DNA of 64,000 nt, from the IMG/VR virus record IMGVR_UViG_3300034158_000001; one strand, given 5' to 3'. This document shows positions 1 through 64,000 of this stretch, piece by piece. How positions within the stretch are numbered: the stretch's first letter is position 1; each line of letters begins with the position of its first letter. A program made the translations under genes and the position numbers. The notes beneath the pieces are model-generated. The model was not told the DNA's origin, did no database searches, and was given only the letters and a program-made list of their open reading frames with translations. The DNA is from an uncultured virus (IMG/VR IMGVR_UViG_3300034158_000001). Lineage: Duplodnaviria; Heunggongvirae; Uroviricota; Caudoviricetes.

Positions 1-378
1 ACCGAACAGACCGAACAGACCGCGTTTTGTTGCCTGACCTTTCAGACCTGCGATAGCATCTGCGAAATTGGTCCCACCGCCTGCACGAATACCGTGCTTA
101 CGGATGTAGGTGTGTGCATCATCTACAGTCATATCTGGTGTACGGTCAAATGAAGTGTTGAAGAAACCAATCTCCATTTTGCCATCATCATCAAATTTCA
201 TAGCTGCTGCCAGGAACAGGTCAAGTGTATCTTGAACCCAACCACAACTGAACTCGTCGTCCATTGAGCCAGATTTATCTACAGCCAGCTTCACTGACAT
301 AATGATTGGTGTGAAAATCTGAGCCTTCTCAAGGTTCAGTTCCAGAGCTTTGGTCAAGTCTAACATTGGCATACCCAT
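1..378 (-). CDS. vWA-domain protein (TerF/TerY-like), truncated at window edge
   Basis: Manual translation MGMPMLDLTK...LAVDKSGSMDDEF...GGGTNFADAI; DxSxS MIDAS motif; AAGGAGG RBS upstream; adjacent to TelA-like gene. Confidence 0.65.
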   Translation of the reverse strand, partial: MGMPMLDLTKALELNLEKAQIFTPIIMSVKLAVDKSGSMDDEFSCGWVQDTLDLFLAAAMKFDDDGKMEIGFFNTSFDRTPDMTVDDAHTYIRKHGIRAGGGTNFADAIAGLKGQATKRGLFGLFG

Positions 379-401
379 ATATCCTCCTTTGGTTTAATGT
401 G

Positions 402-1529
402 TTAAATATTACCGGATTGTTTTAGTGCTGTCAACAAACTTTTCTGTCCATTTGCCAGCTCTTTCGCATCTGTGGTGCAGCGAGCAACGTCATCTCGCTC
501 GATCTGACGTACCTCAGTTACAGTCTCCAGTACACGCTGACGCAATGTGCTCAGAGTCTCAGTAGAGATGGTCGCAGTACCCAATGCCTTAGCACTGTTG
601 ATAGCAGCGATCTTAGCACCTTCACTACCTTTGAGCAAGCTCTTTTCAGTGAGGTCACGCACATTACTTACAAGCTGGATGCTGCTGTTCACGTCCAGTG
701 TCTGTTTGAACAAAGCAAACTCCATCATGATTACTGGAATATTCATCATGATGCCTTTCAGCGTAGACACTGCTGTACGGCTTGACTCTTGCTGCTGGCG
801 AATCCGTGGACTGTTGATTTCAGTCATAGTTTTCAGACGCAGCAGGGTGTCCAGCTTCAACTTCAGACGGTGAATCTTAGACTCAGCATCACGCACCATC
901 TGAGCTTCCATTGCAGCGTTAGGACCACTCAGGTCAATCTCAGGCCATGCCGCCACTTGGGACTCACACATATCGATCAGACTCTGCACTTCACGCATCT
1001 CAGAGGTGATCTTACCATAGTGGTTGTAGTTCTCGCCATACAAACCTTCCATGTCAGTGATCCACTGTTGTTGAGTGGTGATGTTCACGGAGATTTTATT
1101 CTCCAGGTCACCAAACACTTGCTGTGCAGAAGATAGACGCATGGTTAGCGTGTTCTTCAGGTCACTGAATTTGTTCTGGAACCAGCCTACCACACCACCC
1201 TTCTGAAGGGAAGCAGGATCAAGCTTATCAGCTTCAGAGGCAATAACAGTCAGGATTGCACCTAGCTCTTCAAACTTGCCAACAGACATTTTGGTGATAA
1301 TCTTCTGAGTGGTGTTACCCAACTCACGAGAGACGTTTTCACCAATACGGTCAATGTCTTCGTCAGACACGACCAGATTACGTGATGGCAGGCCAGCTTC
1401 ACGAATTGTGGCAGGGAACGCCGAACTCCTGCCAACAGAGGTTTCGGCGATCACAACTGAAACCTCACCAGCCTTCAAGCCACCAGTTGGCGCTGGCTGA
1501 AGTCCCGCTCTAGCAAATACTTTACTCAT
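402..1529 (-). CDS. Toxic anion resistance (TelA-like) coiled-coil protein
   Basis: Helical protein with LDPASLQKGGVVGWF pattern typical of the TelA family; start moved to MSKVF, which has an AAGGAG RBS. Confidence 0.6.
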   Translation of the reverse strand: MSKVFARAGLQPAPTGGLKAGEVSVVIAETSVGRSSAFPATIREAGLPSRNLVVSDEDIDRIGENVSRELGNTTQKIITKMSVGKFEELGAILTVIASEADKLDPASLQKGGVVGWFQNKFSDLKNTLTMRLSSAQQVFGDLENKISVNITTQQQWITDMEGLYGENYNHYGKITSEMREVQSLIDMCESQVAAWPEIDLSGPNAAMEAQMVRDAESKIHRLKLKLDTLLRLKTMTEINSPRIRQQQESSRTAVSTLKGIMMNIPVIMMEFALFKQTLDVNSSIQLVSNVRDLTEKSLLKGSEGAKIAAINSAKALGTATISTETLSTLRQRVLETVTEVRQIERDDVARCTTDAKELANGQKSLLTALKQSGNI

Positions 1530-1536
1530 AGTGGGT

Positions 1537-1923
1537 TTACTCTCCTTTCTCAATTCGGCCAATTTCTGTAGGGGTGTCACTGTGTTTACCACTCCATTTT
1601 AGTGTGCGGCCATTCAGCCCGTGGAAGAGAATATACCCGTCTTTCGAGAACAGGTAAACACCTTTCGAGACATCTTCCCCGTAACGTGTTGGAACTTCAA
1701 ACCCCTCCAAGTCGTAAAAAGACCAGCGCTCGCCGCAGCACTCACACCAATAACGAGCATCATCTTTGTCGATCATATCTTGCATAATAGCAAACGCTTG
1801 ATCAACGTTCATAGCTTGTACGAATACAACATCTGCAACAAAATCACCACGCTCGTAGTAACCACCAGAGTTATTCTGGTCAAACTCGTACCACAAAGCA
1901 CCTTCAATTTTTACTGGAAGCAT
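1537..1923 (-). CDS. Hypothetical phage protein (QNNSGG motif, CxCC)
   Basis: ORF with GGAGAG RBS downstream of a promoter. Confidence 0.65.
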   Translation of the reverse strand: MLPVKIEGALWYEFDQNNSGGYYERGDFVADVVFVQAMNVDQAFAIMQDMIDKDDARYWCECCGERWSFYDLEGFEVPTRYGEDVSKGVYLFSKDGYILFHGLNGRTLKWSGKHSDTPTEIGRIEKGE

Positions 1924-1968
1924 TCTCTTCTCTCCGTTTGTTTGCACCCTTAAGTGCTGATGTGAGTG

Positions 1969-1997
1969 ATTCTACGCATCATGGTTATCGGTGTCAA
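1969..1997 (-). promoter_or_regulatory. sigma70-like promoter TTGACA-N17-TAGAAT
   Basis: Reverse complement reads TTGACA ccgataaccatgatgcg TAGAAT. Confidence 0.8.
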
Positions 1998-2012
1998 CAC
2001 TTTCTTTTAGGC

Positions 2013-2040
2013 AAAGAAAAGCCCGCACAAGGCGGGCTAT
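2013..2040 (-). terminator. Rho-independent terminator
   Basis: AGCCCGC/GCGGGCT hairpin followed by a U-tract on the minus strand. Confidence 0.8.
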
Positions 2041-2044
2041 TCGA

Positions 2045-2359
2045 TTAAGCAGGTAGCAACTCTGGAGTTGGTACTAGCAATGACGGATCAGCAGTTGGTA
2101 CTGCTGGACCGGACAACTTCTCTTGAGCGATAAACTCACGATCAGTTTTATAGCGTGCATGACCGCCATCTGCAAAGTACACGTGGTACTGAGACAGAAC
2201 ACCTTTGTGTGGTGCCACAATTGTGGCTTTCCAGGCAGCCACTCCAGCACTGCCTGTAGTAGTCACGTCAATCCAAAAGCTATCCAGAAGTGGACCAGCC
2301 CCGGCGTTGTCCATGATACCAACCCAAGCGATTGTGTAAATAATTACTCTTTGTGCCAT
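2045..2359 (-). CDS. Hypothetical protein
   Basis: 104-aa ORF in a tightly packed operon. Confidence 0.6.
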   Translation of the reverse strand: MAQRVIIYTIAWVGIMDNAGAGPLLDSFWIDVTTTGSAGVAAWKATIVAPHKGVLSQYHVYFADGGHARYKTDREFIAQEKLSGPAVPTADPSLLVPTPELLPA

Positions 2360-2362
2360 CTT

Positions 2363-2608
2363 TCATTTCCTTCTATTAGGGGAAGCAGAACCTACCTCCA
2401 CAGCGTATTGTAACACATCCATTAAGATGTGTATACCTCTATTGTAGGTTGGACCTACGAGCCAGCGAGAATCTTCAATCTTGTCAAGCAGGTACATTCG
2501 GTCGTCTTCATCGAGCAAAACCGCTGCTGATGCAACTCCCTTTGTAAGGTTGTCAAGGTATTCAAGATACTCGACACCAGCCTCTCTAGTCATCCCACCA
2601 TGAGCCAT
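2363..2608 (-). CDS. Hypothetical protein
   Basis: 81-aa ORF, GGAGG RBS. Confidence 0.6.
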   Translation of the reverse strand: MAHGGMTREAGVEYLEYLDNLTKGVASAAVLLDEDDRMYLLDKIEDSRWLVGPTYNRGIHILMDVLQYAVEVGSASPNRRK

Positions 2609-2609
2609 A

Positions 2610-3182
2610 CTACATACCTCCGATCCACTTGCTTATTCGTTCAAAGTCTTCAGCCTTGTTCAAGTTGAAGGTGTCTATGCCGTTTTCTTTAGCAAGGTTG
2701 ATTGCCGTAGCAGTCCCGCCTTTAGGATTACCAGCTTTATCGAGACGTGTCCATGCTATCAGCATTTTTGAAGGTGCGTCAAGCATTTTCCCTAAGACTT
2801 GGAACACATTACGTGTGTGCATCTTCCTTGCACCAGTTTTACAGGCTGACCAAGCTGGGTGTATAGCCTCAGCCATACCCTCAGCAATGCGCTCGTCTGT
2901 GAGCTTTATATCGCTTGGGAGTATATTTAGCCCTCCATGAGAATACTTATAATGGTCCTCGTAGCCAGCCCATGGAAGGTAAATCTCTGCTGGAGTCCAA
3001 CTCCAAGGACCATCTAAACCAGCAAACCTGAACATTCCATTTTCAAAGGCTTGGTCAGCCCCCAAAGCACCTCCAGATCGTAAGGTCCACCCTTGAGAGG
3101 CCAGCTTGTGGCCGACCTCTTCCATCAGGGTTAGAATGTTAGCAGGCGTCTCGCGTGAGCCCACGCCTGTGTAGTACTTCAT
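2610..3182 (-). CDS. SLOG-superfamily (DprA/YpsA-like) nucleotide-binding protein
   Basis: YTGVGSRETP, LRSGGALGAD and GGTATAI motifs. Confidence 0.7.
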   Translation of the reverse strand: MKYYTGVGSRETPANILTLMEEVGHKLASQGWTLRSGGALGADQAFENGMFRFAGLDGPWSWTPAEIYLPWAGYEDHYKYSHGGLNILPSDIKLTDERIAEGMAEAIHPAWSACKTGARKMHTRNVFQVLGKMLDAPSKMLIAWTRLDKAGNPKGGTATAINLAKENGIDTFNLNKAEDFERISKWIGGM

Positions 3183-3487
3183 TACTTAACTTTCCAAGGC
3201 TCTGACTCAGACTTTGGAGTCTCTGGAGGCAGACCTACGTTAACCATAGCCAGGATGCTCACCTTAACGGCAGACAACGCATCGCCGATCATTCGGCATG
3301 GCAGGATGAAGAACCCAAACACAGCTTCGCCGCAAGCTTCCTTGAAGTCTCGGGTAGACACCCGGCGAACCTCTTTAAAGCGGATGCTGTAAAGAAAGTA
3401 GAAAACGTAAGTCACATAGAGGATTCCGTATGCGATTGCAAACTTAATCCAGTGTTCAAACAGAAAATCCATTGCAGACGAAAACAT
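3182..3487 (-). CDS. Hypothetical membrane protein
   Basis: N-terminal hydrophobic helix. Confidence 0.6.
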   Translation of the reverse strand: MFSSAMDFLFEHWIKFAIAYGILYVTYVFYFLYSIRFKEVRRVSTRDFKEACGEAVFGFFILPCRMIGDALSAVKVSILAMVNVGLPPETPKSESEPWKVK

Positions 3488-3488
3488 A

Positions 3489-3638
3489 TTAATTTCTCCC
3501 CGTTTCTTTACGCCATTTGGCGTCTAGTATTTTGATAAGAGCATCAAGCTCCTTGAATTTTTTGGCTTTGTAAAGCTCAAGGCATTGACTGCCCGGAGCC
3601 AGCCAAGTGTCTTTGTACTTAACTGCGTCTCTATACAC
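3489..3638 (-). CDS. Small hypothetical protein (49 aa, GTG start)
   Basis: Manual translation MYRDAVKYKDTWLAPGSQCLELYKAKKFKELD...; fills an operon gap. Confidence 0.5.
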   Translation of the reverse strand: MYRDAVKYKDTWLAPGSQCLELYKAKKFKELDALIKILDAKWRKETGRN

Positions 3639-3705
3639 TATTTATCCCGCTTTTCACAGAACCAGTAGGTAGCATAGCAAGCACAACCAATCACCAACAA
3701 CTCGA

Positions 3706-4230
3706 TCAGCATAAATCTTCCTCCCTCAGTACATATACCGTTACTGTAAAACGTTCGTCGAAGACACTATCAACAATCTCAGCAATTGTATCCCAGTCGC
3801 CGCCGCCAAGGCCAGCCCTAATCTTAGGGAAACCTACTTTAAAATAGTTAGGCTGATACTGTGTAGCAGTTAGGATGTCATTCCGCATGTGGGTCAAAGC
3901 CTCTTCAAGCTTACCATAATCAGTGTACCCCTTTGCGTCATAGCCGTAGTTGTATTGACCATAGAGGTTGTAGATCAACCCACAACTTCCGTCATCGCGG
4001 TCGTGAACACCAACAGAGCAGTCACCAAACTTACCAACGTCGCCTTTTTCAGTTTCCTGATCAGCGTACCAAGCATCAGGAAACTCCATCTTGATGGCTT
4101 TAGCCACACCAGAGTTCATAGTGCAGAAGCAGTTTGCCTGATGCCCAATAACACTCACCTCGCCAGATTTGAGGGCTTCAGTCAAGTCACCAACTTTGTA
4201 CTTAATCTTATTGTTATTGTACTTAGTCAT
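3706..4230 (-). CDS. Macrodomain (Appr-1-p / ADP-ribose processing) protein
   Basis: GDL, HQANCFCTMNSGVAKAI and FPKIRAGLGGGDW motifs. Confidence 0.85.
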   Translation of the reverse strand: MTKYNNNKIKYKVGDLTEALKSGEVSVIGHQANCFCTMNSGVAKAIKMEFPDAWYADQETEKGDVGKFGDCSVGVHDRDDGSCGLIYNLYGQYNYGYDAKGYTDYGKLEEALTHMRNDILTATQYQPNYFKVGFPKIRAGLGGGDWDTIAEIVDSVFDERFTVTVYVLREEDLC

Positions 4231-4339
4231 ATTTAGCCATCTCCCGCTCGTGCCACTTTTCATGCACTTCATCTGCAAATGCAACGATGACACAGAAAAT
4301 GAATAAACCAAAAAGCAGTTCCATAAAACCTCCTTAGAA

Positions 4340-4363
4340 AAGAAGCCCCTCCGAAGAGGGGCG
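4340..4363 (-). terminator. Rho-independent terminator
   Basis: GCCCCTC/GAGGGGC hairpin (TTCG loop on the minus strand) plus U-tract. Confidence 0.75.
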
Positions 4364-4368
4364 ATACA

Positions 4369-6120
4369 TCATGCCGAACGGGTACGAATTTCATCCAGTG
4401 TTACACGGCTCAGGAAGACACCGTCACGGTAGAACACTTTTAGGGCGTTACCCTCTTCTTCTTCCCACTCTTTGGTCACATTATCGTCAAGCTCAAAACC
4501 AGCCTCAGAGTGCATAACATACAAACGACCTTTGGCAGACTTCTTCTTGCTGTCAGTCTTCGGGTCTTTGAAGATTGCCACTTCGTCACCATTGATGACA
4601 GAGTTGGTTGCCTTCACAGCAAAGCCAAAGGTGTCACGGGTGTTACACTGGTAAGTGTAACTACCAACCCCGAAGACAACGTTTGCAGCAGCAAAGCCCT
4701 TCTTGGACAAACGGTCCAGAATTTCCAGGGCACGCTTTGTGGTAATACTGTCACCATAAATTAGGCCAATGTGCGAGTCAAGCAGTTTGTGACCAGTTTC
4801 GGTGAGAGTCCCACCGAAAGTGTCATACAGAACCTCGATTGCGCCTTTTACTTCTGCTTCAGTGATTTCAACCTGAACATAGTCGTAAAAATCACAACCA
4901 CGCCAGTCATCGTAACCCTCATAGCTGATTTCGTAGTACTTACCGTCAACACGAACGTAGTCATAGCCAAGGTCATGATACTCACCACGATCACTGTTAT
5001 TCTCAAGTGCTTCCTGAGTGGTATCAACCACACTGAAACCACAGATCACTTTAACAGGATCACCAGAGTCTGGACGCACCACCAGTTTACCCGGTTGTGG
5101 GCCAAAGCCTTCACGTGCCATGATCACGTCTTTCAGGTATGGATACCCACGAGTCAGCATACCCCAGAAGTCGTATGTATCCGATACGTTAGAGACGATG
5201 CCGTTAGGCACAATCTCAGTGATCAGGACGTAAACGAACATCACTTCAGCGATCAGACGGGTATTTTCGTCGTTGTAAAGCATCGCAGAGTAAATCTTGT
5301 ACTGCTCGTCGTTCAAGAACTCATACTCGCCAGCTAACAGCTCACGCTCAATCGAGATGATGTTGTTCGAAGTCACAGCGTGCTCGGTTGCTGGAACACT
5401 AATACCAATCAAACCTGTTGCATCGTAGTAACGCTTGGCGTAGGTGATAGCTGGCAGGGTGTCAGTGCCGATAAACTGAGTCAAGTGACCAATACCGCTG
5501 CGTGCTGCGTCTTCGATACCGCTCATACCACGCATCGAGAAGTCATGGCACATTACCGAAACAGTGAAGGCATCGTAGCAGCCAGTCAGCTTCGTGTAGT
5601 GTTCACAAATCTTACGATACTCACGTGCAATCGTTGCGTTGGTGGCTGTCTTCCAAGTAGAGGCGGACAGCGGAGTCTCTTGGTAGTTCACCAGCCAGAA
5701 AAACTCAGTCAGGGTGTTGGTGATGGTCAGTACAGGGATACCCATCGGAACCAAACTACCTTCAGGCAGCGAACGGAACTCAAGTGGCAGATAACCCAGG
5801 TCATGCAGCGCTTCCATCTGACCTACAGTAGGCAGTTCACGGCCAAGATAACCAAGCAGGAAGTCTGCGTATTCTTCGATCACTTGAGCCTTTGGCTGAG
5901 TGAAGAAAGTGCGTACCCAGTTCTCGTTCAGCTCTTGTACAGCAGCTTGACCACCAACCCAAACCAACTTGCCATCGTAGAACGCTGTGCAGTTTCGGCG
6001 ATGAATTTTGTCAGTACGCGGGGTCAGGTTACTGCCAACTTGAGTGGTGCCTTTACGGTACATCTGCCCGTGGCCCAGCTTGTAACCATCAGTAGCCAAG
6101 TGCATCAGGAAGTTGCTCAT
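4369..6120 (-). CDS. Nicotinamide phosphoribosyltransferase-like enzyme (likely Namat of NARP1)
   Basis: TDGYKLGH, HDFSMRG, SVPATEH, VSDTYD, VVRPDSGDP, GDSIT and KKSAKG motifs. Confidence 0.9.
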   Translation of the reverse strand: MSNFLMHLATDGYKLGHGQMYRKGTTQVGSNLTPRTDKIHRRNCTAFYDGKLVWVGGQAAVQELNENWVRTFFTQPKAQVIEEYADFLLGYLGRELPTVGQMEALHDLGYLPLEFRSLPEGSLVPMGIPVLTITNTLTEFFWLVNYQETPLSASTWKTATNATIAREYRKICEHYTKLTGCYDAFTVSVMCHDFSMRGMSGIEDAARSGIGHLTQFIGTDTLPAITYAKRYYDATGLIGISVPATEHAVTSNNIISIERELLAGEYEFLNDEQYKIYSAMLYNDENTRLIAEVMFVYVLITEIVPNGIVSNVSDTYDFWGMLTRGYPYLKDVIMAREGFGPQPGKLVVRPDSGDPVKVICGFSVVDTTQEALENNSDRGEYHDLGYDYVRVDGKYYEISYEGYDDWRGCDFYDYVQVEITEAEVKGAIEVLYDTFGGTLTETGHKLLDSHIGLIYGDSITTKRALEILDRLSKKGFAAANVVFGVGSYTYQCNTRDTFGFAVKATNSVINGDEVAIFKDPKTDSKKKSAKGRLYVMHSEAGFELDDNVTKEWEEEEGNALKVFYRDGVFLSRVTLDEIRTRSA

Positions 6121-6290
6121 ACTTTCTCTCCATTAACAGCCGCTTTGATTAGGAATGCCAGGTCTTCTGCATTCTTGTGGTCTACGAAAATAGCGGTATC
6201 ACCATCAACCGTGATCTGCACATAGCTGTTGTCTCGATACACATCGATATCGCCTAGGTTAGCAACGTGCGTTGATAATTTAGAACTCAT
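6117..6290 (-). CDS. Small hypothetical protein (57 aa)
   Basis: Manual translation MSSKLSTHVANLGDIDVY...; AAGGAG RBS; ATGA overlap with next gene. Confidence 0.6.
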   Translation of the reverse strand: MSSKLSTHVANLGDIDVYRDNSYVQITVDGDTAIFVDHKNAEDLAFLIKAAVNGEKV

Positions 6291-6326
6291 TGTGTCTCTC
6301 CTTTGTGTCTCTGTTTGTGTGGGGCC

Positions 6327-6354
6327 ATCTTACCAGACTGGCCCTCCATGTCAA
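6327..6354 (-). promoter_or_regulatory. Promoter TTGACA-N16-TAAGAT
   Basis: Direct reading; the -10 and leader segment is shared with the promoter at 8208. Confidence 0.75.
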
Positions 6355-6512
6355 CGTTTATTTTGCATCGCAGTGGACCACATCATCTGATCAATACGAT
6401 CATTGTAATTGCGGTTAGAGATATAAAATGCAATCCAAGCCACTACCCAAGGAAAGAACAGGATGGATAGGATCAAGTGACCAATGTGATTTGTTCTTCG
6501 TTTAGTTAACAT
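6351..6512 (-). CDS. Small membrane protein (53 aa)
   Basis: MLTKRRTNHIGHLILSILFFPWVVAWIAFYI...; GGAGG RBS. Confidence 0.6.
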   Translation of the reverse strand: MLTKRRTNHIGHLILSILFFPWVVAWIAFYISNRNYNDRIDQMMWSTAMQNKR

Positions 6513-7320
6513 TGTTGCCTCCGCAGTAAAATTGTGGGTTCATCATTAGCGGGGCATCTGGTGGCAAGAAGCACTGTGGCTGTTGCATCACTACAGGTGC
6601 TGCTACCGCTGGTTGACGTTGTTGCATCAAGAGCTGGTTTTGCATGTCCAGTTTATCTTCGATACGCTGGTCAGTCTTAGCTTGTTCAATCTGTGCAGCA
6701 GTGGCCCCGGAACTCGCCCCATAGTGGTGAGGAGTAGTGATTGCGTTATACAGCATCATACCACCCACTGCTCCAGCCGCCCCATACAGGAAGCTACTTC
6801 CACCAGAGTTATACCCACCGTAACCATAACCACCATAACCCCGATTATATCCATTGTAACCTCCATACGAATTTCCGTAGTAATTGCGTTGAATTACCGT
6901 GGTGCGTGGGCTGCTGTACACCGAACGATTGGAGCTATACCCGACAGGACTACTAACCTTACGCACAGCGGGTCGGTAAATTGGTGCAGGTGCGGAGCTT
7001 ACAGACTTCTTACCAAACCAACCCGTATTAACTGTCGATGTAGGACGGCTAGACGGTACGCTTGCACTTGGACGGCTTACCGTCTGGGTTGGTGCAGGCT
7101 TGGAGAAACCAAGTGCCTTTAGGCCAGGGTTGCTGCTTGTGGAACGGCTCGGAGCGGACACCGCTGGAGCCGAGTACTGCTTTGGGGCAGAGTAGCTGCT
7201 CCGAGACGAAGAGCTGTAGCTCGACCGAGAGGACGAAGAAACTCGACTTGCAGCATCAGCCTCGACAACAATCACACCCATCATCAGGAAGCCCATAACA
7301 CCAGCGATAATCTTTTTCAT
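6502..7320 (-). CDS. Exported low-complexity S/R/Y/G-rich protein
   Basis: Signal peptide (ADA|A), Ser-rich and GY-rich tracts, GAAGAVGG hydrophobic segment, Q-rich tail. Confidence 0.7.
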   Translation of the reverse strand: MKKIIAGVMGFLMMGVIVVEADAASRVSSSSRSSYSSSSRSSYSAPKQYSAPAVSAPSRSTSSNPGLKALGFSKPAPTQTVSRPSASVPSSRPTSTVNTGWFGKKSVSSAPAPIYRPAVRKVSSPVGYSSNRSVYSSPRTTVIQRNYYGNSYGGYNGYNRGYGGYGYGGYNSGGSSFLYGAAGAVGGMMLYNAITTPHHYGASSGATAAQIEQAKTDQRIEDKLDMQNQLLMQQRQPAVAAPVVMQQPQCFLPPDAPLMMNPQFYCGGNNVN

Positions 7321-7329
7321 GTGTAATCC

Positions 7330-8178
7330 TCAGTATTTCAGAACAGTGAGTTTTGGGTTAAGCCCTTGCGGTAACGAGTCAGTAGTGTACACGTGATCAA
7401 ACACATCTGTCAACACCTCGACACCCTTAGAGAAGATACCGTGTGTGACGGCCAACTCAAGGTACTCAACATAGCTGATGCACTTCACCAACTCTACGAA
7501 TGTACGCCCGCCATCACAAATATCATCGAGTACCAAATACTTACCGTCTGGGTCGACATCACCAATTGGTGCCATCCCTGTAATCTTACCTGTCGAAAGC
7601 TCACGATGCTTCTGGAAGTACACAACCGCCTTAGCCCCAACAGCTTTTGCGAACTCTTCGGTCTTCTTAGCAGCACCAGCATCAGGGGCAATGATAGTCC
7701 ACTCGCTCCAGTCGTCTTTGATGCCTTTGAACGCAGTGATCTGGTCAACTACGAAGCATCGGTCCAATGCAGCTACGAGAACGGGGCTGTGAGGGTCTAC
7801 AACAGTCACTGTGGCGTAGTTCTGCGAGTTAATGAGCGTAGCCATTACCTTGGCACTCAAAGCCTCCCCAGGGTTGCATACGCGGTCCTGGCGTGCATAC
7901 GGAAAGTATGGAATGTTCAGGTCAAGGCGTGCATTTGGGTAGACACGACGCAAAGCGTCTGTCGCAAGAAACATTGCCATCAACTGGTCGCTGTTTTGAA
8001 TCTTAGCAACAAGATCAATGGTATCAACGTAGTTGGATTCAGTGTCCAGCCAAGAAAGAGAGCCAGTGTTGATATTCACACCAACCTCGCCACCAGGGAA
8101 GGTCATTGTGCTGACAGAAATCCGTTGGGTGCGGAAGCCATTTACTGTGTAGTAAAGATTTTCGTTAAACTCGGTCAT
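7330..8178 (-). CDS. prs: Ribose-phosphate pyrophosphokinase-like enzyme (likely Adps of NARP1)
   Basis: FPGGE, PYFPYARQDR, DPHS, APDAGA and VLDDICDGGRTF motifs. Confidence 0.9.
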   Translation of the reverse strand: MTEFNENLYYTVNGFRTQRISVSTMTFPGGEVGVNINTGSLSWLDTESNYVDTIDLVAKIQNSDQLMAMFLATDALRRVYPNARLDLNIPYFPYARQDRVCNPGEALSAKVMATLINSQNYATVTVVDPHSPVLVAALDRCFVVDQITAFKGIKDDWSEWTIIAPDAGAAKKTEEFAKAVGAKAVVYFQKHRELSTGKITGMAPIGDVDPDGKYLVLDDICDGGRTFVELVKCISYVEYLELAVTHGIFSKGVEVLTDVFDHVYTTDSLPQGLNPKLTVLKY

Positions 8179-8207
8179 GATTGACCCTCCTTTGTTTGTG
8201 TGGGGCC

Positions 8208-8235
8208 ATCTTATCTAATGGCCCCATGTTGTCAA
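8208..8235 (-). promoter_or_regulatory. Promoter TTGACA-N16-TAAGAT
   Basis: Direct reading upstream of the prs-like gene. Confidence 0.75.
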
Positions 8236-8241
8236 CTGATT

Positions 8242-8634
8242 TTATAGAGAAACCTGAAATGCTGTACGCATGTTGTCTAACTCCTCTTGAGGAACATCAT
8301 GGACGTTGACTCCTCCACGACGATTCTCTACGACGATATAAGTCACACGGTAGCCATACTTCTCAGCCAGTTTGCGATAGTTCTTTAACGACTTCGCAGT
8401 TGGGAAGACGTTGGAGACAACGACAGGCTCACCTTCAGCCATCGTTTCCTCAATATCGAGCAGGCATTGACGGTAGGCGTAAGCCATACGACCTTCAGTC
8501 CACAGATACTCTCCTTCCTCCGTGTACAAATACTTGTCATGCTCAAAGTGATTGCAATCCAAGCCATACGCCAACTCTTGTGCGAAGGTCGACTTACCAG
8601 AACCCGGCAAGCCACGAATCAGATAAAGGTTCAC
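8242..8634 (-). CDS. P-loop kinase (AAA_33 / polynucleotide-kinase-like)
   Basis: LIRGLPGSGKST Walker A motif; VSNVF; HDVP. Confidence 0.8.
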   Translation of the reverse strand: MNLYLIRGLPGSGKSTFAQELAYGLDCNHFEHDKYLYTEEGEYLWTEGRMAYAYRQCLLDIEETMAEGEPVVVSNVFPTAKSLKNYRKLAEKYGYRVTYIVVENRRGGVNVHDVPQEELDNMRTAFQVSL

Positions 8635-9050
8635 TTGTTCAGAGCCATGATCAGCAACTCACGTGCCATCTCTGGAGTGATCACGCCTTGCAGGATACCT
8701 TTCAACTCGCTACGCAGTCGCGACTGCTCTGTTTGTACAGCCTGAGACACAAGTGATTGCACTTTCTCTGCCAGTGCCTTATCCATAGAGGCTTCGATAG
8801 TGGTTTTGACTACGTTATCAATCGCCTTCAGCATGTTCGGGTCTTTTACAGTGTAACGTGGGTTTGCCCAGTATCCATTGTCCTTCAGCATTTCATTGAC
8901 AGCACGCTTCACAGCGTCGTCAACGTTAGACTGCACAACATCAGAACGGATGTTCTTCAACACCTCGTTCCCAATCTCCACTTCCAACTCGGCGTTATCA
9001 GCAATCAACGCTCGCAAGCCAGCAGTGTCCAAACGCATCTTAATAGTCAT
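8631..9050 (-). CDS. Hypothetical protein
   Basis: 139-aa ORF overlapping its neighbours. Confidence 0.65.
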   Translation of the reverse strand: MTIKMRLDTAGLRALIADNAELEVEIGNEVLKNIRSDVVQSNVDDAVKRAVNEMLKDNGYWANPRYTVKDPNMLKAIDNVVKTTIEASMDKALAEKVQSLVSQAVQTEQSRLRSELKGILQGVITPEMARELLIMALNK

Positions 9051-9937
9051 TATTGAGTCTCCATTTCAAAGTATTTTTCGATAACCGCACGGCGATCACC
9101 TTCTGAGGTAGCTTTCCACTTCTCTTCATCCCACCAACGAGTGATATAATGAACGATGTCGTAGAACTCTTCATCCAGAGTTTTCAAGAACTCCTCTTTA
9201 TTGGTAAACATCTGAGTCACTTTCTTGTGGCCCATCCGCATCAAGAACTTCTTGCTCAGGTAGTGTGGAGATTTGATCTTCATGACAGTTTCCCGTGTAG
9301 CAGCATCAATCACCATCCAGCCTTCATGCTCACAGGTCTTCACTTGCTCCCACAGCTCACCGAAGGTTCCACGGAACGTCTCTGGTCGCAGAGATTTAAG
9401 GTAGTGTGCCTCTTGGTCTAGCCAAGCCTCTGTCATCATAGAGCCAGTGTTCATAGAACGCGCACCAATTAGCCAAGCACCCTCACCCTCTTCTACGATA
9501 TGTGGATCAGTCGGATCACAAATCTCAAACAGGTATGTTAGCTCTGCGTCCATTTCGGTATAAACCAGCTTCTCAATGTGAGATCGAGCCAGCACAGCGA
9601 AGTCCGAGTCCAGCGAGCCAGTTGTCGAAACAAGCAACTCGCCATTCCAATAACGACATGCTGCCATGAAGCCGTTCACCTTACGCGGAGCAACAATCTT
9701 TGTATCTGGAGTCAACTCAAGGCCAGCCCCATTCTCTTTGTAGTTGAACACCTTCGTGAAGGGCCAGATCACCTTGTTACCAGCATCGTCTAGCACAAGG
9801 CCACGTGCTTCCAACAGAAGAGGGTCAGTGTTCCAAAGTGCGTCATAGAACACATTTCGAGAGTACTTGAACACGGATAGACCGTTGTCGTAACGCTTCT
9901 GCTTTACTAGCCCAGCTTTAATCAATGCCGTAAACAT
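9050..9937 (-). CDS. RNA ligase 1 (T4 Rnl1-like)
   Basis: EARGLVLD, PFTKVFN, KVNG (motif I), TYLFEI, EGWMV and KIKS motifs. Confidence 0.85.
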   Translation of the reverse strand: MFTALIKAGLVKQKRYDNGLSVFKYSRNVFYDALWNTDPLLLEARGLVLDDAGNKVIWPFTKVFNYKENGAGLELTPDTKIVAPRKVNGFMAACRYWNGELLVSTTGSLDSDFAVLARSHIEKLVYTEMDAELTYLFEICDPTDPHIVEEGEGAWLIGARSMNTGSMMTEAWLDQEAHYLKSLRPETFRGTFGELWEQVKTCEHEGWMVIDAATRETVMKIKSPHYLSKKFLMRMGHKKVTQMFTNKEEFLKTLDEEFYDIVHYITRWWDEEKWKATSEGDRRAVIEKYFEMETQ

Positions 9938-10129
9938 CTATTCCTCCAGTTTCTTATGATGGATGACGTAGGACGTGTCACCGTCCTCAATCTCACGTTC
10001 CTTCTCTTCGAAGGGTCTATCGTCACCCCAGTAGCAGGATTCTACAGCCTTTCGGTAGTCGGTGTAAACCCCACAAACGCAATCCCAGCCCATTTCAGTG
10101 CTAGTTACAACGTACACAAATTGTGCCAT
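9938..10129 (-). CDS. Hypothetical protein
   Basis: ORF starting MAQFVYVV with GGAG RBS. Confidence 0.6.
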   Translation of the reverse strand: MAQFVYVVTSTEMGWDCVCGVYTDYRKAVESCYWGDDRPFEEKEREIEDGDTSYVIHHKKLEE

Positions 10130-10130
10130 G

Positions 10131-10352
10131 TTATTGCTCCAAAGTGATCTTGCCGTCAAAAACACTGAATTCCGTTACAATCCATTGCTCACCATACGCA
10201 CCATCCTCAAGGGAGACACCCGGAAATTCATCACCCATTACGATACCAGTTGCCATTACTACGAATGGCGGAATGTCTTGGTGAATCATCAGTGTACCAG
10301 GCTTTACCTCTGGCAGCACCTTCATTTCTGTGTCAATTGTGATCCTAGCCAT
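10131..10352 (-). CDS. Hypothetical protein
   Basis: 73-aa operon ORF. Confidence 0.6.
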   Translation of the reverse strand: MARITIDTEMKVLPEVKPGTLMIHQDIPPFVVMATGIVMGDEFPGVSLEDGAYGEQWIVTEFSVFDGKITLEQ

Positions 10353-10921
10353 TACTCACGCTCCCCTGTGTGGTGGTCATTTACGACAAATTCTTGCTTA
10401 GCCATATGAATCTTTACTTCTGCCAGCGAGAATACCTGTCGATCAGGATGGTTGTCAATACCTACGTCAAGACGTTTGCCACGTGGAGGCAGCGAACCGT
10501 GACAGTGACCATGAAGATGCCATGCACCGTGGTGTGCCTTGTTCCAAGTCTCGAATGGGTAGTGACACATCACGACCTTAGTGCGGTCGATTGTAATCTC
10601 CTTATAATGACACACTTCGATAACGTGGGCCAGATTAGCCTTTTCAATCTCTTCCCAGAGCCCCTCTTGGCAGTGGTTTCCTTTGATGAAGGTAATCTGC
10701 CCGTTCAGGCTTTTAATCAGCTCAATCATTGCACCAGCCTTCTTGCGGCCAGCGAAGGTGAAGTCACCAAGATGGAACACTTGATCCATCAAGCCGACGC
10801 GGGAGTTCCAACGCTTTACAATCTCAGCGTCTTGTTCCTCATAGGTCCAAGGTCGGTTGCAATATTCGATGATGTTCTTGTGACCAAAATGCAGGTCACT
10901 TGTAAACCAAATCTCACTCAT
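10352..10921 (-). CDS. Calcineurin-like metallophosphoesterase
   Basis: SDLHFGH, LGDF, GNH and LHGHCH motifs. Confidence 0.9.
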   Translation of the reverse strand: MSEIWFTSDLHFGHKNIIEYCNRPWTYEEQDAEIVKRWNSRVGLMDQVFHLGDFTFAGRKKAGAMIELIKSLNGQITFIKGNHCQEGLWEEIEKANLAHVIEVCHYKEITIDRTKVVMCHYPFETWNKAHHGAWHLHGHCHGSLPPRGKRLDVGIDNHPDRQVFSLAEVKIHMAKQEFVVNDHHTGERE

Positions 10922-11096
10922 AGTAGTCTTTCTCCATATCGATGTTCAGGTGCTGGATGATGGTACACATCCGGTGTGCGATGTGTTGCAGACGCGCGTG
11001 CAGGTCTTCCCTTGACTCTAGTAGTTGCAGGTTGTCCTCAAGGATAGCCAACTCTCCGTTAGCATTCTCAATCTTCTGTCGCAGGTAGTCCATCAC
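10914..11096 (-). CDS. Hypothetical protein
   Basis: 60-aa ORF overlapping both neighbours. Confidence 0.55.
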   Translation of the reverse strand: MMDYLRQKIENANGELAILEDNLQLLESREDLHARLQHIAHRMCTIIQHLNIDMEKDYYE

Positions 11097-11611
11097 TCGT
11101 CCCCTTTGTTAAACAGCAATTCTCCAGCCCAGACACCAGCAGTGAGGATAGCCAGTTGCTTTGGATACTTCAGCATGCCCTTTTCACCTTTTGCTCGCTC
11201 TGCTGGATTTGCAGAGCCTGAGCTTTCAAAGCTCTGAGCCAAGTTAGCCATCGTATCACAGATTTTTACCTCACGTGCAATAGCTGACACAATACAGCCA
11301 GCAAGGTAGTGCTCATACTCCATAACTTTTGTCTTGGTTAGACGATTCACAGCATCAGCGACAGCTAGGCCAAATTCATCCTGAATTTGCTTGAAGGTGA
11401 TGCCACAGTCTTCCATCGTGTCATGCAGCCAAGCCACGGCAACGTAAATATGAAGAAGTGGATCACCCTTCATACGGATCATCACATTGGCGACGACCTT
11501 CTCCAGATGGTAACTATAGGGCTTGTCGCCATACATTTGATCACCATGTGCCTTCAGTGCAAAGTTCTTGGCTTTAGCCATAAGGATCACAGTAGGCGTA
11601 AGTTCAATCAT
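11093..11611 (-). CDS. HD-domain hydrolase, SpoT/Mesh1 (small alarmone hydrolase) type
   Basis: AHGDQ..PY..H, LHDTMED, LTK and VKICDTMANL motifs. Confidence 0.8.
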   Translation of the reverse strand: MIELTPTVILMAKAKNFALKAHGDQMYGDKPYSYHLEKVVANVMIRMKGDPLLHIYVAVAWLHDTMEDCGITFKQIQDEFGLAVADAVNRLTKTKVMEYEHYLAGCIVSAIAREVKICDTMANLAQSFESSGSANPAERAKGEKGMLKYPKQLAILTAGVWAGELLFNKGDE

Positions 11612-11640
11612 GTGTCACTCCTTAAAATCTAGCGATAGAG

Positions 11641-11664
11641 AAGCCCTCCTTGTGGGAGGGCTTA
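11641..11664 (-). terminator. Rho-independent terminator
   Basis: AAGCCCTCC/GGAGGGCTT hairpin. Confidence 0.7.
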
Positions 11665-11668
11665 AGAG

Positions 11669-12103
11669 TTATAGGCCGATAAGCCCTTCAACGGTCTTGT
11701 TCAGCGGTACAACCATCACATCAAGTGTCAGCACATTGCCATTCTTGCTCAGCGACAGTTTAACCTGCTTAACGAGCTTAGACGCCTGTGCGAGCTTAAC
11801 ACCTAAAGTGCTGAACCCGTTCACAAGATTTACGCAAGCTGGCTTAACTTCACCAGTGTCTTCATTGACAGACCAGTATTCATCAGCAAGGTTATGCAAT
11901 TTTGCAGCGGTGCTGAAACTCAAGTACTTGTTACCCTTGAATGTACGATCCTTTGTTACAAACCGTCCAGATGTTGATTCATCGTCAAGAGCGTAGCCAA
12001 GTGCGTACATGAAGTTCAGCACAGAGCGTACTTGTACAACGGTTGTGTCCAACACTTCGAATTCTTTTACATCAGTCATATCTTTCTCCTTATTCATAAT
12101 CAC
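11669..12103 (-). CDS. Hypothetical protein
   Basis: ORF of up to 144 aa; real start may be MTDVK. Confidence 0.6.
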   Translation of the reverse strand: MIMNKEKDMTDVKEFEVLDTTVVQVRSVLNFMYALGYALDDESTSGRFVTKDRTFKGNKYLSFSTAAKLHNLADEYWSVNEDTGEVKPACVNLVNGFSTLGVKLAQASKLVKQVKLSLSKNGNVLTLDVMVVPLNKTVEGLIGL

Positions 12104-13262
12104 GAATCACAACACCAGTAGGGAATTGCGGCAGTTTAGTCTTCTTGTAGCGAGACTGGTATCTTACCGTAATCATCTTGCCAATGTAAAGCTCTTTGTT
12201 AGCCAGATATTCAGCTCGTTGAGCCATAGAGCCCAGTGTAACAGTGAAGGTCCGGTCATTCAAGTTGTTTCTCACAACAAAGCATGAACCATCGTCCTTG
12301 GCTTCAATAACGTCAAGGATTTCAAACTCAGCATCAACAAACTCCTTGTACTTCTGAAGATCAGCAGAACGCTTGCCGCTCTCGTACAAACCCTTGAAGT
12401 TACGCAGCATCAGGCCTTCATAGCCACGGTCAACAGAATCATCGTGCTTAACCTTCATGTCAGCTTCATCAGCAACCCAAACGTACTGGGTGATCTGAAT
12501 GCAAGGAGACACAACTGGGATGCCAGTTAGCTCGTCAAGGTCTTTTACACGCTCTGAGAACTCTTTATCAGAGTAGATGTCAAAGATGTGGAACTCCAGC
12601 TTAGGGCGAATCTCATGGATCAGGTAAGCCTCTTCCACTTCATCACAAGCAAGCTTATGCTTCTCAGCATTGTAAGGGACAGCATACCGGGCCTTCTCAG
12701 CCTTCTTTACAGCAGCATCAATCTTAGCTTGAGTATCAGTACGACCTACAGCAGAGGTAATATCTTGTAGGCATTCTCCATGCAGATAGATTTCACCATC
12801 CCAGATATCTCCATCACGCATATGGATGGATAGGGCAGCATGGATATGTGGAAGGTTATAAGTCTGCGATGTGCGAGACTCAATGGTAACAACACCATTA
12901 CGTTTCTTCGCCAGGGCACGCACGCCGTCATATTTATCAGAACCGAAGCATGGATATACAACACTCTTACCACGCTTACGGTAGTCAGCGGCAAGCATAG
13001 CCAAGATGTCAAGGTTTTCAAGATCAACCTTGTTCTCGCGGTAGTTCTTATCTTCTTGCTTCTTTATGCGAGCACGTGCCTCAAGATCAGCTTGCTCTCC
13101 AAGTGTACGGCCTTGTTTGCCTTCACTAATATGCTCGTTCTTGATGGTTATCTTACCACCAAGCTTGCCGTGACTGATAGTGATTTCACCAGCTTCAGAT
13201 GTGGTAATCGTCCAAACCTTGAAGCCACCTTTCTTGTCAAGCCCGTAAAGTGTCTTAATCAT
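12090..13262 (-). CDS. ATP-dependent DNA ligase
   Basis: KYDGVR, WDGEIY, FHIFDI, EGLMLR, KYK and QFP motifs. Confidence 0.92.
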   Translation of the reverse strand: MIKTLYGLDKKGGFKVWTITTSEAGEITISHGKLGGKITIKNEHISEGKQGRTLGEQADLEARARIKKQEDKNYRENKVDLENLDILAMLAADYRKRGKSVVYPCFGSDKYDGVRALAKKRNGVVTIESRTSQTYNLPHIHAALSIHMRDGDIWDGEIYLHGECLQDITSAVGRTDTQAKIDAAVKKAEKARYAVPYNAEKHKLACDEVEEAYLIHEIRPKLEFHIFDIYSDKEFSERVKDLDELTGIPVVSPCIQITQYVWVADEADMKVKHDDSVDRGYEGLMLRNFKGLYESGKRSADLQKYKEFVDAEFEILDVIEAKDDGSCFVVRNNLNDRTFTVTLGSMAQRAEYLANKELYIGKMITVRYQSRYKKTKLPQFPTGVVIRDYE

Positions 13263-13495
13263 TCGTCGTCTCCCATCTCATTGATTCGTTTCCAGAGTTC
13301 ACGTTCCCACTCCCCAACGTCTTCATCACTGTAGAGAACATTTACAGTGGCGCTGCTAACCCACGCAAGTTCCTCTCCCAAGTCTTTTTCAACAAGGTCA
13401 ACAAAATCCTCCACACCATCTACCTGATCATAGGTAAATAGGTAGTCATCTCCAGACTCAGTTTTAAGATGTACAGAAACGATTGTCACGCTCAT
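13259..13495 (-). CDS. Hypothetical acidic protein
   Basis: 78-aa operon ORF. Confidence 0.6.
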   Translation of the reverse strand: MSVTIVSVHLKTESGDDYLFTYDQVDGVEDFVDLVEKDLGEELAWVSSATVNVLYSDEDVGEWERELWKRINEMGDDE

Positions 13496-13887
13496 AGCTT
13501 TTCCACCTCCACGTTATACTTTCTTAGGTAATTAATGCCAGTTGTCAAGCGATATTCATCCCTATAAACGACGCGCCTGATCCCTGCCCTAACCAGCAAC
13601 TTGGAGCACTCCAAGCAAGGTGAGAGAGTAACATACATTGTCGCCCCTTTGGTTGATAGTCCCTGCTCCAGGCATTTCCCTAACGAATTAAGTTCGGCAT
13701 GTACAACCTCTGGATTCCCGTCAGGTGAGAATTCCCATTCATTAGGTCCACCACTTGCATGCCCGTTGAATCCACCCGATACGACTCCTGACGCCAGTAC
13801 GAGAGCACAGCCCACATGCGTGCGGGGGCAATGAGATTCATTTGCGTAGGCTTCTGCCGTTGCCATGTGCATTTTGTCATACTTCAC
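13492..13887 (-). CDS. dCMP deaminase
   Basis: HAELN and SPCLEC zinc-binding motifs. Confidence 0.9.
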   Translation of the reverse strand: MKYDKMHMATAEAYANESHCPRTHVGCALVLASGVVSGGFNGHASGGPNEWEFSPDGNPEVVHAELNSLGKCLEQGLSTKGATMYVTLSPCLECSKLLVRAGIRRVVYRDEYRLTTGINYLRKYNVEVEKL

Positions 13888-14078
13888 ATAACCTCCTTAT
13901 GTCTAAAAGTTATCTGGTATATCTCGTAAGGCAACTCATGCAGTGTCTGCCTCCAGCTAAGAATCCAGACATTGTGATTTAGCACAGAATACACTTCACC
14001 GTCCCAGCCACCCATCTTCTCGCGTGGCTTCTCTTTGTACGCACACCAAGTGCCACACGGATGTTGGGCGATCCACAT
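13884..14078 (-). CDS. Hypothetical protein
   Basis: 64-aa operon ORF. Confidence 0.55.
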   Translation of the reverse strand: MWIAQHPCGTWCAYKEKPREKMGGWDGEVYSVLNHNVWILSWRQTLHELPYEIYQITFRHKEVM

Positions 14079-14299
14079 TATGGATAGACCACGATCACAG
14101 GTTGGAACTCTTCGCCGTACTCTTCAGCCTCAGCCAGAGAGTCAACGGTTGATTGGAGGTCTTCACTCACATATGTGAAGTCTGCTCCACGAATCATGTC
14201 ATACGAGTTACCTTCTTGATCGGCTTGCCCAATAACAGTCAGATCACCGTGTTCAGCAATCATGGTTGCAAGTTGTACCATCAGTTGACTAGCTTTCAT
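14078..14299 (-). CDS. Hypothetical protein
   Basis: 73-aa ORF, DQEGN motif. Confidence 0.6.
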   Translation of the reverse strand: MKASQLMVQLATMIAEHGDLTVIGQADQEGNSYDMIRGADFTYVSEDLQSTVDSLAEAEEYGEEFQPVIVVYP

Positions 14300-14640
14300 C
14301 GTTTTTGTCCTCTTCGTGTGTCGGTTCCGAAGGCAGGTTTGCTGTCTTCACCAAGTGGTTTGCCCTTCTGTAGGCGGCTCGTATTTACGGAGTATCTACC
14401 TTTACCATACTCGCTGTCAATCCAATCTTGAGCCACCTGCCGCTTTGCAGTGTGCACAAACACGTAGTTCCCGGCTGCGTCTTTGATAAAGAATGTGGCA
14501 GGAGGGATAAACTCCCAAGCGGCGAACTCAGCGTAGCTTACAAGGGTAATCTTCTGCTTGTCAACCCTGTAAGCCTTATAAATGTTCTCCTTGGCGTGCA
14601 TGGCCTCAACAACTTGATCCATCAGACTAGCTTTACTCAT
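14296..14640 (-). CDS. Hypothetical protein
   Basis: Start at MSKASL with GGAGG RBS. Confidence 0.65.
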   Translation of the reverse strand: MSKASLMDQVVEAMHAKENIYKAYRVDKQKITLVSYAEFAAWEFIPPATFFIKDAAGNYVFVHTAKRQVAQDWIDSEYGKGRYSVNTSRLQKGKPLGEDSKPAFGTDTRRGQKR

Positions 14641-14705
14641 AAACCCTCCAAGCAGACATAAAAATGGCCGGCTGTCCAAAGGACGACCGGCTCATGGGGT
14701 GAATC

Positions 14706-15317
14706 TTACTTAACGAAGTCAGGTGTGTCAAGACCTTCTTCTGACTCTCTTGCGTAGGCTTCACGTAGCGCCTCACGGTACTCAGAGAAGGCCGTCAGTC
14801 GGTCTGCCAGCTCGTCTCCCTCAAAGTACAACTCCTTGCCATCAATCACACGCTCAATCTCTTCCTCAGAAAGGAAACCAGCATAGGTTGAACGTACAAA
14901 ACGAGCAATCATTTTGTCGTTGTGATCAACGTTTGCCTTAACGTGAGGAGCGATACCAGCGTAGCCATAGCTAGCTGTGTGTACCATGAAAGATGACATT
15001 TCGTCAATCTCCCATTCGTCGCACGCAAGGGCAATTGCTGTAGCAGCACTAGCACACGTTGGTCCGATGTAAGCAACTGTGTGGGCTGCTGTACTGGTGA
15101 TAGCACGACAGATTAAATGACCTGTGTCCAAACTACCACCCGGAGAAATAATCTCGATATTAATCACGTCACGCTCGCCAGCGGCAGCAAAGAGTTGAAA
15201 CTCTTCTTCGAAGTCATCAGGTTCTGTGATTGCACGAGCTAGTCTTAGTCTATACTCGTTTACAACGTGCTGGTTAACCATAATGCGGTTAGGTTTATTT
15301 CCAATTTCCTCACTCAT
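14706..15317 (-). CDS. ClpP-like serine protease
   Basis: ISPGGS, CASAAT (catalytic Ser) and FMVH motifs. Confidence 0.8.
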   Translation of the reverse strand: MSEEIGNKPNRIMVNQHVVNEYRLRLARAITEPDDFEEEFQLFAAAGERDVINIEIISPGGSLDTGHLICRAITSTAAHTVAYIGPTCASAATAIALACDEWEIDEMSSFMVHTASYGYAGIAPHVKANVDHNDKMIARFVRSTYAGFLSEEEIERVIDGKELYFEGDELADRLTAFSEYREALREAYARESEEGLDTPDFVK

Positions 15318-16071
15318 GTTTCTTTCCCTCCCGTTCGTCCTTCTCAAATGCGATGATCCAATCCTTGCAGGCTTGGCTACGCTCGATGTCATTTACATGG
15401 TTGAAGTCGATAAAACCAATTTCAAGATGTGAGTGGCGTGAAGCCATATCTGTCAGCATCTTTAAACCGCTGTGGGATTTAAGGGCACTTTGGCTAACAT
15501 CACCAGAGATAACCATCTTACAGTCCTTACCCTGGCGGGTAACAATGTTCTTGGCTTCCTCTTGGTTAATGTCTTCGCCTTCGTCAACAATAAAGAAACA
15601 CTTCTCAGCACTAAAACCTTTCAACACTTCAAGTGGCACATACTGAATGTTTCCATTTTCAATGGCTGTCTCAAGTCCACCAGGCGTTAGGCGATCCTTC
15701 AAGATATTGATTACTGGCATCAGCCACATCTCCATCTTCTCAAGTGCACTCCCCTTGAACATCCCAAGACTCTTTGAGTTAGAAACGTTGGGACGCACGA
15801 ACACAATCTTGTCGATTTCACCTTTAAGGTAGGCATCACACGCCATGACTGTTGGGATATACGTCTTAGACGTGCCCGCGTAGCCTGTGGCGATTGTTAG
15901 AGGGTTTTCGTTGATGCTCTGAATGTAGGCACGTTGCTTCTCGTTGCGAGGCGTCAGAGGCTTTGTGTTAGCTGCACGTTGTTCAACAAACTTAGACTGA
16001 ACCTCACGTCCCTTTTCTTCCTTTACTTCCCAGCGTTTACCGAGAACCTTTGCTTGGTTTCTTTTAGCCAT
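15310..16071 (-). CDS. phoH: PhoH-family ATPase
   Basis: GYAGTSKT, RP, IVDEGED, TRQG and GDVSQS motifs. Confidence 0.9.
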   Translation of the reverse strand: MAKRNQAKVLGKRWEVKEEKGREVQSKFVEQRAANTKPLTPRNEKQRAYIQSINENPLTIATGYAGTSKTYIPTVMACDAYLKGEIDKIVFVRPNVSNSKSLGMFKGSALEKMEMWLMPVINILKDRLTPGGLETAIENGNIQYVPLEVLKGFSAEKCFFIVDEGEDINQEEAKNIVTRQGKDCKMVISGDVSQSALKSHSGLKMLTDMASRHSHLEIGFIDFNHVNDIERSQACKDWIIAFEKDEREGKKHE

Positions 16072-16110
16072 TATGCACCTCCATGAAAATGGGGCCGAAA
16101 CCCCTGAAAA

Positions 16111-16464
16111 TCATTCTGCTTCTTCAGCCTCTGGAATCATAGCCATAAGAATTCGGATACGTTCATCGTGAACGGCCTCACTAACTTGGTGAGAGACGAA
16201 GATAACTTTGTTGAATTCTTCGCTTTTCATAATCTTGTCGACACGCTTGATTGTTGCGAAATCAACACTCTCCAAGAAAGCCTTACCGATAATCTCGGTG
16301 TACGCATCAAGGTCAACCATCGCAAGAAGTTGCTCGGCCAGCTCTGGAGTAAGTGTGAGCCCTTGTGCATCTAGGATAGGGAAGAGTGCGTTACCAAGAT
16401 CATTCTTTGCAAACTCGTAGAAGAATTCACGTTGTGCTTTTGTCAGTTTTGTAGCTTTTGTCAT
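16111..16464 (-). CDS. Hypothetical protein
   Basis: 117-aa ORF with GGAG RBS. Confidence 0.65.
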   Translation of the reverse strand: MTKATKLTKAQREFFYEFAKNDLGNALFPILDAQGLTLTPELAEQLLAMVDLDAYTEIIGKAFLESVDFATIKRVDKIMKSEEFNKVIFVSHQVSEAVHDERIRILMAMIPEAEEAE

Positions 16465-16466
16465 AA

Positions 16467-16661
16467 TCAGGCTCCTAAAAGTTCAATATCGAAAAGTCGT
16501 TCACGTGTCTCAGGGTCACGTTCAGAGGGCATAATAAGTCCACTCCGCTGTCCAGTTTGTATCTCTCTAAGCAAATTTTTGTAGTGCTCTAAGACTTCTT
16601 TATCTTCTACACTCGCGTCTCTACGCAAATATCGTTGTGGCATTCTCAGTATAAGCAACAT
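16467..16661 (-). CDS. Hypothetical protein
   Basis: 64-aa operon ORF. Confidence 0.55.
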   Translation of the reverse strand: MLLILRMPQRYLRRDASVEDKEVLEHYKNLLREIQTGQRSGLIMPSERDPETRERLFDIELLGA

Positions 16662-17086
16662 TATTCACCTCCAATCTCTTCAATAGTCTGTTCTGCTTTT
16701 AGGGATTTCTTTGCCTGAGTTTTCTTCACAGGTTTAGATGCAGCATCCTCAGTAGGCTTCAGACGCATCTGGACGCTCTTGAAGCTGCGTTCATCGAAGA
16801 AGTGTGCACCGTATAAGTCAAACTCGTAACCAGCCTCCACGAAGCTCTCAAGCAGTTTGAGGAAAGGCAACGCCTCGTAGTGCTCTACCCTTCCATTTGA
16901 GTCGGCAGGAATGTCTACCAAGGTTCCGCGAGGTTCTTTAAAGAGTCGTACCTGATGATGGTATGCACCAAAAAATGGCACACCCTCGTTTGTGTTACGG
17001 ACTGCGTATCCTTCAGATAATTTTTCACAAACTGTATTGACGAAACCGATAGGGTTGTGGTCAACTACATCAACAAATTCTACCAC
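16661..17086 (-). CDS. Hypothetical protein
   Basis: GTG start after AAGGAG, downstream of the promoter at 17119-17146. Confidence 0.6.
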   Translation of the reverse strand: MVEFVDVVDHNPIGFVNTVCEKLSEGYAVRNTNEGVPFFGAYHHQVRLFKEPRGTLVDIPADSNGRVEHYEALPFLKLLESFVEAGYEFDLYGAHFFDERSFKSVQMRLKPTEDAASKPVKKTQAKKSLKAEQTIEEIGGE

Positions 17087-17118
17087 CTTGTTCTCCTTGT
17101 GTTCTTGAATAAGTTCTG

Positions 17119-17146
17119 ATAGTATCACGGTATCTCCAATTGTCAA
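17119..17146 (-). promoter_or_regulatory. Promoter TTGACA-N16-TACTAT (leftward)
   Basis: Direct reading; one half of a divergent pair. Confidence 0.7.
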
Positions 17147-17159
17147 GCTATGATTTATA

Positions 17160-17188
17160 TTGACTTTCGGAGTTTGTGGTGGTAGGAT
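17160..17188 (+). promoter_or_regulatory. Promoter TTGACT-N17-TAGGAT driving ncRNA copy 1
   Basis: Direct reading; predicted TSS ~17195 coincides with the first RNA stem. Confidence 0.7.
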
Positions 17189-17195
17189 GTAAAAG

Positions 17196-17481
17196 CTGAT
17201 GGAGAGAAATGTCGAATGCACTCACCGGCCATCAGGATCAAGCCTATGAAGAGGAAGCTACTGGGCAAGCTGAGTTCTAATCTGATTAAAGCGTAGCGAC
17301 GACACCGAAAGGTGGAATGATCAGAATCTGACGCACCCGCGTCTCCAGCCTGTGCTGGCCGAATGCAATCTCAATCTACGAGGTGCAGGGAAGATAGAAC
17401 CAAGGAAGGTCTAGGCGACTAATAATCGTATGGCTTTCCTTGGGACAGTTCTATCTTCCGATACAAAACTCATCTACGAGA
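17196..17481 (+). ncRNA. Putative large structured ncRNA, copy 1 (family unknown to me)
   Basis: Homologous to 50040-50323, with conserved single-stranded motifs and compensatory stem changes. Confidence 0.75.
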
Positions 17482-17577
17482 TAGATCAAGAGCATATAAC
17501 AAACACATACAACCATACTTAACATACTAATACTTAAGGAGATTGTGTGAAATAATACTTTACAGAAGGAACATAAT

Positions 17578-17775
17578 ATGAGTCGATGCAAGTGCTGCGA
17601 CGTACCACTGAGTAATAATGACAGTCCTGCGTGGAATAAGCTGGCGAATAAAGAGGAAGACCTCTGTAGCTGGTGCAGGAATCTTGTGTATAATTCGTAC
17701 ACAGAGCGTGAGTACGTGTGCGGAAGGTATCCAGTTGATGGGTTGACTGGACCGACACCAGTACAAAGTCAATAA
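17578..17775 (+). CDS. Small zinc-binding protein
   Basis: CKCC...CSWC motif; AAGGA RBS. Confidence 0.65.
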   Translation: MSRCKCCDVPLSNNDSPAWNKLANKEEDLCSWCRNLVYNSYTEREYVCGRYPVDGLTGPTPVQSQ

Positions 17776-17801
17776 AATATAAAATAAACCCGATAAAGGG
17801 G

Positions 17802-17829
17802 TTGACATACTGTGCAATCATGATAGAAT
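17802..17829 (+). promoter_or_regulatory. Promoter TTGACA-N16-TAGAAT
   Basis: Direct reading. Confidence 0.75.
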
Positions 17830-17929
17830 AACTGTACTTAGGCACTAAAGCCATACAAGTTATGTGAGTGGAGCATACCTGTTTCCTCCTCCTTTCGGGT
17901 TGTAAGTCTACCACTCACACCTATTTAGA

Positions 17930-18262
17930 ATGGAGAATGCGATGGAACAGAGAAATAAAGGTGGTCGTCCTACGAAGGCAGAAGTCGCTGCCCGTGGAAT
18001 CACAAAGACAGAACTAGAAACAGGGTTGAAAATCCTCAAAAGAATTTTTGGATCAGCTCTTGACACAATGATTGAAATAAGCGACAATGCTGAACTTGGA
18101 ATAAAAGACAGATTCAAGATGAAACAAGAGTTGGTGAATATGTACATCAACCTAGTCAAGTCTGATCAGGCTCTTAAGATACAGCTAAGTAAAGGTACTG
18201 ATGGCGAAATTGATGAACCTACTGACAAGCCTTTGGCACCAGTATTCAATTTCGCAAAGTAA
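17930..18262 (+). CDS. Probable terminase small subunit
   Basis: N-terminal NKGGRPTK motif, helical core, size and position upstream of TerL. Confidence 0.5.
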   Translation: MENAMEQRNKGGRPTKAEVAARGITKTELETGLKILKRIFGSALDTMIEISDNAELGIKDRFKMKQELVNMYINLVKSDQALKIQLSKGTDGEIDEPTDKPLAPVFNFAK

Positions 18263-18268
18263 AGACAT

Positions 18269-18344
18269 GAGACGCAGACCGATCGGTGTAGGTATCGACC
18301 TTTTAAGTCGAGTTTGCTTGGTTCGATTCCAAGGCGTCCCACCA
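18269..18344 (+). tRNA. tRNA-Lys(TTT), atypical
   Basis: TCGAC ct TTT aa GTCGA arm; GTTCGATTC T-loop; CCA; A2-C71 mismatch. Confidence 0.8.
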
Positions 18345-18349
18345 AATAT

Positions 18350-18439
18350 AGCGGATTGGCAGAGAGGCTTAATGCAACGCTTTGCTAAAGCGTCGGCCCA
18401 GAAATGGGTCCGTAGGTTCGAATCCTACATCCGCTACCA
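18350..18439 (+). tRNA. tRNA-Ser(GCT)
   Basis: ACGCT tt GCT aa AGCGT arm; long variable arm; CCA. Confidence 0.9.
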
Positions 18440-18561
18440 GAATGATCGTGTCGCTCACGGTATGACAAACACTAGACAGTGAGGGTTCTGCTGTCTCTTC
18501 ATGGAGTGGTATTGAGGCCATTCATTGGGGTAAGAGTCCCCACAGGCAACCTCTAAATTTT

Positions 18562-18655
18562 GGGTAGTAATGCAGCGGGGTTGGTCCTGCGACTAGTCTT
18601 GAAAACTAGGTTCTGGCGTGAGCCGGATGGGGTTCGACTCCTCTGCTGCCCGCCA
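18562..18655 (+). tRNA. tRNA-Ser(TGA), 8/4 fold
   Basis: CTAGT ct TGA aa ACTAG arm; 8-bp acceptor, 4-bp T stem; G73; CCA. Confidence 0.85.
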
Positions 18656-18673
18656 AACATTGAAGGAGATACA

Positions 18674-19231
18674 ATGATTTATCTTAAGTGGTTTGTACTG
18701 GCTATCTTGGATTTACTGCTGACACTCACTGTATTGGTTGCCGCACCTATCATTGCACTCTTCACAAGGGAACAGGCTTATGGAAAGCCTGAGTATACTT
18801 GGGGCTGGCTGTGGGGCACATACGACAACCCACCTCAAGGTGACGAAGGTTATGTAGCTAAGCGTGCAATGTTCTTAAACGCGACAACAGGGATCAAAGG
18901 TTATGTGAACCGTGTAATGTGGATGTTCAGAAACCCTCTTTATGGGTTCTCTCGACGTGCAGCATTGTCTTACAGAGACACATACACAATCGTAACAACT
19001 GGAAATCCTGATATCAGCGACAAGTACAAGATTCCAGGAAGTATGACAACAAAACTGTATGACGGCAAGAAGCTTATCGGCTTTGAGTACTACCTTATCA
19101 AGCCTTGGTCTGAGACAAAAGACCTTCGTATGAGACTCGGATGGAAGATCACAACAGAGAAGTTTGCCTTAAACGGTTTCGCTCCTCTGGTTGTTACTGC
19201 CAATCCGCTTGATGGCTACGGTAATGACTGA
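18674..19231 (+). CDS. Hypothetical membrane-anchored protein within the tRNA cluster
   Basis: AAGGAG RBS, N-terminal TM helix, W..TYDNP..GD and WMFRNP motifs. Confidence 0.75.
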   Translation: MIYLKWFVLAILDLLLTLTVLVAAPIIALFTREQAYGKPEYTWGWLWGTYDNPPQGDEGYVAKRAMFLNATTGIKGYVNRVMWMFRNPLYGFSRRAALSYRDTYTIVTTGNPDISDKYKIPGSMTTKLYDGKKLIGFEYYLIKPWSETKDLRMRLGWKITTEKFALNGFAPLVVTANPLDGYGND

Positions 19232-19336
19232 CAGAATACTCCTGAAGCTTCAAGCGCCTTGGGAATATGTCGTATAACCAACATACGACTTGACGCTCAG
19301 GAGACAGCGTGCTATAAATGTCTCCCACGAATTAAG

Positions 19337-19411
19337 GGGTCTTGATTGTGATAGCAGCATGCTGGCCTCCAAAGCCATGCGGACTGGGAGCGTAACCTAG
19401 ATGGCCCGCCA
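19337..19411 (+). tRNA. tRNA-Trp(CCA), atypical T-loop
   Basis: TGGC ct CCA aa GCCA arm; CTGGG agcgtaa CCTAG T-arm; GCCA end. Confidence 0.7.
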
Positions 19412-19417
19412 AACAAT

Positions 19418-19492
19418 GCTGGTATGGTGTATTGGATGCACAAGGGTCTTCTAAGCCCTCAAGGGTTGGTTCGAATCCAACTACCAGCACCA
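19418..19492 (+). tRNA. tRNA-Arg(TCT)
   Basis: AGGGT ct TCT aa GCCCT arm; canonical T-arm; CCA. Confidence 0.9.
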
Positions 19493-19582
19493 TATGTGCA
19501 AATAGTTTTAAATAAACGCTTGACAGATTAGATTTGTCGTGTTTTAATACTCATATGAATCAAACACAAAGGAGAGATACAG

Positions 19583-19705
19583 ATGGCAAAGTATTACGAT
19601 GCAACTAAAGAACACGCTCCGGTTGACAAGACACGCTTGAAAGACAGCAAAGGTCGTCACCCAAACAAGAATAAACAGGGCAAGCCACCAAGCGTGGTAA
19701 GCTAA
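19583..19705 (+). CDS. Small basic protein (40 aa)
   Basis: MAKYYDATKEHAPVDKTRLKDSKGRHPNKNKQG...; AAGGAG RBS; TTGACA promoter at 19520. Confidence 0.6.
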   Translation: MAKYYDATKEHAPVDKTRLKDSKGRHPNKNKQGKPPSVVS

Positions 19706-19747
19706 ATGAGACAAGAAATTGATCTTGGCTTCGTATAAAGATTTAAT

Positions 19748-19824
19748 GCACCACTCGTCTACGAGGTTTAGGATATGAGGTTTTCACCCTCATGAACGGG
19801 GTTCGAGTCCCCGGTGGTGTACCA
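19748..19824 (+). tRNA. tRNA-Glu(TTC)
   Basis: TGAGG tt TTC ac CCTCA arm; CCA. Confidence 0.9.
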
Positions 19825-19939
19825 CATTTGAATGATAAATACGTCCAGCTAATCGGCGGAAGGAACAACTCAACAGCCCATTGAAATAGATGGTATTGAG
19901 CCTAAGATGAAAGTCACCGATATTCATTCAAAGCTACAT

Positions 19940-20015
19940 GGCTTATGTTTCCTCTGGGAAGGAAGGCACACTGTCTATGTGTCAGTTGAGGGTTCGAATC
20001 CCTTATAGGTCGCCA
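19940..20015 (+). tRNA. tRNA-Asp(GTC)
   Basis: GCACA ct GTC ta TGTGT arm; G73; CCA. Confidence 0.85.
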
Positions 20016-20019
20016 ATTT

Positions 20020-20093
20020 GCCCTTTTAGTATATTGGTATTACTCGGCCTTTGTAACGCTGAAAACGCAGTTCGATTCTGTGATGGGGCACCA
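20020..20093 (+). tRNA. tRNA-Thr(TGT)
   Basis: Loop tt TGT aa; GCC.../...GGC acceptor; CCA. Confidence 0.8.
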
Positions 20094-20192
20094 AATTTGA
20101 CAGCACCAACGCCTTATGGTATTGTCCGTCACTTAGCTAGGCTTGGCTTATCAGGTAGAAGCCCGTACCTCCAAAACCTGATATAAATTTTT

Positions 20193-20267
20193 AGTTGCTT
20201 GGCCGATTGGATTAGGCAAAGGTCTACGAAGCCTTTTAGAGTGGTTCGATCCCACTAGTGACTACCA
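20193..20267 (+). tRNA. tRNA-Arg(ACG)
   Basis: AAGGT ct ACG aa GCCTT arm; CCA. Confidence 0.88.
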
Positions 20268-20273
20268 AACAAT

Positions 20274-20347
20274 TGCTCGTTAGCATAGTGGTAATGCAGT
20301 CGGCTGATAACCGTCTTAGGGGTGTTCAATTCACTCACGAGCAACCA
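20274..20347 (+). tRNA. tRNA-Ile(GAT)
   Basis: CGG ct GAT aa CCG arm; TGCTCGT/ACGAGCA acceptor; CCA. Confidence 0.85.
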
Positions 20348-20478
20348 AATTCTGCGTAAACCAGAAACAAGATTCCTTTTACGGCTTTTAGAAGGGATCG
20401 GGAAACAAAGGGGTAAGAACTTTAGCGAGTTCGAATGTCTCAGACTAAGCCGTTGAAAGACAACGCGAATACTACAGG

Positions 20479-20554
20479 TGCGGTCAGGTGAACTGGTGGA
20501 CACAGCAGCCTCATAAGCTGAATAAGGTGAGTTCGATTCTCACGTCCGCAACCA
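20479..20554 (+). tRNA. tRNA with CAT anticodon (Met or Ile2)
   Basis: CAGC ct CAT aa GCTG arm; CCA. Confidence 0.85.
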
Positions 20555-20623
20555 AACACCGTGCTCCCCACGGGTACAGCCAGATAGAGTGTGCTGTATA
20601 AATATAGTCTCTATCAGAATTAT

Positions 20624-20700
20624 AGGTAATGATCTCACCGGGCGTGGGTCGCTGGCTGTTAACCAGCAGATGGGAGGTTCGAGTCCTCTATTACCTGCCA
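20624..20700 (+). tRNA. tRNA-Asn(GTT)
   Basis: GCTGG ct GTT aa CCAGC arm; G73; CCA; unusual D-arm. Confidence 0.85.
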
Positions 20701-20706
20701 AACAAA

Positions 20707-20795
20707 GCGTCGTGATTTATGGGGACTGGGATTCCCGCTGGGCTGTAAACCCGGTGTCCAAGACTGCGTGGTTCGATTCCGACCATGACGCACCA
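20707..20795 (+). tRNA. tRNA-Tyr(GTA), atypical
   Basis: CTGGG ct GTA aa CCCGG arm; long variable arm; CCA. Confidence 0.8.
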
Positions 20796-20816
20796 ATTAA
20801 GATGTAGAAGATTTAA

Positions 20817-20890
20817 CTAGATGAAGCGTTACGGTAGCGTACTGGCTTTGGAAGCCTGTGGCGGTGGTTCGACTCCACCCATCTAGACCA
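20817..20890 (+). tRNA. tRNA-Pro(TGG)
   Basis: Loop tt TGG aa; CTAGATG/CATCTAG acceptor; CCA. Confidence 0.88.
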
Positions 20891-20894
20891 ATTT

Positions 20895-20968
20895 GGGCTT
20901 GTGGTAAAACGGGAATACGCGGTCTTTGCAAGTCCGAGTTCAGGGTTCGACTCCCTGCTGGTCCACCA
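20895..20968 (+). tRNA. tRNA-Ala(TGC)
   Basis: Loop tt TGC aa; G3:U70 identity pair; CCA. Confidence 0.85.
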
Positions 20969-20985
20969 AATAAGGAGTGCTTAAT

Positions 20986-21141
20986 ATGAGAGTCCGAGTA
21001 AAACAAACCAAGAAGAAGTTTGCTATGATGCCCTGCGGGTGTTGTGAGAGGGTTTATTACAAGGAGAAGAGTCTGGATAAGCAGACCCTCAAAGAAGCAC
21101 TTGAAGAAATAAGCAATACGCTTGACTGTGACGTCGTGTAG
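20986..21141 (+). CDS. Small protein (51 aa) overlapping the 5' end of tRNA-His
   Basis: TAAGGAG RBS; MRVRVKQTKKKFAMMPCGCCERVYY... Confidence 0.55.
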   Translation: MRVRVKQTKKKFAMMPCGCCERVYYKEKSLDKQTLKEALEEISNTLDCDVV

Positions 21142-21201
21142 TCTGGGACTACCTTCCGGTTGTGACCCGGTTGTTAGAGATCGAAACTCTGCGTCACCCC
21201 A
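21128..21201 (+). tRNA. tRNA-His(GTG), atypical
   Basis: CCGG tt GTG ac CCGG arm; C73; CCA; no encoded G-1. Confidence 0.75.
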
Positions 21202-21207
21202 AATTAT

Positions 21208-21292
21208 GGGCCAGTGGTGGAACTGGTATACACAGCAGTCTTAGAAACTGCCGCCGAAAGGATTGAGGGATCGTGACCCTCTTGGCCCACCA
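21208..21292 (+). tRNA. tRNA-Leu(TAG)
   Basis: GCAGT ct TAG aa ACTGC arm; variable arm; CCA. Confidence 0.9.
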
Positions 21293-21299
21293 AATTATG

Positions 21300-21374
21300 T
21301 CCTTCTTGCCTGAGCGGCTAGGGTGCTGATTGCAAACCAGTAATAGATCGGTTCAACTCCGATAGAAGGCTCCA
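21300..21374 (+). tRNA. tRNA-Cys(GCA)
   Basis: Loop tt GCA aa; U73; CCA. Confidence 0.8.
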
Positions 21375-21379
21375 AACAT

Positions 21380-21455
21380 GCGTGATTCGTATAGAGGTCT
21401 AATACTCTCGGCTTCCACCCGAGTAACCAGGGTTCGACTCCCTGATCCCGCACCA
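21380..21455 (+). tRNA. tRNA-Gly(TCC)
   Basis: CTCGG ct TCC ac CCGAG arm; CCA. Confidence 0.88.
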
Positions 21456-21540
21456 ATTTTGAAGATGGTGGTTAAATCCCAACCCCAAGCGGTTAAATGC
21501 ACCGGCTTGCGATTCAGTGAGAGTATCTTCAATCTCTTTT

Positions 21541-21616
21541 GCATTCTAAGCTAACTAGGTAGAAGCACTGGCTTGAAACCCCAGATGACGTGGATCGATA
21601 CCACGAGAATGCACCA
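21541..21616 (+). tRNA. tRNA-Phe(GAA)
   Basis: Loop tt GAA ac; GCATTCT/AGAATGC acceptor; CCA. Confidence 0.85.
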
Positions 21617-21622
21617 ATAAAA

Positions 21623-21701
21623 TTAGTCACATGTTGGTTCGATTCCAACCTCAGCGCCCTGGTGTGTTAGAGTAGCATTGATGGTTCATGCAGGCTAACC
21701 A
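21623..21701 (+). ncRNA. Circularly permuted tRNA-like RNA (YrlA-like topology)
   Basis: T-arm precedes a loop-closed acceptor-like stem and a D-arm; ends pair as TTAGTC/GGCTAA, followed by CCA. Confidence 0.65.
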
Positions 21702-21764
21702 AACACAGACAACTGACCCACCCTTACATAGCTGCGTGCTATCATCTCAGTCTGTCTTGTCAGA

Positions 21765-21788
21765 TTACCCTCCCAGTGAGGGTTTTCC
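21765..21788 (+). terminator. Terminator ending the tRNA operon
   Basis: ACCCTC ccagt GAGGGT followed by TTT. Confidence 0.65.
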
Positions 21789-21831
21789 TGTTTCTGCCAT
21801 TCCGGCACAATAAAACACAAGAGGAATAAAA

Positions 21832-22053
21832 ATGCTTTCTATTGACGACCAATACAAACTTGTTGCAAAGCTTGGCCTTATTGAAGGCATCAAAGCTGGT
21901 GCATTCGCTGACTCAACAGCTAGCAAAGCCGCTCTAGCAGCACTAGTCGCTGTAACATCCCCAAACGCTACTGACCTTCCAACAGCTCTGACTCTTGTAA
22001 ATGAAATCAAGACTAAGTTGAATGCTGTTATCGCAGCTCTAAAAACTGCTTGA
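21832..22053 (+). CDS. Small Ala-rich protein, possibly virion-associated
   Basis: 73 aa, GAGGA RBS, C-terminal amphipathic helix (LNAVIAALK). Confidence 0.6.
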   Translation: MLSIDDQYKLVAKLGLIEGIKAGAFADSTASKAALAALVAVTSPNATDLPTALTLVNEIKTKLNAVIAALKTA

Positions 22054-22085
22054 CATGTATTTTCAATAAATGTTATGCTTAGGGG

Positions 22086-22113
22086 TTGACAACTGTCAAT
22101 TCCAATGTACAAT
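22086..22113 (+). promoter_or_regulatory. Promoter TTGACA-N16-TACAAT upstream of terL
   Basis: Direct reading. Confidence 0.75.
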
Positions 22114-22199
22114 AACATACATAGAGGGCAATCCTCTAGCAGGAAACAGGGATGTGGCTTCGGCCACGCCCTTTAATTTCATTAAAATGAGGACAGGCA

Positions 22200-23669
22200 A
22201 TGGCTGACGATATGGTCTTTGACTTGGACCCTAACGTTATCGGGCCAAAGTCGAAAAAGCAATATGACTTCATGCACAGCGAAGCAGACATCACCGTGTT
22301 CGGTGGAGCGGCTGGAGCTGGCAAGAGTTATCTGGGTGTTATGGACTTCCTTAAACATATCCAGTATCCAAATTTCCGTGGTTGTATGGTAAGACGTACA
22401 ACTCCACAGTTGAAAGGTCCAGGCGGTCTCCAAGAGAAAGCAGAAGAACTTTTCAGACTGATCGATCCAAAGGTAAGATGGCGTGATAAAGAACACCACT
22501 TCCTCTTCTCTAACGGAGCTAAGATTTACCTCCGTCACTTTGAAAACCCTAAAGACACTGAGAACTTCCAAGGCTGGGAAGTAAACCACTTCCTTGTGGA
22601 CGAAGGCCAGCAATTCGAAGAGATGATGGTTGAATACCTAACCTCTCGTATGCGTAACCCAAAGTGTCCAGAAGTTAAACCTCACATGAAGATCACTTGC
22701 AACCCTGACTATGGTAGTTTCCTTCGTCATTGGTTGGAGTGGTGGCTCGACCCAGACACTGGAATCCCTATTCCAGAGCGTGATGGAGTTGTCCGCTACT
22801 TCCTAAAGCTAGATGGTAAGATGGTTTGGGGCTCTTCTAAGGCAGAGTTGATTGAGAAGTACGGTAAGCCAAACTTATCCGCTGATCATAAAAACCAAGT
22901 TAAACCGCTCAGCTTCAAATTCATTGCAGCCAACGTTTACGACAACCCAGTACTTTGTAATGCACAACCAGAATATGTTGGTTGGCTAGAAGGCTTGGGT
23001 CGTGTTGAGAAAGAACGTCTACTTTATGGTAGCTGGCTGGCACGTGCTGAGGGTACTGGTTACTTCAAATCTCAATGGTGCAACATGGTAACTCAACGTG
23101 ACATTGCTTCTGTGAAGCGTGTACGTGCATGGGATATCAGTGGCTCCGTTCCCTCTGAAACCAATCGTAACCCTGACTGGACTGCTGGAGTTCTAATGAG
23201 CCGCAGTAAGTTGGGAACCTATACAGTTGAAGATGTTGTTCGTGATCGTCGCCGTCATGGTGGTGTGTTTGAACTCATTCTGGAAACTGCAAGGCACGAT
23301 GGTGATGACGTTCAAATTATCATTCCTTGTGACCCTGGTGCTGCCGGTAAGGCTTACGCTGCTCAACTCATTCGTGACTTGGCAGATCATGGGTTCTACG
23401 CAAGAATGAAACAAACAAACAAATCGAAGGTGACTCGGTTCGCCCCGTTTGCTGCTATTGCAGAAGCTGGTAGTGTGGAGATTATCGAGGCTGACTGGAC
23501 TAAAGACTTTCTGTTGGAACTTGAACGCTTCGACGGTAGCAAGAATATTAAGGATGACCAAGTGGACGCCACATCTGATGCCTTCCACGCACTATCATCT
23601 GAACAATACTTGCCTGACTTCTCTCTTCCAGTAATGACCCAGACAAACCCTTTCGCATTTTATAGATAA
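22200..23669 (+). CDS. terL: Terminase large subunit
   Basis: GGAAGAGKS Walker A, LVDEGQQ Walker B, TCNP, RAWD nuclease and DDQVDA motifs. Confidence 0.95.
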   Translation: MADDMVFDLDPNVIGPKSKKQYDFMHSEADITVFGGAAGAGKSYLGVMDFLKHIQYPNFRGCMVRRTTPQLKGPGGLQEKAEELFRLIDPKVRWRDKEHHFLFSNGAKIYLRHFENPKDTENFQGWEVNHFLVDEGQQFEEMMVEYLTSRMRNPKCPEVKPHMKITCNPDYGSFLRHWLEWWLDPDTGIPIPERDGVVRYFLKLDGKMVWGSSKAELIEKYGKPNLSADHKNQVKPLSFKFIAANVYDNPVLCNAQPEYVGWLEGLGRVEKERLLYGSWLARAEGTGYFKSQWCNMVTQRDIASVKRVRAWDISGSVPSETNRNPDWTAGVLMSRSKLGTYTVEDVVRDRRRHGGVFELILETARHDGDDVQIIIPCDPGAAGKAYAAQLIRDLADHGFYARMKQTNKSKVTRFAPFAAIAEAGSVEIIEADWTKDFLLELERFDGSKNIKDDQVDATSDAFHALSSEQYLPDFSLPVMTQTNPFAFYR

Positions 23670-23678
23670 GGAGCAATA

Positions 23679-25148
23679 ATGGCTAAGCGCAGTAAAGTTG
23701 AAAAAGTAGCCACTCCTATCCCAAGACTACGACTTGGTGAAATTGGGTCAGTTGGCCTAAGACAGTACAATGGCACTATCGCTGAGGAAATGAGACGTGA
23801 GTTACGTTTCCCAGAAGCATGCCGTACATATCGAACAATGGGACAGGACGCTACAATCCGCTCTGCAATCTCCCTGGTCGAGATGATGATCAGCCGAGTT
23901 GAGTGGACAATTGATCTTGGCATCGAACCTGATGAAGCTATGAAAGCTCGTGGAAAATTCTTAGAAGAAGTTAAGGATGACATGGAGCATAGCTTCGAAG
24001 ACTTCATTCGTGAAGTTACAAGTATGTACACATACGGGTTCTGTGTTAACGAGAAAGTGTATCGTCGCAGGACGTTTGAGTCTGGCTCCTCGTACAACGA
24101 CAACAAGATTGGTATCAGAAAGCTCCCTGTTCGCTCTCAGGACACGATCTTCCGCTGGGTATATAGCGATGACGGTAGAGACCTAATCGGCCTTGAGCAG
24201 AATCTGGCGGGCATTCAGGGTGGTGAGCGTTACGCTAACATCATCAGCCTTGGCAGCAATGGCCTAGTTCCAATCCCTCGTAAGAAGTTCATGCTGTTCC
24301 GTGTAGACGCTAAGAGAGACAACCCAGAAGGCAATAGCCCTCTACGTGGTTGCTACAACGCTTGGCTATTCCGTAGACAGATTGAAGAACAAGAATCGAT
24401 TGGTATCACACGTGATATGAACGGTATGCCAACCTTGTATCTTCCACCACGTTATATGAGTGAAGACGCATCTGATAGTGAGAAGGCAATCTTCGAATAC
24501 TACAAGAACGTTATCAGAAACATCCAAATGAACGAGCAGTCTGGTTTGATCTTGCCACAGGCATTTGACCCAGAGAGCCGTCAACCACTCTTCAAGTTTG
24601 AACTGACTTCCACTCAAGGTGGGAAGATGTACGACACTGACACAATCATCAAGCGTTGGGACAACAAAATCCTAATGGTGCTGTTTGCTGACATGTTGAA
24701 GATGGGTCAGGATCAAGTAGGTTCCTACTCCCTAGCTGGTGCAAAAACAAACATTATGGCGATGGCTATTGAAGCCAGACTTAGAGAAATTCAAGACGTT
24801 CTCAACAACGACCTAGTTCCACAACTGTTCGCACTTAACGGTGAAGCTGCTCCTAGTAAGCAACTGCCTAAGTTCAAATATGGCGACCTAGACGAAGTTG
24901 ACTTGGACGAATTCTCTAAAGCAATTCAACGTATGGGTAGTGTTGGTGGCATTGAACTTGACCGTGATATGGCTAACAAAATCCGAGAGGCTTTAAACGT
25001 TACACCTAAGAAAGCTGATGAACCAGTTGACAAAGAAGAAATCATGGGTGGCGATAGCCAGTCTGGTGACGGAATGGCTGCTGGTGGTGGCAATGGTGCT
25101 AGCAAGACTGCCTCTACACGTGATAACGCTGCCGCAAACAACGCATAA
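23679..25148 (+). CDS. Portal protein
   Basis: 489 aa directly after TerL; NPEGNSPLRG and GSYSLA motifs. Confidence 0.9.
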   Translation: MAKRSKVEKVATPIPRLRLGEIGSVGLRQYNGTIAEEMRRELRFPEACRTYRTMGQDATIRSAISLVEMMISRVEWTIDLGIEPDEAMKARGKFLEEVKDDMEHSFEDFIREVTSMYTYGFCVNEKVYRRRTFESGSSYNDNKIGIRKLPVRSQDTIFRWVYSDDGRDLIGLEQNLAGIQGGERYANIISLGSNGLVPIPRKKFMLFRVDAKRDNPEGNSPLRGCYNAWLFRRQIEEQESIGITRDMNGMPTLYLPPRYMSEDASDSEKAIFEYYKNVIRNIQMNEQSGLILPQAFDPESRQPLFKFELTSTQGGKMYDTDTIIKRWDNKILMVLFADMLKMGQDQVGSYSLAGAKTNIMAMAIEARLREIQDVLNNDLVPQLFALNGEAAPSKQLPKFKYGDLDEVDLDEFSKAIQRMGSVGGIELDRDMANKIREALNVTPKKADEPVDKEEIMGGDSQSGDGMAAGGGNGASKTASTRDNAAANNA

Positions 25149-25157
25149 GGAGTTACC

Positions 25158-25655
25158 ATGAGCCTTAAAAGTATCAAGGAAGCACTTACCAATGCAATCA
25201 CAAATGTACTCGTAAAATCGTTTGGAGACACCTCTCAGGAACCAAAGCCTGAAGTTGTCTCTGAGCAGATGGTGAGTTATGAGATTGTATACGAGCCTCT
25301 AGTTAAAGATGCTCATGGAGAGTGGATGTCTGAGGAAACTCTGCAACAAGCTTGCGAGAACTTCAACGCCAACCTCCAGAAAGGTATTGTGCAGCCAAAC
25401 TTGTTCCACATGAAAAACACAGACACATTCACAATTGAAGACACTTGGATTCAAAAGGAATTTGATGTTGTTGTTGATGGGACAGGTGAAAAGATTAAAG
25501 CTGGGGCTTGGATTTGTAAGATCAAGTATCACGATGAAGACCTGTGGACTCTCAAGAAAGAGGGAGTTATCGGAGGTGTAAGTATCGGTGGTAAAGGTTC
25601 TATCAATAAAGAGACTGGCGAAATTACTAATGTAACATTTGACGGAGAAGATTGA
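25158..25655 (+). CDS. Prohead maturation protease (XkdF-like)
   Basis: VYEP..KDAHGEW, H, GAW and GGVSIGG motifs. Confidence 0.8.
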   Translation: MSLKSIKEALTNAITNVLVKSFGDTSQEPKPEVVSEQMVSYEIVYEPLVKDAHGEWMSEETLQQACENFNANLQKGIVQPNLFHMKNTDTFTIEDTWIQKEFDVVVDGTGEKIKAGAWICKIKYHDEDLWTLKKEGVIGGVSIGGKGSINKETGEITNVTFDGED

Positions 25656-26614
25656 TGGGACTTGTAATCAAATCTGAAGACGACGATAAAGTCACACCGC
25701 ATCTGGCAATGACACACAATGAACTGCAAGGTGGTGCGGCCAATGGTCGTAACATCTCTCTGTTGATGAAAAGTGCTGAAATGTCCGAAGCGATTGAAAA
25801 AGCTCTTGAAGGTCTTGGCCTTAAGGGTGATGTTGTGAAAGCCGCCTACTACGGCCAGATTCGTAGCGTATTGCAAACTGCCGTAACTGAACAGTTCGGT
25901 GGGGACGATTGGGACGACTGGAGTTATGTAGAAGACTTTGACGATTCTAATGTTGTGTTCTGTACATGTGATGGCTTGTTCATTACTAGCTATCAGATCA
26001 GCGACAATGGAACAGTTGCAACACTTGGCGATGAAGCCACTCCTGTTACAGCTTCTGTAACATACACAGAAACAAATGGCGACATTATGTTGTCTGATGA
26101 TGCAGAGGATAAACTTGAAGAGGGTGTCTATACACTTGTCAAGTCCTGCACAACAAATCCTTCCACTGTTGAACACTTGAAGAAGATGTTCGAACACAAA
26201 CAATCCGAGGTCATTAAAATGCAAGAAGAAATCACCAAGGCAGTTGACGCTGCTGTTGCTCTAGAGAAAGCGGCATTCGCTGAACAAGCCGTTCTATTGA
26301 AAGCTGCCACTGATAAACTAGCTGAATTTGAAGCTGCTGCTGTAGCTGCAAAAGTTGAAGTTCGTAAATCTGATCTGACCGCTGCAAAAGTACCTGCTGA
26401 CAAACTGGAAGCTGTTCTTAAATCTCTGTCTGCACTAGATGATGAATCTTTTGCAATGCAGGTTGATCTTTTGAAAGCAATGTCTTCTGCTGTTGACAGT
26501 TCAGATTTGATGCAAGAAACAGGTGTTCAAGGTACTGGTGATGCCAGTGCAGAAGAAGAAGACCGCACAACCGCAATCCTGAAAGCTAAGTACGCTCCAA
26601 AAGCTGCTAAGTAA
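25652..26614 (+). CDS. Scaffold / head assembly protein
   Basis: Acidic, Ala-rich coiled-coil C-terminus; lies between protease and capsid genes. Confidence 0.7.
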   Translation: MMGLVIKSEDDDKVTPHLAMTHNELQGGAANGRNISLLMKSAEMSEAIEKALEGLGLKGDVVKAAYYGQIRSVLQTAVTEQFGGDDWDDWSYVEDFDDSNVVFCTCDGLFITSYQISDNGTVATLGDEATPVTASVTYTETNGDIMLSDDAEDKLEEGVYTLVKSCTTNPSTVEHLKKMFEHKQSEVIKMQEEITKAVDAAVALEKAAFAEQAVLLKAATDKLAEFEAAAVAAKVEVRKSDLTAAKVPADKLEAVLKSLSALDDESFAMQVDLLKAMSSAVDSSDLMQETGVQGTGDASAEEEDRTTAILKAKYAPKAAK

Positions 26615-26640
26615 TACAACTCTAATAGGAGATTCAAACA

Positions 26641-27027
26641 ATGGCACAATACGCTGCTGATGTACAACGTCTAAGTAACTGGCTCTTCTTCGAAGCGTTC
26701 CCAGGAACTGGCGTAACACGTGAAGTTCTGGCTAAGTCTGCCGTGAACGCAACCATCACTGGTTCTGTTCTTGACAGCACTGGTAAGCTTGTAGTTGCTG
26801 CAACTCTGGCCGATGCTACTTACATTCTGATTGACGACCTGACCCGTCCAGCCGCTGCTGAATACTCAAGCGTGTTGGTGCTGGCTCGTGGTATGGCAAA
26901 AGTTGGTAAAGCTGCACTTGTATTTGGTTCGGATGTTACTACAGACGTTCAACGCAAGACGGCCACTGACAAATTGGCTCTGAAGAATATCTTCGCAGTT
27001 GACCAACTTACCTACAACAACGTTTAA
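26641..27027 (+). CDS. Head decoration protein
   Basis: 128 aa immediately upstream of the major capsid gene. Confidence 0.7.
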   Translation: MAQYAADVQRLSNWLFFEAFPGTGVTREVLAKSAVNATITGSVLDSTGKLVVAATLADATYILIDDLTRPAAAEYSSVLVLARGMAKVGKAALVFGSDVTTDVQRKTATDKLALKNIFAVDQLTYNNV

Positions 27028-27039
27028 TAGGAGGACATA

Positions 27040-28098
27040 ATGTCTAACCAAGTACAACTAGCTAAACAGGCTGTCCGTAGTTTCGGTAACAACAACTACG
27101 AGTACACCGACCTGTCGGCTCCGCTGATGATTGTTCCTAACGACTGGTTCCTTGGAGAACAACTGGGTCTCTTCACAAAAGAAACTATCAGCCAAGAAAC
27201 AGTTACAATCGAAGAAATCACAACTGGTTACGGTCTGATCAAAGACGTACACCGTGGTGCACGTCACCAAGTGATCAGCGACCCTACTCGCAAAATGCAA
27301 GCCTTCGCGGTTCCTCACTTCACCCTAGACGCCTCGATCACTCCACGTGATATCCAAGGTAAGCGTGCTTTCGGTGTTGACCAACTGGAAACCATTGCTG
27401 CCGTGCGTGCACGTAAGCTGGAAGTTCTGCGTAAGAGTTGGGCTGCAACACACGAAGCTGCTGTATGGCACACCATCACAACTGGTACTGCCTACGCTCC
27501 AAACGGAAACGTTACATACGACTGGTACACTCAGTTCGGTGCAACACGTACCATTATCGACTTCGCTCTGAACACCCCTACTACTGACATTATCGTCAAG
27601 ACAGAACAAGTGTTCGCTGCAATGCAAGACAACGCTCACGATGGTAACATCTACGGCGAAATCTGGGCTGTTGCATCGCCAGAGTTCTTCCAGAAGCTGA
27701 CCTCTCACCCAAGCGTTAAAGCGCTCTGGATGGCGTACAGCCAGTCTCCACAGATCCTTCGTGATCGTATGAAGGCTCAAGGCTACGACGCTCGTTACCG
27801 TGAATTCACAATCGGTAACATCACTTACATCGAATACCGTGGTATCGATCCAGAAGGCAACCGCTTCATTCCAGCCGGAGAAGTTTACTTCCTGCCTGCG
27901 GATATGGGTGCTGACAACTTCGTTCAATACTTCGGTCCAGCGGATCACTTTGACTACGTTAACACACAAGGTCAAGAGCTGTACGCATTCGAGTTCGGTG
28001 ATAACCGTGGTCAGATGATCGAAATCCAAACAGAGTCCAACTTCCTGAACGTGCTTCGCCGTCCACAGTTGGTAATCAAAGGCATCGTTGGTGCCTAA
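27040..28098 (+). CDS. Major capsid protein
   Basis: 352 aa, lambda gpE-like features, strong codon bias, followed by a terminator. Confidence 0.9.
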   Translation: MSNQVQLAKQAVRSFGNNNYEYTDLSAPLMIVPNDWFLGEQLGLFTKETISQETVTIEEITTGYGLIKDVHRGARHQVISDPTRKMQAFAVPHFTLDASITPRDIQGKRAFGVDQLETIAAVRARKLEVLRKSWAATHEAAVWHTITTGTAYAPNGNVTYDWYTQFGATRTIIDFALNTPTTDIIVKTEQVFAAMQDNAHDGNIYGEIWAVASPEFFQKLTSHPSVKALWMAYSQSPQILRDRMKAQGYDARYREFTIGNITYIEYRGIDPEGNRFIPAGEVYFLPADMGADNFVQYFGPADHFDYVNTQGQELYAFEFGDNRGQMIEIQTESNFLNVLRRPQLVIKGIVGA

Positions 28099-28106
28099 TT
28101 AGAACT

Positions 28107-28130
28107 GGGGAGCTAAGCTCCCCTTTCTTT
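28107..28130 (+). terminator. Rho-independent terminator
   Basis: GGGGAGC taa GCTCCCC TTTCTTT. Confidence 0.85.
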
Positions 28131-28147
28131 GCTTAGGAGTCTGACAA

Positions 28148-28630
28148 ATGCCTTATACGAATAATCCAGCTAACAGTGCTACAGACCGCGTTCGTTTGAA
28201 CGTTGGTGACATCTGGCCTGATATGGAGTTCCTGCATGATGAAGACTACAGATACTTTATCGACAAGTATAATGGAAATGAGAACAGGGCCACGTTAGAC
28301 GTTGCTCGATCAATCTTGTTTTCACTAGCTAGATACACCCGTGAAAGAACAGGTGATATTGAAGTATATGGTGGAGATATTTATAACAACTACTACAAAG
28401 CATTGGAACTTCTTCTGAAAGATCCAAATGCGGCGATCAGTCTTGCTATGCCATATGCTGGCGGTATCGATAGAATCGACATGCACAAAAATAGACTTGA
28501 CCGTAATAATAACTCTGTTCTTATTCCGACTCAACGTCCACAATTCATGCTTGGTTGCGGCAACTGGCAGTACAACTACGACCTACTATACAACTGTGGG
28601 GTTGGTGCTGGTCATGGCTTTGCATATTAA
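28148..28630 (+). CDS. Head-tail adaptor
   Basis: DRVRLNVGD...FLHDEDY motif; position. Confidence 0.7.
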   Translation: MPYTNNPANSATDRVRLNVGDIWPDMEFLHDEDYRYFIDKYNGNENRATLDVARSILFSLARYTRERTGDIEVYGGDIYNNYYKALELLLKDPNAAISLAMPYAGGIDRIDMHKNRLDRNNNSVLIPTQRPQFMLGCGNWQYNYDLLYNCGVGAGHGFAY

Positions 28631-29075
28631 GTATGAAAGTAAGATCCCAGCCCTCTTAAAGAGGCTGGACAAATTACAAGGTACTGAAGTTGAGGTTGGG
28701 TTCTTTGAAGAAGACCGATACGGCCCAGAGAACGATAACCTACCAGTGGCAACTGTCGCTGCGTATAACGAGTTCGGTACTATACACAACCCACAAAGAC
28801 CTTTCATGTCTGATGCCTTCACTGACACAATGTCTCAGAACAAAATGGCAAGTTTAATGAGTGAAGTTTTCTGCGGAGCTATTAAGAATGGGATGGCTAC
28901 CAAGAGACTTCTAAATGTCCTTGGTAGGATCACTGGCGAGCTTATTGAAATCAGTATTCAGCAATACGCTGCAACTGGTGGAAACTCTCCAGCAACAATT
29001 AAGGCCAAAGGAAGAGATACACCACTTATTGACACAGGCAAAATGATTGAGTCTGTGAGGTTCCAAATTAACTGA
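28614..29075 (+). CDS. Neck / virion morphogenesis protein
   Basis: NEFGT..PQRPF and PLIDTG motifs. Confidence 0.75.
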   Translation: MALHIKYESKIPALLKRLDKLQGTEVEVGFFEEDRYGPENDNLPVATVAAYNEFGTIHNPQRPFMSDAFTDTMSQNKMASLMSEVFCGAIKNGMATKRLLNVLGRITGELIEISIQQYAATGGNSPATIKAKGRDTPLIDTGKMIESVRFQIN

Positions 29076-29087
29076 TAGGAGTCAAAA

Positions 29088-29456
29088 ATGCTAAATCCGC
29101 CACTGCTCCTAACAGGGCACACAACTCTTGATATCATCAGGAGAGAGTCAGACACACTATTCAGAGGTCGCCCGCAGCCGGGTGCTGAGACTGTAGTTCA
29201 AGTTGTCTGTAACGTGCAACCCATTTTAAAATCAACAGACACAATGTTGCTTCCAGAAGCTGACAGGTCAAAAGCAGCCTTGAAAGTTTACACTAAGGGT
29301 GCTGCCATGAGACAGAGAAAAGAGGGTCCATCTGGATACGCCGCTGACAGGTTTTACTGGAAGGGCGACTTGTTTGAAGTTATGAAAGTCATCGACTACG
29401 AGATGGGTGTGTTAAATCACTATAAAGCCATCTGCATGAGAGTTGAACTTACATGA
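29088..29456 (+). CDS. Head closure / stopper protein
   Basis: NVQP, LPEADR and AD..YW.G motifs; position. Confidence 0.7.
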   Translation: MLNPPLLLTGHTTLDIIRRESDTLFRGRPQPGAETVVQVVCNVQPILKSTDTMLLPEADRSKAALKVYTKGAAMRQRKEGPSGYAADRFYWKGDLFEVMKVIDYEMGVLNHYKAICMRVELT

Positions 29457-30019
29457 ATATATATCAAGACCTTGAGAACTCTCTCTACAATATTGTTGAA
29501 GGTCTTCACCCAGAGTGGACAACGATCTTCGCTTACACAAACGCATCTGAGCCTTCCAGCCCTTATCTAGCGATTGACGTTAGGAAGATATCTCAGACTG
29601 GCAGTGAGTACAGTTCAACCCCAACTGTCGGGGCTGATGGAGTTAAGTTGATTCAAACGACATACCAAAACTATGTCACTGATGTTAGGTTTGAGTTTAT
29701 TGGAAAGTATGATGACCAAACCTCTGTAGCAGATATGGCCCATGCGCTCCAACTAGAACTTAGATCGGACAAAGGTTACGACTTGCAGAGAGAGAACAGG
29801 CTATCGCTATTTCACCTCACATCGTTGAGAAGACTCCCTCTGAGACGCGAGACTGAGATGTACATGATCTACCAACTTGATGTTGACTTCGCCTATATGG
29901 GCATGGTGACAACAGAACAAGACTACGCCGCAGGTCTTCAAGGTGGCGGATTCTACCACGATGCAAACAGGCCACCAGACTATGTTCTGGAAACCGAATT
30001 TGAAATCAACTACCCTTAA
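29453..30019 (+). CDS. Tail terminator / completion protein
   Basis: Position before the sheath gene; size. Confidence 0.65.
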   Translation: MNIYQDLENSLYNIVEGLHPEWTTIFAYTNASEPSSPYLAIDVRKISQTGSEYSSTPTVGADGVKLIQTTYQNYVTDVRFEFIGKYDDQTSVADMAHALQLELRSDKGYDLQRENRLSLFHLTSLRRLPLRRETEMYMIYQLDVDFAYMGMVTTEQDYAAGLQGGGFYHDANRPPDYVLETEFEINYP

Positions 30020-30033
30020 TCAGGAGAAAACGT

Positions 30034-31317
30034 ATGACCGTTCTTACGGATATTATCGAAATCAACATCAGCCGCGAAACTGCTGCTGTTGCCCAAACCA
30101 ACTTCAACGTGCCCCTGTTCGTTTCCGCTCACACAAAGTTTGCTGAAAGAGCACGATCGTACTCAAGCCTTGCCGCTGTTGGTGAAGACTTCGAACCTAC
30201 TGACAGTGCTTACATTGCTGCTCAGAAGTTGTTCGGACAAGCTCTTACACCAGCTCGCATTAAAATCGGACGCAGACTAGTTCCAAGCTCCACTGTTAAC
30301 GTAAGCACAGTTGCTACCGGTCCCTACACTCTGACCATCAACGACACACCTTTCTCGTATGTAGCTAGCGGAAGCGACACTGCAATCTTGATCGCTGCTG
30401 GACTTAAAACTGCCTACAACGTAACCCCTATCACTGGTGTTACAGTAACTGACAACCTTGATGGCTCTCTGACTGTAGCTTCTGCAATTGGCTACTCTTT
30501 GAAAGTGTCTACAAACATGTCTCAAGCTAACAGCCCGTCTGTAGAATCTTGGGCAACAACAATCAACGAAATTACCCTAGTGGACAACACTTGGTATGCT
30601 GTGATGATTGAGTCTCACCTTGAGGCTGACATTCTGACTGTAGCTGCTCAGATTGAAGGAATGAAGAAAGTATTCGCTACATCTTCTCAGGCTTCTGCCG
30701 TTAAGACAACAGGAACAACTGACATCTTCTCTCAATTGAAAGCTCTGGCTTACCAGCGTACATTTGGTATCTACTCTGCAACCGCAGACACTGAATTCCC
30801 AGAAGCTGCTTGGGTTGGCTACCAACTTCAAGAACAACCGGGTTCCAACACCTGGGCGTACAAAGCTCTGTCTGGTGTCACTGTTAGCGTTCTGAGCGAT
30901 ACAGAGTCGACAAACGTGCACAACAAGAGTGCCACAACATACGAAACCGTTGGTGGCCTAAGAAGCACAATCGGAGCGAAGATGTTTGGTGGTGAGTGGA
31001 TCGACGTTATGATCTTTGTTGACTGGCTAGAACAGCGTATGAAGGAACGTCTGTGGAGCCGTATGGCGAACAGCAAGAAAATCCCTTACACATCTGCTGG
31101 TACTGCCATTATCGAAGCTGAGATTCGTGCACAGCTCAATGACGGTATTCGTGTTGGTGGTCTGGCTAACAGTCCTTCCCCAACTGTATCCGTTCCTGAC
31201 GTGCTGTCTGTTTCACAAGTTGCACGTGCTAACCGTATCTTCGAAGGCATTACATTCGAAGCACGTCTGGCTGGAGCTATCCACTTCGTCAAAATCGCAG
31301 GGACTGTAACCGTTTAA
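30034..31317 (+). CDS. Tail sheath protein (DUF3383-like)
   Basis: PGSNTWAYK, GEWID..DWL, KIPYT and LAGAIH motifs. Confidence 0.9.
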   Translation: MTVLTDIIEINISRETAAVAQTNFNVPLFVSAHTKFAERARSYSSLAAVGEDFEPTDSAYIAAQKLFGQALTPARIKIGRRLVPSSTVNVSTVATGPYTLTINDTPFSYVASGSDTAILIAAGLKTAYNVTPITGVTVTDNLDGSLTVASAIGYSLKVSTNMSQANSPSVESWATTINEITLVDNTWYAVMIESHLEADILTVAAQIEGMKKVFATSSQASAVKTTGTTDIFSQLKALAYQRTFGIYSATADTEFPEAAWVGYQLQEQPGSNTWAYKALSGVTVSVLSDTESTNVHNKSATTYETVGGLRSTIGAKMFGGEWIDVMIFVDWLEQRMKERLWSRMANSKKIPYTSAGTAIIEAEIRAQLNDGIRVGGLANSPSPTVSVPDVLSVSQVARANRIFEGITFEARLAGAIHFVKIAGTVTV

Positions 31318-31349
31318 TACGGTTACACCCTTATAACAGGAGATAAACA

Positions 31350-31874
31350 ATGTCTACACAACGTCTTGCTACCTTTGCTCCGAATGATGTGAGTGTAATT
31401 ATCACTCAATCTAGCACTGGTATCTCCCACCTAGTAAGTGGATACTCTGAGGACTCCATCGTAAACATCGAATGGACTAGCCCTCGTTATGCACTATACA
31501 CTGGTGCAGACAACACAGGTACACGTGTCTTCAACGCAAGTAACTCTGCTACCCTGACACTGAGCCTACAACAAACTTCTGCATCTAACGATGTATTGTC
31601 TCAGCTTTTTGCAAACGATGGTCGTAACACTGATGGTCTATTCTCTGTTCAAGTGAAAGACTCGTCTGGCCGTTCGATTTACTTCTCTGACGACGCTTAC
31701 ATTGGTGTACGTCCTAACGCTGGTTTCTCTAACAGCATGCAGACACGTGAGTGGGCTATTCAAGCGTTCAACCTTGCCGGTTACGCGGGTGGTAACGCAA
31801 TCGTAACACCAGAAGATCAAGGAACAATCGAAACCCTTGGTGGCACTCTAGCTGCTAAATGGCTTCAATCGTAA
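31350..31874 (+). CDS. Tail tube protein (DUF3277-like)
   Basis: F.P.DV, L.QTS.SN, KD.SG and REW motifs. Confidence 0.8.
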   Translation: MSTQRLATFAPNDVSVIITQSSTGISHLVSGYSEDSIVNIEWTSPRYALYTGADNTGTRVFNASNSATLTLSLQQTSASNDVLSQLFANDGRNTDGLFSVQVKDSSGRSIYFSDDAYIGVRPNAGFSNSMQTREWAIQAFNLAGYAGGNAIVTPEDQGTIETLGGTLAAKWLQS

Positions 31875-31884
31875 TACATTCGTT

Positions 31885-31920
31885 AAGGGGCTTCCATTCG
31901 TGGCGGCCCCTTTTCTTTTT
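31885..31920 (+). terminator. Rho-independent terminator
   Basis: AAGGGGC...GCCCCTT followed by a T-tract. Confidence 0.75.
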
Positions 31921-31933
31921 ATGGAGGCACTGA

Positions 31934-32437
31934 ATGTCTAGTCTACGCAGTTATTCCCCAAGTGATGTAACAATTACTGTCGCAGGTTTGTACTCTGTTA
32001 CAGGCTATGCAGAAGGTACATTCGTAAAGATCACGAAGGACACACAACAAATTAGTACAATACGAGCTATGGATGGAACAGTATCTCGTATTAAATCTCC
32101 AGACACTGGATGGAAAATAGAACTGACATTGGCTCAGTCTTCCAGTGGAAACGACATTCTGTCTACGCTATGGAACGTTGACAAAGTTACTGGTATGGGA
32201 AAATTCCCACTCATGATTAAAGATGGAAGCGGAAGCACTATGTTCATGGCGGCGTCTGCCTGGATTGAGGATATTCCAGATATCGTATTCTCGAATCAAT
32301 TGGAGACACGTACTTGGGGCTTCAGAGCTACAGACGTGATTGCAAACATTGGTGGCAACGGAGATGGAGACTTGAGTTCTATTCTAGGTCTAAGTTCCTC
32401 TGTGCTGTCGATCCTAAAAAACTTCACAACAATTTAA
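31934..32437 (+). CDS. Tail tube-like paralogue 2
   Basis: YSPSDV, LAQSSSGN, KDGSG and RTW motifs. Confidence 0.7.
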   Translation: MSSLRSYSPSDVTITVAGLYSVTGYAEGTFVKITKDTQQISTIRAMDGTVSRIKSPDTGWKIELTLAQSSSGNDILSTLWNVDKVTGMGKFPLMIKDGSGSTMFMAASAWIEDIPDIVFSNQLETRTWGFRATDVIANIGGNGDGDLSSILGLSSSVLSILKNFTTI

Positions 32438-32446
32438 GGAGCTTTT

Positions 32447-32980
32447 ATGTCTGGTAGCGTATTGACGTATGACCCAAGCAGTGTTATCATCAGTGTTGCA
32501 GGTTGGATTGTACCCGGAGTTGTGAGCGTCTCTCTCAACTGGAAGTCAGAGGTATTTTCTGTTAGAAAGGGTATTCGTGGAATCCATACTAGAATCTACA
32601 ACCCTGACAGACAAGCTACCCTTGTTCTGGAAATCTTACCAACCTCTATCGCGAATGACGTGTTCACAAGTATTGTACTTCAAGACGCTAACTCTCATGC
32701 GGGTCTTCTCGACCCTGTTATGCTTAAAGACTCTTCTGGTACATCACGCTTTACAACAAGTCAGGCGTATATCCACACATTCCCAGATTTGACATTCAAC
32801 GCTGATGGTATCACCACACGTAAATGGGAAATAGAAATCCTGTCCTTTGTTTCCGGGTCCGGTAACATTGGGGGCAACGCCTCTAACGGTGTTGATATTA
32901 ACGACATTCTATCTGGTGCACTGTCAAGCGCTAAAGGTCTTGCAGAAGACGGACTGGCAGCAGTATCCAGCTACTTTTAA
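32447..32980 (+). CDS. Tail tube-like paralogue 3
   Basis: YDPSSV, PTSIAN, KDSSG and RKW motifs. Confidence 0.7.
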   Translation: MSGSVLTYDPSSVIISVAGWIVPGVVSVSLNWKSEVFSVRKGIRGIHTRIYNPDRQATLVLEILPTSIANDVFTSIVLQDANSHAGLLDPVMLKDSSGTSRFTTSQAYIHTFPDLTFNADGITTRKWEIEILSFVSGSGNIGGNASNGVDINDILSGALSSAKGLAEDGLAAVSSYF

Positions 32981-32995
32981 TTCAAGGAGTACATA

Positions 32996-33358
32996 ATGGC
33001 TATTCAACAAAAAGAAGTGACAATTAACGGCGAAGTTTTCTTGCTGACTCAACTGCCAGGTATGACTGGTTTGAAGCTTGGTAAGCAGCTTATCAAGACT
33101 CTTGGCCCGTCCCTGGCAGTGATGCAGGGTGAGGGAGCGTCAGTAGGTGCAGCTCTTAACGTCCTGTTCGAAAACCTTGATGACAATGCAGAAGCACTGA
33201 TCATCGCACTCGTATCTGGTGCAACCAAGGGCAACATGGCTATCAACTTCAACATGGAGTTTGCTGGTCAGTACGATAAACTCTTCCTGCTTGTTAAAGA
33301 GATTGTGGAGTTTAACTACGGATCGGTTTTTCAGATGCTAGGTTCCGGCGTCCTGTAA
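32996..33358 (+). CDS. Tail assembly chaperone (G)
   Basis: Lies between tube genes and tape measure; slippery G GTT TTT near its 3' end. Confidence 0.75.
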   Translation: MAIQQKEVTINGEVFLLTQLPGMTGLKLGKQLIKTLGPSLAVMQGEGASVGAALNVLFENLDDNAEALIIALVSGATKGNMAINFNMEFAGQYDKLFLLVKEIVEFNYGSVFQMLGSGVL

Positions 33359-33600
33359 ACTCTAACGCGGAGCCACAGACAACCCACCCTCGCCTGAAAA
33401 GGGTTGAGGCTGGGTATACTCAAGACTGGGAAATCTTCAGGATCATGACAAGTAAGATTAAAGGTTTACCGAGTTATATTGAGTTGCAAACTGTCTGCAA
33501 CGTAGAGGACATTTACAATATTCTTGAAATGCTTGACGCAAAGTCTGAAATGGACGAAGTGGCACGTATACAACAAGCCCAGCAAGCTCAGAACAAATAA
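33325..33600 (+). CDS. Tail assembly chaperone extension (T), probably via -1 frameshift
   Basis: -1 frame open from GGTTTTT (33325-33331) to TAA at 33600. Confidence 0.65.
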   Translation, partial: GFSDARFRRPVNSNAEPQTTHPRLKRVEAGYTQDWEIFRIMTSKIKGLPSYIELQTVCNVEDIYNILEMLDAKSEMDEVARIQQAQQAQNK

Positions 33601-33613
33601 ATAGTGAGGCCGT

Positions 33614-35968
33614 ATGCTACAAGAGGAAATTGCTCGCCTAACGGGTAAACTTGTATTCCAAGTTGACAACCGTCCACTGGCTACCTTTGAAAAGAAACTC
33701 AGCGGCGTAATGAGCATGCTGAAAGAGTTCCAAGGTATCGCCAACAAGAAATTTACAGTTAAGGTTGCTCTTGATAGCAGATCACTTCGCAGCCAGATTG
33801 AGAAAGCGACTAAGACAAAGATCAGTCTTAGCAATGTTGATATTTCTCAAGAGGCTTTGCATACCCAAAGTAAGAGAATTCAAGAGTACCTTAACAGAAC
33901 TACAATCAACCTTAACAATGTAAGGATTGATATTAGCAAGCTGGTTGAACAGAAGAGGTTTGTAAAAACACTTCTTGGTCAGATGACTATCGACGTTCCT
34001 GCTAAGATCGGTCTTACACAGATGGAAGCTGAACTCAAAAGAGACTTGAAAACAATCTCTGAGAGAAACCCGCTAAAAATCAAAGTTGACCTGAACAACA
34101 ACAATCTTGCAATCAAACTACGCCGTGCAATGATTGAAGCACAGAAGCGTATGGGCGAGTTGAAGATTCGTGTTGCTAACCCACAGGTACAGTTGAAGAT
34201 TGACAAACAACACCTTATCGAAGAGATTCGTGCAGCCTTAGCTAGCTCTGAGTTTAAGATTAGAGTTGGGGCGACAAGATCATCTTCTGACTATAATAGA
34301 AGAGATGGACAACGCCACTCTGGACGCAGCCCTATAGATCGTGGGCTAAGTTCTGCCATGGGGTTCGCAAGAGGAGCCCTACCGGGCCTTGGAGCAGCTT
34401 TCGCTTTCAGTAAGATGAACGACATAAACCAGAAGGTTACTGCTGCTACAAACAGCTTAGAGGCCGTCTCTGGAAGTGAAGCAAACTTCAAGTCTAACGA
34501 TAATTACCTGAAGAACCTGACAAGAGAGATGGGACTGAACTACAGAGATGTAGCCCCACAGTTCTCAAGTATCTACCAAGCTGCCTCTCCTAAAATTGGA
34601 GTAAAAGGCACTCAGGATATGTTCCGTGGTATTATGCAGTATGGTACTGTTCACGGGCTCAGCAAAGAGTCTATGAAGGGTAGCATGGTGGCGTTAAGCC
34701 AAATGTTTGGTAAGGGTAAGATTCAGTCAGAAGAAGCTCGTCAACAGTTCTCTGAAAGAATGCCTAATGGTATGGCAATGTTGGCTCAGGCCGCGTTCGA
34801 TACAAAACAGATTAAAACAAACTCTGTCGCTGCGTTTGGCGATCTTATGCAGAAAGGTACGGCTGATCCTAACATAATCCTCCCACAACTCGCAAAGAAC
34901 ATGAAGATTGCTTCTGAGGCAAATGATGCCTATAAGAAGTCTCTTGATACGACACGAGTTGCACAGGGCAGAATGAACACAGAGTTTGAAGCCTCTGTAG
35001 TACTCTTCGCCAAAGGCGGGTTTGACAAAGGCATGGGCCACTTCTTCAATACACTGGGGGAAAGCATGAGAGATGCTGCCCCACTTATTGAAGCTCTTGG
35101 TGGTGCCTTTGAGATACTGATCATGCCGATCAACTCTGTGATCAAACTCATTGGTGCTTTAGGTGCGGCCTGGCCTGATATCGCAGCTACCTTTGGACTC
35201 ACAAGCAAGGAGCTTGCTACTCTTGCCATTGGTATTGGAGTGTTCATGCTTCCATTTGGTGGTTTGATCGTATCACTAGGTCTTGCTGCAATTGCATTTG
35301 ATGATCTTGTCACTTACATGAGAGGCGGGGATTCTGTATTCGGTGATTGGGTTAAGAACACCAAAGGTGCACAGGATGCGATTGACTCTATCAACCAGTC
35401 GATGGACGGACTAAAACAGGCTTGGTCTGATCTTAAAGAGACGTTCAAAGACAGTGGAAACCCTTTCAAAGATTGGAGTATCGACTCCGTTCTTATTGAT
35501 AACCTTAAGTATATCAGTACACTTATTAATAGCCTTTCTGCAACCATCAGAGCCTTCGCTTTAATTAAAGAGGGTAGGTATGCTGATGCTGCTAAGAGTG
35601 TTGGTGGTGGACTGGCTGATGTAGTTACAAATAACCCTGGAGTAAACTTATACAAAAAGATTCCTGAGTTTTACTCTGGAGTGGTAGGGGATGTTGCAGG
35701 CGCTGGTAAAGACTGGCTTCAAAACTACAGGTCTGGTCATGAGGGTATGCCCACTCCTGGCACATCTATGATGCCTATGCAGGGCCAAGAGGCTGGACAG
35801 ACTCAACAGACTATCAACCTTGGAGGCTTGACCATCAATGCTCAAACATCAGATGGCACTGACCCAAGAGCTGCTGCTGAGAAACTTGCACCACACATCC
35901 AAGAACTTACACGCTCTGCTCTTCGTGATGCACTTGGAGCTGTAAGAGCACAACAAGCTGAGAGGTAA
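33614..35968 (+). CDS. Tape measure protein
   Basis: 784 aa helical; ALSQMFGKGKIQSEE tape-measure domain; TM segments. Confidence 0.9.
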   Translation: MLQEEIARLTGKLVFQVDNRPLATFEKKLSGVMSMLKEFQGIANKKFTVKVALDSRSLRSQIEKATKTKISLSNVDISQEALHTQSKRIQEYLNRTTINLNNVRIDISKLVEQKRFVKTLLGQMTIDVPAKIGLTQMEAELKRDLKTISERNPLKIKVDLNNNNLAIKLRRAMIEAQKRMGELKIRVANPQVQLKIDKQHLIEEIRAALASSEFKIRVGATRSSSDYNRRDGQRHSGRSPIDRGLSSAMGFARGALPGLGAAFAFSKMNDINQKVTAATNSLEAVSGSEANFKSNDNYLKNLTREMGLNYRDVAPQFSSIYQAASPKIGVKGTQDMFRGIMQYGTVHGLSKESMKGSMVALSQMFGKGKIQSEEARQQFSERMPNGMAMLAQAAFDTKQIKTNSVAAFGDLMQKGTADPNIILPQLAKNMKIASEANDAYKKSLDTTRVAQGRMNTEFEASVVLFAKGGFDKGMGHFFNTLGESMRDAAPLIEALGGAFEILIMPINSVIKLIGALGAAWPDIAATFGLTSKELATLAIGIGVFMLPFGGLIVSLGLAAIAFDDLVTYMRGGDSVFGDWVKNTKGAQDAIDSINQSMDGLKQAWSDLKETFKDSGNPFKDWSIDSVLIDNLKYISTLINSLSATIRAFALIKEGRYADAAKSVGGGLADVVTNNPGVNLYKKIPEFYSGVVGDVAGAGKDWLQNYRSGHEGMPTPGTSMMPMQGQEAGQTQQTINLGGLTINAQTSDGTDPRAAAEKLAPHIQELTRSALRDALGAVRAQQAER

Positions 35969-35970
35969 TA

Positions 35971-36723
35971 ATGGCTATCGTACTCCGTAGAGCGAACGGT
36001 GACATTATCTGGTTTGACGCGATCACAGAGTACAATACAACGTACTCTGCCTCTGTAACTAAACATCCCGTCGCTACAGGCGGGTATGTTGCAGACCACG
36101 TAACAACAGATAACGTTGTCCTTCAGATTAGTGGCATCTTCTCCGACGCTGACTTCAACCTATCAAGGCAACTTGTAGAGGTTAGGAGTGCAGATGGTAC
36201 GGCGTTGACGCCAAACAAACAGTTTCAGAATAACACTCAAACTGTGTACCCAGTTACAATCACAGACACAGGTAGTATCAACAAGTACCTGCCTGAAGTC
36301 ATTGCACAGTTCACAAAAGACAGTATCCCTACTGCGTATGTAACCCCGCAAGATAAGGCTAAAGCAGCCTTGGTTGTTAAATCTGATCTTATCAAGATGT
36401 GGAAAGATCGTGAGGAGTTTCAAGTTCTCGATATTTCTGGTAACAACGTAGCAGAAGAATTCAGCCCTTGTGTGTTTACTAACGTATCATTCAGAGAGGA
36501 CGAATCAACTGGAGAGGGTGTCTTCCCTGTAATGACTATCGAACAAGTAGTGTTTACAGATGTTAAAGAGATTAGCGTAAAGATTAAAACTTCGAACAAA
36601 GGTAGAAAGTCTGGAACAGCCACAACAAAGCCTGTTGAAGTTCCACCAGACAACGAAGTAAAGTCTTTTACAAAACTGTCAGCAAGTGAGCTTAAGAGCA
36701 CCACGACAACAGGAGGTCAATAA
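35971..36723 (+). CDS. Baseplate / tube initiator protein
   Basis: TKHPV..G..VADH motif after the tape measure gene. Confidence 0.7.
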   Translation: MAIVLRRANGDIIWFDAITEYNTTYSASVTKHPVATGGYVADHVTTDNVVLQISGIFSDADFNLSRQLVEVRSADGTALTPNKQFQNNTQTVYPVTITDTGSINKYLPEVIAQFTKDSIPTAYVTPQDKAKAALVVKSDLIKMWKDREEFQVLDISGNNVAEEFSPCVFTNVSFREDESTGEGVFPVMTIEQVVFTDVKEISVKIKTSNKGRKSGTATTKPVEVPPDNEVKSFTKLSASELKSTTTTGGQ

Positions 36724-37064
36724 TGGCGGCTACAATCAACATTGAAATGCCCCTATACTCTGACCTGAAGTATCGTTATGGTATTGCATTAGAAGGAGTC
36801 TCTTGGCAGTTTACATTCTACTGGAATGATCGCTGCTCTCAGTGGCAGTTCGATTTGAGACAAGAAGACCAGACCCCAATTCTCCTTGGCTACGCTTTAG
36901 TGCCCCAGTATCCTATGTGCGTAGACTACAACCTAGAAGACTACGGGCTAACAGGGTATTTTGTCTTACTACCAATTAACGCAACAATCTCAAGTAAAAT
37001 AACAGAAGGCTCCAGCATTATGCCTGAGTTCTTCTCACTTTTCTATGTATACAACACGGAGTAA
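36723..37064 (+). CDS. Baseplate protein
   Basis: WN.R..W motif; position. Confidence 0.65.
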   Translation: MAATINIEMPLYSDLKYRYGIALEGVSWQFTFYWNDRCSQWQFDLRQEDQTPILLGYALVPQYPMCVDYNLEDYGLTGYFVLLPINATISSKITEGSSIMPEFFSLFYVYNTE

Positions 37065-37069
37065 TATTT

Positions 37070-37993
37070 ATGGCTCAGAAGGATAGAGTATTCTCCCTAA
37101 AGATTGGAGACTACAAAACAGGTAATGGGATTCTTATCGAGAACCCAAAAATCAACAGTGACGGAACCTCTAGTAACAACCCTTGGGAAATTACATTCGA
37201 TGTTTCGAAGAGTTCAGACAACAAGAGAAACAATGGAAACTCTACAACAGTCGAAATCTACAACCTATCCGATGACCAAATTAAACTCCTTGAGAGTGAT
37301 TACCTTGAGTTGGAATTCTCTGTCGGTTATAAGTCAACCGGCTCGCATGTACTTGCTATTGGAAACGTGACGGAGTTTTCCACTGTTAAGAGTGGGAATG
37401 ATTATGTCACCCAGCTTAGAATTGGTGAAGGCTATACTGCACTTAACCACCAGACTCTTGCGTCTGTAGTGAGCCCTGGAAAGAAGGTGTCTGATGTTCT
37501 TGAAGAGATTCGACAGCAGATGCCAGGTGTTGCCAGAGGAGCCTATACAGGCACAAACTTGAACAACCCTATTGTGTTTGGCTGGAGACTTAAGGGCAGT
37601 CCACGTGAAATGCTTATGAAGCTCTGTGAGGCGAATAACCTTGAGTACAATATAAACTCTGGTGTGCTCAACGTCTCAGAAGAGAACGGTTTACTGTCAA
37701 AGGATAGGACGCTCGCCCCAGTGCTCAGCCCCTCTACTGGCTTGATTGACCTCCCGTTCCAAACAACTGACACAGGAAGAAAGCCAAAGGGAGATAAGAG
37801 ACGTAGAAGAGGTGTTCAATTCAAAGCCCTACTCAACACAGACATTGTGCCAGGAAAGATTGTTAAGCTTGAATCAAAGTGGATTACAGGCTTCTACAGA
37901 GTAAACACTGCAAGATTCTCTGGCGATACTCGCGGGAACCCCTGGTATGTTGAGTGCTTCTGTTCTGAGATTGCAGCGGAGGAACTTGTATGA
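37070..37993 (+). CDS. Baseplate hub protein
   Basis: VEIYNLS, TGLI..P and GDTRG..W motifs. Confidence 0.75.
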   Translation: MAQKDRVFSLKIGDYKTGNGILIENPKINSDGTSSNNPWEITFDVSKSSDNKRNNGNSTTVEIYNLSDDQIKLLESDYLELEFSVGYKSTGSHVLAIGNVTEFSTVKSGNDYVTQLRIGEGYTALNHQTLASVVSPGKKVSDVLEEIRQQMPGVARGAYTGTNLNNPIVFGWRLKGSPREMLMKLCEANNLEYNINSGVLNVSEENGLLSKDRTLAPVLSPSTGLIDLPFQTTDTGRKPKGDKRRRRGVQFKALLNTDIVPGKIVKLESKWITGFYRVNTARFSGDTRGNPWYVECFCSEIAAEELV

Positions 37994-38754
37994 TTTTTGA
38001 GGATTTCACTGATATTGTTAGAACACAGTTCAGGATTGACATGGCTGAGGTGCACACAGCCTTGCCATGTAAAGTTGTTAACGTTTACAACGACAATATG
38101 CAACAGAAGGTTGATGTAATCCCATCTGTTAACCGTCTCCTTAAATCTGGAGAAGGCGACCCAGCAATGCAGATTCTTGGCGTTCCAGTTATCTTTCCGG
38201 GTAGCTCTGCTTCTTTGATCAGCTTCCCGATCAATGTTGGAGATACTGTCTTGTGTATCTTTGCTCAATCTTCTACTGACAACTTTAAGATTGGTAATGG
38301 TGAACCAACAACTGCCAACGATATGAGAATGTTCAGCGACCAAGATGCTGTAGCCATTCCTGGGCTGTTCCCTTTTGGTAAGAGCTTAAACAACCCTGCC
38401 GTCCGTAAGTTTCCAATGACTGCAAACAGAGACTTGTGTATCGCACATAACATTGCTTCTGGTACAGAGGTTAATATCATCCTAAAACAGAACGGTGAGC
38501 TTGTGATTAACACAGCAGAGACAGTTACAGTAAATTGTAAGACTGGTGTGATGAACGCAACTGAGTCCTATACGATAAATACACCAACACTGAATATAAA
38601 CGCTGGTACAACAAACTGGACTGGCAACATTATCCACAGCGGAAATTATACAATGACCGGACAAGCTCGCTTCAATGGGCGTCTATTCGACACTCACACA
38701 CACGCTGGCGTTACTCCGGGTAGTGGTACTTCTGGCGCTGTCAACGGAGTTTAA
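37990..38754 (+). CDS. Baseplate central spike (gp138/gpV-like)
   Basis: HTALP, OB-fold region, beta-helix repeats, C-terminal HTH iron-binding motif (THTHAGV). Confidence 0.85.
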   Translation: MIFEDFTDIVRTQFRIDMAEVHTALPCKVVNVYNDNMQQKVDVIPSVNRLLKSGEGDPAMQILGVPVIFPGSSASLISFPINVGDTVLCIFAQSSTDNFKIGNGEPTTANDMRMFSDQDAVAIPGLFPFGKSLNNPAVRKFPMTANRDLCIAHNIASGTEVNIILKQNGELVINTAETVTVNCKTGVMNATESYTINTPTLNINAGTTNWTGNIIHSGNYTMTGQARFNGRLFDTHTHAGVTPGSGTSGAVNGV

Positions 38755-38755
38755 T

Positions 38756-39124
38756 ATGGACTTGCTTATCAACGCTACAACTGGCGACCTGTCTTTTACA
38801 AATGGCTCTTGCCCTGTAACACAACTTCAAGCAGACATTGTAGCCCAACGTCTGCGTATTGCGCTCTACACATTTTATGGTGAGTGGTTCTTGGACTCCA
38901 CAATTGGTGTCCCATACATTCAGCAAGTATTCTCTAAGGTTCGTAAGAAGAGTACTATCGACTTAATCTTCCAAGGAATTATTACTGCTGACGAAGGTGT
39001 TATAGAGCTTGTTACATTTATTTCTGAGATTGACACTTCACGTGGGTACGTCCTTACATTCTCTGTGAGAGTGGCCGACAACTCAACATCTCTACCAATC
39101 ACAATTTCTCTTGGAGGTAATTAA
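38756..39124 (+). CDS. Baseplate wedge (gp25/W-like)
   Basis: GEWFLD..G.PY motif. Confidence 0.75.
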   Translation: MDLLINATTGDLSFTNGSCPVTQLQADIVAQRLRIALYTFYGEWFLDSTIGVPYIQQVFSKVRKKSTIDLIFQGIITADEGVIELVTFISEIDTSRGYVLTFSVRVADNSTSLPITISLGGN

Positions 39125-40581
39125 TGGCCGGTGTATCTCGCCAAGGTCTTGAAATCAAAACACTAGATGATGTTTTGACAGACTATAAAACAAACGCTGC
39201 ATCCATCTTCTCAGACCTTGTTGCCGCAGGTGACGTTGTTGACACAGGCAGTGGAAGTGCACTTGGACGTATGATTGGGGTTATCGCCCCTGCTGAAGCA
39301 TCGCTGTGGGAGGCTCTACAACAAGTATTCAACAGTTTTAATCCAGCCACTGCTATCGGCGTGTCTCTTGATAACATCGTAGCCCTGAGCGGTATCACAA
39401 GACTTCCGGCTCAATCGACAAGAGCACAAGTTTTACTTGAAGGTGATTTGAACATAATCATCAGCTCTCCACAAGGTAAGGCTTACAGCTCAAGCACACA
39501 ACGTGTATTCAGCCTCATGAGCCCAGTAACTCTTAATCTCAAGTCTGCATCAGGGATTGGTGTTTACCCTACGAGCATCGCTAATAGCACTGCATACAGG
39601 TTCAGCTACAGCACGGATGGAGTTAACTTTCTAGACGCAGTATACACATCACCATCATCTGGAACTACAGCTCAGGTCATTTTGGACGGTGTTCAACAAA
39701 AAGTTGAAGATTTGTTCGCAAGTACCTTTACAACTTACCAATCTAATGGTAGACTGTATATTGTTAGGACTGATCCGTTCCAAGTAGCAGATTTCACTAC
39801 AAGTGTTGGACTTTCTGTCCAGAAGGTTAGAAAGCTGGGTATTGCTGTAGACGATGTTGCGGGCGTGTATCCGCAGGAAGCCTTGTCCATCGATACAATC
39901 TCTGTACCAATCTCTGGTTGGGACTCTGTAATAAACCCTGTAGAAGCCACAACAGGCCGTCTTACAGAGACAGATGAAGAATTGCGTGAGAGGTTTAGAA
40001 ACAGTAAGTTCTTCCAGTCTCAGAACATCATTGAGTCTCTACTGGATGCCTTGAAGAACGTTTCCGGTGTATCTGATGTTGTTGTCTATGAAAATGACAC
40101 AGCCTTTGTTGACTCTCTTGGAGTGCCCGCCCACAGTTTCCTGCCAATCGTACTTGGTGGGCTTCCTTCTGAAATTGGTGCCGCTATCTGGGAAAATAAG
40201 CCAACAGGTATTCCTTCGGTAGGCGACACAACTGTACAGGTAGCAGACAGCCAGGGGCTTTTGCATAGTATCTCGTACAAACAACCAACTGAAGTTCAGG
40301 TCTATGTGACAATGAGTATCACCGACCAAGGCACAATGCCTGGTGATGCTGGTGCACAAATAAGACAAAAGCTCGCTGACTACTCTGATGCAAACTTGTT
40401 TATTGGTGATGATGTTATCTACTCTAGACTATACACTCCAATCAACAGCATCGCCGGTTTCGCAGTAAACTCTCTTACAATCGGAACAACTCCCAGCCCG
40501 ACAGGAATGTCAAACATTGTTGTAGACTTCGACCAAGTTGCAACAATTTCGGCTGAAAATATTACAGTAACAGTAGCATAA
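39124..40581 (+). CDS. Baseplate J-like protein
   Basis: A.GVSLD, ETDEELRER and VYENDT motifs. Confidence 0.85.
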   Translation: MAGVSRQGLEIKTLDDVLTDYKTNAASIFSDLVAAGDVVDTGSGSALGRMIGVIAPAEASLWEALQQVFNSFNPATAIGVSLDNIVALSGITRLPAQSTRAQVLLEGDLNIIISSPQGKAYSSSTQRVFSLMSPVTLNLKSASGIGVYPTSIANSTAYRFSYSTDGVNFLDAVYTSPSSGTTAQVILDGVQQKVEDLFASTFTTYQSNGRLYIVRTDPFQVADFTTSVGLSVQKVRKLGIAVDDVAGVYPQEALSIDTISVPISGWDSVINPVEATTGRLTETDEELRERFRNSKFFQSQNIIESLLDALKNVSGVSDVVVYENDTAFVDSLGVPAHSFLPIVLGGLPSEIGAAIWENKPTGIPSVGDTTVQVADSQGLLHSISYKQPTEVQVYVTMSITDQGTMPGDAGAQIRQKLADYSDANLFIGDDVIYSRLYTPINSIAGFAVNSLTIGTTPSPTGMSNIVVDFDQVATISAENITVTVA

Positions 40582-40592
40582 ACGGAGGATTT

Positions 40593-41327
40593 GTGTCTGA
40601 TCTAAATCCATTTGAAAGCGTAGAGTTCTTGAATGTGGCACGTTCTCGTGTCACTGAGCAGTTCAAGGATAAAAGAATCTACGACAAGTATTTACAGATG
40701 CTGCTTAGCGGTAAAGTTGAACTACAGAATGTCATAAAAGACACAATGCAACTACGTTCTATTGACACTGCTGTTGGAGTCCAGTTGGACGTTATTGGTG
40801 AGATTGTAGGCCGCTCTCGCGGCCTAGTAACATCTGAAATCTTCACCTACTTCGGGTTTGACGGAGCCCTGCAAGCTGACTCATTCTCTTCGACCACAGA
40901 CCCAACTGTTGGCGGTCAGTGGTACAGTTTAAATGCTCCAGTTGGAATTAGCCGTGAACCGTCAGACGACGAGTACAGACTAATTCTGAAGGCTAAGATT
41001 ATTAAGAACAGAACAATGGCAAGGCCGGAAGATGTTATTTCGGCCTATAAGTTTCTGTTCGGGGCATCACAAGTAACAATTGAAGAGATTTCACCTGCTG
41101 AAGTTCGTATCGGAATTGGTAAGATTCTGAACAACGTTGAACGTGGACTCCTATTTGATCTTGGTGGTGCAGGTCAATTACTACCAAAACCCGCTGGCGT
41201 TAGTTACTCTTACACAGAGTTCCAAGCAGGCAGGGTATTTGCTACAGATGGGTTTCCCGGTGCAAGGGGCACTGGTGATCTGAGTGATCCATCTGTTGGT
41301 GGATTCCTATCCAACCTAATTTCATAA
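40593..41327 (+). CDS. Baseplate protein (DUF2612-like)
   Basis: TAVGVQLDVIGEIVG, DDEYR and LPKPAGV motifs. Confidence 0.8.
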   Translation: MSDLNPFESVEFLNVARSRVTEQFKDKRIYDKYLQMLLSGKVELQNVIKDTMQLRSIDTAVGVQLDVIGEIVGRSRGLVTSEIFTYFGFDGALQADSFSSTTDPTVGGQWYSLNAPVGISREPSDDEYRLILKAKIIKNRTMARPEDVISAYKFLFGASQVTIEEISPAEVRIGIGKILNNVERGLLFDLGGAGQLLPKPAGVSYSYTEFQAGRVFATDGFPGARGTGDLSDPSVGGFLSNLIS

Positions 41328-41337
41328 AGGAACTAAA

Positions 41338-42894
41338 ATGGCTGACATTATTAAATATGACATGACAGATATTTGGGCCACAGCCGGTGACGTTGTAGCT
41401 CCAGACTCTGCAAAGATCAAAGCTGGCTGGGGAGTTGAAGTTGTCCCACGTCAGTGGTGGAACTGGTTTGAAAATAGACAAGACCAGAACATCGCGTATA
41501 TGCTTCAAAAAGGCTTCCCAGAGTGGGACGCAACAACTGAGTACATCATTAACAAGTCTTACGTCCAGCGTAATGGTGTTGTCTATAAAGCAACAGCGAC
41601 AAGTACAAACTCTGACCCAGTTCTTCTAACAAGCTGGGTAAAGGCGTTTGTTGACTCCACTCCGTACCTTGAAGCAATTAAGACCCTTGCAGTAACACCT
41701 AACACACAGTCCTACATTGACGGTGCTGGTGTTGCACAGAATGCAGCCTCCAGCAGCTTTGGACGCCAGATTGGTAACGTTGCTGATGCATCTGCTGCAA
41801 GGGCTTTGATTTCTGCTCAACTTGCCAACGCAAACTTGACAGGCTTGTCTGGTGTTTCTGGTTCTTCCAACAACTTGCCATACTTTGTTGGTGCTGGTGC
41901 GATGGCTGTTACAACCTTCACTGGTTTTGCGCGTACCCTGCTAGATGACGCTGACGCTGCTGCTATGCGTGCCACACTTGGAGTTGATAGTGCTGTTGAT
42001 GTATCTGCCGCCTTGTCTGCTGGTCTTGCTACAAAGCAACCACTTGACGCAACCCTGACAGCTCTTGCTGGAACAACTACAGCTAACAACACACTTTCTT
42101 ACTGGACTGGTGTAGATACAACAACTACAACACCTCTTACATCGTTCGCTCGTACTCTTCTTGATGACAGTGACGCTGCTACAGCAAGAACCACTCTTAG
42201 TGTGTACAGTACAACAGAAAGTGATACAAACCTAACAAACGGTTTGGCTACCAAGCAACCTCTGAATACGTTGCTCACAAGTATTTCTACACTTAACCCA
42301 GCAGCCAACCAGATGATCTACTACACAGCAACCAACACAGGCGCTACAACAGCCCTGACAGCGTTTGCCCGTAGTATGCTTGATGACCCTGATGCTGCCA
42401 CAGTTCGTGCAACAATCGGCTCTAACGATGCTGCAAACTTGACAACTGGTACATTGCCTCTTGCACGCCTACCCTCCACATTGACTGGTATCAACGCTGC
42501 TACAGCGACAGCTCTTCAAACTCCACGCACAATTCAAGGTGTAGCATTTGACGGAACTGCAAACATTACCCTGTCTGTGGTTGATAAAGATTCTTCGGTT
42601 GGTGCTGCTGCTATCCCTGCTGGTACAACTGCCCAAAGACCATCTAACGGTGCGGGTAAGTTCAGGTTCAACACAGATACAAGTCGTGCTGAAATCAACA
42701 ATGGAACAGCATGGGGTTCTCTAGGTGGTGCGTCTGGTGGTGGTAACGATTCGGTCTTCTATTTGAATGATCAGAACGTAACAGCAAACTTCACAGTTCC
42801 AGTAGGACAGAATGCAATGTCTGCTGGTCCGATCACAATCGCAAACGGTGTTACAGTAACTGTTTCTAACGGTTCTGTTTGGACAATCGTTTAA
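41338..42894 (+). CDS. Tail fibre protein 1
   Basis: Baseplate-binding N-terminus (WA..G..P..K..GW..NW..NRQD), repeated FARTLLDD.DA shaft units. Confidence 0.85.
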   Translation: MADIIKYDMTDIWATAGDVVAPDSAKIKAGWGVEVVPRQWWNWFENRQDQNIAYMLQKGFPEWDATTEYIINKSYVQRNGVVYKATATSTNSDPVLLTSWVKAFVDSTPYLEAIKTLAVTPNTQSYIDGAGVAQNAASSSFGRQIGNVADASAARALISAQLANANLTGLSGVSGSSNNLPYFVGAGAMAVTTFTGFARTLLDDADAAAMRATLGVDSAVDVSAALSAGLATKQPLDATLTALAGTTTANNTLSYWTGVDTTTTTPLTSFARTLLDDSDAATARTTLSVYSTTESDTNLTNGLATKQPLNTLLTSISTLNPAANQMIYYTATNTGATTALTAFARSMLDDPDAATVRATIGSNDAANLTTGTLPLARLPSTLTGINAATATALQTPRTIQGVAFDGTANITLSVVDKDSSVGAAAIPAGTTAQRPSNGAGKFRFNTDTSRAEINNGTAWGSLGGASGGGNDSVFYLNDQNVTANFTVPVGQNAMSAGPITIANGVTVTVSNGSVWTIV

Positions 42895-42904
42895 GGAGAT
42901 TTAA

Positions 42905-43495
42905 ATGACACAAATCATCAACGGGAACGGCCCACAGATTTTTACTGCTGGTAGTTCTCTTGTCTCTGCTCCTGCTCAAACAGCTAATGGACTGGAGCTT
43001 GCAACAATGAGTAACGTGAAAGCTCAAGCACAGTCTCAACTTGTGCTAAGCAGTGTTCAGCCCAGCACGTCTGGAACGTTCATCGACTTCACGGCCATTC
43101 CAGCAGGCGTAAAGAGAATCACCTTGGTACTGAACTTGGTGAGTACGAACAGCACATCCCACTTCTTGGCACAACTCGGCTCTGGGTCTGTAGAGACTTC
43201 TGGATACGTTGGTCAAGCCAACTCTGGTGGTGCACTCGGAACAAACTCCACAGCAGGTTTCCTAGTAAGCACCAACCAAGCAGCAGCAGCCTCTTACACT
43301 GGACTGGTGACATTTGTCAACATCTCTGGAAACACTTGGGTTGAAGCTGGTTATGTTGGTGCCTCCACTCTGATTGGGACAACTTCTTCTGGAAGTAAAA
43401 CTCTATCAGGCACTCTAGACAGAGTGAGACTGACAACTGTTATCGGTACAGACGTGTTCGATGCTGGTTCCGTAAACATTCTAATGGAGTTTTAA
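42905..43495 (+). CDS. Tail fibre-associated / receptor-binding module
   Basis: S/T/G-rich beta protein; SGTFIDFTAIPAGVKRIT...TLDRVRLTT. Confidence 0.65.
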   Translation: MTQIINGNGPQIFTAGSSLVSAPAQTANGLELATMSNVKAQAQSQLVLSSVQPSTSGTFIDFTAIPAGVKRITLVLNLVSTNSTSHFLAQLGSGSVETSGYVGQANSGGALGTNSTAGFLVSTNQAAAASYTGLVTFVNISGNTWVEAGYVGASTLIGTTSSGSKTLSGTLDRVRLTTVIGTDVFDAGSVNILMEF

Positions 43496-43496
43496 T

Positions 43497-43958
43497 ATGA
43501 GCGTAGTCACAAATAACGTACAACTTGGGTCGTCTGTAACGGCGACTCAAAACTTTACAATCACAGCAGAAGCTGCTGATGGGACAATGAAGCTAGCCCG
43601 TGGAAACGCGGGCGCTACAACACAAGACATCTTCACAGTTGATGCTTCTGGGAACGTTACATTTATTGGAAACGTTACAGGTGCTGGGCTTGGCAGTGGA
43701 CAGACTTGGCAGGATGTAACAGTCAGTAGAGCTATCGGAACAACCTACACTAACAGCACTGGCAAGCCTATTCTTGTTTCTGTTAACGGTGTGAGTGGTG
43801 CCACAGCTACCTTGACTGTGGCTGGCGTTCAAGTCGCAAGATGCTCTCAGAGCACAGGGGGACTAGGTTGGCAACTGTCGGCGGTCGTGCCAGCTGATGC
43901 AACTTATGTCTATAACACTTCAGCAGGTAACCTTGCTAACTGGGCGGAGCTTAGATAA
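43497..43958 (+). CDS. Tail fibre tip module
   Basis: GQTWQDV..R..GTTYTNSTGKPI...WAELR C-terminal domain. Confidence 0.7.
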   Translation: MSVVTNNVQLGSSVTATQNFTITAEAADGTMKLARGNAGATTQDIFTVDASGNVTFIGNVTGAGLGSGQTWQDVTVSRAIGTTYTNSTGKPILVSVNGVSGATATLTVAGVQVARCSQSTGGLGWQLSAVVPADATYVYNTSAGNLANWAELR

Positions 43959-44260
43959 TGAAACACTACATTGATAGAAAAACAAATGAAATTTTTGCGT
44001 ATGAACTAGATGGCTCTCAAGACTCTTACATCGCAAGTCACCTTGAGTTGATGTCTGAAGAAGAGTTTAATTCGTACAAAGAGTCTCAGAAACCCACAAC
44101 ACAACAACTCAACGAGTTGGCTGACTTCCAACGTCAACTCGCTTACGCAGCAGAAGCTGATCCACTGTTCTTTAAATGGCAACGCAAGGAAGCCACAAAG
44201 AGAGATTGGATAGACAAGATTGCTGAAATCAAATCACGATTCCCTAAAACGGAGGAATAA
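43958..44260 (+). CDS. Tail fibre assembly chaperone
   Basis: EIFAYE.DGSQD and AY..EADPLFF...W...IK.RFP motifs. Confidence 0.7.
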   Translation: MKHYIDRKTNEIFAYELDGSQDSYIASHLELMSEEEFNSYKESQKPTTQQLNELADFQRQLAYAAEADPLFFKWQRKEATKRDWIDKIAEIKSRFPKTEE

Positions 44261-44263
44261 TAT

Positions 44264-45127
44264 ATGTCTAGTTCTTTGAGAGCAGACGCCTCTGGTATCC
44301 TAGGGGCACTTACAATCAATGGTGTTGACTCTGTAACATTTGACGCTGCTGGTATCACTGGCGGGATGGAACACCCATTGAAGTCTATCGTGGCCTCCGT
44401 AGCTTCCAACGCACTTACAGTTGGCCTTGCAGCAACCACACTTGAATTCCGTAGTGCCACATTGTCTATTGGTGCCACAACTCGTTTGGTTACTCCATCT
44501 CTGACAATGACAATTCCTACAGGAGCGACCCTTGGTTCTGTAAGTGGTGTGTCGTCCCGCGTACTCATCCTAGCCATTAACGCTTCTGGTGTTGTAGAGC
44601 TTGCAGTTGTTAACCAGACAGGTGCAGCAGCTACAAGTTTGGACGAGTCTGGTTTGATCAGTACGACAGCCCTTACAACAGGCTCTACATCTGCAAACGT
44701 TGTCTACTCCACAACAGCACGAACTAACGTTCCATTCCGTGTTGTTGGGTCTGTTGACTCCACACAAGCCACAGCAGGGACATGGGCAACAACCCCATCC
44801 CTAGTTACGCCTTGTGGTGGTAACGCACTGACTTCGATGGCAAGCCTCGGTTATGGTCAATTCTGGCAAACAATGACAGGAAGCCGAGTAGCCAACACCA
44901 ACTACACAAACACAACAGGAAGGCCAATTGTGGTTGCTGCCACTATTACAGGTAGCGGCGGTGCAATCACCGCAATCCTTAAAGTTGATGGAAAAGACAT
45001 TTGCACTACCTACCCAAGCACAGCAGGTTCTCCCTACGTTACAGTCTCTGCCATCGTTCCACACGGCTCTGTATACCAAATCTTTACAGCAAGTGCAACT
45101 CTTAGCGCAGTGTATGAGCTGAGATAA
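44264..45127 (+). CDS. Tail fibre tip module (longer)
   Basis: GQFWQ...R..NTNYTNTTGRPI...YELR C-terminal domain. Confidence 0.7.
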   Translation: MSSSLRADASGILGALTINGVDSVTFDAAGITGGMEHPLKSIVASVASNALTVGLAATTLEFRSATLSIGATTRLVTPSLTMTIPTGATLGSVSGVSSRVLILAINASGVVELAVVNQTGAAATSLDESGLISTTALTTGSTSANVVYSTTARTNVPFRVVGSVDSTQATAGTWATTPSLVTPCGGNALTSMASLGYGQFWQTMTGSRVANTNYTNTTGRPIVVAATITGSGGAITAILKVDGKDICTTYPSTAGSPYVTVSAIVPHGSVYQIFTASATLSAVYELR

Positions 45128-45155
45128 TTAAGCTACCTCTACACAGGATAATCTA

Positions 45156-46595
45156 ATGCCTAACATTACAAAACCAACCGGCCTGAGTAACATCTGGGCC
45201 AACGGTGGAACAAAGATTGATCCCGGTGCGACTAAGGTTAACATCGGGTGGGTTGTCCAACTTCCACCATACGAATACCAAAACTGGGTTGACAACCGTC
45301 AAGATCGTGCCATTGCTCACATTAACCAGCATGGTGTTGCAGAGTGGGACGCTACAACTGAATACCAAGGACTTCTTAGCTACACGCAAGGAAGCGATGG
45401 TGTCATTTACAAGTGCCTGCAAACAAACACGAACAAAGACCCGTCTAACACACTTAACAACTTGTTCTGGGCTGTGGCTTTCGAGCAGTACGGAAGCGTA
45501 GCTGTTGTATCCACTACACTAGCTGCACACATCACAAACTACCAAACTCTGGCTGGCATCGGTAACCTATCGGCAGCACGTGCGAACCTTTCTGTTTATT
45601 CGAAAGTTGAAAGCGACACAAGATTTGCTGGTTTGAACGGAAGCCCTAGTCAAGTGTTCTCTATTGCTGTTGCAACTCAACCAGAGCATGCTGTACGTCT
45701 TGGTCAGGTTGCTGGATTGCTTACACAAGCAACAGAATCCACACTTGGTGTTGTTAAACTCGCCACAACAGGCTCCACTGAAGCTGGTGTTGATGACCTG
45801 ACAGCCATCACGCCTCTAAAGGGTAACGCCGTTTACGTCAAGAAGTCTGGAAACCTCGCTGGTCTGGCTAACTACGCAACAGCACGTTCCAACCTTGGAC
45901 TTGGTACAGCAGCGGTTCAGAACGTAGAGCTGTTCGCTCAAGTGGCAAACAACCTCAGTGACCTTGCAAGCCCTTCTGCTGCACGTTCTAACCTTGGCCT
46001 AACCAGCACAGCGACTCAGCCAGAGAACTACTTCCTGAGAGCGTCCCAGAACCTCTCGGACTTGGCTAACGTTTCTCTGTCTCGTTCTAACCTTGGATTG
46101 ACGACCACTGCCACAACACCACTGTCCAGCATTATGCTTAAAGCTGATAACTTGGCAGGGCTTGCTGACGTTGCACAGGCTCGTACAAACCTTGGATTGG
46201 GCTCTGCTGCTACACAGGCAACTAACACTTTCCTACAGCGTGCTAACAACCTGTCTGACCTAAGTAACGTTCAAGCAGCGAGAAACAGTTTGGATGTGTA
46301 CTCCCGTGCAGAGGTTAACACCTTGGCTATCGGGGTTGGGCAAACTTGGCAGGATGTTAGAGGCATTCGTACTCCGGGTGTGACTTACACGAACAACACA
46401 AGTGGTCCAATCATGGTAATCATGCAGTTTTATGGGCTGAACTCTACTTACATCTTCTACTTGAACGGGCGTTCTATTACCTATTCTCACTCTGGAGCTG
46501 TTACTGGTGTTACTGGAGCATTTAGTTGTATCATCCCTGTTGGAGACACTTACGCCTTTAACGCCATTCCACAAGTTCTAATGGAATTGAGATAA
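45156..46595 (+). CDS. Tail fibre protein 2
   Basis: N-terminus paralogous to fibre 1; NLSDLA..ARSNLGL repeats; GQTWQDV...MELR tip. Confidence 0.85.
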   Translation: MPNITKPTGLSNIWANGGTKIDPGATKVNIGWVVQLPPYEYQNWVDNRQDRAIAHINQHGVAEWDATTEYQGLLSYTQGSDGVIYKCLQTNTNKDPSNTLNNLFWAVAFEQYGSVAVVSTTLAAHITNYQTLAGIGNLSAARANLSVYSKVESDTRFAGLNGSPSQVFSIAVATQPEHAVRLGQVAGLLTQATESTLGVVKLATTGSTEAGVDDLTAITPLKGNAVYVKKSGNLAGLANYATARSNLGLGTAAVQNVELFAQVANNLSDLASPSAARSNLGLTSTATQPENYFLRASQNLSDLANVSLSRSNLGLTTTATTPLSSIMLKADNLAGLADVAQARTNLGLGSAATQATNTFLQRANNLSDLSNVQAARNSLDVYSRAEVNTLAIGVGQTWQDVRGIRTPGVTYTNNTSGPIMVIMQFYGLNSTYIFYLNGRSITYSHSGAVTGVTGAFSCIIPVGDTYAFNAIPQVLMELR

Positions 46596-47149
46596 TGGGA
46601 ATTAAACAGAGACTGGCAGCCGCTGGGCTGACAGCTTCTCTGATCCTTGCCGGGGGCACTTTGATTGCCCCTTGGGAGGGAAAGGAGAATGTAGCGTACA
46701 AAGACATTGTTGGAGTTTGGACACAGTGCTATGGAAACACTAACAACGTTGACCGCAGTAAACCAAAGACAGATGACCAGTGTACCGACGAACTTGCAAG
46801 AGAGGTCGTCAACTACAACGCAAAGATGAAGAAGTATGTGAAAGTTGAAATGACCGTTGGTCAAGAGGCTGCATTCACTTCCTTTGTGTACAACGTAGGT
46901 GAAGGAACTTGGCAAAGAGGCACTCCGCTTAAACTGTTGAACTCTGGCAAGTACACAGAAGCATGCCAGTACCTAATGAGATACAACAAAGCTGGTGGTA
47001 AGGCCGTTGCTGGTCTTACAAATAGAAGAAAGGCAGAGATGGAGGTTTGTCTCGGAAACAACAAACAAGCCATTGACGAAGCGAACAGGATTTTCGAATC
47101 GTATAAAGATGGCGACTATATCGACATTATGTCGGGAGGTAAGCTGTGA
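46595..47149 (+). CDS. SAR endolysin (GH24 lysozyme)
   Basis: N-terminal Gly/Ala-rich SAR helix; E-x8-D-x5-T catalytic triad; GLTNRRKAE. Confidence 0.9.
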   Translation: MGIKQRLAAAGLTASLILAGGTLIAPWEGKENVAYKDIVGVWTQCYGNTNNVDRSKPKTDDQCTDELAREVVNYNAKMKKYVKVEMTVGQEAAFTSFVYNVGEGTWQRGTPLKLLNSGKYTEACQYLMRYNKAGGKAVAGLTNRRKAEMEVCLGNNKQAIDEANRIFESYKDGDYIDIMSGGKL

Positions 47150-47376
47150 GTATAAAAACACACCTAAAGCATAACTACAAAACCTACATCATGGCAACTA
47201 ATGCAATGATTGCAGTAGCTACAGCGGCTTTTGCAGTTCTAGGTATTTTCTCTGGCTCACTTACAACTCCAGTTCTTGTTGGAAACACCGCCGTCTTCGG
47301 AGTAATCTGGGCTGTTGGTAAGTTTGGAAATGAGCAACTTGAGGATATGGAGCACGAGGGTTACTGTCATGTTTAA
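47146..47376 (+). CDS. Holin (pinholin candidate)
   Basis: 76 aa with two TM helices, adjacent to the endolysin. Confidence 0.6.
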   Translation: MSIKTHLKHNYKTYIMATNAMIAVATAAFAVLGIFSGSLTTPVLVGNTAVFGVIWAVGKFGNEQLEDMEHEGYCHV

Positions 47377-47791
47377 CTACTTGATCGGCATTCTGCTCGC
47401 CATTACCGTTGCCTGTAGTGGGTTCGCCTACTACGAGTACAACCAAGTGCAGAGACTGTCTGTTGAGGTTGGTACTTATAAGAGTGCCGCTGCTGCAAAC
47501 CTGAAAGCCAAAGAAGACTCGGATGCCTCTTGTTTAGTCACAGTAGACACCTTGAATGGATACTACAATCGAAAGGCTGAAACTGAGGCTGTCTCTAAAG
47601 CTATCCAAAGCTCGATTGACAGCTTGCCAACCCTGACTATCAAGGAGAAAGCTAATGAAGCTCCTACAAAGAGCCAGACACCTTCTACAAGGTACTCTGA
47701 TGATGATCGTCTTAGCCCTGACCTTATGCGCTTGCTCGACAACGCATACTGTAACGGTAGAGAAGACAATTGTACTTCGCCCACCAAGTGA
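47369..47791 (+). CDS. i-spanin (Rz-like)
   Basis: N-terminal TM helix plus periplasmic coiled coil. Confidence 0.7.
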   Translation: MFNYLIGILLAITVACSGFAYYEYNQVQRLSVEVGTYKSAAAANLKAKEDSDASCLVTVDTLNGYYNRKAETEAVSKAIQSSIDSLPTLTIKEKANEAPTKSQTPSTRYSDDDRLSPDLMRLLDNAYCNGREDNCTSPTK

Positions 47792-47969
47792 GTATTTGGT
47801 GACATGTATACCTGAACGTGTTAAGGAAGACACAGTTCGTGCGTTGGCTCACGCTTATGTGACCAACACAACCGAAGTATGGACTTGCAATAACAGAATC
47901 CAGTCCTATAAAGAGTGGCTGGAGCGACAGGAGAAGATTTATGGCGACGGCAACAGCCACAGCAAATGA
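47655..47969 (+). CDS. o-spanin (Rz1-like lipoprotein)
   Basis: Lipobox LCAC, Pro/Cys-containing; overlaps the i-spanin 3' end in another frame; AAGGAG RBS. Confidence 0.7.
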   Translation: MKLLQRARHLLQGTLMMIVLALTLCACSTTHTVTVEKTIVLRPPSEYLVTCIPERVKEDTVRALAHAYVTNTTEVWTCNNRIQSYKEWLERQEKIYGDGNSHSK

Positions 47970-48243
47970 TATGCTCAAATCTGTTTTGAGCTACATTGCA
48001 GGCGCACTGCTTATGGTCGTAATGGCGGTTGTTGGTTTCCAGCAACAGCAGATTGGAAAGCTTGACGATAAGATTTACACTCTTCAGGCAACGACTGTAA
48101 CAGAAGATAAACTTAACACAGCAATTAATAGACTCTCTGTAGAGATTGACACTAAGATTAGTGGTATCAAGAACGAGCAGCAAATCACGAACAAGTGGCT
48201 TGAGCGAGTTGTTCTAGACAGAGGGGCATCTGGAAGAAAGTAA
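47941..48243 (+). CDS. Membrane protein (TM plus coiled coil)
   Basis: Single N-terminal TM helix; end of the lysis operon. Confidence 0.65.
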   Translation: MATATATANDMLKSVLSYIAGALLMVVMAVVGFQQQQIGKLDDKIYTLQATTVTEDKLNTAINRLSVEIDTKISGIKNEQQITNKWLERVVLDRGASGRK

Positions 48244-48253
48244 GGGGAACTTT

Positions 48254-48577
48254 ATGGCAAGGAATACAGATTGGACGTTGGTATCTGCTGTTGGCGCCCT
48301 TCTGATTGCCCTCCTTGTTTGCATTTGTCTTCTGGCTTTCCCCTCATACAACAATAAAACAAGCCAGATGGAATTAGAGGTAGCGAAACAGGACTACCAA
48401 AGACAGTTGATGGCTATCGACAGGAAGTACGAAACAAAGATCAACAACCTCCAAGAGCAGATAAGTGCTCTGCAATTCGTAGGAAACAAGCGCTATGAGT
48501 TGATGGATGATGACGTTAAAAGGAATAAACGTGATATTGATGACCTTAGAGAAAGAATGAAGGCCCGTACTCGGTAG
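48254..48577 (+). CDS. Membrane protein (TM plus coiled coil)
   Basis: Single N-terminal TM helix; end of the lysis operon. Confidence 0.65.
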   Translation: MARNTDWTLVSAVGALLIALLVCICLLAFPSYNNKTSQMELEVAKQDYQRQLMAIDRKYETKINNLQEQISALQFVGNKRYELMDDDVKRNKRDIDDLRERMKARTR

Positions 48578-48592
48578 AGTCGGGCCTTTTGT
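48560..48592. terminator. Terminator between convergent units (possibly bidirectional)
   Basis: AAGGCCCG.ACTC ggta GAGT CGGGCCTTTT. Confidence 0.75.
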
Positions 48593-48604
48593 TTGTCTAC
48601 AACT

Positions 48605-48793
48605 TTACTTCCAGCGGCTTACATAAGTCTGCTTGCCACAACTTGGGCAGGTGATGCGATACCAACTATCCCCTCCACCCCCATAATCTCTGGAGAAGCC
48701 TTCTGTGATGTCATGATATCCGTACTCAAGTTTTGCTTGACAGGTCTGACATACACACTGTTTAGTTGCAGCTTGTTCAACTACACGTACCAT
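48605..48793 (-). CDS. Small zinc-ribbon protein
   Basis: CQTC...CPSC motif. Confidence 0.65.
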   Translation of the reverse strand: MVRVVEQAATKQCVCQTCQAKLEYGYHDITEGFSRDYGGGGDSWYRITCPSCGKQTYVSRWK

Positions 48794-49941
48794 TATTCCT
48801 CCTTCAGCAAGTATGCGTTGCTGATAGCTTTGAACGAGAAGTCACGCTTAGTGCTCTTGTAGACGGAGCCTTCACGGAACTTACCTTTGACGCCACTTGG
48901 ACCTTCAGCACGAAGCAGAAGCTCAGCAACAGTCGGAGCTTTGAGCACGCCAGTGTAGTTGACTGGGACGTGTTTAACACCCTGGTCAGTACAGAATTTG
49001 ATGCGTTCAGCAGTAAGCATGTAGCGCTGTTCATCAATCAGGAAAACGTCGTAGCAGAAGAATGTGTTATTGTCCAGACCTTCAAAGTTCTTCTGGATAG
49101 ACGGACCACACATTTCACCCTGAATGGCGATGTTACGGCCATCACGGCGAATAGCTTCAATCAGTCCAGCTTCTGTCACCATCTGAGTGAAGGCATTGTC
49201 GTCCTTCTTGATCACACGCTCCCACTTGCAGCGATGTACAGCCATGCCGCGATTCCACCACTGATCAAACCAGCTACGAATAGTAGAAACCAGAGAACGT
49301 TTTTCGTCCTCCATCCGAAAGCCCACGTTACGGCTAGCCACACCAGCCACCCCGTCACGAACAAACGCAGTGAGAGAGCTTCCGTCCAGCTTAAAAGATT
49401 CTTCAAATTCTTCTCCATCGGCTACAGCCTTCAAGTATAGGTTAGTGATGTTCTGTACGCGAGTCTGATCAGTCTTTGGTACAAACTTAGGGAAACCCAA
49501 TGCAGACTTACCAGTCTTGACGCCAGTGCCACCAGTGTTATTCATGCTGGCTTCTTCAGCCTTCTCATACTTGACAACACCCAAGAAGTCTGTCATGTCA
49601 TAGCCAACCTCTGCGTTAAGGCCAGTTACAGACAATGGGATCAAGTAGCCTTGAGAAAGTTGCTTACGCAGCTTCATGGTTTTTACACGAGCGTGGGTAC
49701 GTCCATCTACGTTGTGGAGCAGTTTAGAACTCCAGTTGGCTGCATCAGCGAAATAAGGACGCTCTGTGTCTAGCAGAGAATCTACCTCAAAATATACAGC
49801 TTTGGTGAGTGCGGGCTCGTACAAACCCTTCTGCACGACCACCTGCCAGCCGCCAATGAGAGCCAGCTCAATGCGGTCAGCACCTTCAATAGGAAGTAGT
49901 TGATCGATCAGTACGATACGAGCGAGGGAACGTTCAGCCAT
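48793..49941 (-). CDS. RNA ligase, Rnl2/DRB0094 family
   Basis: N-terminal OB module (PIEGADRIE..GWQVVV), KTDQTRVQN, KLDGSS, QGE, REGSVYK and FKAISN.YL motifs. Confidence 0.88.
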   Translation of the reverse strand: MAERSLARIVLIDQLLPIEGADRIELALIGGWQVVVQKGLYEPALTKAVYFEVDSLLDTERPYFADAANWSSKLLHNVDGRTHARVKTMKLRKQLSQGYLIPLSVTGLNAEVGYDMTDFLGVVKYEKAEEASMNNTGGTGVKTGKSALGFPKFVPKTDQTRVQNITNLYLKAVADGEEFEESFKLDGSSLTAFVRDGVAGVASRNVGFRMEDEKRSLVSTIRSWFDQWWNRGMAVHRCKWERVIKKDDNAFTQMVTEAGLIEAIRRDGRNIAIQGEMCGPSIQKNFEGLDNNTFFCYDVFLIDEQRYMLTAERIKFCTDQGVKHVPVNYTGVLKAPTVAELLLRAEGPSGVKGKFREGSVYKSTKRDFSFKAISNAYLLKEE

Positions 49942-49972
49942 TTTTAAATCTCCTTGTGTTTTGATGTGGTGG

Positions 49973-50032
49973 AGTCTACAGGATGTTGGAATCGTGTCAA
50001 CCACTTGACAGAAAAACTTTTCATGGTAATCT
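49973..50032. promoter_or_regulatory. Back-to-back promoters: leftward TTGACA-N16-TAGACT and rightward TTGACA-N16-TAATCT
   Basis: Direct reading; rightward TSS ~50039 coincides with the first stem of ncRNA copy 2. Confidence 0.7.
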
Positions 50033-50039
50033 GCACACA

Positions 50040-50323
50040 TCGCAGGAGAGACATGTCGGGCGAAAGCCTCCCTCACCGGCCTGCGGGAGTACACCCCATG
50101 AAGAGGATGCTGTAGGGGTCACTGAGGTTGAATGAGAGAACAGTGCAGCGATGACCTCTATAGAGGGAAGGCTCTCAATCTATAGCGTCCCATGACGCCG
50201 ACTTGCGATCTCAATTTTGGATAGCAAAGGATAAACCTCAAGGCATGTCGAGGCGATTCAGTTCGTATGGCAAGCCTTGGGATAGGTTTATCTCGACAAT
50301 ACGAAACTCATTTTGGATAGGAG
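50040..50323 (+). ncRNA. Putative large structured ncRNA, copy 2
   Basis: Homologous to 17196-17481, with compensatory changes. Confidence 0.75.
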
Positions 50324-50330
50324 CAAAGAT

Positions 50331-50633
50331 ATGTGTCAAGTGGTAAATAGGAACCACATGTCTGTGAACATGAATGATCCTGACATTGTGTATATAGGAA
50401 GGGGCAGCATCTGGGGCAATCCTTTCCACATAGGTGGCTCTGGCAGACGTACTCGTGAACAGGTGATAGAAATGTACAGAAAATATCTGTGGGAGCGCCT
50501 ACGTGTTGGGTATTTCACACTTGATATGCTGAAAGCTCTTGACGGGAAGCGACTTGCTTGCTATTGTGCTCCTAAGCAATGTCATGGCGACATTATAAAA
50601 CGAGCCGTCCGGTGGGCGAAGGAGCAACAGTGA
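50331..50633 (+). CDS. DUF4326-like protein
   Basis: VYIGRGSIWGNPF, L.GKRLACYCAPKQCHGD motifs. Confidence 0.8.
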   Translation: MCQVVNRNHMSVNMNDPDIVYIGRGSIWGNPFHIGGSGRRTREQVIEMYRKYLWERLRVGYFTLDMLKALDGKRLACYCAPKQCHGDIIKRAVRWAKEQQ

Positions 50634-50758
50634 AAAACTTCGTACTGACAACCCTATTATGTACATGCCTTCTCTTAGGCTGTACTCAGAAAGATAGCTC
50701 TGATGGTCACAACAAGACCCTCGGCGACTATATCATTGAAGACCTTATGGACGACTGA
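50630..50758 (+). CDS. Small lipoprotein (42 aa)
   Basis: MKNFVLTTLLCTCLLLGCTQ...; lipobox LLGC; AAGGAG RBS. Confidence 0.6.
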   Translation: MKNFVLTTLLCTCLLLGCTQKDSSDGHNKTLGDYIIEDLMDD

Positions 50759-50760
50759 CA

Positions 50761-50973
50761 ATGAGATTTACAATGGGTTTAGCTGTATTTGCTTTCACCA
50801 TGTTTGGTTCTATGTTCTTTGTGATGGGCAGTCACTTTGACGCAGAGAAAATGGCTTGCATTAGGGCTGGTGGTGATGGTAAGATTATCCACAGTGAACT
50901 TGGGATGCCAATCGGATACAAGTGTATGAGAATGCACTTAGTCATGAAATATAAAAATGGAGAGTACAGATGA
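50761..50973 (+). CDS. Small membrane protein
   Basis: N-terminal TM helix. Confidence 0.55.
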   Translation: MRFTMGLAVFAFTMFGSMFFVMGSHFDAEKMACIRAGGDGKIIHSELGMPIGYKCMRMHLVMKYKNGEYR

Positions 50974-51164
50974 ACAATGAGCTAATGGCAGCATTTAAGT
51001 CGTTGCGGGTTTCTGAGCGAACAACTGTACTACAAGACCTGGGCTATAGCATGCACCCAGCAGTCCATGAAACTGGTGCAGAGTTCGCCACACGTGTCCT
51101 ACGTCAAGTGAGTAGTGATGGAGTTGTACGCGAGCTTGAGAACGCTATGCGGAGGTTTCAGTAG
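50970..51164 (+). CDS. Hypothetical protein
   Basis: 64-aa operon ORF. Confidence 0.6.
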   Translation: MNNELMAAFKSLRVSERTTVLQDLGYSMHPAVHETGAEFATRVLRQVSSDGVVRELENAMRRFQ

Positions 51165-51520
51165 TGGAGCATAGATTCGAGATTGACCACACACGGAATA
51201 TCGATCCCTGGGCACGTACAGACTTCATGATGGCTAAACCAAAGGTGATAGCTGTTGACTTTGATGAAACGATCAGCGACAATGAGAGTGCGTGGCTGCT
51301 ACTGATGCTGATACTTGAGCGTCATGGCTACCATGTGGTAGTCTGTACATGGAGAAAACCTACAACCTATCCAGAAGATTTACAATTTCTGGTTGACAAG
51401 GGCTTCAAGGTGTATTACACTTCAGGCCAAGCAAAACAAACATACATGGAAAAGCAGGGTGTGAAAGTCTCCATCTGGATTGACGATAACCCTTTCTCTA
51501 TCCTTAACAGCTCCAATTAG
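51164..51520 (+). CDS. HAD-family phosphatase (Pnkp 3'-phosphatase-like)
   Basis: IAVDFDETI, VCTWR, K and IWIDD motifs. Confidence 0.75.
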   Translation: MEHRFEIDHTRNIDPWARTDFMMAKPKVIAVDFDETISDNESAWLLLMLILERHGYHVVVCTWRKPTTYPEDLQFLVDKGFKVYYTSGQAKQTYMEKQGVKVSIWIDDNPFSILNSSN

Positions 51521-51528
51521 GAGGTTTT

Positions 51529-51927
51529 ATGTACGGTGCAATTCATCTTGACGAACTGATCAACTGCGGTGATGTAAACCTTGTGAAGGAGTTCTTCGGT
51601 GACTCTAGCTGGCGAATCCTGCCACTAGATGCTAGGCCAGAAGACAAGTTTGTTGCTGAGATGGTATTCGGGAGACTGGATCACGATATGTTCCCAGGCA
51701 GTACTGTGGCCCACGGCCATATCTACAATGACCCTCGTGGAATCTTTCGTGACGGGGACAGGGTTCGTACATCTGTTGTGAAGCAGATCGTTGAGATCGG
51801 TGGAGAGCTGTACATCGAAACCCGTAACACAATGTACAAACTGATTGAGGCTCCTGCACGTCAGTCACCTATTCGCATTGACACAATCATGCGTGATCAT
51901 GACGAACGTGGTTTTCAACCTAAATAA
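51529..51927 (+). CDS. Hypothetical protein
   Basis: G.IY.D.RG.F.DG..VRTS...ETRNTMY motif. Confidence 0.65.
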   Translation: MYGAIHLDELINCGDVNLVKEFFGDSSWRILPLDARPEDKFVAEMVFGRLDHDMFPGSTVAHGHIYNDPRGIFRDGDRVRTSVVKQIVEIGGELYIETRNTMYKLIEAPARQSPIRIDTIMRDHDERGFQPK

Positions 51928-51940
51928 GTGAGGTGTTTAA

Positions 51941-52180
51941 ATGTCTAAAGGTCTTGAGTACCAATTCTGCACTGGTTGGGAAAGCTGGGATGAGGTAGAC
52001 ACCTTCTGCCTTCAGTTCACTGAGGCGAGACTTCGTCCTGAAATTGCGGCTATTGTTGGTTGGGACGTTGCTGAAGTCATGGCGATTGACTGTTCTAGCA
52101 ATATTGTATCGTTTTACTTGGCAGACGGTAGTGAGCAAGAATACCCGTTTACTGCACAATTAGTGGTTGACAAGGCGTAA
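51941..52180 (+). CDS. Hypothetical protein
   Basis: 79 aa, GAGG RBS. Confidence 0.6.
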   Translation: MSKGLEYQFCTGWESWDEVDTFCLQFTEARLRPEIAAIVGWDVAEVMAIDCSSNIVSFYLADGSEQEYPFTAQLVVDKA

Positions 52181-52194
52181 AAACCTGTTACAAT
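52167..52194 (+). promoter_or_regulatory. Promoter TTGACA-N16-TACAAT
   Basis: Direct reading, upstream of the coiled-coil gene and RNA unit. Confidence 0.8.
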
Positions 52195-52226
52195 GACCAA
52201 ATCAAATATCAAAGGAGAGAATCAAA

Positions 52227-52844
52227 ATGGCACAGATTTCAATTACACGCGCTTTGGCTGAAGTAAAATCCCTGAATGACCGTATCGAGAAAGCCACTCG
52301 ACAAGGCGTCTTCCTAACTGTTACTGTTGGGGGCAAGACCACTAATGGCGTTGCACTCCAGGACGCTCAGAACCAGTTGAAGTCCAACCTTCAATCGATC
52401 CAAGACCTGATTGCTCGTCGCCAAGCAGTCAAGACTGCAATTATCCGTTCGAACTCTGTGGCTACTGTCACAATCAACGGTAAAGAGCTTACTGTGGCTG
52501 AGGCCATTGAGCGTAAAGGCTCCATCGACAAAGAGCGTGCTCTGATGGCTGTAATGCAGCAGCAACTGGCCCAGGCACGTTCAGTTGTAGAACGTAATAA
52601 CGTTCAGATGCAAGGCCGTATCGACACAATGCTCCAGGCTGCTGTTGGTAAGGAGCGTAAGGCTACCGAAGAAGAACTGGAAGCCATCAGCAAACCGTAC
52701 ACTGCTTCTAACGTCACTGCCACACTGGACCCTAACGGGCTGGAAGCCGTGATCGCTAAGCTTGAGGCTGAAATCAACGGCTTCTTGTTTGAGGTTGATT
52801 TCGCTCTGTCTGAGGCTAACGCCAAGACTCTGATCGAGGCGTAA
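52227..52844 (+). CDS. Coiled-coil protein (possibly DIP1984/DUF6847-related)
   Basis: All-helical; ITRALAEVK, AIIRSN..T.ING..LTVAEAI and ALSEANA.T.I segments; highly biased codons. Confidence 0.75.
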   Translation: MAQISITRALAEVKSLNDRIEKATRQGVFLTVTVGGKTTNGVALQDAQNQLKSNLQSIQDLIARRQAVKTAIIRSNSVATVTINGKELTVAEAIERKGSIDKERALMAVMQQQLAQARSVVERNNVQMQGRIDTMLQAAVGKERKATEEELEAISKPYTASNVTATLDPNGLEAVIAKLEAEINGFLFEVDFALSEANAKTLIEA

Positions 52845-52855
52845 CAAAAGTTTAC

Positions 52856-53163
52856 TCATGCTGCGACGAATTGCCTAAATTCACGCAACCCATTCCTCGG
52901 GGGTATATCCGGGGAGCCTATTAAGAATGGTATTCTAACCAAATCTAAGCATAGATTGCGGGTCGTTGTACCCGCTACGCATTGACTAAGATCAAAGTTC
53001 AAATAGGAAAGCTGCAAAGCTAAAAGATTAAGGGCTTTAGAGCCATCTCAACCTTTTAAAGCTTTAACCAGTATCGATACAAAGCTTCTCCAAATCTTGG
53101 ATACACGTTGAGACGTATCTGCGTGACGGACGCTGGCAATGCACCGAGCTGTCGTTAGCATGA
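52856..53163 (+). ncRNA. Putative ~310-nt structured RNA with an AAAG(C/T)T-repeat loop
   Basis: Nested long-range stems join the two ends; several hairpins; no ORF; followed by a terminator. Confidence 0.7.
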
Positions 53164-53171
53164 ACCCCATT

Positions 53172-53202
53172 AAAGCCCTGACCAGAGATGGTTGGGGTTT
53201 TT
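53172..53202 (+). terminator. Rho-independent terminator
   Basis: AAAGCCCTGACC agagat GGTTGGGGTTTT. Confidence 0.8.
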
Positions 53203-53222
53203 CTCATTTATAAGGAGACGCA

Positions 53223-53681
53223 ATGTACTACGTGTATGTAGGGTGGCTAGGTGATAAAATTATGTACATCGGTAAGGGTAAGAACGACAGAGACTTGCAC
53301 CTAAACTCTGGTTGTAGCCACGTCTACGAAGCCAACAGACTGCACTTCTTAGGCGGGCGCCTTGACGTTGAAAGGATTGCTGAAAACCTTGAAGAACTTG
53401 ACGCATTCGAACTTGAGACGCACTTAGTGCATGAGGCTAAACCAGCCTGGAACAAGCAGGCAGTTGGAAATTCACACAAGAAGAGTACAGCAACAAGTGA
53501 GTATCTTGGCGTGAGCTTCTACAAAAACAAGGCAGTAAAGCCTTGGAGGGCTTGGTACAAAACATCAAATAAGAAGCACCATATCGGGTACTTCAATACA
53601 GAATTGGAAGCTGTTCTGGCAAGGGATAACTACTTGAAAGATAACGGAATTATAGGCAGAATCAACAGCCCCTTGGCCTGA
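53223..53681 (+). CDS. GIY-YIG plus AP2-domain putative homing endonuclease
   Basis: YVY...YIGKG...R, E...P.WN; C-terminal SEYLGVSF...WRA...IGYF.TELEA.LARD. Confidence 0.75.
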   Translation: MYYVYVGWLGDKIMYIGKGKNDRDLHLNSGCSHVYEANRLHFLGGRLDVERIAENLEELDAFELETHLVHEAKPAWNKQAVGNSHKKSTATSEYLGVSFYKNKAVKPWRAWYKTSNKKHHIGYFNTELEAVLARDNYLKDNGIIGRINSPLA

Positions 53682-53710
53682 CGGTCTTGGGGCTTTTCTC
53701 ATTTCAGGGG

Positions 53711-53738
53711 TTGACAAAGGGTGTGGATAGTGTAGAAT
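53711..53738 (+). promoter_or_regulatory. Promoter TTGACA-N16-TAGAAT
   Basis: Direct reading, just after a terminator hairpin at 53667-53698. Confidence 0.8.
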
Positions 53739-53768
53739 CGCCACATAGACAAACAACGGAGAGTCACC

Positions 53769-53858
53769 ATGTACTTCAAATGTAAGAAATGCGGAACGTC
53801 TGGGTTTGCATGCTTCGGCCCTGCAACCGTATGTCCATTTTGCAGGGAGCCTTTGTAA
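53769..53858 (+). CDS. 29-aa zinc-finger micro-protein
   Basis: MYFKCKKCGTSGFACFGPATVCPFCREPL; GGAGAG RBS; TAATG coupling to next gene. Confidence 0.6.
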   Translation: MYFKCKKCGTSGFACFGPATVCPFCREPL

Positions 53859-54205
53859 TGAAAACGTTCAATAACCAGCTTGAGATTGGTAAACCTGCCA
53901 TGATCATTAACACCCGATTGCCAGAGAATCTGTTCCTAGTTGGCGGGATCGTAACTGTTGAGGAGTTTGCATCAGTTGGCTCTGATGTGTCCAAGTACTT
54001 TGATCTTTCAAATGGATCAACCATGAACAAAAATAAACACCCTAACCTTGTAGTTGTTAGTGGGTGTAAGCTCACTGGTAAAAGTGAGGGAGGCAATATC
54101 TCAATGCTTCCTAGCTACGCACTCTTCAGTGCTAAAAACCTGATGCCTCTTCCACCGCTAGAAGAGAAAGAAATCCAAAAAGAAAAGGAGCTTGAGTTCT
54201 CATGA
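53858..54205 (+). CDS. Hypothetical protein
   Basis: Start at MKTFNNQL via TAATG. Confidence 0.65.
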   Translation: MKTFNNQLEIGKPAMIINTRLPENLFLVGGIVTVEEFASVGSDVSKYFDLSNGSTMNKNKHPNLVVVSGCKLTGKSEGGNISMLPSYALFSAKNLMPLPPLEEKEIQKEKELEFS

Positions 54206-54420
54206 TCACTGAACATCAGATGTTTGACATGCTTGATGAATTGGAGCGGAGAGTAAGAGTGCGTGACTCCTCACAGAGTGTACGTCTGCAAGAAGCTAAG
54301 GGTCCACACGGGACAGTCTACATCGTACACATTGAGAACGCTCTGATGCACGATCAGTACGAAATCGATGCAGTGACCAAATCCTGGATTCGCAAGATTA
54401 TTGTACCGGAGCCGGTATGA
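54202..54420 (+). CDS. Hypothetical protein
   Basis: 72-aa operon ORF. Confidence 0.6.
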   Translation: MITEHQMFDMLDELERRVRVRDSSQSVRLQEAKGPHGTVYIVHIENALMHDQYEIDAVTKSWIRKIIVPEPV

Positions 54421-54533
54421 TCCCAAGAAATCCCTTGGCAGGTCCGAACAGACGTGTTAATGTACCGAAGGTAGAACGTGACCGTACAAAGTATCGTCGA
54501 AAACGAAAGCATAAAAGGAGAGAAGAATCATGA
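54417..54533 (+). CDS. 38-aa basic micro-protein, ArfA-like
   Basis: MIPRNPLAGPNRRVNVPKVERDRTKYRRKRKHKRREES; ATGA overlaps on both sides. Confidence 0.6.
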   Translation: MIPRNPLAGPNRRVNVPKVERDRTKYRRKRKHKRREES

Positions 54534-54712
54534 AATTTGACATCGGTGATCGCGTAACTGTTATCGGGGAAGACTTGACAGAATGGGTTGGTACTGTGAA
54601 GAAGTTGTTCTCGGCTGGCAGTAAACCAGCTTACTCCGTCGACCTCGATGAAGGTGGCGGAGTTGATATGAGTGGCTTGTATTTCGAAGAACACGAACTG
54701 GAGAAAATCTGA
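54530..54712 (+). CDS. Small SH3/KOW-like protein
   Basis: KFDIGDRV...GTV...Y.V...F.E.ELE pattern. Confidence 0.6.
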   Translation: MKFDIGDRVTVIGEDLTEWVGTVKKLFSAGSKPAYSVDLDEGGGVDMSGLYFEEHELEKI

Positions 54713-55044
54713 TGACACTTCTGCCACCAACACTGAATGGCAACATCATCACTGTAAATCTGGAAGGTCTGCACAATGTGTTTGCACTTGTTCAGCAAGG
54801 CTCCTGTAAGCAGTTCTCAGTCGTTCCAGGCGCGGTAGGGTATCTGTTGTCAACTCCAGTGACAGAGGCGTTCCAAGAGCGTTTCATTGGGATGGTTCAT
54901 GGAGCTAGAGCACGTGCGTCTGAAAAGCCTGACCCAAAACCACCAACTGGGGGTGGCAGTCCTGATGGAACTCCGCCAGGAGGAGGCACGCCGGGTAGCA
55001 CGTCTGTGTGGCAACAAACTTATACGGAGGCAAGAGCAGCATGA
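54712..55044 (+). CDS. Hypothetical protein with G/P-rich tail
   Basis: 110 aa, PDPKPPTGGGSPDGTPPGGGTPG. Confidence 0.6.
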   Translation: MTLLPPTLNGNIITVNLEGLHNVFALVQQGSCKQFSVVPGAVGYLLSTPVTEAFQERFIGMVHGARARASEKPDPKPPTGGGSPDGTPPGGGTPGSTSVWQQTYTEARAA

Positions 55045-55232
55045 GTATTTCATTGTTTGTTATAGTGAAAGACAAAACTACCTATGGCAATAGCATTTCC
55101 ACAGCCATTACCTCCCATGTGATTAAGTTCGAAAATCGTGCTGAAGCCCTTGAAGCTCAACAAGAGTTGCAAGATCACTACGAAAGCAGTAAGATGGTCA
55201 TAAAAGTTACATTACTGGAGGGAACTGCTTGA
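55041..55232 (+). CDS. Hypothetical protein
   Basis: Start MSISLF, GGAGG RBS. Confidence 0.55.
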   Translation: MSISLFVIVKDKTTYGNSISTAITSHVIKFENRAEALEAQQELQDHYESSKMVIKVTLLEGTA

Positions 55233-57106
55233 CATCTATTGAAATTGCAGAGAAGTATGGGATCGACCTGTACCACTATGGTAAGGTCGAGTGCCCTAAG
55301 TGTGCTGAGAAAGGCATGGACCGAAGTGGTGATAACCTAATGGTGTATGGCACAGATACTGATGGCCGTCACAAAGGTGCTCACTGCTTCGGTGGTTGTG
55401 GTGGTTTCACTATTCCGTCTGAGGAATGGCTGGAAGAAAATGGTGTGGTTGAAGAGCAGGAGTACAATATCGTGGGAGCAGAGTTTAACGAAGATATTCA
55501 CAACAAGATGAAGGAAGTGACAACCCTTGACTCTAAAGGTTATCGCGGGATCAAGAAGGAGACTACTAGCTTCTTTGGTGTACGTCATGAAATCAACACA
55601 TCAAGTGGTGATGTTGCTGTCCAGTACTACCCTTGCACAATGGAAGACGAAAACGATGCGGGGTTTATGCTCACAGGTTACAAGCGTCGCCAACACCCAA
55701 AAGACTTTAAAGGAGCACTTGGTGAGACTGGGCGTGAGTGTCAATTGTTTGGGCAATTCAGATTCCTGCGTCAACGCGGTAAGTACTGCCTGATTGTTGG
55801 TGGCGAAGTTGATCAGCTCTCTGCGTACCAGATGTTGGCCGATCAGAACGCACGAAGTAACGCACAGAAGGGTACAGCATACGACCCAACTCCAGTTGTA
55901 TCCCCAACCATCGGTGAGACTGGATGTGAAAAGCAGATCGTGATGCAATACGAGTGGTTTAACCGCTTCGAACGAATCATCGTCTGTATGGACAACGACG
56001 AAGCCGGTCGTAAAGCCACTGAGCTAGTTTGTAAAGCTCTACCGAAGGGTAAGGCATACGTCATGGAAATGTCCATGAAAGACCCAAACAGCTACATCTG
56101 GGACAAAGATAAAGGAGTTCCTGTAAACAAGGAGTTCAACTTCGTTCAAGAGTTCTACAAGGCAGTGCCATACACGCCGAGTGGTATTGTTGGTTCGGGT
56201 AGCTTGATGGGGCTGATGAAGGCAGCAGCGGTCATCCCTAAGATTCCTTTGCCAAGGTACATGCACCGAGTGCAAGACATGATGGGTGGTGGTATCCCTC
56301 TGAAGGTTATCGTCAACCTGGGTTCTGCATCTGGTACTGGTAAGTCCACGCACGTTGATGAATGTGTCTACCACTGGATTTTCAACAGTCCTCATAAGCC
56401 GGGTGTCCTGTCGCTTGAAAGCGATTGTGCACAGTACGGTAACAAGATGCTCTCTCGCCACATCGGCAAGAAGATCGACTTGATGACGGACCAACAGAAG
56501 ATTGCATTCTTCAACTCTCAAGAGGCTGAGGACGCTGCACAAGACTTGTTCTTCAAGGAGGATGGCAGTCACCGCTGGCATTTGATTGAGGAGCGTGATG
56601 GCTCTCTGGATGACATCAAAGAGAAGATCATGAACCTGATCATTGCATGTGAGTGCAAAGTGATCATCATTGACCCTCTTCAAGACATCATGGACGGTAT
56701 GAGCAATGAAGAGCAGGCTGTCTTCATGAAGTGGCTGAAAGGCATGGTGAAGAGCCATGACGTGAGCTTCATTCTGATCAACCACGTTCGTAAGAGCGCT
56801 GGTGGCAGCAAGGCAAACTCTGCTGGTGCTGACCTGTTCGAAGAAGACTTCCAAGGGTCATCTGCAATCTTTAAATCGGCTGCATGCAACCTGTTGTTCA
56901 CACGTAACAAAGAGTCTCCTAACGAGGTAGAGCGCAACATCACCAAGATGAAGATGACCAAGTGTCGTTGGACTGGTAATACAAGCCCTAACGCAGGTAT
57001 GTACTACTACGATAACGCCACTCACACTGTTCATGATCTTGATGACTTCCTTGACAGAAACCCAGCTATGAAGGCTGAGTATGAGGCACGTGACCGAGAG
57101 GAGTGA
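55229..57106 (+). CDS. DNA primase-helicase (T7 gp4-like)
   Basis: Zn finger CPKC, TOPRIM (GGEVD, DNDEAG), SF4 helicase (ASGTGKST, IIIDP, NHVRK, GSSAI, KCR). Confidence 0.92.
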   Translation: MTSIEIAEKYGIDLYHYGKVECPKCAEKGMDRSGDNLMVYGTDTDGRHKGAHCFGGCGGFTIPSEEWLEENGVVEEQEYNIVGAEFNEDIHNKMKEVTTLDSKGYRGIKKETTSFFGVRHEINTSSGDVAVQYYPCTMEDENDAGFMLTGYKRRQHPKDFKGALGETGRECQLFGQFRFLRQRGKYCLIVGGEVDQLSAYQMLADQNARSNAQKGTAYDPTPVVSPTIGETGCEKQIVMQYEWFNRFERIIVCMDNDEAGRKATELVCKALPKGKAYVMEMSMKDPNSYIWDKDKGVPVNKEFNFVQEFYKAVPYTPSGIVGSGSLMGLMKAAAVIPKIPLPRYMHRVQDMMGGGIPLKVIVNLGSASGTGKSTHVDECVYHWIFNSPHKPGVLSLESDCAQYGNKMLSRHIGKKIDLMTDQQKIAFFNSQEAEDAAQDLFFKEDGSHRWHLIEERDGSLDDIKEKIMNLIIACECKVIIIDPLQDIMDGMSNEEQAVFMKWLKGMVKSHDVSFILINHVRKSAGGSKANSAGADLFEEDFQGSSAIFKSAACNLLFTRNKESPNEVERNITKMKMTKCRWTGNTSPNAGMYYYDNATHTVHDLDDFLDRNPAMKAEYEARDREE

Positions 57107-57118
57107 TATTATAGGTGA

Positions 57119-57146
57119 TTGACAAAGGGGTGTGCTTCGGTACACT
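57119..57146 (+). promoter_or_regulatory. Promoter TTGACA-N16-TACACT
   Basis: Direct reading upstream of the polymerase gene. Confidence 0.75.
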
Positions 57147-57175
57147 CCCTTTAATTGTTTATGGAGGAGAGTTTT

Positions 57176-59440
57176 GTGAAACAAATTATCAACTGGCGGC
57201 AAGCGTCCATCGCTGACTTTGAGGCCGATGGCCTTCTTGATACAGTTACTCAAATGCACGTAATGTCTTACCAAATCCGCGAGATGAATGGAGACCTTTC
57301 AAAGGTATTTACGATTCGTCGCGACGATAAAAATTACATCCAACGTGTAGCGAAATTCTTTCAATATCACATTGACAAAAAGATTCCAGTTGTAATGCAC
57401 AACGGTATCGGCTATGACGTTAAAATGGTTGAGAAGATTCTCGGTCTTGACTTGTCTGAGCTTATGGTGGTGGACACACTGATACTTTCTTGGTATCTGA
57501 GCCCTGAGCGTAATATGCACGGCCTGGATTCGTTTTTTGACGACTACGGAATTGCAAAGCCAGTTATTGATAGCTGGGAGCAAGGAGAAGAGGAGACCCT
57601 TGAAGAATTCCTTGACCGCATGCAAAATCGTTGCCAAGAGGACGTGAAGATCAACGTTGCTTTGTGGGAAGACCACATGGCTCGCCTGACTGACATGTAC
57701 ACACTGGCTCAAGGTTTTATTGACTTTGGTCAGGAAGTTAAAAACACCAAGACAGGTGAAGTTGAAAAGGTTTTGAACGTTGGAGGAACTCGTATCTCCA
57801 GTGACGAGTGGATTCCTATTGATGACATGGTTGGTCAGGAAGTAGACACAGCAATCGACAAGATTCTTACATTCCTGATGTTCAAGATGGATTGTGCCGC
57901 TCTGCAAGAGTCCACTCGATGGGAAGTTGATGTTGACCACTGCCGTGAAGCTCTTGAGAAGCTTGAGGCTATCGTGCTTATCGCTCGTAGCGGCTTATCA
58001 GAGGTAATGCCGAAGGTTCCAAAGTATGTGAAGAAGGCTGAGCCAAAGGCTGATAAGTTTAAGAAGAATGGTGATCGCAACTCTCACTGGGTGAAGTGGG
58101 ACGAGGTTATGGAGAAGCTCAACTCTGGAGAAGTTGACGAAGAGACTGGTGCTCCGTTGGTCTTCATAAACCAAGAAGATGCACCGATTGAAGGGAAGCA
58201 AGCCTACCGTGTATGGCACCATAACGAAGAGCCTAATCCGGGTTCACCGGGTCAAGTAAAAGACTTCCTGTTCAGCAAGGGTTGGGTTCCTCAGACATTC
58301 AAGTATGAGAAGGACGAGGTAGCGTTCGACGCATGGATTGCTTCGAAGCCACAAGGAAAGGCTGACCACAGGCAGTGGGAACGTTGGAAAAATGCTCGAC
58401 CTGCTGAGCGGGCTATCCCACAAATCTCTGTTGGTGGTGATGACGGTAAAGAGTTGTGCCCGAGCCTGCTAGACTTGGCTGAAGAGGTTCCAGCGATTAA
58501 GGTGTACGCTGACTACAAGGTGGCAGAGAACCGCCGTAATGTGCTCCTGGGGTTCTTCCGTGACATGACAGACGGGAAGTATTTGAAGGCTCGTATCGGC
58601 GGGCTGACAAACACTCTCCGAGTTAAGCACCGTGAGTTGGTTAACCTTCCAGGCACTGACAAGCCTTACGGTTACGACATTCGTGGTAGTTTGATTGCAG
58701 GCGTTAGGCGTATTCTAGTTGGTTCTGATATGTCCTCTCTTGAAGATCGTGTAAAGCACCACTTTATGCTGCCTCATGACCCTGAGTATGTAGCAACAAT
58801 GCAAGCCCCAGATTTTGACCCACACATACTCATGGCGTTGACAGCTATGATGATCAGTGAGTCGGAGTTCAAGGCATTTAAAGCTGATCCGAAAGACAAG
58901 CACCCTGCCCACGTGAAGAAAGGCCGTAAGGATGGCAAGACTACAAACTATGCTTCCGTGTATAACGCTGGCCCTGCTAAGATCGCCCAGGCTGCTGGTG
59001 TCGACCTTGAGACAGGTAAGATGTTGCACACAGCCTACTGGGAGCTGAACTGGTCCGTAAAGACTATTGCAGAGGAGCAAGTTGTCTTCAAAGATGCACG
59101 CGGCATGAAGTGGCTGATCAATCCGATCAACGGTTTCTGCTACAGCCTGCGCTCTGAAGCTGACCGATTCTCTACCCTGGCTCAGGGCACTGGTAGCTAC
59201 TTTTTTGATATGTGGGTTGATAACATCTTGACTGAGCTGGTGCGTGTATTTGGTCTTAAGACTCTTACAGGCAGCTTTCACGACGAATGTATCATCTGCA
59301 TGGGGGATAGCCCAGCGAACCGTGAGAAGGTCGCCAAAATCATCAAGGACTCTGTCTATAAGGTAAATGATGATTTTGGACTACGCCGTAAGCTGGACTG
59401 TGATACCCAGTTCGGCCAAAGGTACAGTGATATTCACTGA
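57176..59440 (+). CDS. DNA polymerase, family A
   Basis: Exonuclease DFEAD/HNGIGYD; motif A DMSSLEDR, motif B RKDGKTTNYASVY, motif C FHDE; GTG start after GGAGG. Confidence 0.93.
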   Translation: MKQIINWRQASIADFEADGLLDTVTQMHVMSYQIREMNGDLSKVFTIRRDDKNYIQRVAKFFQYHIDKKIPVVMHNGIGYDVKMVEKILGLDLSELMVVDTLILSWYLSPERNMHGLDSFFDDYGIAKPVIDSWEQGEEETLEEFLDRMQNRCQEDVKINVALWEDHMARLTDMYTLAQGFIDFGQEVKNTKTGEVEKVLNVGGTRISSDEWIPIDDMVGQEVDTAIDKILTFLMFKMDCAALQESTRWEVDVDHCREALEKLEAIVLIARSGLSEVMPKVPKYVKKAEPKADKFKKNGDRNSHWVKWDEVMEKLNSGEVDEETGAPLVFINQEDAPIEGKQAYRVWHHNEEPNPGSPGQVKDFLFSKGWVPQTFKYEKDEVAFDAWIASKPQGKADHRQWERWKNARPAERAIPQISVGGDDGKELCPSLLDLAEEVPAIKVYADYKVAENRRNVLLGFFRDMTDGKYLKARIGGLTNTLRVKHRELVNLPGTDKPYGYDIRGSLIAGVRRILVGSDMSSLEDRVKHHFMLPHDPEYVATMQAPDFDPHILMALTAMMISESEFKAFKADPKDKHPAHVKKGRKDGKTTNYASVYNAGPAKIAQAAGVDLETGKMLHTAYWELNWSVKTIAEEQVVFKDARGMKWLINPINGFCYSLRSEADRFSTLAQGTGSYFFDMWVDNILTELVRVFGLKTLTGSFHDECIICMGDSPANREKVAKIIKDSVYKVNDDFGLRRKLDCDTQFGQRYSDIH

Positions 59441-59458
59441 TTTATTCTAGAGTGGGGG

Positions 59459-59486
59459 TTGACAGCAGCCCCCATTCCTGTAGAAT
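59459..59486 (+). promoter_or_regulatory. Promoter TTGACA-N16-TAGAAT
   Basis: Direct reading. Confidence 0.8.
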
Positions 59487-59517
59487 ACGTCAACACAAAC
59501 AAGCAAAGGAGGTACAC

Positions 59518-59694
59518 ATGGGCCGTATTATGAACTTCGTTGATCATCATGGTGACGTTGTTGAATTTGATTTGCTGGATGATGGCATGATGTTCGTCAG
59601 TACAAACGAACGTGATCAAGTTCTGGTGAGCGTCTCTGACGTTGCTGAGCTGTACCACGCTCTGTCTTACATCGTACCTAAAGACTTGAAATAA
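59518..59694 (+). CDS. Hypothetical protein
   Basis: Start MGRIMN, AAGGAGG RBS. Confidence 0.6.
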   Translation: MGRIMNFVDHHGDVVEFDLLDDGMMFVSTNERDQVLVSVSDVAELYHALSYIVPKDLK

Positions 59695-59704
59695 GGAGAA
59701 TAGT

Positions 59705-59992
59705 ATGGAACGCAATGAACCAACGGTAGGCACCGCATCCTCTTCGGCATTTGATTTTACTGGAATCTTTTCCAGTAAGAAGGGTAAGACTCCAGAGCAA
59801 CTGATGAACGAAGCTTTGGCTGGCTTCACTCAGGCTCAAGCTAACCTTGAAACCGCTCAAGCATCTATTGCTGTTCAGGTGGCTGAGCACGAAGCTGAAA
59901 TCGAGAAGCGTCAAAAGGCTCTTGTCACAGCCAACGAATCCCACTCTCGCCTTGGTCGAGTAGCTGAACGATTCAAAGAACTTCTGGCTTAA
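59705..59992 (+). CDS. Coiled-coil hypothetical protein
   Basis: 95 aa, TAAGGAG RBS. Confidence 0.65.
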   Translation: MERNEPTVGTASSSAFDFTGIFSSKKGKTPEQLMNEALAGFTQAQANLETAQASIAVQVAEHEAEIEKRQKALVTANESHSRLGRVAERFKELLA

Positions 59993-60045
59993 CAAGTATC
60001 CAAACTGTAGTATCATGAATATTCAAAATATGAAGGAGGATTCAC

Positions 60046-60438
60046 ATGAGTGAGGTAGTTAAAGCTGGCGTACAGGTTGTAGTCAAAAGCAAAGATCTTG
60101 AGCACGACTTTGAAAAAGGCGATGTAGTGACCTCAACTGGTCGTGATTTTGGTCCGCACCCAGATGGCGTATGGACTCAGTTCATCAATGCTGAGGGTCA
60201 TACCCAGTACTTGCTTGACAAGCACTATGACGTCACCACTAAACCTGTGCCTAAGAAGGCAAAAACAGTTTCTGCTGATTTGCCAACAAAAGCAACGTAT
60301 GCAGTAGTTGACGCTGCTGGTTCGATCGTCGCAACAGCGGAAGATCGTGACTATGCTCGTGAGCTGAAAGCAGCGCTCGGCGGTAAGCGTAAAGGTATTC
60401 GTATCTTTCAATATACCGCAGAAAAAGAGATTCGTTGA
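60046..60438 (+). CDS. Hypothetical protein
   Basis: 130 aa, AAGGAGG RBS. Confidence 0.65.
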   Translation: MSEVVKAGVQVVVKSKDLEHDFEKGDVVTSTGRDFGPHPDGVWTQFINAEGHTQYLLDKHYDVTTKPVPKKAKTVSADLPTKATYAVVDAAGSIVATAEDRDYARELKAALGGKRKGIRIFQYTAEKEIR

Positions 60439-60522
60439 TTAGCTAACAACGTTCTCAAACTCAAAGGGGCCGAACTGGCCCTCATGACCACAAGATGGTC
60501 CACTATATAGGAGATTCAAATC

Positions 60523-61539
60523 ATGGCTTTTAAAGCAACTGGTAGCACACAGACCTCTGGCGGTGACCGCAAGCAGGTTGACTACAACGCAATGAACCTG
60601 GAGGTTGTAGAAGCCGCTGGCACTCAGAATAAGACTCGCTCTATTCCAGGCGTCATTTCTGGCATTTACGACCTTGGCGAGCAGGCGCTTGACGACGCAG
60701 CAATCCCGGTTACTGATCCAGAGTGGCTGAAACGCAACCCATCGTTTGATGGTTCTGATGCTGCCAAGGAAGCAATCATCGCTGCTGCACGTCAGTCCAA
60801 TGCACGCTTTGAAGAGTTTGACGGTGTAGAGTGCTTCCGCTACGAACAGAAACCTGTTCAACAAGTGGCTGTGACTGTTGACTTCGCTCAGATCATGGTT
60901 GACAAAGGTAAGCACTACGGCGAATCGAAGCCGCTTCCTCTGCGACTGCTCTTGAACCGTGAGTTCAACAAGGTTGTTTCGCATCCTTACAACATCCGCG
61001 AAATGAATCACAACCAAGGCAAGCCTGGTAAAGCTGTATGGGCGTTCGCTAAGAACAATGGTCTGCATAAACTTGCAGAAGCTGTTGGCATTCTGGATGA
61101 ACAAGGTCTGTTCAAGAAAGAACGCATCGACGAACTGTTGGGCAAAGTTGCACAGTTCCAAGTTCGTGTTTACATGAAAGAGAACAAAGGTAAGAGTTTC
61201 TACACTGAGGAAGTTCGTCTGGCTGGTATCGTTCCAGAAGGCGTTCCACATCCAGTTCTGCCTGATGATGTTGTTCTTGCTTCTGTCGGTATGTGGGACG
61301 AAGGCAACGACAAGGACGCTGTTCTGCAAGCTCGTGCCTCGATCAAGAATACTCAGCGTAAAGCACTGAACTTCGTTGATCCAGAGACTGGTGCAGACTC
61401 GCCTGTTAAGGCTTTGATCGGCGAGGGCTACAACCCTGACGCTCCGAAGGAAGATGAAGCTCCAAAGGCTAAGCCACAGGGTATCACCCCTAAAGCTCCT
61501 GAGCCAGACGCTGACTTCGACGATGACGTCCCGTTCTAA
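60523..61539 (+). CDS. Probable single-stranded DNA-binding protein
   Basis: Acidic C-terminal tail DADFDDDVPF; in the replication module; strong codon bias. Confidence 0.65.
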   Translation: MAFKATGSTQTSGGDRKQVDYNAMNLEVVEAAGTQNKTRSIPGVISGIYDLGEQALDDAAIPVTDPEWLKRNPSFDGSDAAKEAIIAAARQSNARFEEFDGVECFRYEQKPVQQVAVTVDFAQIMVDKGKHYGESKPLPLRLLLNREFNKVVSHPYNIREMNHNQGKPGKAVWAFAKNNGLHKLAEAVGILDEQGLFKKERIDELLGKVAQFQVRVYMKENKGKSFYTEEVRLAGIVPEGVPHPVLPDDVVLASVGMWDEGNDKDAVLQARASIKNTQRKALNFVDPETGADSPVKALIGEGYNPDAPKEDEAPKAKPQGITPKAPEPDADFDDDVPF

Positions 61540-61555
61540 AATGTGAAATAAGGGG

Positions 61556-61584
61556 TTGACAAGTTCAGCCCCTTTCACTAGAAT
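61556..61584 (+). promoter_or_regulatory. Promoter TTGACA-N17-TAGAAT overlapping a hairpin
   Basis: Direct reading; AGGGGTTGA/TCAGCCCCT inverted repeat overlaps the -35 box. Confidence 0.7.
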
Positions 61585-61612
61585 ACGCCAAAGTTAATCA
61601 AAGGAGTAACAC

Positions 61613-61945
61613 ATGACTACTGCAATCCTCAAGAAGTTCGACGCTCTTATGTCCCACCTGAACTCGGAAGAGAATGAAATGGCGGAGGAGTTTCGTGAGC
61701 TGTTGAGCGACACAAAGAACCTTTACGTTCTGGTCTCCAACGGTGGAGACGGTAGCTGCTATCCCCACTACACTATGAATGAAGCGTTTATCAAGAGTTT
61801 GGAAGAAAAGGAAGAAAACGGGCAACTTGATTGTGAAGACTTAGGCTGTGATGGCGACGGTTTCCACTACGACACGCTTCGGGTTCCTGCTTTCCTGACT
61901 TTGGAAGATATGGGTGACAGTGACTGTGCCTCACAAGACGAATAA
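61613..61945 (+). CDS. Hypothetical acidic protein
   Basis: 110 aa, NGGDGS motif. Confidence 0.6.
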   Translation: MTTAILKKFDALMSHLNSEENEMAEEFRELLSDTKNLYVLVSNGGDGSCYPHYTMNEAFIKSLEEKEENGQLDCEDLGCDGDGFHYDTLRVPAFLTLEDMGDSDCASQDE

Positions 61946-61956
61946 GGAGTGACAAA

Positions 61957-62529
61957 ATGAGTAATCCAAACGCTGTACAGATTATCTTCGTTCTCGATGA
62001 ATCGGGCTCGATGTACCACCTTACCTCTGACGTTATCGGCGGTTTCAATTCGCTGATTGAAGAGCAAAAGGAAGTAGAAGGTGCGGCCAACGTGAGCCTG
62101 TATACTTTCTCCAATGAAGTGAAACGTCGCCTGAACAAGGTAGAGCTTGACGAAGTGGAGGCACTGACCACCACCAGCTACCGACCAAACGGTATGACTG
62201 CAATGAACGATGCCATTGGCACGGCTCTGCGTGAGGTTTTGAACGACGCACCAAACAAAGCCATTATCAACATCTTTACAGATGGTCAGGAGAACTCTTC
62301 GAAGGAGTTTAGCTCCGCCGCTGTTAAAGACTTGGTAGAACAGGCCGAAGCCAAGGGTTATCAGATTGTTTTCCTAGCCGCAAACATCGACGAACAGGCG
62401 GTAGGAAAGTCGTTTGGCTTGCAAGCTAGTGCAACACGTAGTTTTGTTGCTGACTCTTTCGGGCTTGAGGGTGCCTACCTGATGGCATCTGCGTCCACTA
62501 CCAACTACCGCACTGGAGGTGTCCAATGA
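61957..62529 (+). CDS. vWA-domain protein
   Basis: FVLDESGSM, G.TAMNDAIG and FTDGQENSS motifs. Confidence 0.85.
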   Translation: MSNPNAVQIIFVLDESGSMYHLTSDVIGGFNSLIEEQKEVEGAANVSLYTFSNEVKRRLNKVELDEVEALTTTSYRPNGMTAMNDAIGTALREVLNDAPNKAIINIFTDGQENSSKEFSSAAVKDLVEQAEAKGYQIVFLAANIDEQAVGKSFGLQASATRSFVADSFGLEGAYLMASASTTNYRTGGVQ

Positions 62530-62819
62530 CCGATTTCTACAAAGAAGAAAGCACTCACGTACAAATGAGTGAGCAGGAATTGTTTGAAGCCCTGGTTGAT
62601 CTGATGACCATTCAACTCTCGACAGCAGACCAAATCTCTGCCTTGAAGAAGGCTCAAAAGTTCAACAAGAAAACCAACCCAGGTGGTATCCCCTCTGAGG
62701 ACGTGGCACTTGTTGCAGGAGCAGCTAAACTTGAAGCTGCGGCCAACTACGAAGAGTACAGCGAAAAGACCTACGCTTTGAAGACGAAGTTTGAAGAGCT
62801 GACAGGCTACAACGTTTAA
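62526..62819 (+). CDS. Hypothetical helical protein
   Basis: 97 aa, followed by a terminator. Confidence 0.6.
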   Translation: MTDFYKEESTHVQMSEQELFEALVDLMTIQLSTADQISALKKAQKFNKKTNPGGIPSEDVALVAGAAKLEAAANYEEYSEKTYALKTKFEELTGYNV

Positions 62820-62823
62820 ATGA

Positions 62824-62848
62824 AAGGGGAGCTAAAAGCTCCCCTTTT
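62824..62848 (+). terminator. Rho-independent terminator
   Basis: AAGGGGAGCT aaa AGCTCCCCTTTT. Confidence 0.8.
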
Positions 62849-62868
62849 CACATCTGGAGGAAATAAAT

Positions 62869-63906
62869 TTGAGAGAGGACATTCTAATTTTTGATGCCGA
62901 CAGTATTGCCTACAAGGCTGCTGCTGCAAACGAAGACAAGAGCATTACAAGTGAGCATATTGAGAAGGGTGTAGTGGAAAGCTGGCCCAACAGAACAGCC
63001 TTCAGAGCTTATATCGCTGAGACCACTCACACAGAGGATATGTACATCATCAAGGACGTACAGGAGCCACGCCACTCAAGTTATGGCAAAACCCTGATTC
63101 GTGACATGATCAAGGGATATCACACAAGGACAGGAGTTAATAAGGGTGAGATTTATATTGGTGGTTCTGACAACTTCCGAGACTCTATTCCTCTTCCGAT
63201 GACTTGGGTAGCAACTTGCGGTAAATGGGCTGGCAAGAGTAGACTTGGCGGGAAGTATAAAGAAAACCGAGAAGACAACATCCGACCTGTTCAACTTAAA
63301 GAGTTGCGTAACTTCATGGTAAAAGAGCTTGGTGCTATCGTTGTCGATTACCAAGAGGTTGATGACATGTCGTCTATCCGTGCATTTGAAGGTTTCAAGT
63401 CTGACACCGGACGTGTGATCCAAGTGACTGAGGATAAGGATGCACTTCAATGTAGTGGGTGGCTGTTCAACCCTGCCAAGATGATCAAACCTGTGCTGGT
63501 TAAAGGCTTTGGGGAGCTGCACAAGGACGGTAAAGGAGTCAAGGGTACTGGTAGGCTGTGGTTGTACTACCAAGCGCTCTACGGTGATTCTGTGGACAAC
63601 TACCACGGCTGTGACCTATGGAAGATCGCACAGGATAAGTCTGGTAAGAGTGTAACGTTTGGCGAAGTGGCAGCATATAACCTGCTGAAAGATTCAACCA
63701 ACGATAAAGAGGCTCTGACAGCACTTTATAATCAGTATAGAAGCTGGTATCCTGAGCCGGTAACGTATATGGCCCATGATGGTATTCTCCACACCAAAGA
63801 TGCTGTCGAAATCATACAGATGTATTTTGACTGTGCACATATGAGACGTTGGGAGGATGACCGTATCGATGTTGCAGCCATGCTTGATAAGTTGGGGGTG
63901 ACTTAA
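62869..63906 (+). CDS. 5'-3' exonuclease (T7 gp6 / flap endonuclease-like)
   Basis: DADSIAY, NFR, YKENR, EVDD, DKD and GDSVDNY motifs. Confidence 0.85.
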   Translation: MREDILIFDADSIAYKAAAANEDKSITSEHIEKGVVESWPNRTAFRAYIAETTHTEDMYIIKDVQEPRHSSYGKTLIRDMIKGYHTRTGVNKGEIYIGGSDNFRDSIPLPMTWVATCGKWAGKSRLGGKYKENREDNIRPVQLKELRNFMVKELGAIVVDYQEVDDMSSIRAFEGFKSDTGRVIQVTEDKDALQCSGWLFNPAKMIKPVLVKGFGELHKDGKGVKGTGRLWLYYQALYGDSVDNYHGCDLWKIAQDKSGKSVTFGEVAAYNLLKDSTNDKEALTALYNQYRSWYPEPVTYMAHDGILHTKDAVEIIQMYFDCAHMRRWEDDRIDVAAMLDKLGVT

Positions 63907-64000
63907 TGAAGTTTGGAGTTGAACCTTCAAGGGAATATATACAACAGTGGGCTGAAGGCGTGTACAACGTCTACCAGCCTCTGGCTTGGCAGTATGCAGC
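63906..64000 (+). CDS. Start of next gene (truncated)
   Basis: TAATG coupling; MKFGVEPSREYIQQWAEG... open to the window end. Confidence 0.5.
   Translation, partial: MKFGVEPSREYIQQWAEGVYNVYQPLAWQYA

What the first reader, a model, noticed from the sequence alone, without database searches (positions are those of the whole stretch)
17196..17481. Large pseudoknotted ncRNA present in two diverged copies (copy 1)
Seen: this intergenic stretch and 50040-50323 share the same ordered motifs: GGAGAGAnATGTCG, CTCACCGGCC, ATGAAGAGGA, CTGAG, AGCGAyGA, AATCT, GCCGA, TGCrATCTCAAT, CAAGG, AGGCGA, TCGTATGGC, CCTTGGGA, ATACrAAACTCAT. The stems differ in sequence but still pair (copy 1 vs copy 2): CTGATGG/CCATCAG vs CGCAGG/CCTGCG; AGG/CCT vs GGG/CCC; GCTAC/GTAGC vs GCTGT/GCAGC; CACC-gaaa-GGTG vs CCTC-tata-GAGG; pseudoknot TCTGATTA/TGATCAGA vs TGAGAG/CTCTCA; CCAGC/GCTGG vs GCGTC/GACGC; GGAAGATAGAAC/GTTCTATCTTCC vs GATAAACCT/AGGTTTATC; CAAGGA/TCCTTG vs CAAGGC/GCCTTG. 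Each copy begins about 7 nt after a sigma70-type -10 box, and each sits at one of the two divergent strand switches in the window. Inference: selection acts on the RNA fold, so this is a functional ~285-nt RNA that I cannot assign to a known class. It could be a ribozyme, a protein scaffold or sponge, an antitermination leader for the long late and replication operons, or an R-loop primer at replication origins.
Basis: partly seen in the sequence, partly recalled or inferred. Interest (0 to 1): 0.92.

Follow-up and report, generated by a model that had tools for sequence, protein, structure and literature searches.

The report
Uncatalogued paired leader RNA of phages
This Pseudomonas phage starts each of its two long gene blocks with a diverged copy of a large, intricately folded RNA that is in no catalogue and that repeats about 25 of its own letters on either side of its last hairpin; what it does is still open.

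Summary
Positions 17196-17486 and 50040-50323 (+ strand) are the only two copies in the window of a ~290-nt RNA. It has 11 helices including a pseudoknot: 96.2% of cells paired, 38 of 53 pairs with compensatory changes, slid controls 36-43%. Rfam 15 has no match. The family occurs in 181 phage records, mostly twice per genome, but not in PAK_P3. It is unannotated even in PAK_P4, whose record draws on RNA-seq. This scan noted the same family earlier on two other genomes.

The repeat differs between lineages (31 core variants in 54 elements) but matches within each element. It has no complementary partner in the RNA.

Function is not shown. My leading guess (0.3) is a cis-acting leader that keeps host RNA polymerase transcribing two long operons, put-like in logic only. 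An RNA-DNA pairing model like ColE1 RNA II explains the repeat best, but the repeat's C-rich, G-poor make-up argues against it. I rate this a new RNA class of high interest.

The parts
17119..17146 (-). Leftward sigma70-like promoter (TTGACA-16-TACTAT), back to back with the promoter of copy 1. It heads the leftward block (PhoH, Clp-like, dCMP deaminase, DNA ligase, NAPRTase and others).
   Evidence: Consensus scan, 10 of 12 matches; gene content from Pfam. Consensus match only.
17160..17188 (+). Promoter of copy 1: TTGACT-17-TAGGAT with TG before the -10 box. It ends 7 nt before helix P1.
   Evidence: Of 115 distinct stretches carrying the search pattern, 58 have a -35/-10 match. By my own tally against, 9 of the 57 without one are true elements, so 58 of 67 true elements have it. 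In 55 of the 58 it lies 13-18 nt before the GAGAnATGTC motif, and 42 of 58 have TGn.
17195..17328 (+). Copy 1, 5' domain: P1 (17197-17202/17229-17234), P1a, P2, pseudoknot P3 (17257-17261/17293-17297), P4 (17281-17286/17320-17325) and P5. It carries the invariant GAGAnAUGUC, CUCACCG, GAAGAG and GGAAnG.
   Evidence: cmsearch 130.5 bits, E 1.4e-32; helix coordinates; covariation.
17330..17358 (+). Copy 1, variable hairpin P6 (GACGC/GCGTC) and conserved-position hairpin P7 (17345-17349/17354-17358).
   Evidence: P7: all 5 pairs show compensatory change. P6 is present in only part of the family (alignment).
17359..17382 (+). Copy 1, repeat 1 (CCGAATGCAATCTCA + core ATCTACGAG at 17374-17382), directly after P7.
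17389..17459 (+). Copy 1, 3' hairpin domain P8-P11 (P8 17391-17400/17448-17457), with conserved GUCUUAGGC...GUAUGGC...CCUUGGGAC.
17458..17486 (+). Copy 1, repeat 2 (CCGATACAAAACTC + core ATCTACGAG at 17472-17480) and the end of the conserved element.
   Evidence: The profile match ends at 17486.
17487..17577 (+). Copy 1 trailer: an A/C-rich, G-poor spacer, then AAGGAG (17536-17541) with a start, one codon and a stop (GTG AAA TAA, 17547-17555), then the first gene (ATG 17578, 65 aa, Cys-rich).
   Evidence: Read. The same layout appears in relatives. SD + start + one codon + stop occurs in 13 distinct stretches.
50005..50032 (+). Promoter of copy 2: TTGACA-16-TAATCT preceded by TGG (extended -10).
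   Evidence: Read; not flagged by the consensus scan. KIL3 annotates promoters at the same place.
50039..50180 (+). Copy 2, 5' domain (P1 50041-50046/50080-50085; P3 50109-50113/50145-50149; P4 50133-50138/50172-50177).
   Evidence: cmsearch 133.4 bits, E 2.4e-33.
50185..50224 (+). Copy 2, P7 (50185-50189/50194-50198) and repeat 1 (core ATTTTGGATAG at 50214-50224).
50228..50294 (+). Copy 2, 3' hairpin domain P8-P11.
50295..50333 (+). Copy 2, repeat 2 (core 50310-50320). It runs straight into AGGAG (50319-50323) and the ATG (50331) of a DUF4326 gene.
   Evidence: DUF4326 E 1.4e-22.

Best explanation
What it is (shown): an uncatalogued family of ~290-nt pseudoknotted RNAs. Each is read as the first ~290 nt of the transcript from a sigma70-type promoter. 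One copy heads the tRNA, packaging and virion block. A diverged paralogue, on the same strand 32.8 kb away, heads the DUF4326 and replication block. The layout is a 5' domain (P1-P5 with pseudoknot P3), hairpin P7, a ~25-nt single-stranded tail, the P8-P11 hairpin domain, and then the same tail again.

How it most likely works (inferred, not shown): it acts in cis on the transcription complex that makes it. By this reading it is a leader that keeps host RNA polymerase elongating through a long and partly untranslated operon, by resisting pausing, intrinsic terminators and Rho. That is the logic of the two put RNAs of phage HK022, but with a fold four times larger and unrelated. The two C-rich, G-poor tails that flank the hairpin would be the part that meets polymerase, Rho or the DNA. 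This model does not explain why the two tails must be identical.
For: The fold is real and is read on the + strand. A promoter sits at a fixed distance, so the RNA starts at P1. There are exactly two copies in the window. In 8 contigs that hold both, the copies lie on the same strand. Seven are 32-36 kb apart; in the PAK_P1 record they are 61 kb apart, or 32 kb counted round the record's ends.

The two paralogues have diverged in sequence but not in fold, as expected for an element that works on its own transcript. The terminator scan found no + strand terminator-like site after either copy in the window. In relatives the repeat is followed by different things: an A/C-rich spacer, a ribosome site or a fresh promoter. 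That fits an autonomous module rather than an operator for one gene.

Copy 1 precedes a 3.3-kb untranslated array of 10 tRNAs and then terminase and portal genes. Copy 2 precedes about 5 kb of small genes and then primase-helicase and DNA polymerase. The tails are C-rich and G-poor (C 0.28-0.30, G 0.14-0.17, n = 52), the make-up of Rho-binding RNA (recalled knowledge).

Precedent: HK022 carries two put RNAs behind its two early promoters, and they act without proteins over at least 10 kb (PMC9378689, abstract and introduction passages read).
Against: No experiment bears on this, and no RNA data could be laid on the element. put is ~70 nt with two stem-loops, and there is no likeness of sequence or fold. 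The sister genus Nankokuvirus (PAK_P3) has the same genome plan without the element. In some lineages a new sigma70 promoter follows the element at once, so downstream genes do not depend on polymerases that passed through it. The identity-constrained repeat has no role in any known antitermination mechanism.
Confidence: 0.3

Rival explanations
1. RNA-DNA pairing, in the manner of the ColE1 RNA II pre-primer. The fold presents repeat 1 so that it pairs with the template DNA strand at repeat 2 about 100 nt downstream. This would seed a persistent hybrid that primes DNA replication at the two strand switches, or tethers the RNA to its locus.
For: The repeat differs between lineages but matches within each element (31 core variants in 54 elements). 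Local alignment z is at least 3 in 21 of 24 sequences. At positions -8 to -6, which were not used as the anchor, identity is 0.89-0.97 within elements and 0.40-0.54 between them. No complementary partner exists in the RNA or its flanks, so the template strand is the only complement to both copies. The exact core is 8-13 nt in 51 of 54 elements, about the size of a transcription hybrid. ColE1 uses a folded ~550-nt host-polymerase transcript whose folding decides whether a persistent hybrid forms (PMC5043065, section read). That an upstream G-run in RNA II matches a run near the origin is recalled, not seen. The phage has a primase-helicase, a family A polymerase and a DNA ligase. The cumulative GC skew minimum lies at copy 1.
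Against: The repeat is C-rich and G-poor, with purines at 0.46-0.50, the opposite of sequences that form stable RNA-DNA hybrids. The two repeats differ by fixed 1-nt shifts and indels. In copy 2 and its kin, repeat 2 runs into the ribosome site of the first gene, so the transcript goes on as mRNA. GC skew also follows gene direction, so it does not identify an origin. A leftward fork from copy 2 would meet the late operon head-on.
Confidence: 0.17
2. Sensor or switch (riboswitch-like). The conserved 5' domain binds a metabolite or host factor, and the repeats are the two alternative partners of one strand, which decides expression of what follows.
For: Invariant junction nucleotides surrounded by covarying stems, plus a pseudoknot, are typical of aptamers. 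The element lies in a 5' leader. Direct repeats are expected when two segments compete for one partner. In type B, repeat 2 abuts the ribosome site.
Against: No segment complementary to the repeat was found, either by covariation or per sequence. A candidate CUGAG/CUCA contact does not covary: lineages with CUGA or CCCA in both repeats keep CUGAG. What follows repeat 2 is not constant.
Confidence: 0.1
3. A stand-alone RNA acting in trans after processing. It could be a ribozyme, a scaffold or sponge for a host factor, or a self-assembling RNA like the phage-borne ROOL and GOLLD RNAs.
For: Its size and complexity are those of ribozymes and RNP RNAs. Copy 1 lies beside a tRNA array, as ROOL and GOLLD often do (recalled; the paper 10.1101/2024.12.08.627333 was seen only in a search listing). 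Some lineages place a new promoter directly behind the element.
Against: The two copies in one genome have diverged strongly, which a shared trans target would not favour. No terminator or obvious 3' end exists. There is no Rfam match to any ribozyme or large RNA.
Confidence: 0.15
4. The repeat has no function of its own. It is kept identical by slippage or gene conversion across the hairpin that brings the two copies together, or it marks repeated insertion of the P8-P11 hairpin as a cassette.
For: Direct repeats flanking a hairpin are the classic substrate for replication slippage (established knowledge). The linker after repeat 1 is hypervariable in P. aeruginosa phages and can hold a third copy of the core. 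L133 and L115 carry a remnant of a foreign repeat-2-type tail between repeat 1 and P8.
Against: The two repeats keep fixed, position-specific differences across all lineages (AUCUCAA against AAACUCA), which conversion would erase. The repeat is kept in distant members whose hairpin interior has been replaced (L128/L119, L100, L136). None of the 54 full-length elements lacks a hairpin between the two repeats. Among distant members, two (L065, L094) show no positional repeat.
Confidence: 0.15

Closest known systems
HK022 putL / putR RNAs (cis-acting processive antitermination; PMC9378689)
   Same: Two diverged copies per phage genome, each just behind a promoter heading a long operon, transcribed by host RNA polymerase, with no dedicated protein nearby.
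   Different: put is ~70 nt with two stem-loops. This RNA is ~290 nt with 11 helices, a pseudoknot and a flanking direct repeat. There is no sequence or structure likeness, and no activity has been tested.
ColE1 RNA II pre-primer (PMC5043065)
   Same: A large folded transcript made by host polymerase. An upstream RNA segment with the same sense as a downstream stretch could pair with the template strand.
   Different: ColE1's hybrid-forming run is G-rich (recalled); here the repeat is C-rich and G-poor. No antisense regulator like RNA I was found. The transcript continues into genes. No origin has been mapped.
   Same: Similar sequence blocks flank a structured RNA inside a phage leader transcript, and the matched blocks differ between related phages.
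   Different: There, loops of the structured RNA are complementary to the flanking blocks. Here no complement to the repeat exists in the hairpin domain or elsewhere.
Lambda nutR / tR1 region (rutA - boxB hairpin - rutB; recalled)
   Same: Two C-rich single-stranded stretches flank a hairpin in an early leader that decides Rho termination or antitermination.
   Different: rutA and rutB are not identical repeats. boxB is a 15-nt hairpin bound by N protein. No N-like gene or boxA was identified here.
ROOL / GOLLD large phage-associated RNAs (Rfam families)
   Same: Large, ornate RNAs of unknown function carried by phages, often next to tRNA genes.
   Different: No Rfam match. They are 2-3 times larger and are not promoter-proximal leaders present in two copies.

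Membership tests
Any Rfam 15 family (4227 models) | Score at or above the family's gathering threshold | tested here: not met
   Across the whole window there are 10 matches, all tRNA and none in the element. At E up to 10, copy 1 gives 3 chance-level snoRNA matches (best 18.4 bits against a threshold of 40) and copy 2 gives 0. Eleven relatives' loci give 0 matches at E up to 1.
HK022 put RNA | ~70-nt RNA with two stem-loops | tested here: not met
   The element is ~290 nt with 11 helices. put features are from PMC9378689.
HK022 put RNA | Two copies behind the phage's early promoters, acting in cis | tested here: inconclusive
   The placement matches. Cis action is not testable in silico.
HK022 put RNA | Binds the beta' zinc-binding domain and suppresses pausing and termination | not testable with these tools
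   Needs in vitro transcription or reporter assays.
ColE1-type RNA II pre-primer | Upstream RNA segment with the same sense as a downstream stretch near the origin | tested here: met
   The ~25-nt repeat has an exact core of 6-13 nt across the 54 elements; in 3 of them the script's longest match was not the positional repeat.
ColE1-type RNA II pre-primer | Hybrid-prone (G-rich RNA) sequence at the pairing site | tested here: not met
   G 0.14-0.17, C 0.28-0.30, purines 0.46-0.50.
ColE1-type RNA II pre-primer | A replication origin lies at the 3' end of the RNA | not testable with these tools
   The GC skew turn at copy 1 is confounded by gene direction. No read-depth data from infected cells are available.
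P1 c4 / P4 CI type leader RNA | Loops of the structured RNA are complementary to the flanking repeated blocks | tested here: not met
   No complementary run of 4 or more covarying columns and no helix involving the repeat columns. Per-sequence searches found only scattered 6-8-nt chance matches.
Riboswitch | Conserved aptamer plus an expression platform with mutually exclusive pairings | tested here: inconclusive
   Aptamer-like conservation is present. No alternative pairing partner was found.
Protein-coding gene | A conserved open reading frame | tested here: not met
   No + strand ORF of 40 aa or more lies in copy 1. The short frames in copy 2 are not conserved, because indels shift the frame between copies.

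The most novel reading that the evidence does not exclude
The RNA carries a copy of the ~25 letters that polymerase will transcribe about 100 nt later, held next to them by the intervening hairpin, and works by homology rather than complementarity. Repeat 1 would re-pair with the template strand at repeat 2 to make a self-addressed R-loop or primer. Alternatively, the 8-13-nt RNA-DNA hybrid would shift between the two identical sites, giving transcripts that skip or reiterate the hairpin domain. Either would be a new principle of nascent-RNA control in bacteria and their viruses.
Probability: 0.17. Interest if true: 0.95.

Novelty: categorically new. Interest (0 to 1): 0.82.

Why it matters
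Large, intricately folded bacterial and phage RNAs are rare, and several have turned out to be ribozymes, guide RNAs or new kinds of machines. This one is well suited to study. It occurs in at least 181 sequenced phages, including model and therapy-candidate Pseudomonas phages (PAK_P1, PAK_P4, JG004, PaoP5, phiPsa374, the KIL phages). It has two natural paralogues per genome and heads the replication and virion operons.

The identity-constrained repeat gives a direct genetic test: break one repeat, then restore identity. That test would separate homology-based mechanisms from all others. If the RNA controls elongation or replication start, it is a missing piece in how these phages, which rely on host polymerase, run their programme. 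It could also serve as a portable regulatory part.

Tried and rejected
**Rfam.** Nothing at gathering or permissive thresholds.

**Expression data.**
- No RNA holder was listed among the sequencing runs.
- The four runs I laid were contigs only. They showed no joints and no informative ends; one wastewater contig of a relative simply diverges after 17484.
- The window's own assembly is not held.

**Literature.**
- The PAK_P3 and PAK_P4 RNA-seq papers and the ONT-cappable-seq paper (PMC4933390, PMC5563952, PMC10914365; passages found by term search) describe other small RNAs, not this element.
- PAK_P3 lacks the element.
- A Hi-C preprint, a catalogue of viral structured RNAs (PMC10690425) and a genome-language-model preprint do not mention it in the passages searched.
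- I did not open their supplements, which may list it anonymously.

**Partner for the repeat.** I looked for reverse complements in the window and flanks, for G-U-tolerant matches, for covariation against every alignment column, and for third direct copies. I found none beyond chance.

**Long-range CUGAG/CUCA helix.** Rejected, because it does not covary.

**Tail after repeat 2 mimicking the P8 5' strand.** This is seen in the two window copies but not generally.

**Predicted accessibility of the repeats.** Unconstrained folding was uninformative: 0.43 and 0.52 unpaired, against 0.40 overall.

**Translational bypass.** The repeat spacing is 96-120 nt in 51 of 54 elements. It is often not a multiple of three, and no conserved frame exists.

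**Mini-CRISPR array.** Rejected, because here the repeats vary and the "spacer" is conserved.

**Protein partners.** There is no reverse transcriptase, TnpB/IscB or Cas-like gene among the 56 window proteins scanned.

**Antisense promoters.** Promoter-like sites downstream of both copies are not conserved in relatives.

**A/B subtype split on a tree.** Support is weak (72/91), and the labels came from the sequences themselves.
Full report
**The observation**

A profile built from relatives finds only these two places in the 64-kb window: 17183-17486 (E 9.3e-78) and 50027-50321 (E 7.8e-62). A covariance model of the 5' half (R1, 142 positions, built from 35 diverse sequences) also finds only two: 17195-17328 (130.5 bits) and 50039-50180 (133.4 bits).

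**The fold**

I aligned 24 diverse homologues (A3).
- RNAalifold predicted 48 pairs, 33 of them with at least one compensatory double change.
- My full model has 53 pairs in 11 helices, including a pseudoknot (P3, GCUAC/GUAGC in copy 1). On it, 96.2% of 1266 cells form standard pairs, against 76.5% in column shuffles.
- 38 pairs change on both sides, and 0 of 500 shuffles reach the observed values on four of five measures.
- Sliding the 3' partners by 1-3 columns drops pairing to 36.0-42.9%.
- At four positions the commonest pair is G-U (18, 17, 22 and 24 of 24 sequences). These pair only on the + strand, so the + strand is the folded strand.
The other seven stand.
- The region is not coding. 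No + strand ORF of 40 aa or more lies in copy 1, and indels shift the frame between copies.

**Not a known family**

Rfam 15 gives only 10 tRNAs in the window at gathering thresholds. At E up to 10, copy 1 gives three chance-level snoRNA matches (best 18.4 bits against a threshold of 40) and copy 2 gives nothing. Eleven loci of close and distant relatives give nothing at E up to 1.

I searched the papers on related phages by term. The PAK_P3 RNA-seq paper (PMC4933390), the PAK_P4 paper (PMC5563952) and the ONT-cappable-seq paper (PMC10914365) describe other small RNAs. The PAK_P4 GenBank record, whose ncRNA and promoter annotation draws on that RNA-seq work, shows only a predicted promoter and an empty gap at copy a, and nothing at all at copy b. 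Model R1 hits both gaps, at 121.7 bits each. I did not open the supplements of these papers.

This scan had already noted the same family on two other genomes (e1-5891918 and e1-6072350). I treated those notes as leads only. I had already seen the repeat described below, before reading them.

**Distribution**

- BLAST of copy 1 finds 181 phage records and 336 places: 180 Pseudomonas phages and one Otagovirus listed under Pectobacterium.
- Of the 60 records sampled evenly down the ranking, most hold two places.
- Genera include Pakpunavirus (PAK_P1, PAK_P4, JG004, PaoP5), Otagovirus (phiPsa374; PPSC2 is the nearest relative of the window at 94.3%) and Flaumdravirus (KIL1-5), plus unclassified P. 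putida, P. fluorescens and P. protegens phages.
- PAK_P3 (Nankokuvirus) lacks the element: the best nhmmer E is 4.6, and there is no cmsearch hit at E up to 1.
- A motif scan of IMG/VR gave 28 stretches. Twenty were confirmed by the profile and 8 were chance.
- The same kind of scan gave 13 stretches in 185,579 species genomes. Only 1 was confirmed (L052, a 27.9-kb contig binned as Thaumarchaeota, probably a phage contig).
- It also gave 82 stretches in metagenomes. Of the 95 loci from both scans, 42 passed nhmmer at E up to 1e-5.
- I then gave R1 61 of those loci: the ones without a strong, full-length nhmmer match, including 12 with weak or partial matches. It scored 13 at E up to 0.01, and L119, L117 and L069 among them were new.
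- In 8 contigs that hold both copies, they lie on the same strand. Seven are 32-36 kb apart; in the PAK_P1 record they are 61 kb apart, or 32 kb counted round the record's ends. In the window they are 32.8 kb apart.

**Placement**

Copy 1 follows TTGACT-17-TAGGAT (17160-17188, with TG before the -10 box). This promoter stands back to back with a leftward TTGACA-16-TACTAT. Copy 2 follows TTGACA-16-TAATCT with TGn, read; the scan did not flag it.

Of 115 distinct stretches carrying the search motif, 58 have a -35/-10 match. In 55 of those 58 it lies 13-18 nt before GAGAnATGTC (32 at 15 nt), which puts the start of the RNA at the first base of P1. TGn occurs in 42 of 58. By my own tally, the 57 stretches without a match are 48 chance motif matches and 9 true elements.

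Pfam annotation gives the context:
- Left of copy 1, on the - strand: PhoH, a Clp-like protease, dCMP deaminase, DNA ligase, NAPRTase-family and Prs-like proteins.
- Right of copy 1: small genes, ten tRNAs (18350-21613), terminase (22200) and portal.
- Left of copy 2: an RNA ligase, divergently transcribed.
- Right of copy 2: DUF4326, small genes, primase-helicase (55229) and a family A polymerase (57155).

**The repeat**

The stretch directly after P7 recurs directly after the 3' strand of P8. The spacing is 96-120 nt in 51 of the 54 elements.
- In copy 1 the two versions are CCGAAUGCAAUCUCA-AUCUACGAG and CCGAUACAAAACUC-AUCUACGAG.
- In copy 2 the core is AUUUUGGAUAG.
- Across 54 distinct elements there are 31 different cores. 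The longest exact repeat is 6-13 nt long: 11 nt in 15 elements, 9 in 13, 8 in 12, 10 in 5, 12 in 4, 13 in 2, 7 in 2 and 6 in 1. In 3 elements (L027, L002, L043) the repeat is imperfect and the script picked another match.
- Local alignment of the two tails scores z of at least 3 against shuffles in 21 of 24 sequences (range 1.4-8.7).
- Positions 0 to +7 are identical by construction, because I anchored on the match. Positions -8 to -6 were not anchored. There, identity is 0.95, 0.97 and 0.89 within an element against 0.54, 0.40 and 0.51 between elements (37 distinct repeat pairs).
- Even the conserved CUCA changes in both repeats together, to CUGA or CCCA, in some lineages.
- The two repeats also keep fixed differences in all lineages (AUCUCAA against AAACUCA).
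- Distant members whose middle or hairpin interior has been replaced still have the layout repeat, hairpin, repeat. L128/L119 have a 12-nt repeat and L100 has 9 nt; in L136, L124 and L090 I read repeats of 9, 11 and 8 nt from the printed sequences. Two distant members (L065, L094) show no positional repeat.

**No pairing partner for the repeat**

I searched the window and all flanks for reverse complements, allowed G-U pairs, tested every alignment column for covarying complementarity with the repeat, and looked for third copies. Only chance-level 6-9-mers turned up.

A tempting CUGAG/CUCA helix appears in minimum-energy folds. It does not covary with the concerted CUCA changes. Apart from an antisense transcript, for which I found no conserved promoter, the only complement to both repeats is therefore the template DNA strand. 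Identity rather than complementarity points to a homology-based process, or to no function at all.

**What follows the repeat**

This varies between elements.
- In copy-1-type elements, a ~60-nt A/C-rich, G-poor spacer comes first. A strong ribosome site with a start, one codon and a stop follows (13 distinct stretches; GTG AAA TAA at 17547-17555 here), and then a small Cys-rich gene.
- In copy-2-type elements, repeat 2 runs into the ribosome site of a DUF4326 gene.
- In P. aeruginosa copy b and in L126, a fresh TTGACA-17-TAnnnT promoter follows within a few bases.

The element therefore behaves as an autonomous module that ends at repeat 2. In the window, the terminator scan found no + strand terminator-like site after either copy.

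**Weighing the mechanisms**

The homology logic fits a ColE1 RNA II-like model, in which the folding of a long host-polymerase transcript decides whether a persistent RNA-DNA hybrid forms (PMC5043065). Several facts speak against a stable hybrid or primer role:
- The repeats are C-rich and G-poor (G 0.17 and 0.14, C 0.30 and 0.28, purines 0.46 and 0.50, n = 52).
- The two repeats differ in register.
- In type B the transcript plainly continues as mRNA.
- The GC-skew turn at copy 1 is confounded by gene direction.

The placement fits a cis-acting elongation or antitermination leader, as with HK022 putL and putR (PMC9378689). There are two diverged copies, each at the very start of a 25-30-kb operon read by host polymerase, and one operon begins with 3.3 kb of untranslated tRNA genes. 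The C-rich tails around a hairpin recall the rutA-boxB-rutB layout of lambda (recalled). Against this, the RNA is unrelated to put and four times its size, a sister genus does without it, and the model leaves the repeat unexplained.

I therefore commit to the cis-acting leader at 0.3 and put the RNA-DNA pairing model at 0.17. The sensor model, the trans-acting RNA or ribozyme model and the by-product view of the repeat each get 0.10-0.15. The by-product view concerns the repeat only, so it can hold together with any of the others. None of these steps is shown. What is shown is the fold, the family, the placement and the repeat.

**Expression evidence**

No public run on record as RNA holds the stretch, and the runs I laid are contigs without joints or informative ends. 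This is a blank, not evidence either way.

**Verdict**

This is a real, widespread and uncatalogued RNA class with an unusual identity-constrained repeat. I rate it categorically new as a family, with the mechanism open.

Noticed in passing
window 17536-17555, and the same place in relatives (e.g. L012, L022, L021, L033): A strong ribosome site (AAGGAG) is followed by a start codon, a single codon and a stop (GTG AAA TAA here; ATG GAA TAA, ATG AAA TAA and ATG ACA TAA in relatives). It lies about 20 nt before the first real gene after copy-1-type elements, and is conserved in 13 distinct stretches. It may be a start-stop or ribosome-standby device.
   Followed up: partly
L133 and L115 (metagenome contigs), between repeat 1 and helix P8: A ~20-nt insertion, GAAACTCATACGAGATAGTG, looks like the repeat-2 tail of a different element type (that of window copy 1). 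The hairpin domain therefore seems to have been exchanged between elements, or duplicated in tandem and then trimmed.
   Followed up: partly
L003, L005, L018, L026 against L009, L019 (P. aeruginosa phage copy b): The linker after repeat 1 is hypervariable between near-identical phages. Insertions of 12-18 nt (spacing 110-116 against 98 nt) contain an AT-rich palindrome (TACATATGTA) and a third copy of the repeat core (ATCTGCAT).
   Followed up: no
window 3706-8178, - strand: A Macro-domain protein (weak, E 2.4e-4), a 583-aa NAPRTase-family protein (E 2.9e-32) and a Prs-like phosphoribosyl-pyrophosphokinase N-domain protein lie close together. This resembles the phage NAD+ reconstitution pathways that counter NAD-depleting defences (recalled, not tested).
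   Followed up: no
window 18350-21613: An array of 10 tRNA genes (Rfam) lies directly downstream of copy 1 and upstream of terminase.
   Followed up: no
L052 (genome contigs, JAHFOH010000003.1, 27.9 kb): A contig binned as a Thaumarchaeota MAG carries a full element with promoter and repeat, followed by the Cys-rich small gene. It is very likely a phage contig that was mis-binned.
   Followed up: no
window 17524-17551 and 50310-50339, - strand: Promoter-like matches (9 and 10 of 12) point back into each element from downstream. In copy 2 the -10 box overlaps repeat 2. They are not conserved in relatives, so they are probably chance.
   Followed up: partly
L043 (Kremar) and L002 (XD2): These elements lack the P6/P7 hairpins. 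Kremar's, which sits in the copy-2 position, groups with copy-1-type 5' domains on the tree, so one paralogue may have replaced the other in some phages.
   Followed up: no
window 16661-17221 (-) and 48793-50094 (-); PPSC2 orf165: ORF callers extend the divergent upstream genes, or call small ORFs, across the promoter and the start of the RNA. Several GenBank records annotate 'hypothetical protein' over the element.
   Followed up: no

What the first reader, a model, noticed from the sequence alone, without database searches (positions are those of the whole stretch)
50040..50323. Second copy of the ncRNA abuts the RBS of the first gene of the rightward replication arm
Seen: copy 2 starts right after TTGACA-N16-TAATCT and has an extra GGC-GAAA-GCC hairpin inserted in its first domain, the kind of tolerated insertion typical of structured RNAs. 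Its last element, CTC attttggatag GAG, includes the GGAG Shine-Dalgarno of the DUF4326 gene (ATG 50331). The loop segment TGAGGTT can pair with GATCTCA internally, while the equivalent TGAGTT in copy 1 best matches the distal AACTCA. Inference: the RNA may switch conformation and act in cis as a leader. However, copy 1 lies ~95 nt from an unrelated gene, which fits a gene-independent function better.
Basis: partly seen in the sequence, partly recalled or inferred. Interest (0 to 1): 0.8.

Follow-up and report, generated by a model that had tools for sequence, protein, structure and literature searches.

The report
Twin structured leader RNA of phages
This is one of two copies of a large, intricately folded RNA that many Pseudomonas viruses make at the very start of two of their transcripts; it is real, belongs to no catalogued RNA family, and what it does is still open.

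Summary
Window 50040-50323 (+) is copy 2 of a ~290-nt RNA; copy 1 is at 17187-17486 (+), and these are the only two matches in the window. On a sequence-only alignment of 19 homologues, 48 of 79 pairs show compensatory changes and 88.7% of cells pair, against 34-44% when the partners are slid. This includes a pseudoknot. Rfam 15 gave no match. The family occurs in Otagovirus-, KIL- and Pakpunavirus-type Pseudomonas phages, usually twice per genome, and in more distant viral contigs. PAK_P3 lacks it. The first helix starts just after a sigma-70 promoter, and no + strand terminator-like site was found. The genes behind it differ, and a ribosome site abuts the RNA in only 8 of 36 members. It is therefore physically a leader but not gene-specific. 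The most striking feature is a 20-26-nt segment before the last long hairpin that recurs after it. The two copies change together in all 36 members. My best guess, at about one in three, is that the RNA re-pairs with the DNA strand it was copied from. This scan noted the same family earlier on two other genomes.

The parts
49973..50000 (-). Leftward promoter-like site (TTGACA-16-TAGACT), back to back with the RNA's promoter. It drives the RNA ligase cassette.
   Evidence: 10 of 12 matches. A TGTCAA just upstream of the RNA's -35 is visible in most of the promoter contexts printed (its True/False column is unreliable). ORF 48796-49941(-) is an RNA ligase (PF09414 and PHA02142 OB).
50005..50032 (+). 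Promoter of copy 2: TTGACA, 16 nt, TG-n-TAATCT (extended -10). Predicted start near 50039.
   Evidence: By a strict pattern the same promoter type is found in 27 of 36 members, with 14-17 nt from the -10 to the invariant GAGAnATGTC.
50040..50086 (+). P1 (50040-46 with 50080-86). It encloses the invariant AGAGACATGTC, the variable hairpin P2 (GGGC-GAAA-GCCT, 50058-69) and the invariant CTCACCGG.
   Evidence: P1 is 98.4% paired, and 5 of its 7 pairs change on both sides.
50094..50149 (+). P3 (50094-97 with 50115-18), whose loop (GCTGT, 50109-13) pairs with GCAGC 50145-49. This is pseudoknot P4.
   Evidence: helix 3: all 5 pairs change on both sides and 98.9% of cells pair. At least 7 paired sequence variants are listed.
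50119..50132 (+). Joining segment J (CACTGAGGTTGAAT). It can pair with the 5' half of R1 (8 pairs in copy 2) or of R2.
50133..50177 (+). P5 (50133-38 with 50172-77), enclosing the P4 3' strand and hairpin P6 (CCTC-TATA-GAGG, 50155-66).
   Evidence: helices 5 and 6: 92.5% and 100% paired; 5 of 7 and 3 of 4 pairs are compensatory.
50185..50198 (+). P8 hairpin GCGTC-CCAT-GACGC. The optional hairpin P7 of copy 1 is absent here.
   Evidence: helix 8: 100% paired and 5 of 5 pairs compensatory. Alignment.
50203..50227 (+). P9 hairpin carrying repeat R1 (GCGATCTCA-ATTTTGGATAG). The variable core X is 50214-50224.
50226..50296 (+). P10, the long three-part hairpin with the conserved TAGGC...GTATGGC...CCTTGGGA internal loops.
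   Evidence: helices 11-13: 85-100% paired and 13 of 27 pairs compensatory.
50300..50323 (+). Repeat R2 (TACGAAACTC-ATTTTGGATAG; X = 50310-50320), running into the GGAG of DUF4326.
50331..50633 (+). DUF4326 gene. It is the first ORF behind copy 2.
   Evidence: Orthologues sit behind the copy-2-type element in KoPa-4 and PAK_P1.
50310..50339 (-). Antisense promoter-like site (TTGACA-18-CAAAAT) overlapping R2 and the start codon. Not shown to be conserved.
   Evidence: 10 of 12 matches.
17160..17486 (+). Copy 1 with its promoter (TTGACT-17-TAGGAT, 17160-17188). R1 core is at 17374-82 and R2 core at 17472-80. A CA-rich spacer of about 95 nt follows, then the zinc-ribbon ORF 17578-17775.

Best explanation
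What is shown. Copy 2 belongs to an uncatalogued family of ~290-nt pseudoknotted RNAs of Pseudomonas myoviruses and more distant uncultured phages. The RNA sits directly behind a host-type sigma-70 promoter, with its first helix at the predicted transcript start. No + strand terminator-like site was found behind it, so it is the 5' leader of whatever follows. The genes that follow differ, and the contact with the DUF4326 ribosome site is confined to one lineage.

What is inferred, at about one in three. The RNA acts at its own locus. A 20-26-nt segment displayed in hairpin P9 (R1) is repeated just after the long hairpin P10 (R2), which brings the two together in space. Each element has its own repeat sequence. 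No complementary stretch exists in the RNA. Where the two copies differ by a transition, R1 usually has G where R2 has A. The simplest partner for R1 is therefore the strand complementary to R2, that is, the template DNA strand just transcribed. That would form or hold an RNA:DNA hybrid at the 3' border of the element, much as the upstream segment of ColE1 RNA II does (recalled from memory). The consequence would be priming of DNA synthesis, or keeping the start of the unit open.

The joining segment J, which can pair with R1 or with R2, would set which state forms.
For: Structure: on a MAFFT-only alignment, 48 of 79 pairs are compensatory and 88.7% of cells pair, against 34-44% when slid, with 0 of 500 shuffles as high. 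The pseudoknot P4 has at least 7 paired variants.

Promoter at a fixed distance in 27 of 36 members. No + strand terminator-like site after either copy.

A contig from a library recorded as RNA-Seq (X8, record 11, 3115 nt) covers the Pakpunavirus element from 21 nt inside it through R2 and on into downstream sequence.

Gene independence.

Repeat:
- All 36 distinct members show it. The longest exact shared block averages 9.3 nt, against 5.8 when R1 of one member is paired with R2 of another and 5.2 after shuffling. Gapped alignments extend it to 20-26 nt.
- The core sequence differs between members and between the two copies in this window (ATCTACGAG versus ATTTTGGATAG).
- Close relatives differ at the same position in both copies, for example AGCG/AGTG, ATTTA/ATTTG/ATCTG, CTC/CTG/CCC.
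- No consistent complementary partner was found within the element or 60 nt upstream. No further copy on either strand was found in the 64-kb window.
- Transition mismatches over the whole aligned repeat: 28 are wobble-compatible for R1-RNA pairing with anti-R2 (26 G/A, 2 T/C) and 13 are incompatible. By my eye, in and next to the variable core the count is about 11 to 1, in different lineages.
Against: - Nothing shows a hybrid, a primer or an origin here.
- GC skew changes at both copies, but it tracks gene orientation and gene class, so it is uninformative.
- The invariant unpaired nucleotides, two GNRA-capped hairpins and the pseudoknot look more like an RNA that binds a protein or ligand than like a plain pre-primer.
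- The 28:13 count is not phylogenetically independent. Several G/A cases are one fixed difference in the conserved 5' part of the repeat, and G in R1 might instead serve hairpin P9.
- Copy 2 has no AT-rich unwinding stretch behind it.
- PAK_P3 does without the RNA.
- Some Pakpunaviruses place a second promoter about 7 nt after R2, which fits several models.
Confidence: 0.33

Rival explanations
1. Free-standing structured RNA. The leader is cut from the primary transcript, for example in the CA-rich spacer after copy 1, and acts in trans as an RNA or RNA-protein particle on a host or phage factor. This would resemble other large phage-borne RNAs found near tRNA genes.
For: - Highly conserved unpaired stretches, GNRA loops and a pseudoknot.
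- Independence from the downstream gene.
- Some Pakpunaviruses and L090/L107 have a fresh promoter right after R2, so downstream genes need not rely on this transcript.
- Copy 1 lies about 800 nt upstream of a 16-tRNA array.
Against: - No + strand terminator-like site after either copy.
- The RNA-library contig runs on past R2.
- The RNA-seq-based annotation of PAK_P4 lists a promoter before the element but no ncRNA there. Its supplement lists a single phage sRNA at 91948-92050, elsewhere in the genome.
- It does not explain why R1 and R2 stay identical with an element-specific sequence.
Confidence: 0.25
2. RNA that modifies the polymerase that made it (processive antitermination, as HK022 putL/putR do; recalled from memory). 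RNA polymerase starting at these two promoters would then read through terminators in the units behind.
For: It starts at the transcript's first nucleotides behind strong promoters in 27 of 36 members. There are two copies per genome at the heads of two rightward blocks. There is no + strand terminator-like site and the gene behind it varies.
Against: - Further promoters follow within 0.3-0.6 kb (17802-17829; promoter_12 of PAK_P4). A second promoter comes directly after R2 in several Pakpunaviruses.
- The leftward arms of the same back-to-back promoters have no such RNA.
- The RNA is about four times the size of put, as I recall it.
- It does not explain the repeat.
- An earlier follow-up of this scan found nothing for it either.
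Confidence: 0.12
3. Translational leader or riboswitch. Alternative pairing of J with R1 or R2 hides or frees the DUF4326 ribosome site.
For: GGAG follows R2 directly in copy 2 and in 8 of 36 members. The minimum-energy fold of copy 2 pairs TGGATAGGAG with CTCAATCTA. J has lineage-specific 6-8-bp matches to R1 or R2.
Against: - 28 of 36 members have no adjacent ribosome site.
- Downstream genes are unrelated.
- DUF4326 is a dispensable cassette that begins exactly after R2.
- J-R pairing is lost in CTG and CCC variants, while the identity of R1 and R2 is kept.
- The fold z-score of copy 2 alone is only -1.86.
Confidence: 0.1
4. Two identical hairpins as cut sites. An endonuclease cuts R1 and R2 at the same place, and the phage RNA ligase joins the halves. 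This would excise or circularise P10, following the logic of HAC1/XBP1 or tRNA-intron splicing (recalled from memory).
For: R1 and R2 each form a small hairpin of the same sequence flanking P10. Identical stems would let halves of the two sites cross-pair. An RNA ligase gene lies next to copy 2 here and within 1.5 kb in Bitten, ventosus and UAVern.
Against: - The ligase is not adjacent in PPSC2 or KoPa-4.
- Loop identity is not explained.
- No joint between R1 and R2 appeared in the four runs laid (table 5). Contigs drop rare forms, so this is weak.
- An earlier follow-up judged the ligase cassette not to be one machine.
Confidence: 0.05

Closest known systems
ColE1/pMB1 RNA II pre-primer (recalled from memory; not tested with a tool)
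   Same: A long folded transcript from a constitutive promoter. An upstream RNA segment is thought to pair with template DNA further downstream. At the DNA level that looks like a direct repeat, where identity matters rather than the sequence itself.
   Different: This is a lytic phage, not a plasmid. There are two copies per genome. The core is far more conserved and is pseudoknotted. No antisense RNA I equivalent has been shown, and no origin has been mapped. The transcript also serves as mRNA.
HK022 putL/putR antiterminator RNAs
   Same: Two copies per phage genome, each just behind a promoter and acting without regard to the gene behind.
   Different: The size and fold are unrelated as far as I recall (about 70 nt with two stem-loops, against ~290 nt with ten helices and a pseudoknot). 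Read-through was not tested. Extra promoters downstream weaken the need for it.
GOLLD and ROOL large phage-associated RNAs (PMC12286853; seen only in the search listing and abstract)
   Same: Large ornate RNAs of unknown function that are often phage-borne. The association with tRNA genes is recalled from memory.
   Different: No Rfam match to these or any other family. This RNA is much smaller. It sits directly at a transcription start and carries the R1/R2 repeat.
5'UTR-derived ncRNA candidates and ncRNA1/ncRNA2 of phage PAK_P3 (PMC10914365; passages read)
   Same: Small RNAs from leaders or 3' UTRs of a related Pseudomonas myovirus, found by ONT-cappable-seq and northern blot.
   Different: PAK_P3 has no match to this family (0 candidates). 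Its syntenic spot holds a plain GC-rich hairpin. The published coordinates (31147-31308, 85248-85458, 86307-86426) gave no nhmmer hit to this family.
Riboswitch or T-box type leaders
   Same: A conserved, structured 5' leader with a possible alternative pairing next to a ribosome site in copy 2.
   Different: The downstream genes are unrelated. The ribosome site is adjacent in only 8 of 36 members. There is no Rfam hit at E up to 10.

Membership tests
Any Rfam 15 family | Covariance-model score at or above the gathering threshold, or at least E up to 10 | tested here: not met
   Whole window at gathering thresholds: only 10 tRNA matches. Window 49900-50450 at E up to 10: 0 matches.
   Copy 2 scores 225.1 bits (E 2e-68) and copy 1 scores 271.3 bits. 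Both were in the seed alignment, so this is partly by construction. Sequences outside the seed score 28-290 bits.
Riboswitch / translational leader | The same aptamer sits upstream of functionally related genes | tested here: not met
   The downstream units are a zinc-ribbon ORF plus tRNAs, DUF4326, a second promoter, an SF2-type helicase, or small membrane-like ORFs.
Riboswitch / translational leader | An expression platform that hides or frees the ribosome site, supported by covariation | tested here: inconclusive
   A ribosome site lies within 32 nt in 8 real cases of 36. Only a single-sequence fold pairs it.
HK022 put-type antiterminator | Lies in the transcript just behind an early promoter, with two sites per genome | tested here: met
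HK022 put-type antiterminator | Put fold, and suppression of downstream terminators in cis | not testable with these tools
   No put model or sequence was available. Read-through needs a reporter assay.
ColE1 RNA II-type pre-primer | An upstream RNA segment matches downstream non-template DNA, so that it can pair with the template strand | tested here: inconclusive
   The R1/R2 repeat is present in 36 of 36 members, with a G/A bias that fits wobble pairing (28 against 13 overall). Other readings of the repeat remain possible.
ColE1 RNA II-type pre-primer | Persistent hybrid, RNase H cut and DNA synthesis from the RNA 3' end; antisense control RNA | not testable with these tools
   The only related observation is a - strand promoter-like site at 50339-50310, with no conservation shown.
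tRNA / tmRNA-like | Called by ARAGORN or by the Rfam tRNA/tmRNA models | tested here: not met
   No call at either element.

The most novel reading that the evidence does not exclude
A new class of phage RNA whose conserved fold presents an element-specific guide (R1) to the template strand of its own 3' border (R2). This would set up an R-loop that primes or licenses phage DNA replication at two sites per genome. It would be an RNA II-like pre-primer with a ribozyme-grade architecture in lytic, therapy-relevant Pseudomonas phages.
Probability: 0.2. Interest if true: 0.9.

Novelty: categorically new. Interest (0 to 1): 0.78.

Why it matters
PAK_P1/Pakpunavirus-type and Otagovirus-type phages are used and studied for therapy and biocontrol. 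Even so, their replication origins and early control circuits are unmapped, to my knowledge.

A ~290-nt pseudoknotted RNA is kept in two copies per genome across several genera and reaches into uncultured phages. That makes it one of the larger uncatalogued bacterial-virus RNAs.

Its internal repeat evolves in concert and is specific to each element. This gives a sharp genetic test: change R1, change R2, or change both. If the RNA pairs with its own template DNA, it would supply the missing origin or primer of these phages. If it does not, it is still a new structured RNA class awaiting a partner.

Tried and rejected
- **Rfam.** Gathering scan of the whole window and E up to 10 on 49900-50450: nothing but tRNAs.
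- **Complementary partner of the repeat core within the RNA.** The best ungapped runs of 5-11 nt fall at inconsistent places.
- **Extra copies of the core in the window, either strand.** None at 0-1 mismatch, apart from chance-level look-alikes at 14077 and 18557 and in the D-arm of tRNA-Glu at 19754. My estimate of chance expectation for these is about 0.1-0.3.
- **GC skew as an origin marker.** It changes at about 17 kb and about 50 kb, but it follows gene strand and gene class.
- **Translational bypass from R1 to R2.** The spacing is 96 nt in copy 2 and 98 nt in copy 1, and the frames do not connect to the downstream ORFs.
- **Target-site duplication of an inserted hairpin element.** The repeats do not abut the P10 stem, being 6 and 12 nt away.
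- **Iterons or a recombinase core.** The core differs between the two copies of one genome.
- **RsmA/CsrA sponge.** GGA motifs are not obviously enriched. This was judged by eye with no computation.
- **Own genome.** It is not held. The nearest record is a 40.7-kb fragment with the same two copies.
- **PAK_P4 data.** The record and supplement have no ncRNA at the element.
- **Sequencing runs.** All are Logan contigs, and most have small shares. In X8 nothing covers L152:1399-1521, the back-to-back promoter region, and the contig over the element begins at 1522. Lack of cover proves nothing.
- **Literature searches** found no description of this RNA. One search was badly framed and uninformative. 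The candidates of PMC10690425 are 29-151 nt long. I did not search its supplementary files, so a fragment of this RNA may be listed there.
- **Rows dropped.** L006 and L017 from the first pattern scan were chance matches. Sixty-four of 80 loci from the looser pattern had no full-length model match. One duplicate among 37 matches was removed.

Full report
**The observation**

- The promoter is TTGACA (50005-10), a 16-nt spacer with a TG at 50024-25, then TAATCT (50027-32).
- A helix begins at 50040.
- A GGC-GAAA-GCC hairpin lies at 50059-68.
- The last element is CTC-ATTTTGGATAG-GAG (50307-23). Its GGAG lies 7 nt before the ATG at 50331.
- That ORF is DUF4326 (PF14216, E 1.2e-22).

The divergent neighbour at 48796-49941(-) is an RNA ligase (PF09414 plus the PHA02142 OB domain).

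A second copy lies at 17187-17486. blastn links the two only weakly, with two pieces at 74% and 72% identity. A covariance model finds exactly these two in the 64-kb window, at 271 and 225 bits.

**It is a real structured RNA**

I collected homologues from phage records and IMG/VR contigs. I dropped two chance pattern matches, L006 and L017. I aligned 19 sequences with MAFFT alone (A2) and wrote a structure by hand.

On that alignment:
- 88.7% of 1413 cells form standard pairs, against 34-44% when the 3' partners are slid by 1-3 columns.
- 48 of 79 pairs change on both sides.
- None of 500 shuffles reaches the observed values.

The fold has these parts:
- P1, closing a 5' domain with the invariant AGAGAnATGTC and CTCACCGG.
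- P2, a variable hairpin that often carries a GAAA cap.
- P3, whose loop pairs with the internal loop of P5 to make pseudoknot P4. All 5 of its pairs are compensatory, and at least 7 paired variants occur.
- P5 and P6.
- P7, which is optional and absent in copy 2.
- P8.
- P9, a small hairpin.
- P10, a long three-part hairpin.

Single-sequence folding is unremarkable for copy 2 (z -1.86) and better for copy 1 (z -3.52). The evidence is comparative.

Rfam 15 has nothing. The whole window at gathering thresholds gives only tRNAs, and 49900-50450 at E up to 10 gives no match.

**Distribution**

- blastn finds copy-2-like sequence in 31 Pseudomonas phage records.
- It finds copy-1-like sequence in 181 records at 336 places, most of them Pakpunavirus-type P. 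aeruginosa phages with two places each.
- With the model, KoPa-4, Bitten, ventosus and UAVern have two matches each, and PAK_P3 has none.
- The nearest held record (a 42% fragment), PAK_P1 and another complete 98-kb genome have two each. A complete 84-kb genome and a 69% fragment have one each.
- A looser pattern scan returned 80 loci that were fetched. Sixteen of them carry full-length matches, six of them distant at 28-78 bits.
- The window's own genome is not held.

**Where it sits**

By a strict pattern, 27 of 36 distinct members have TTGAC(A/G/T)-N16/17-TAnnnT, mostly with an upstream TG. The distance from the -10 to the invariant GAGAnATGTC is 14-17 nt. Three more members are near misses, and the six distant ones show no such promoter. 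P1 therefore begins within a few nucleotides of the predicted start.

The promoter is one arm of a back-to-back pair with the arrangement TGTCAA-N4/5-TTGACA. No terminator-like site lies on the + strand after either copy.

In a library recorded as RNA-Seq (X8), one 3115-nt contig covers the Pakpunavirus A-type element from 21 nt inside it through R2 and runs on downstream. Contigs show neither transcript ends nor levels, and DNA may be present in such libraries.

The RNA-seq-based annotation of PAK_P4 marks a promoter in front of the element but no ncRNA. Its supplement lists one phage sRNA, elsewhere in the genome.

**What lies behind it**

- Copy-1-type elements are followed by a CA-rich spacer of about 95 nt and a small zinc-ribbon ORF. 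That ORF is conserved from this phage to PAK_P1 and KoPa-4. More promoters and the tRNA array follow.
- Copy-2-type elements are followed by DUF4326 in this phage, KoPa-4 and PAK_P1. In other Pakpunaviruses that gene is missing. Contigs of three runs replace about 310 nt by 50-60 nt directly after R2. The homologous IMG/VR sequences diverge immediately after ATCTGCATA and carry a new promoter there.
- A distant member precedes an ORF that looks to me like an SF2-type helicase. Another precedes small ORFs that look membrane-like.
- One search flagged a Shine-Dalgarno plus start within 32 nt of the repeat in 9 of 36 members. One of these (L090) is inside a promoter, leaving 8.
- PAK_P3 keeps a weak homologue of the zinc-ribbon ORF behind back-to-back promoters, but it has a plain GC-rich hairpin instead of the RNA.

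The RNA is therefore physically a leader, but it is not tied to any gene.

**The unexplained core: a repeat that evolves in concert**

In every one of 36 distinct members, a segment just before P10 (R1, displayed in hairpin P9) recurs just after P10 (R2).

- The longest exact shared block averages 9.3 nt, with a minimum of 5. The average is 5.8 when R1 of one member is compared with R2 of another, and 5.2 after shuffling.
- Gapped alignment extends the repeat to 20-26 nt. It consists of a semi-conserved 5' part (…ACGA(T/A)CTCA) plus a variable core.
- The cores include ATCTACGAG, ATTTTGGATAG, AGCGTCATGAGA, AGTGTCATGAGA, ATTTACAC, ATTTGCAC, ATCTGCAC, AGTTCCAC, ATTGTGGA, ATCCCCATGAGA, ATCAGAATGAG and CCATCCGGCATTA.
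- Close relatives differ at the same position in both copies, and even CTC becomes CTG or CCC in both.
- A constant one-base offset between R1 and R2 is kept, which argues against simple homogenisation.
- No complementary stretch exists at a consistent place in the RNA. No other copy exists in the window.

Because each element has its own core, including the two in this window, the partner must be encoded by the element itself. The only element-specific complement is the opposite strand.

Transition differences are skewed. Over the whole aligned repeat, R1 has G where R2 has A 26 times, and T where R2 has C twice. The reverse cases number 6 and 7. By my reading of the same output, the count within and beside the variable core is about 11 to 1, in separate lineages. 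That is the direction expected if R1, as RNA, pairs with the complement of R2, giving G·U or G·T wobbles. These counts are not phylogenetically corrected.

The joining segment after P3 (…CTGAG(G)TT…) has:
- 6-8 contiguous pairs with the 5' half of R1 in copy-2-type and Pakpunavirus A-type members (14 of 36);
- 6-8 with R2 in copy-1-type members (9 of 36);
- fewer than 6 with either in 14 of 36.

Changes that look compensatory occur between lineages, for example TGAGGTTG/CGATCTCA against TGAGTCG/CGACTCA. Two alternative long-range helices are plausible. However, CTG and CCC variants keep R1 equal to R2 while weakening this pairing, so it cannot be the reason for the repeat.

**Most likely mechanism, and rivals**

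*Shown:* a conserved pseudoknotted RNA at the 5' end of two transcripts, with varied genes behind it and an internal repeat that evolves in concert.

*Inferred, about one in three:* R1 pairs with the template DNA strand of R2, the two being brought together by P10. This would form or stabilise an RNA:DNA hybrid at the element's 3' border. By analogy with ColE1 RNA II and the promoter-linked origins of T4 and T7 (all recalled from memory), the hybrid would prime or license DNA synthesis or keep the unit's start open.

*Against this:*
- No hybrid or origin is shown.
- Skew is uninformative.
- The ornate conserved core suggests a protein or ligand partner.
- PAK_P3 lacks the RNA.

*Rivals:*
- A processed, trans-acting RNA or RNA-protein particle (about 0.25).
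- A put-like modifier of RNA polymerase (about 0.12).
- A translational leader for DUF4326 (about 0.10).
- Endonuclease-plus-ligase excision of P10 (about 0.05).

**Known relatives and novelty**

- Nothing in Rfam matches.
- The published PAK_P3 ncRNAs and 5'UTR candidates lie at other places, and PAK_P3 lacks this family.
- Seven literature searches found no description.
- A catalogue of viral RNA candidates lists only motifs of 29-151 nt. I did not search its supplements.
- Earlier notes of this scan describe the same family on two other genomes. One proposes pairing with its own DNA. The other tested and did not support a put-like role. It is a lead, not independent evidence.

I rate the finding as a new RNA class of unknown function, with an unusual and testable internal feature.

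Noticed in passing
window 49973-50032 and 17119-17188: Both copies sit behind back-to-back promoters whose -35 hexamers form a near-palindrome (TGTCAA-N4/5-TTGACA). The arrangement is conserved in most relatives.
   Followed up: partly
window 17487-17577: Copy 1 is followed by a CA-rich, G-poor spacer of about 95 nt (…AACAAACACATACAACCATAC…), and relatives have a similar one. It could be an Hfq/Crc, Rho or RNase E site.
   Followed up: no
L152:1797-2106 (PAK_P1, 28.5 kb) and L007/L014/L003/L013: The DUF4326 gene is present or absent among Pakpunaviruses. The left breakpoint lies directly after the repeat core of R2, and genomes without the gene have a sigma-70 promoter there.
   Followed up: partly
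L001:281-420 (PAK_P3 84280-84420): The syntenic locus in PAK_P3 has the promoter pair and a weak homologue of the zinc-ribbon ORF. A simple 13-bp GC-rich hairpin stands in place of the 290-nt RNA.
   Followed up: partly
window 19754-19766: The D-arm of the phage tRNA-Glu (CTCGTCTACGAGG) resembles the copy-1 repeat (CTCATCTACGAG) with one mismatch. A similar look-alike of the copy-2 repeat lies at 18552-18571, next to a tRNA-Ser. Both are near chance level.
   Followed up: partly
window 50310-50339 (-): A promoter-like site on the opposite strand (TTGACA-18-CAAAAT, 10 of 12 matches) overlaps R2 and the DUF4326 start. A terminator-like hairpin on the same strand lies inside P10 (50254-50235).
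   Followed up: no
window 18269-21455: ARAGORN calls an array of 16 tRNA genes, where Rfam's gathering scan called 10. ARAGORN also calls a 768-nt 'tmRNA' spanning several tRNAs, which looks spurious.
   Followed up: no
window 48796-49941 (-): An RNA ligase gene (PF09414 plus the PHA02142 OB domain) forms a short reverse-strand cassette immediately divergent from copy 2. It is also near the element in Bitten, ventosus and UAVern, but not in PPSC2 or KoPa-4.
   Followed up: partly
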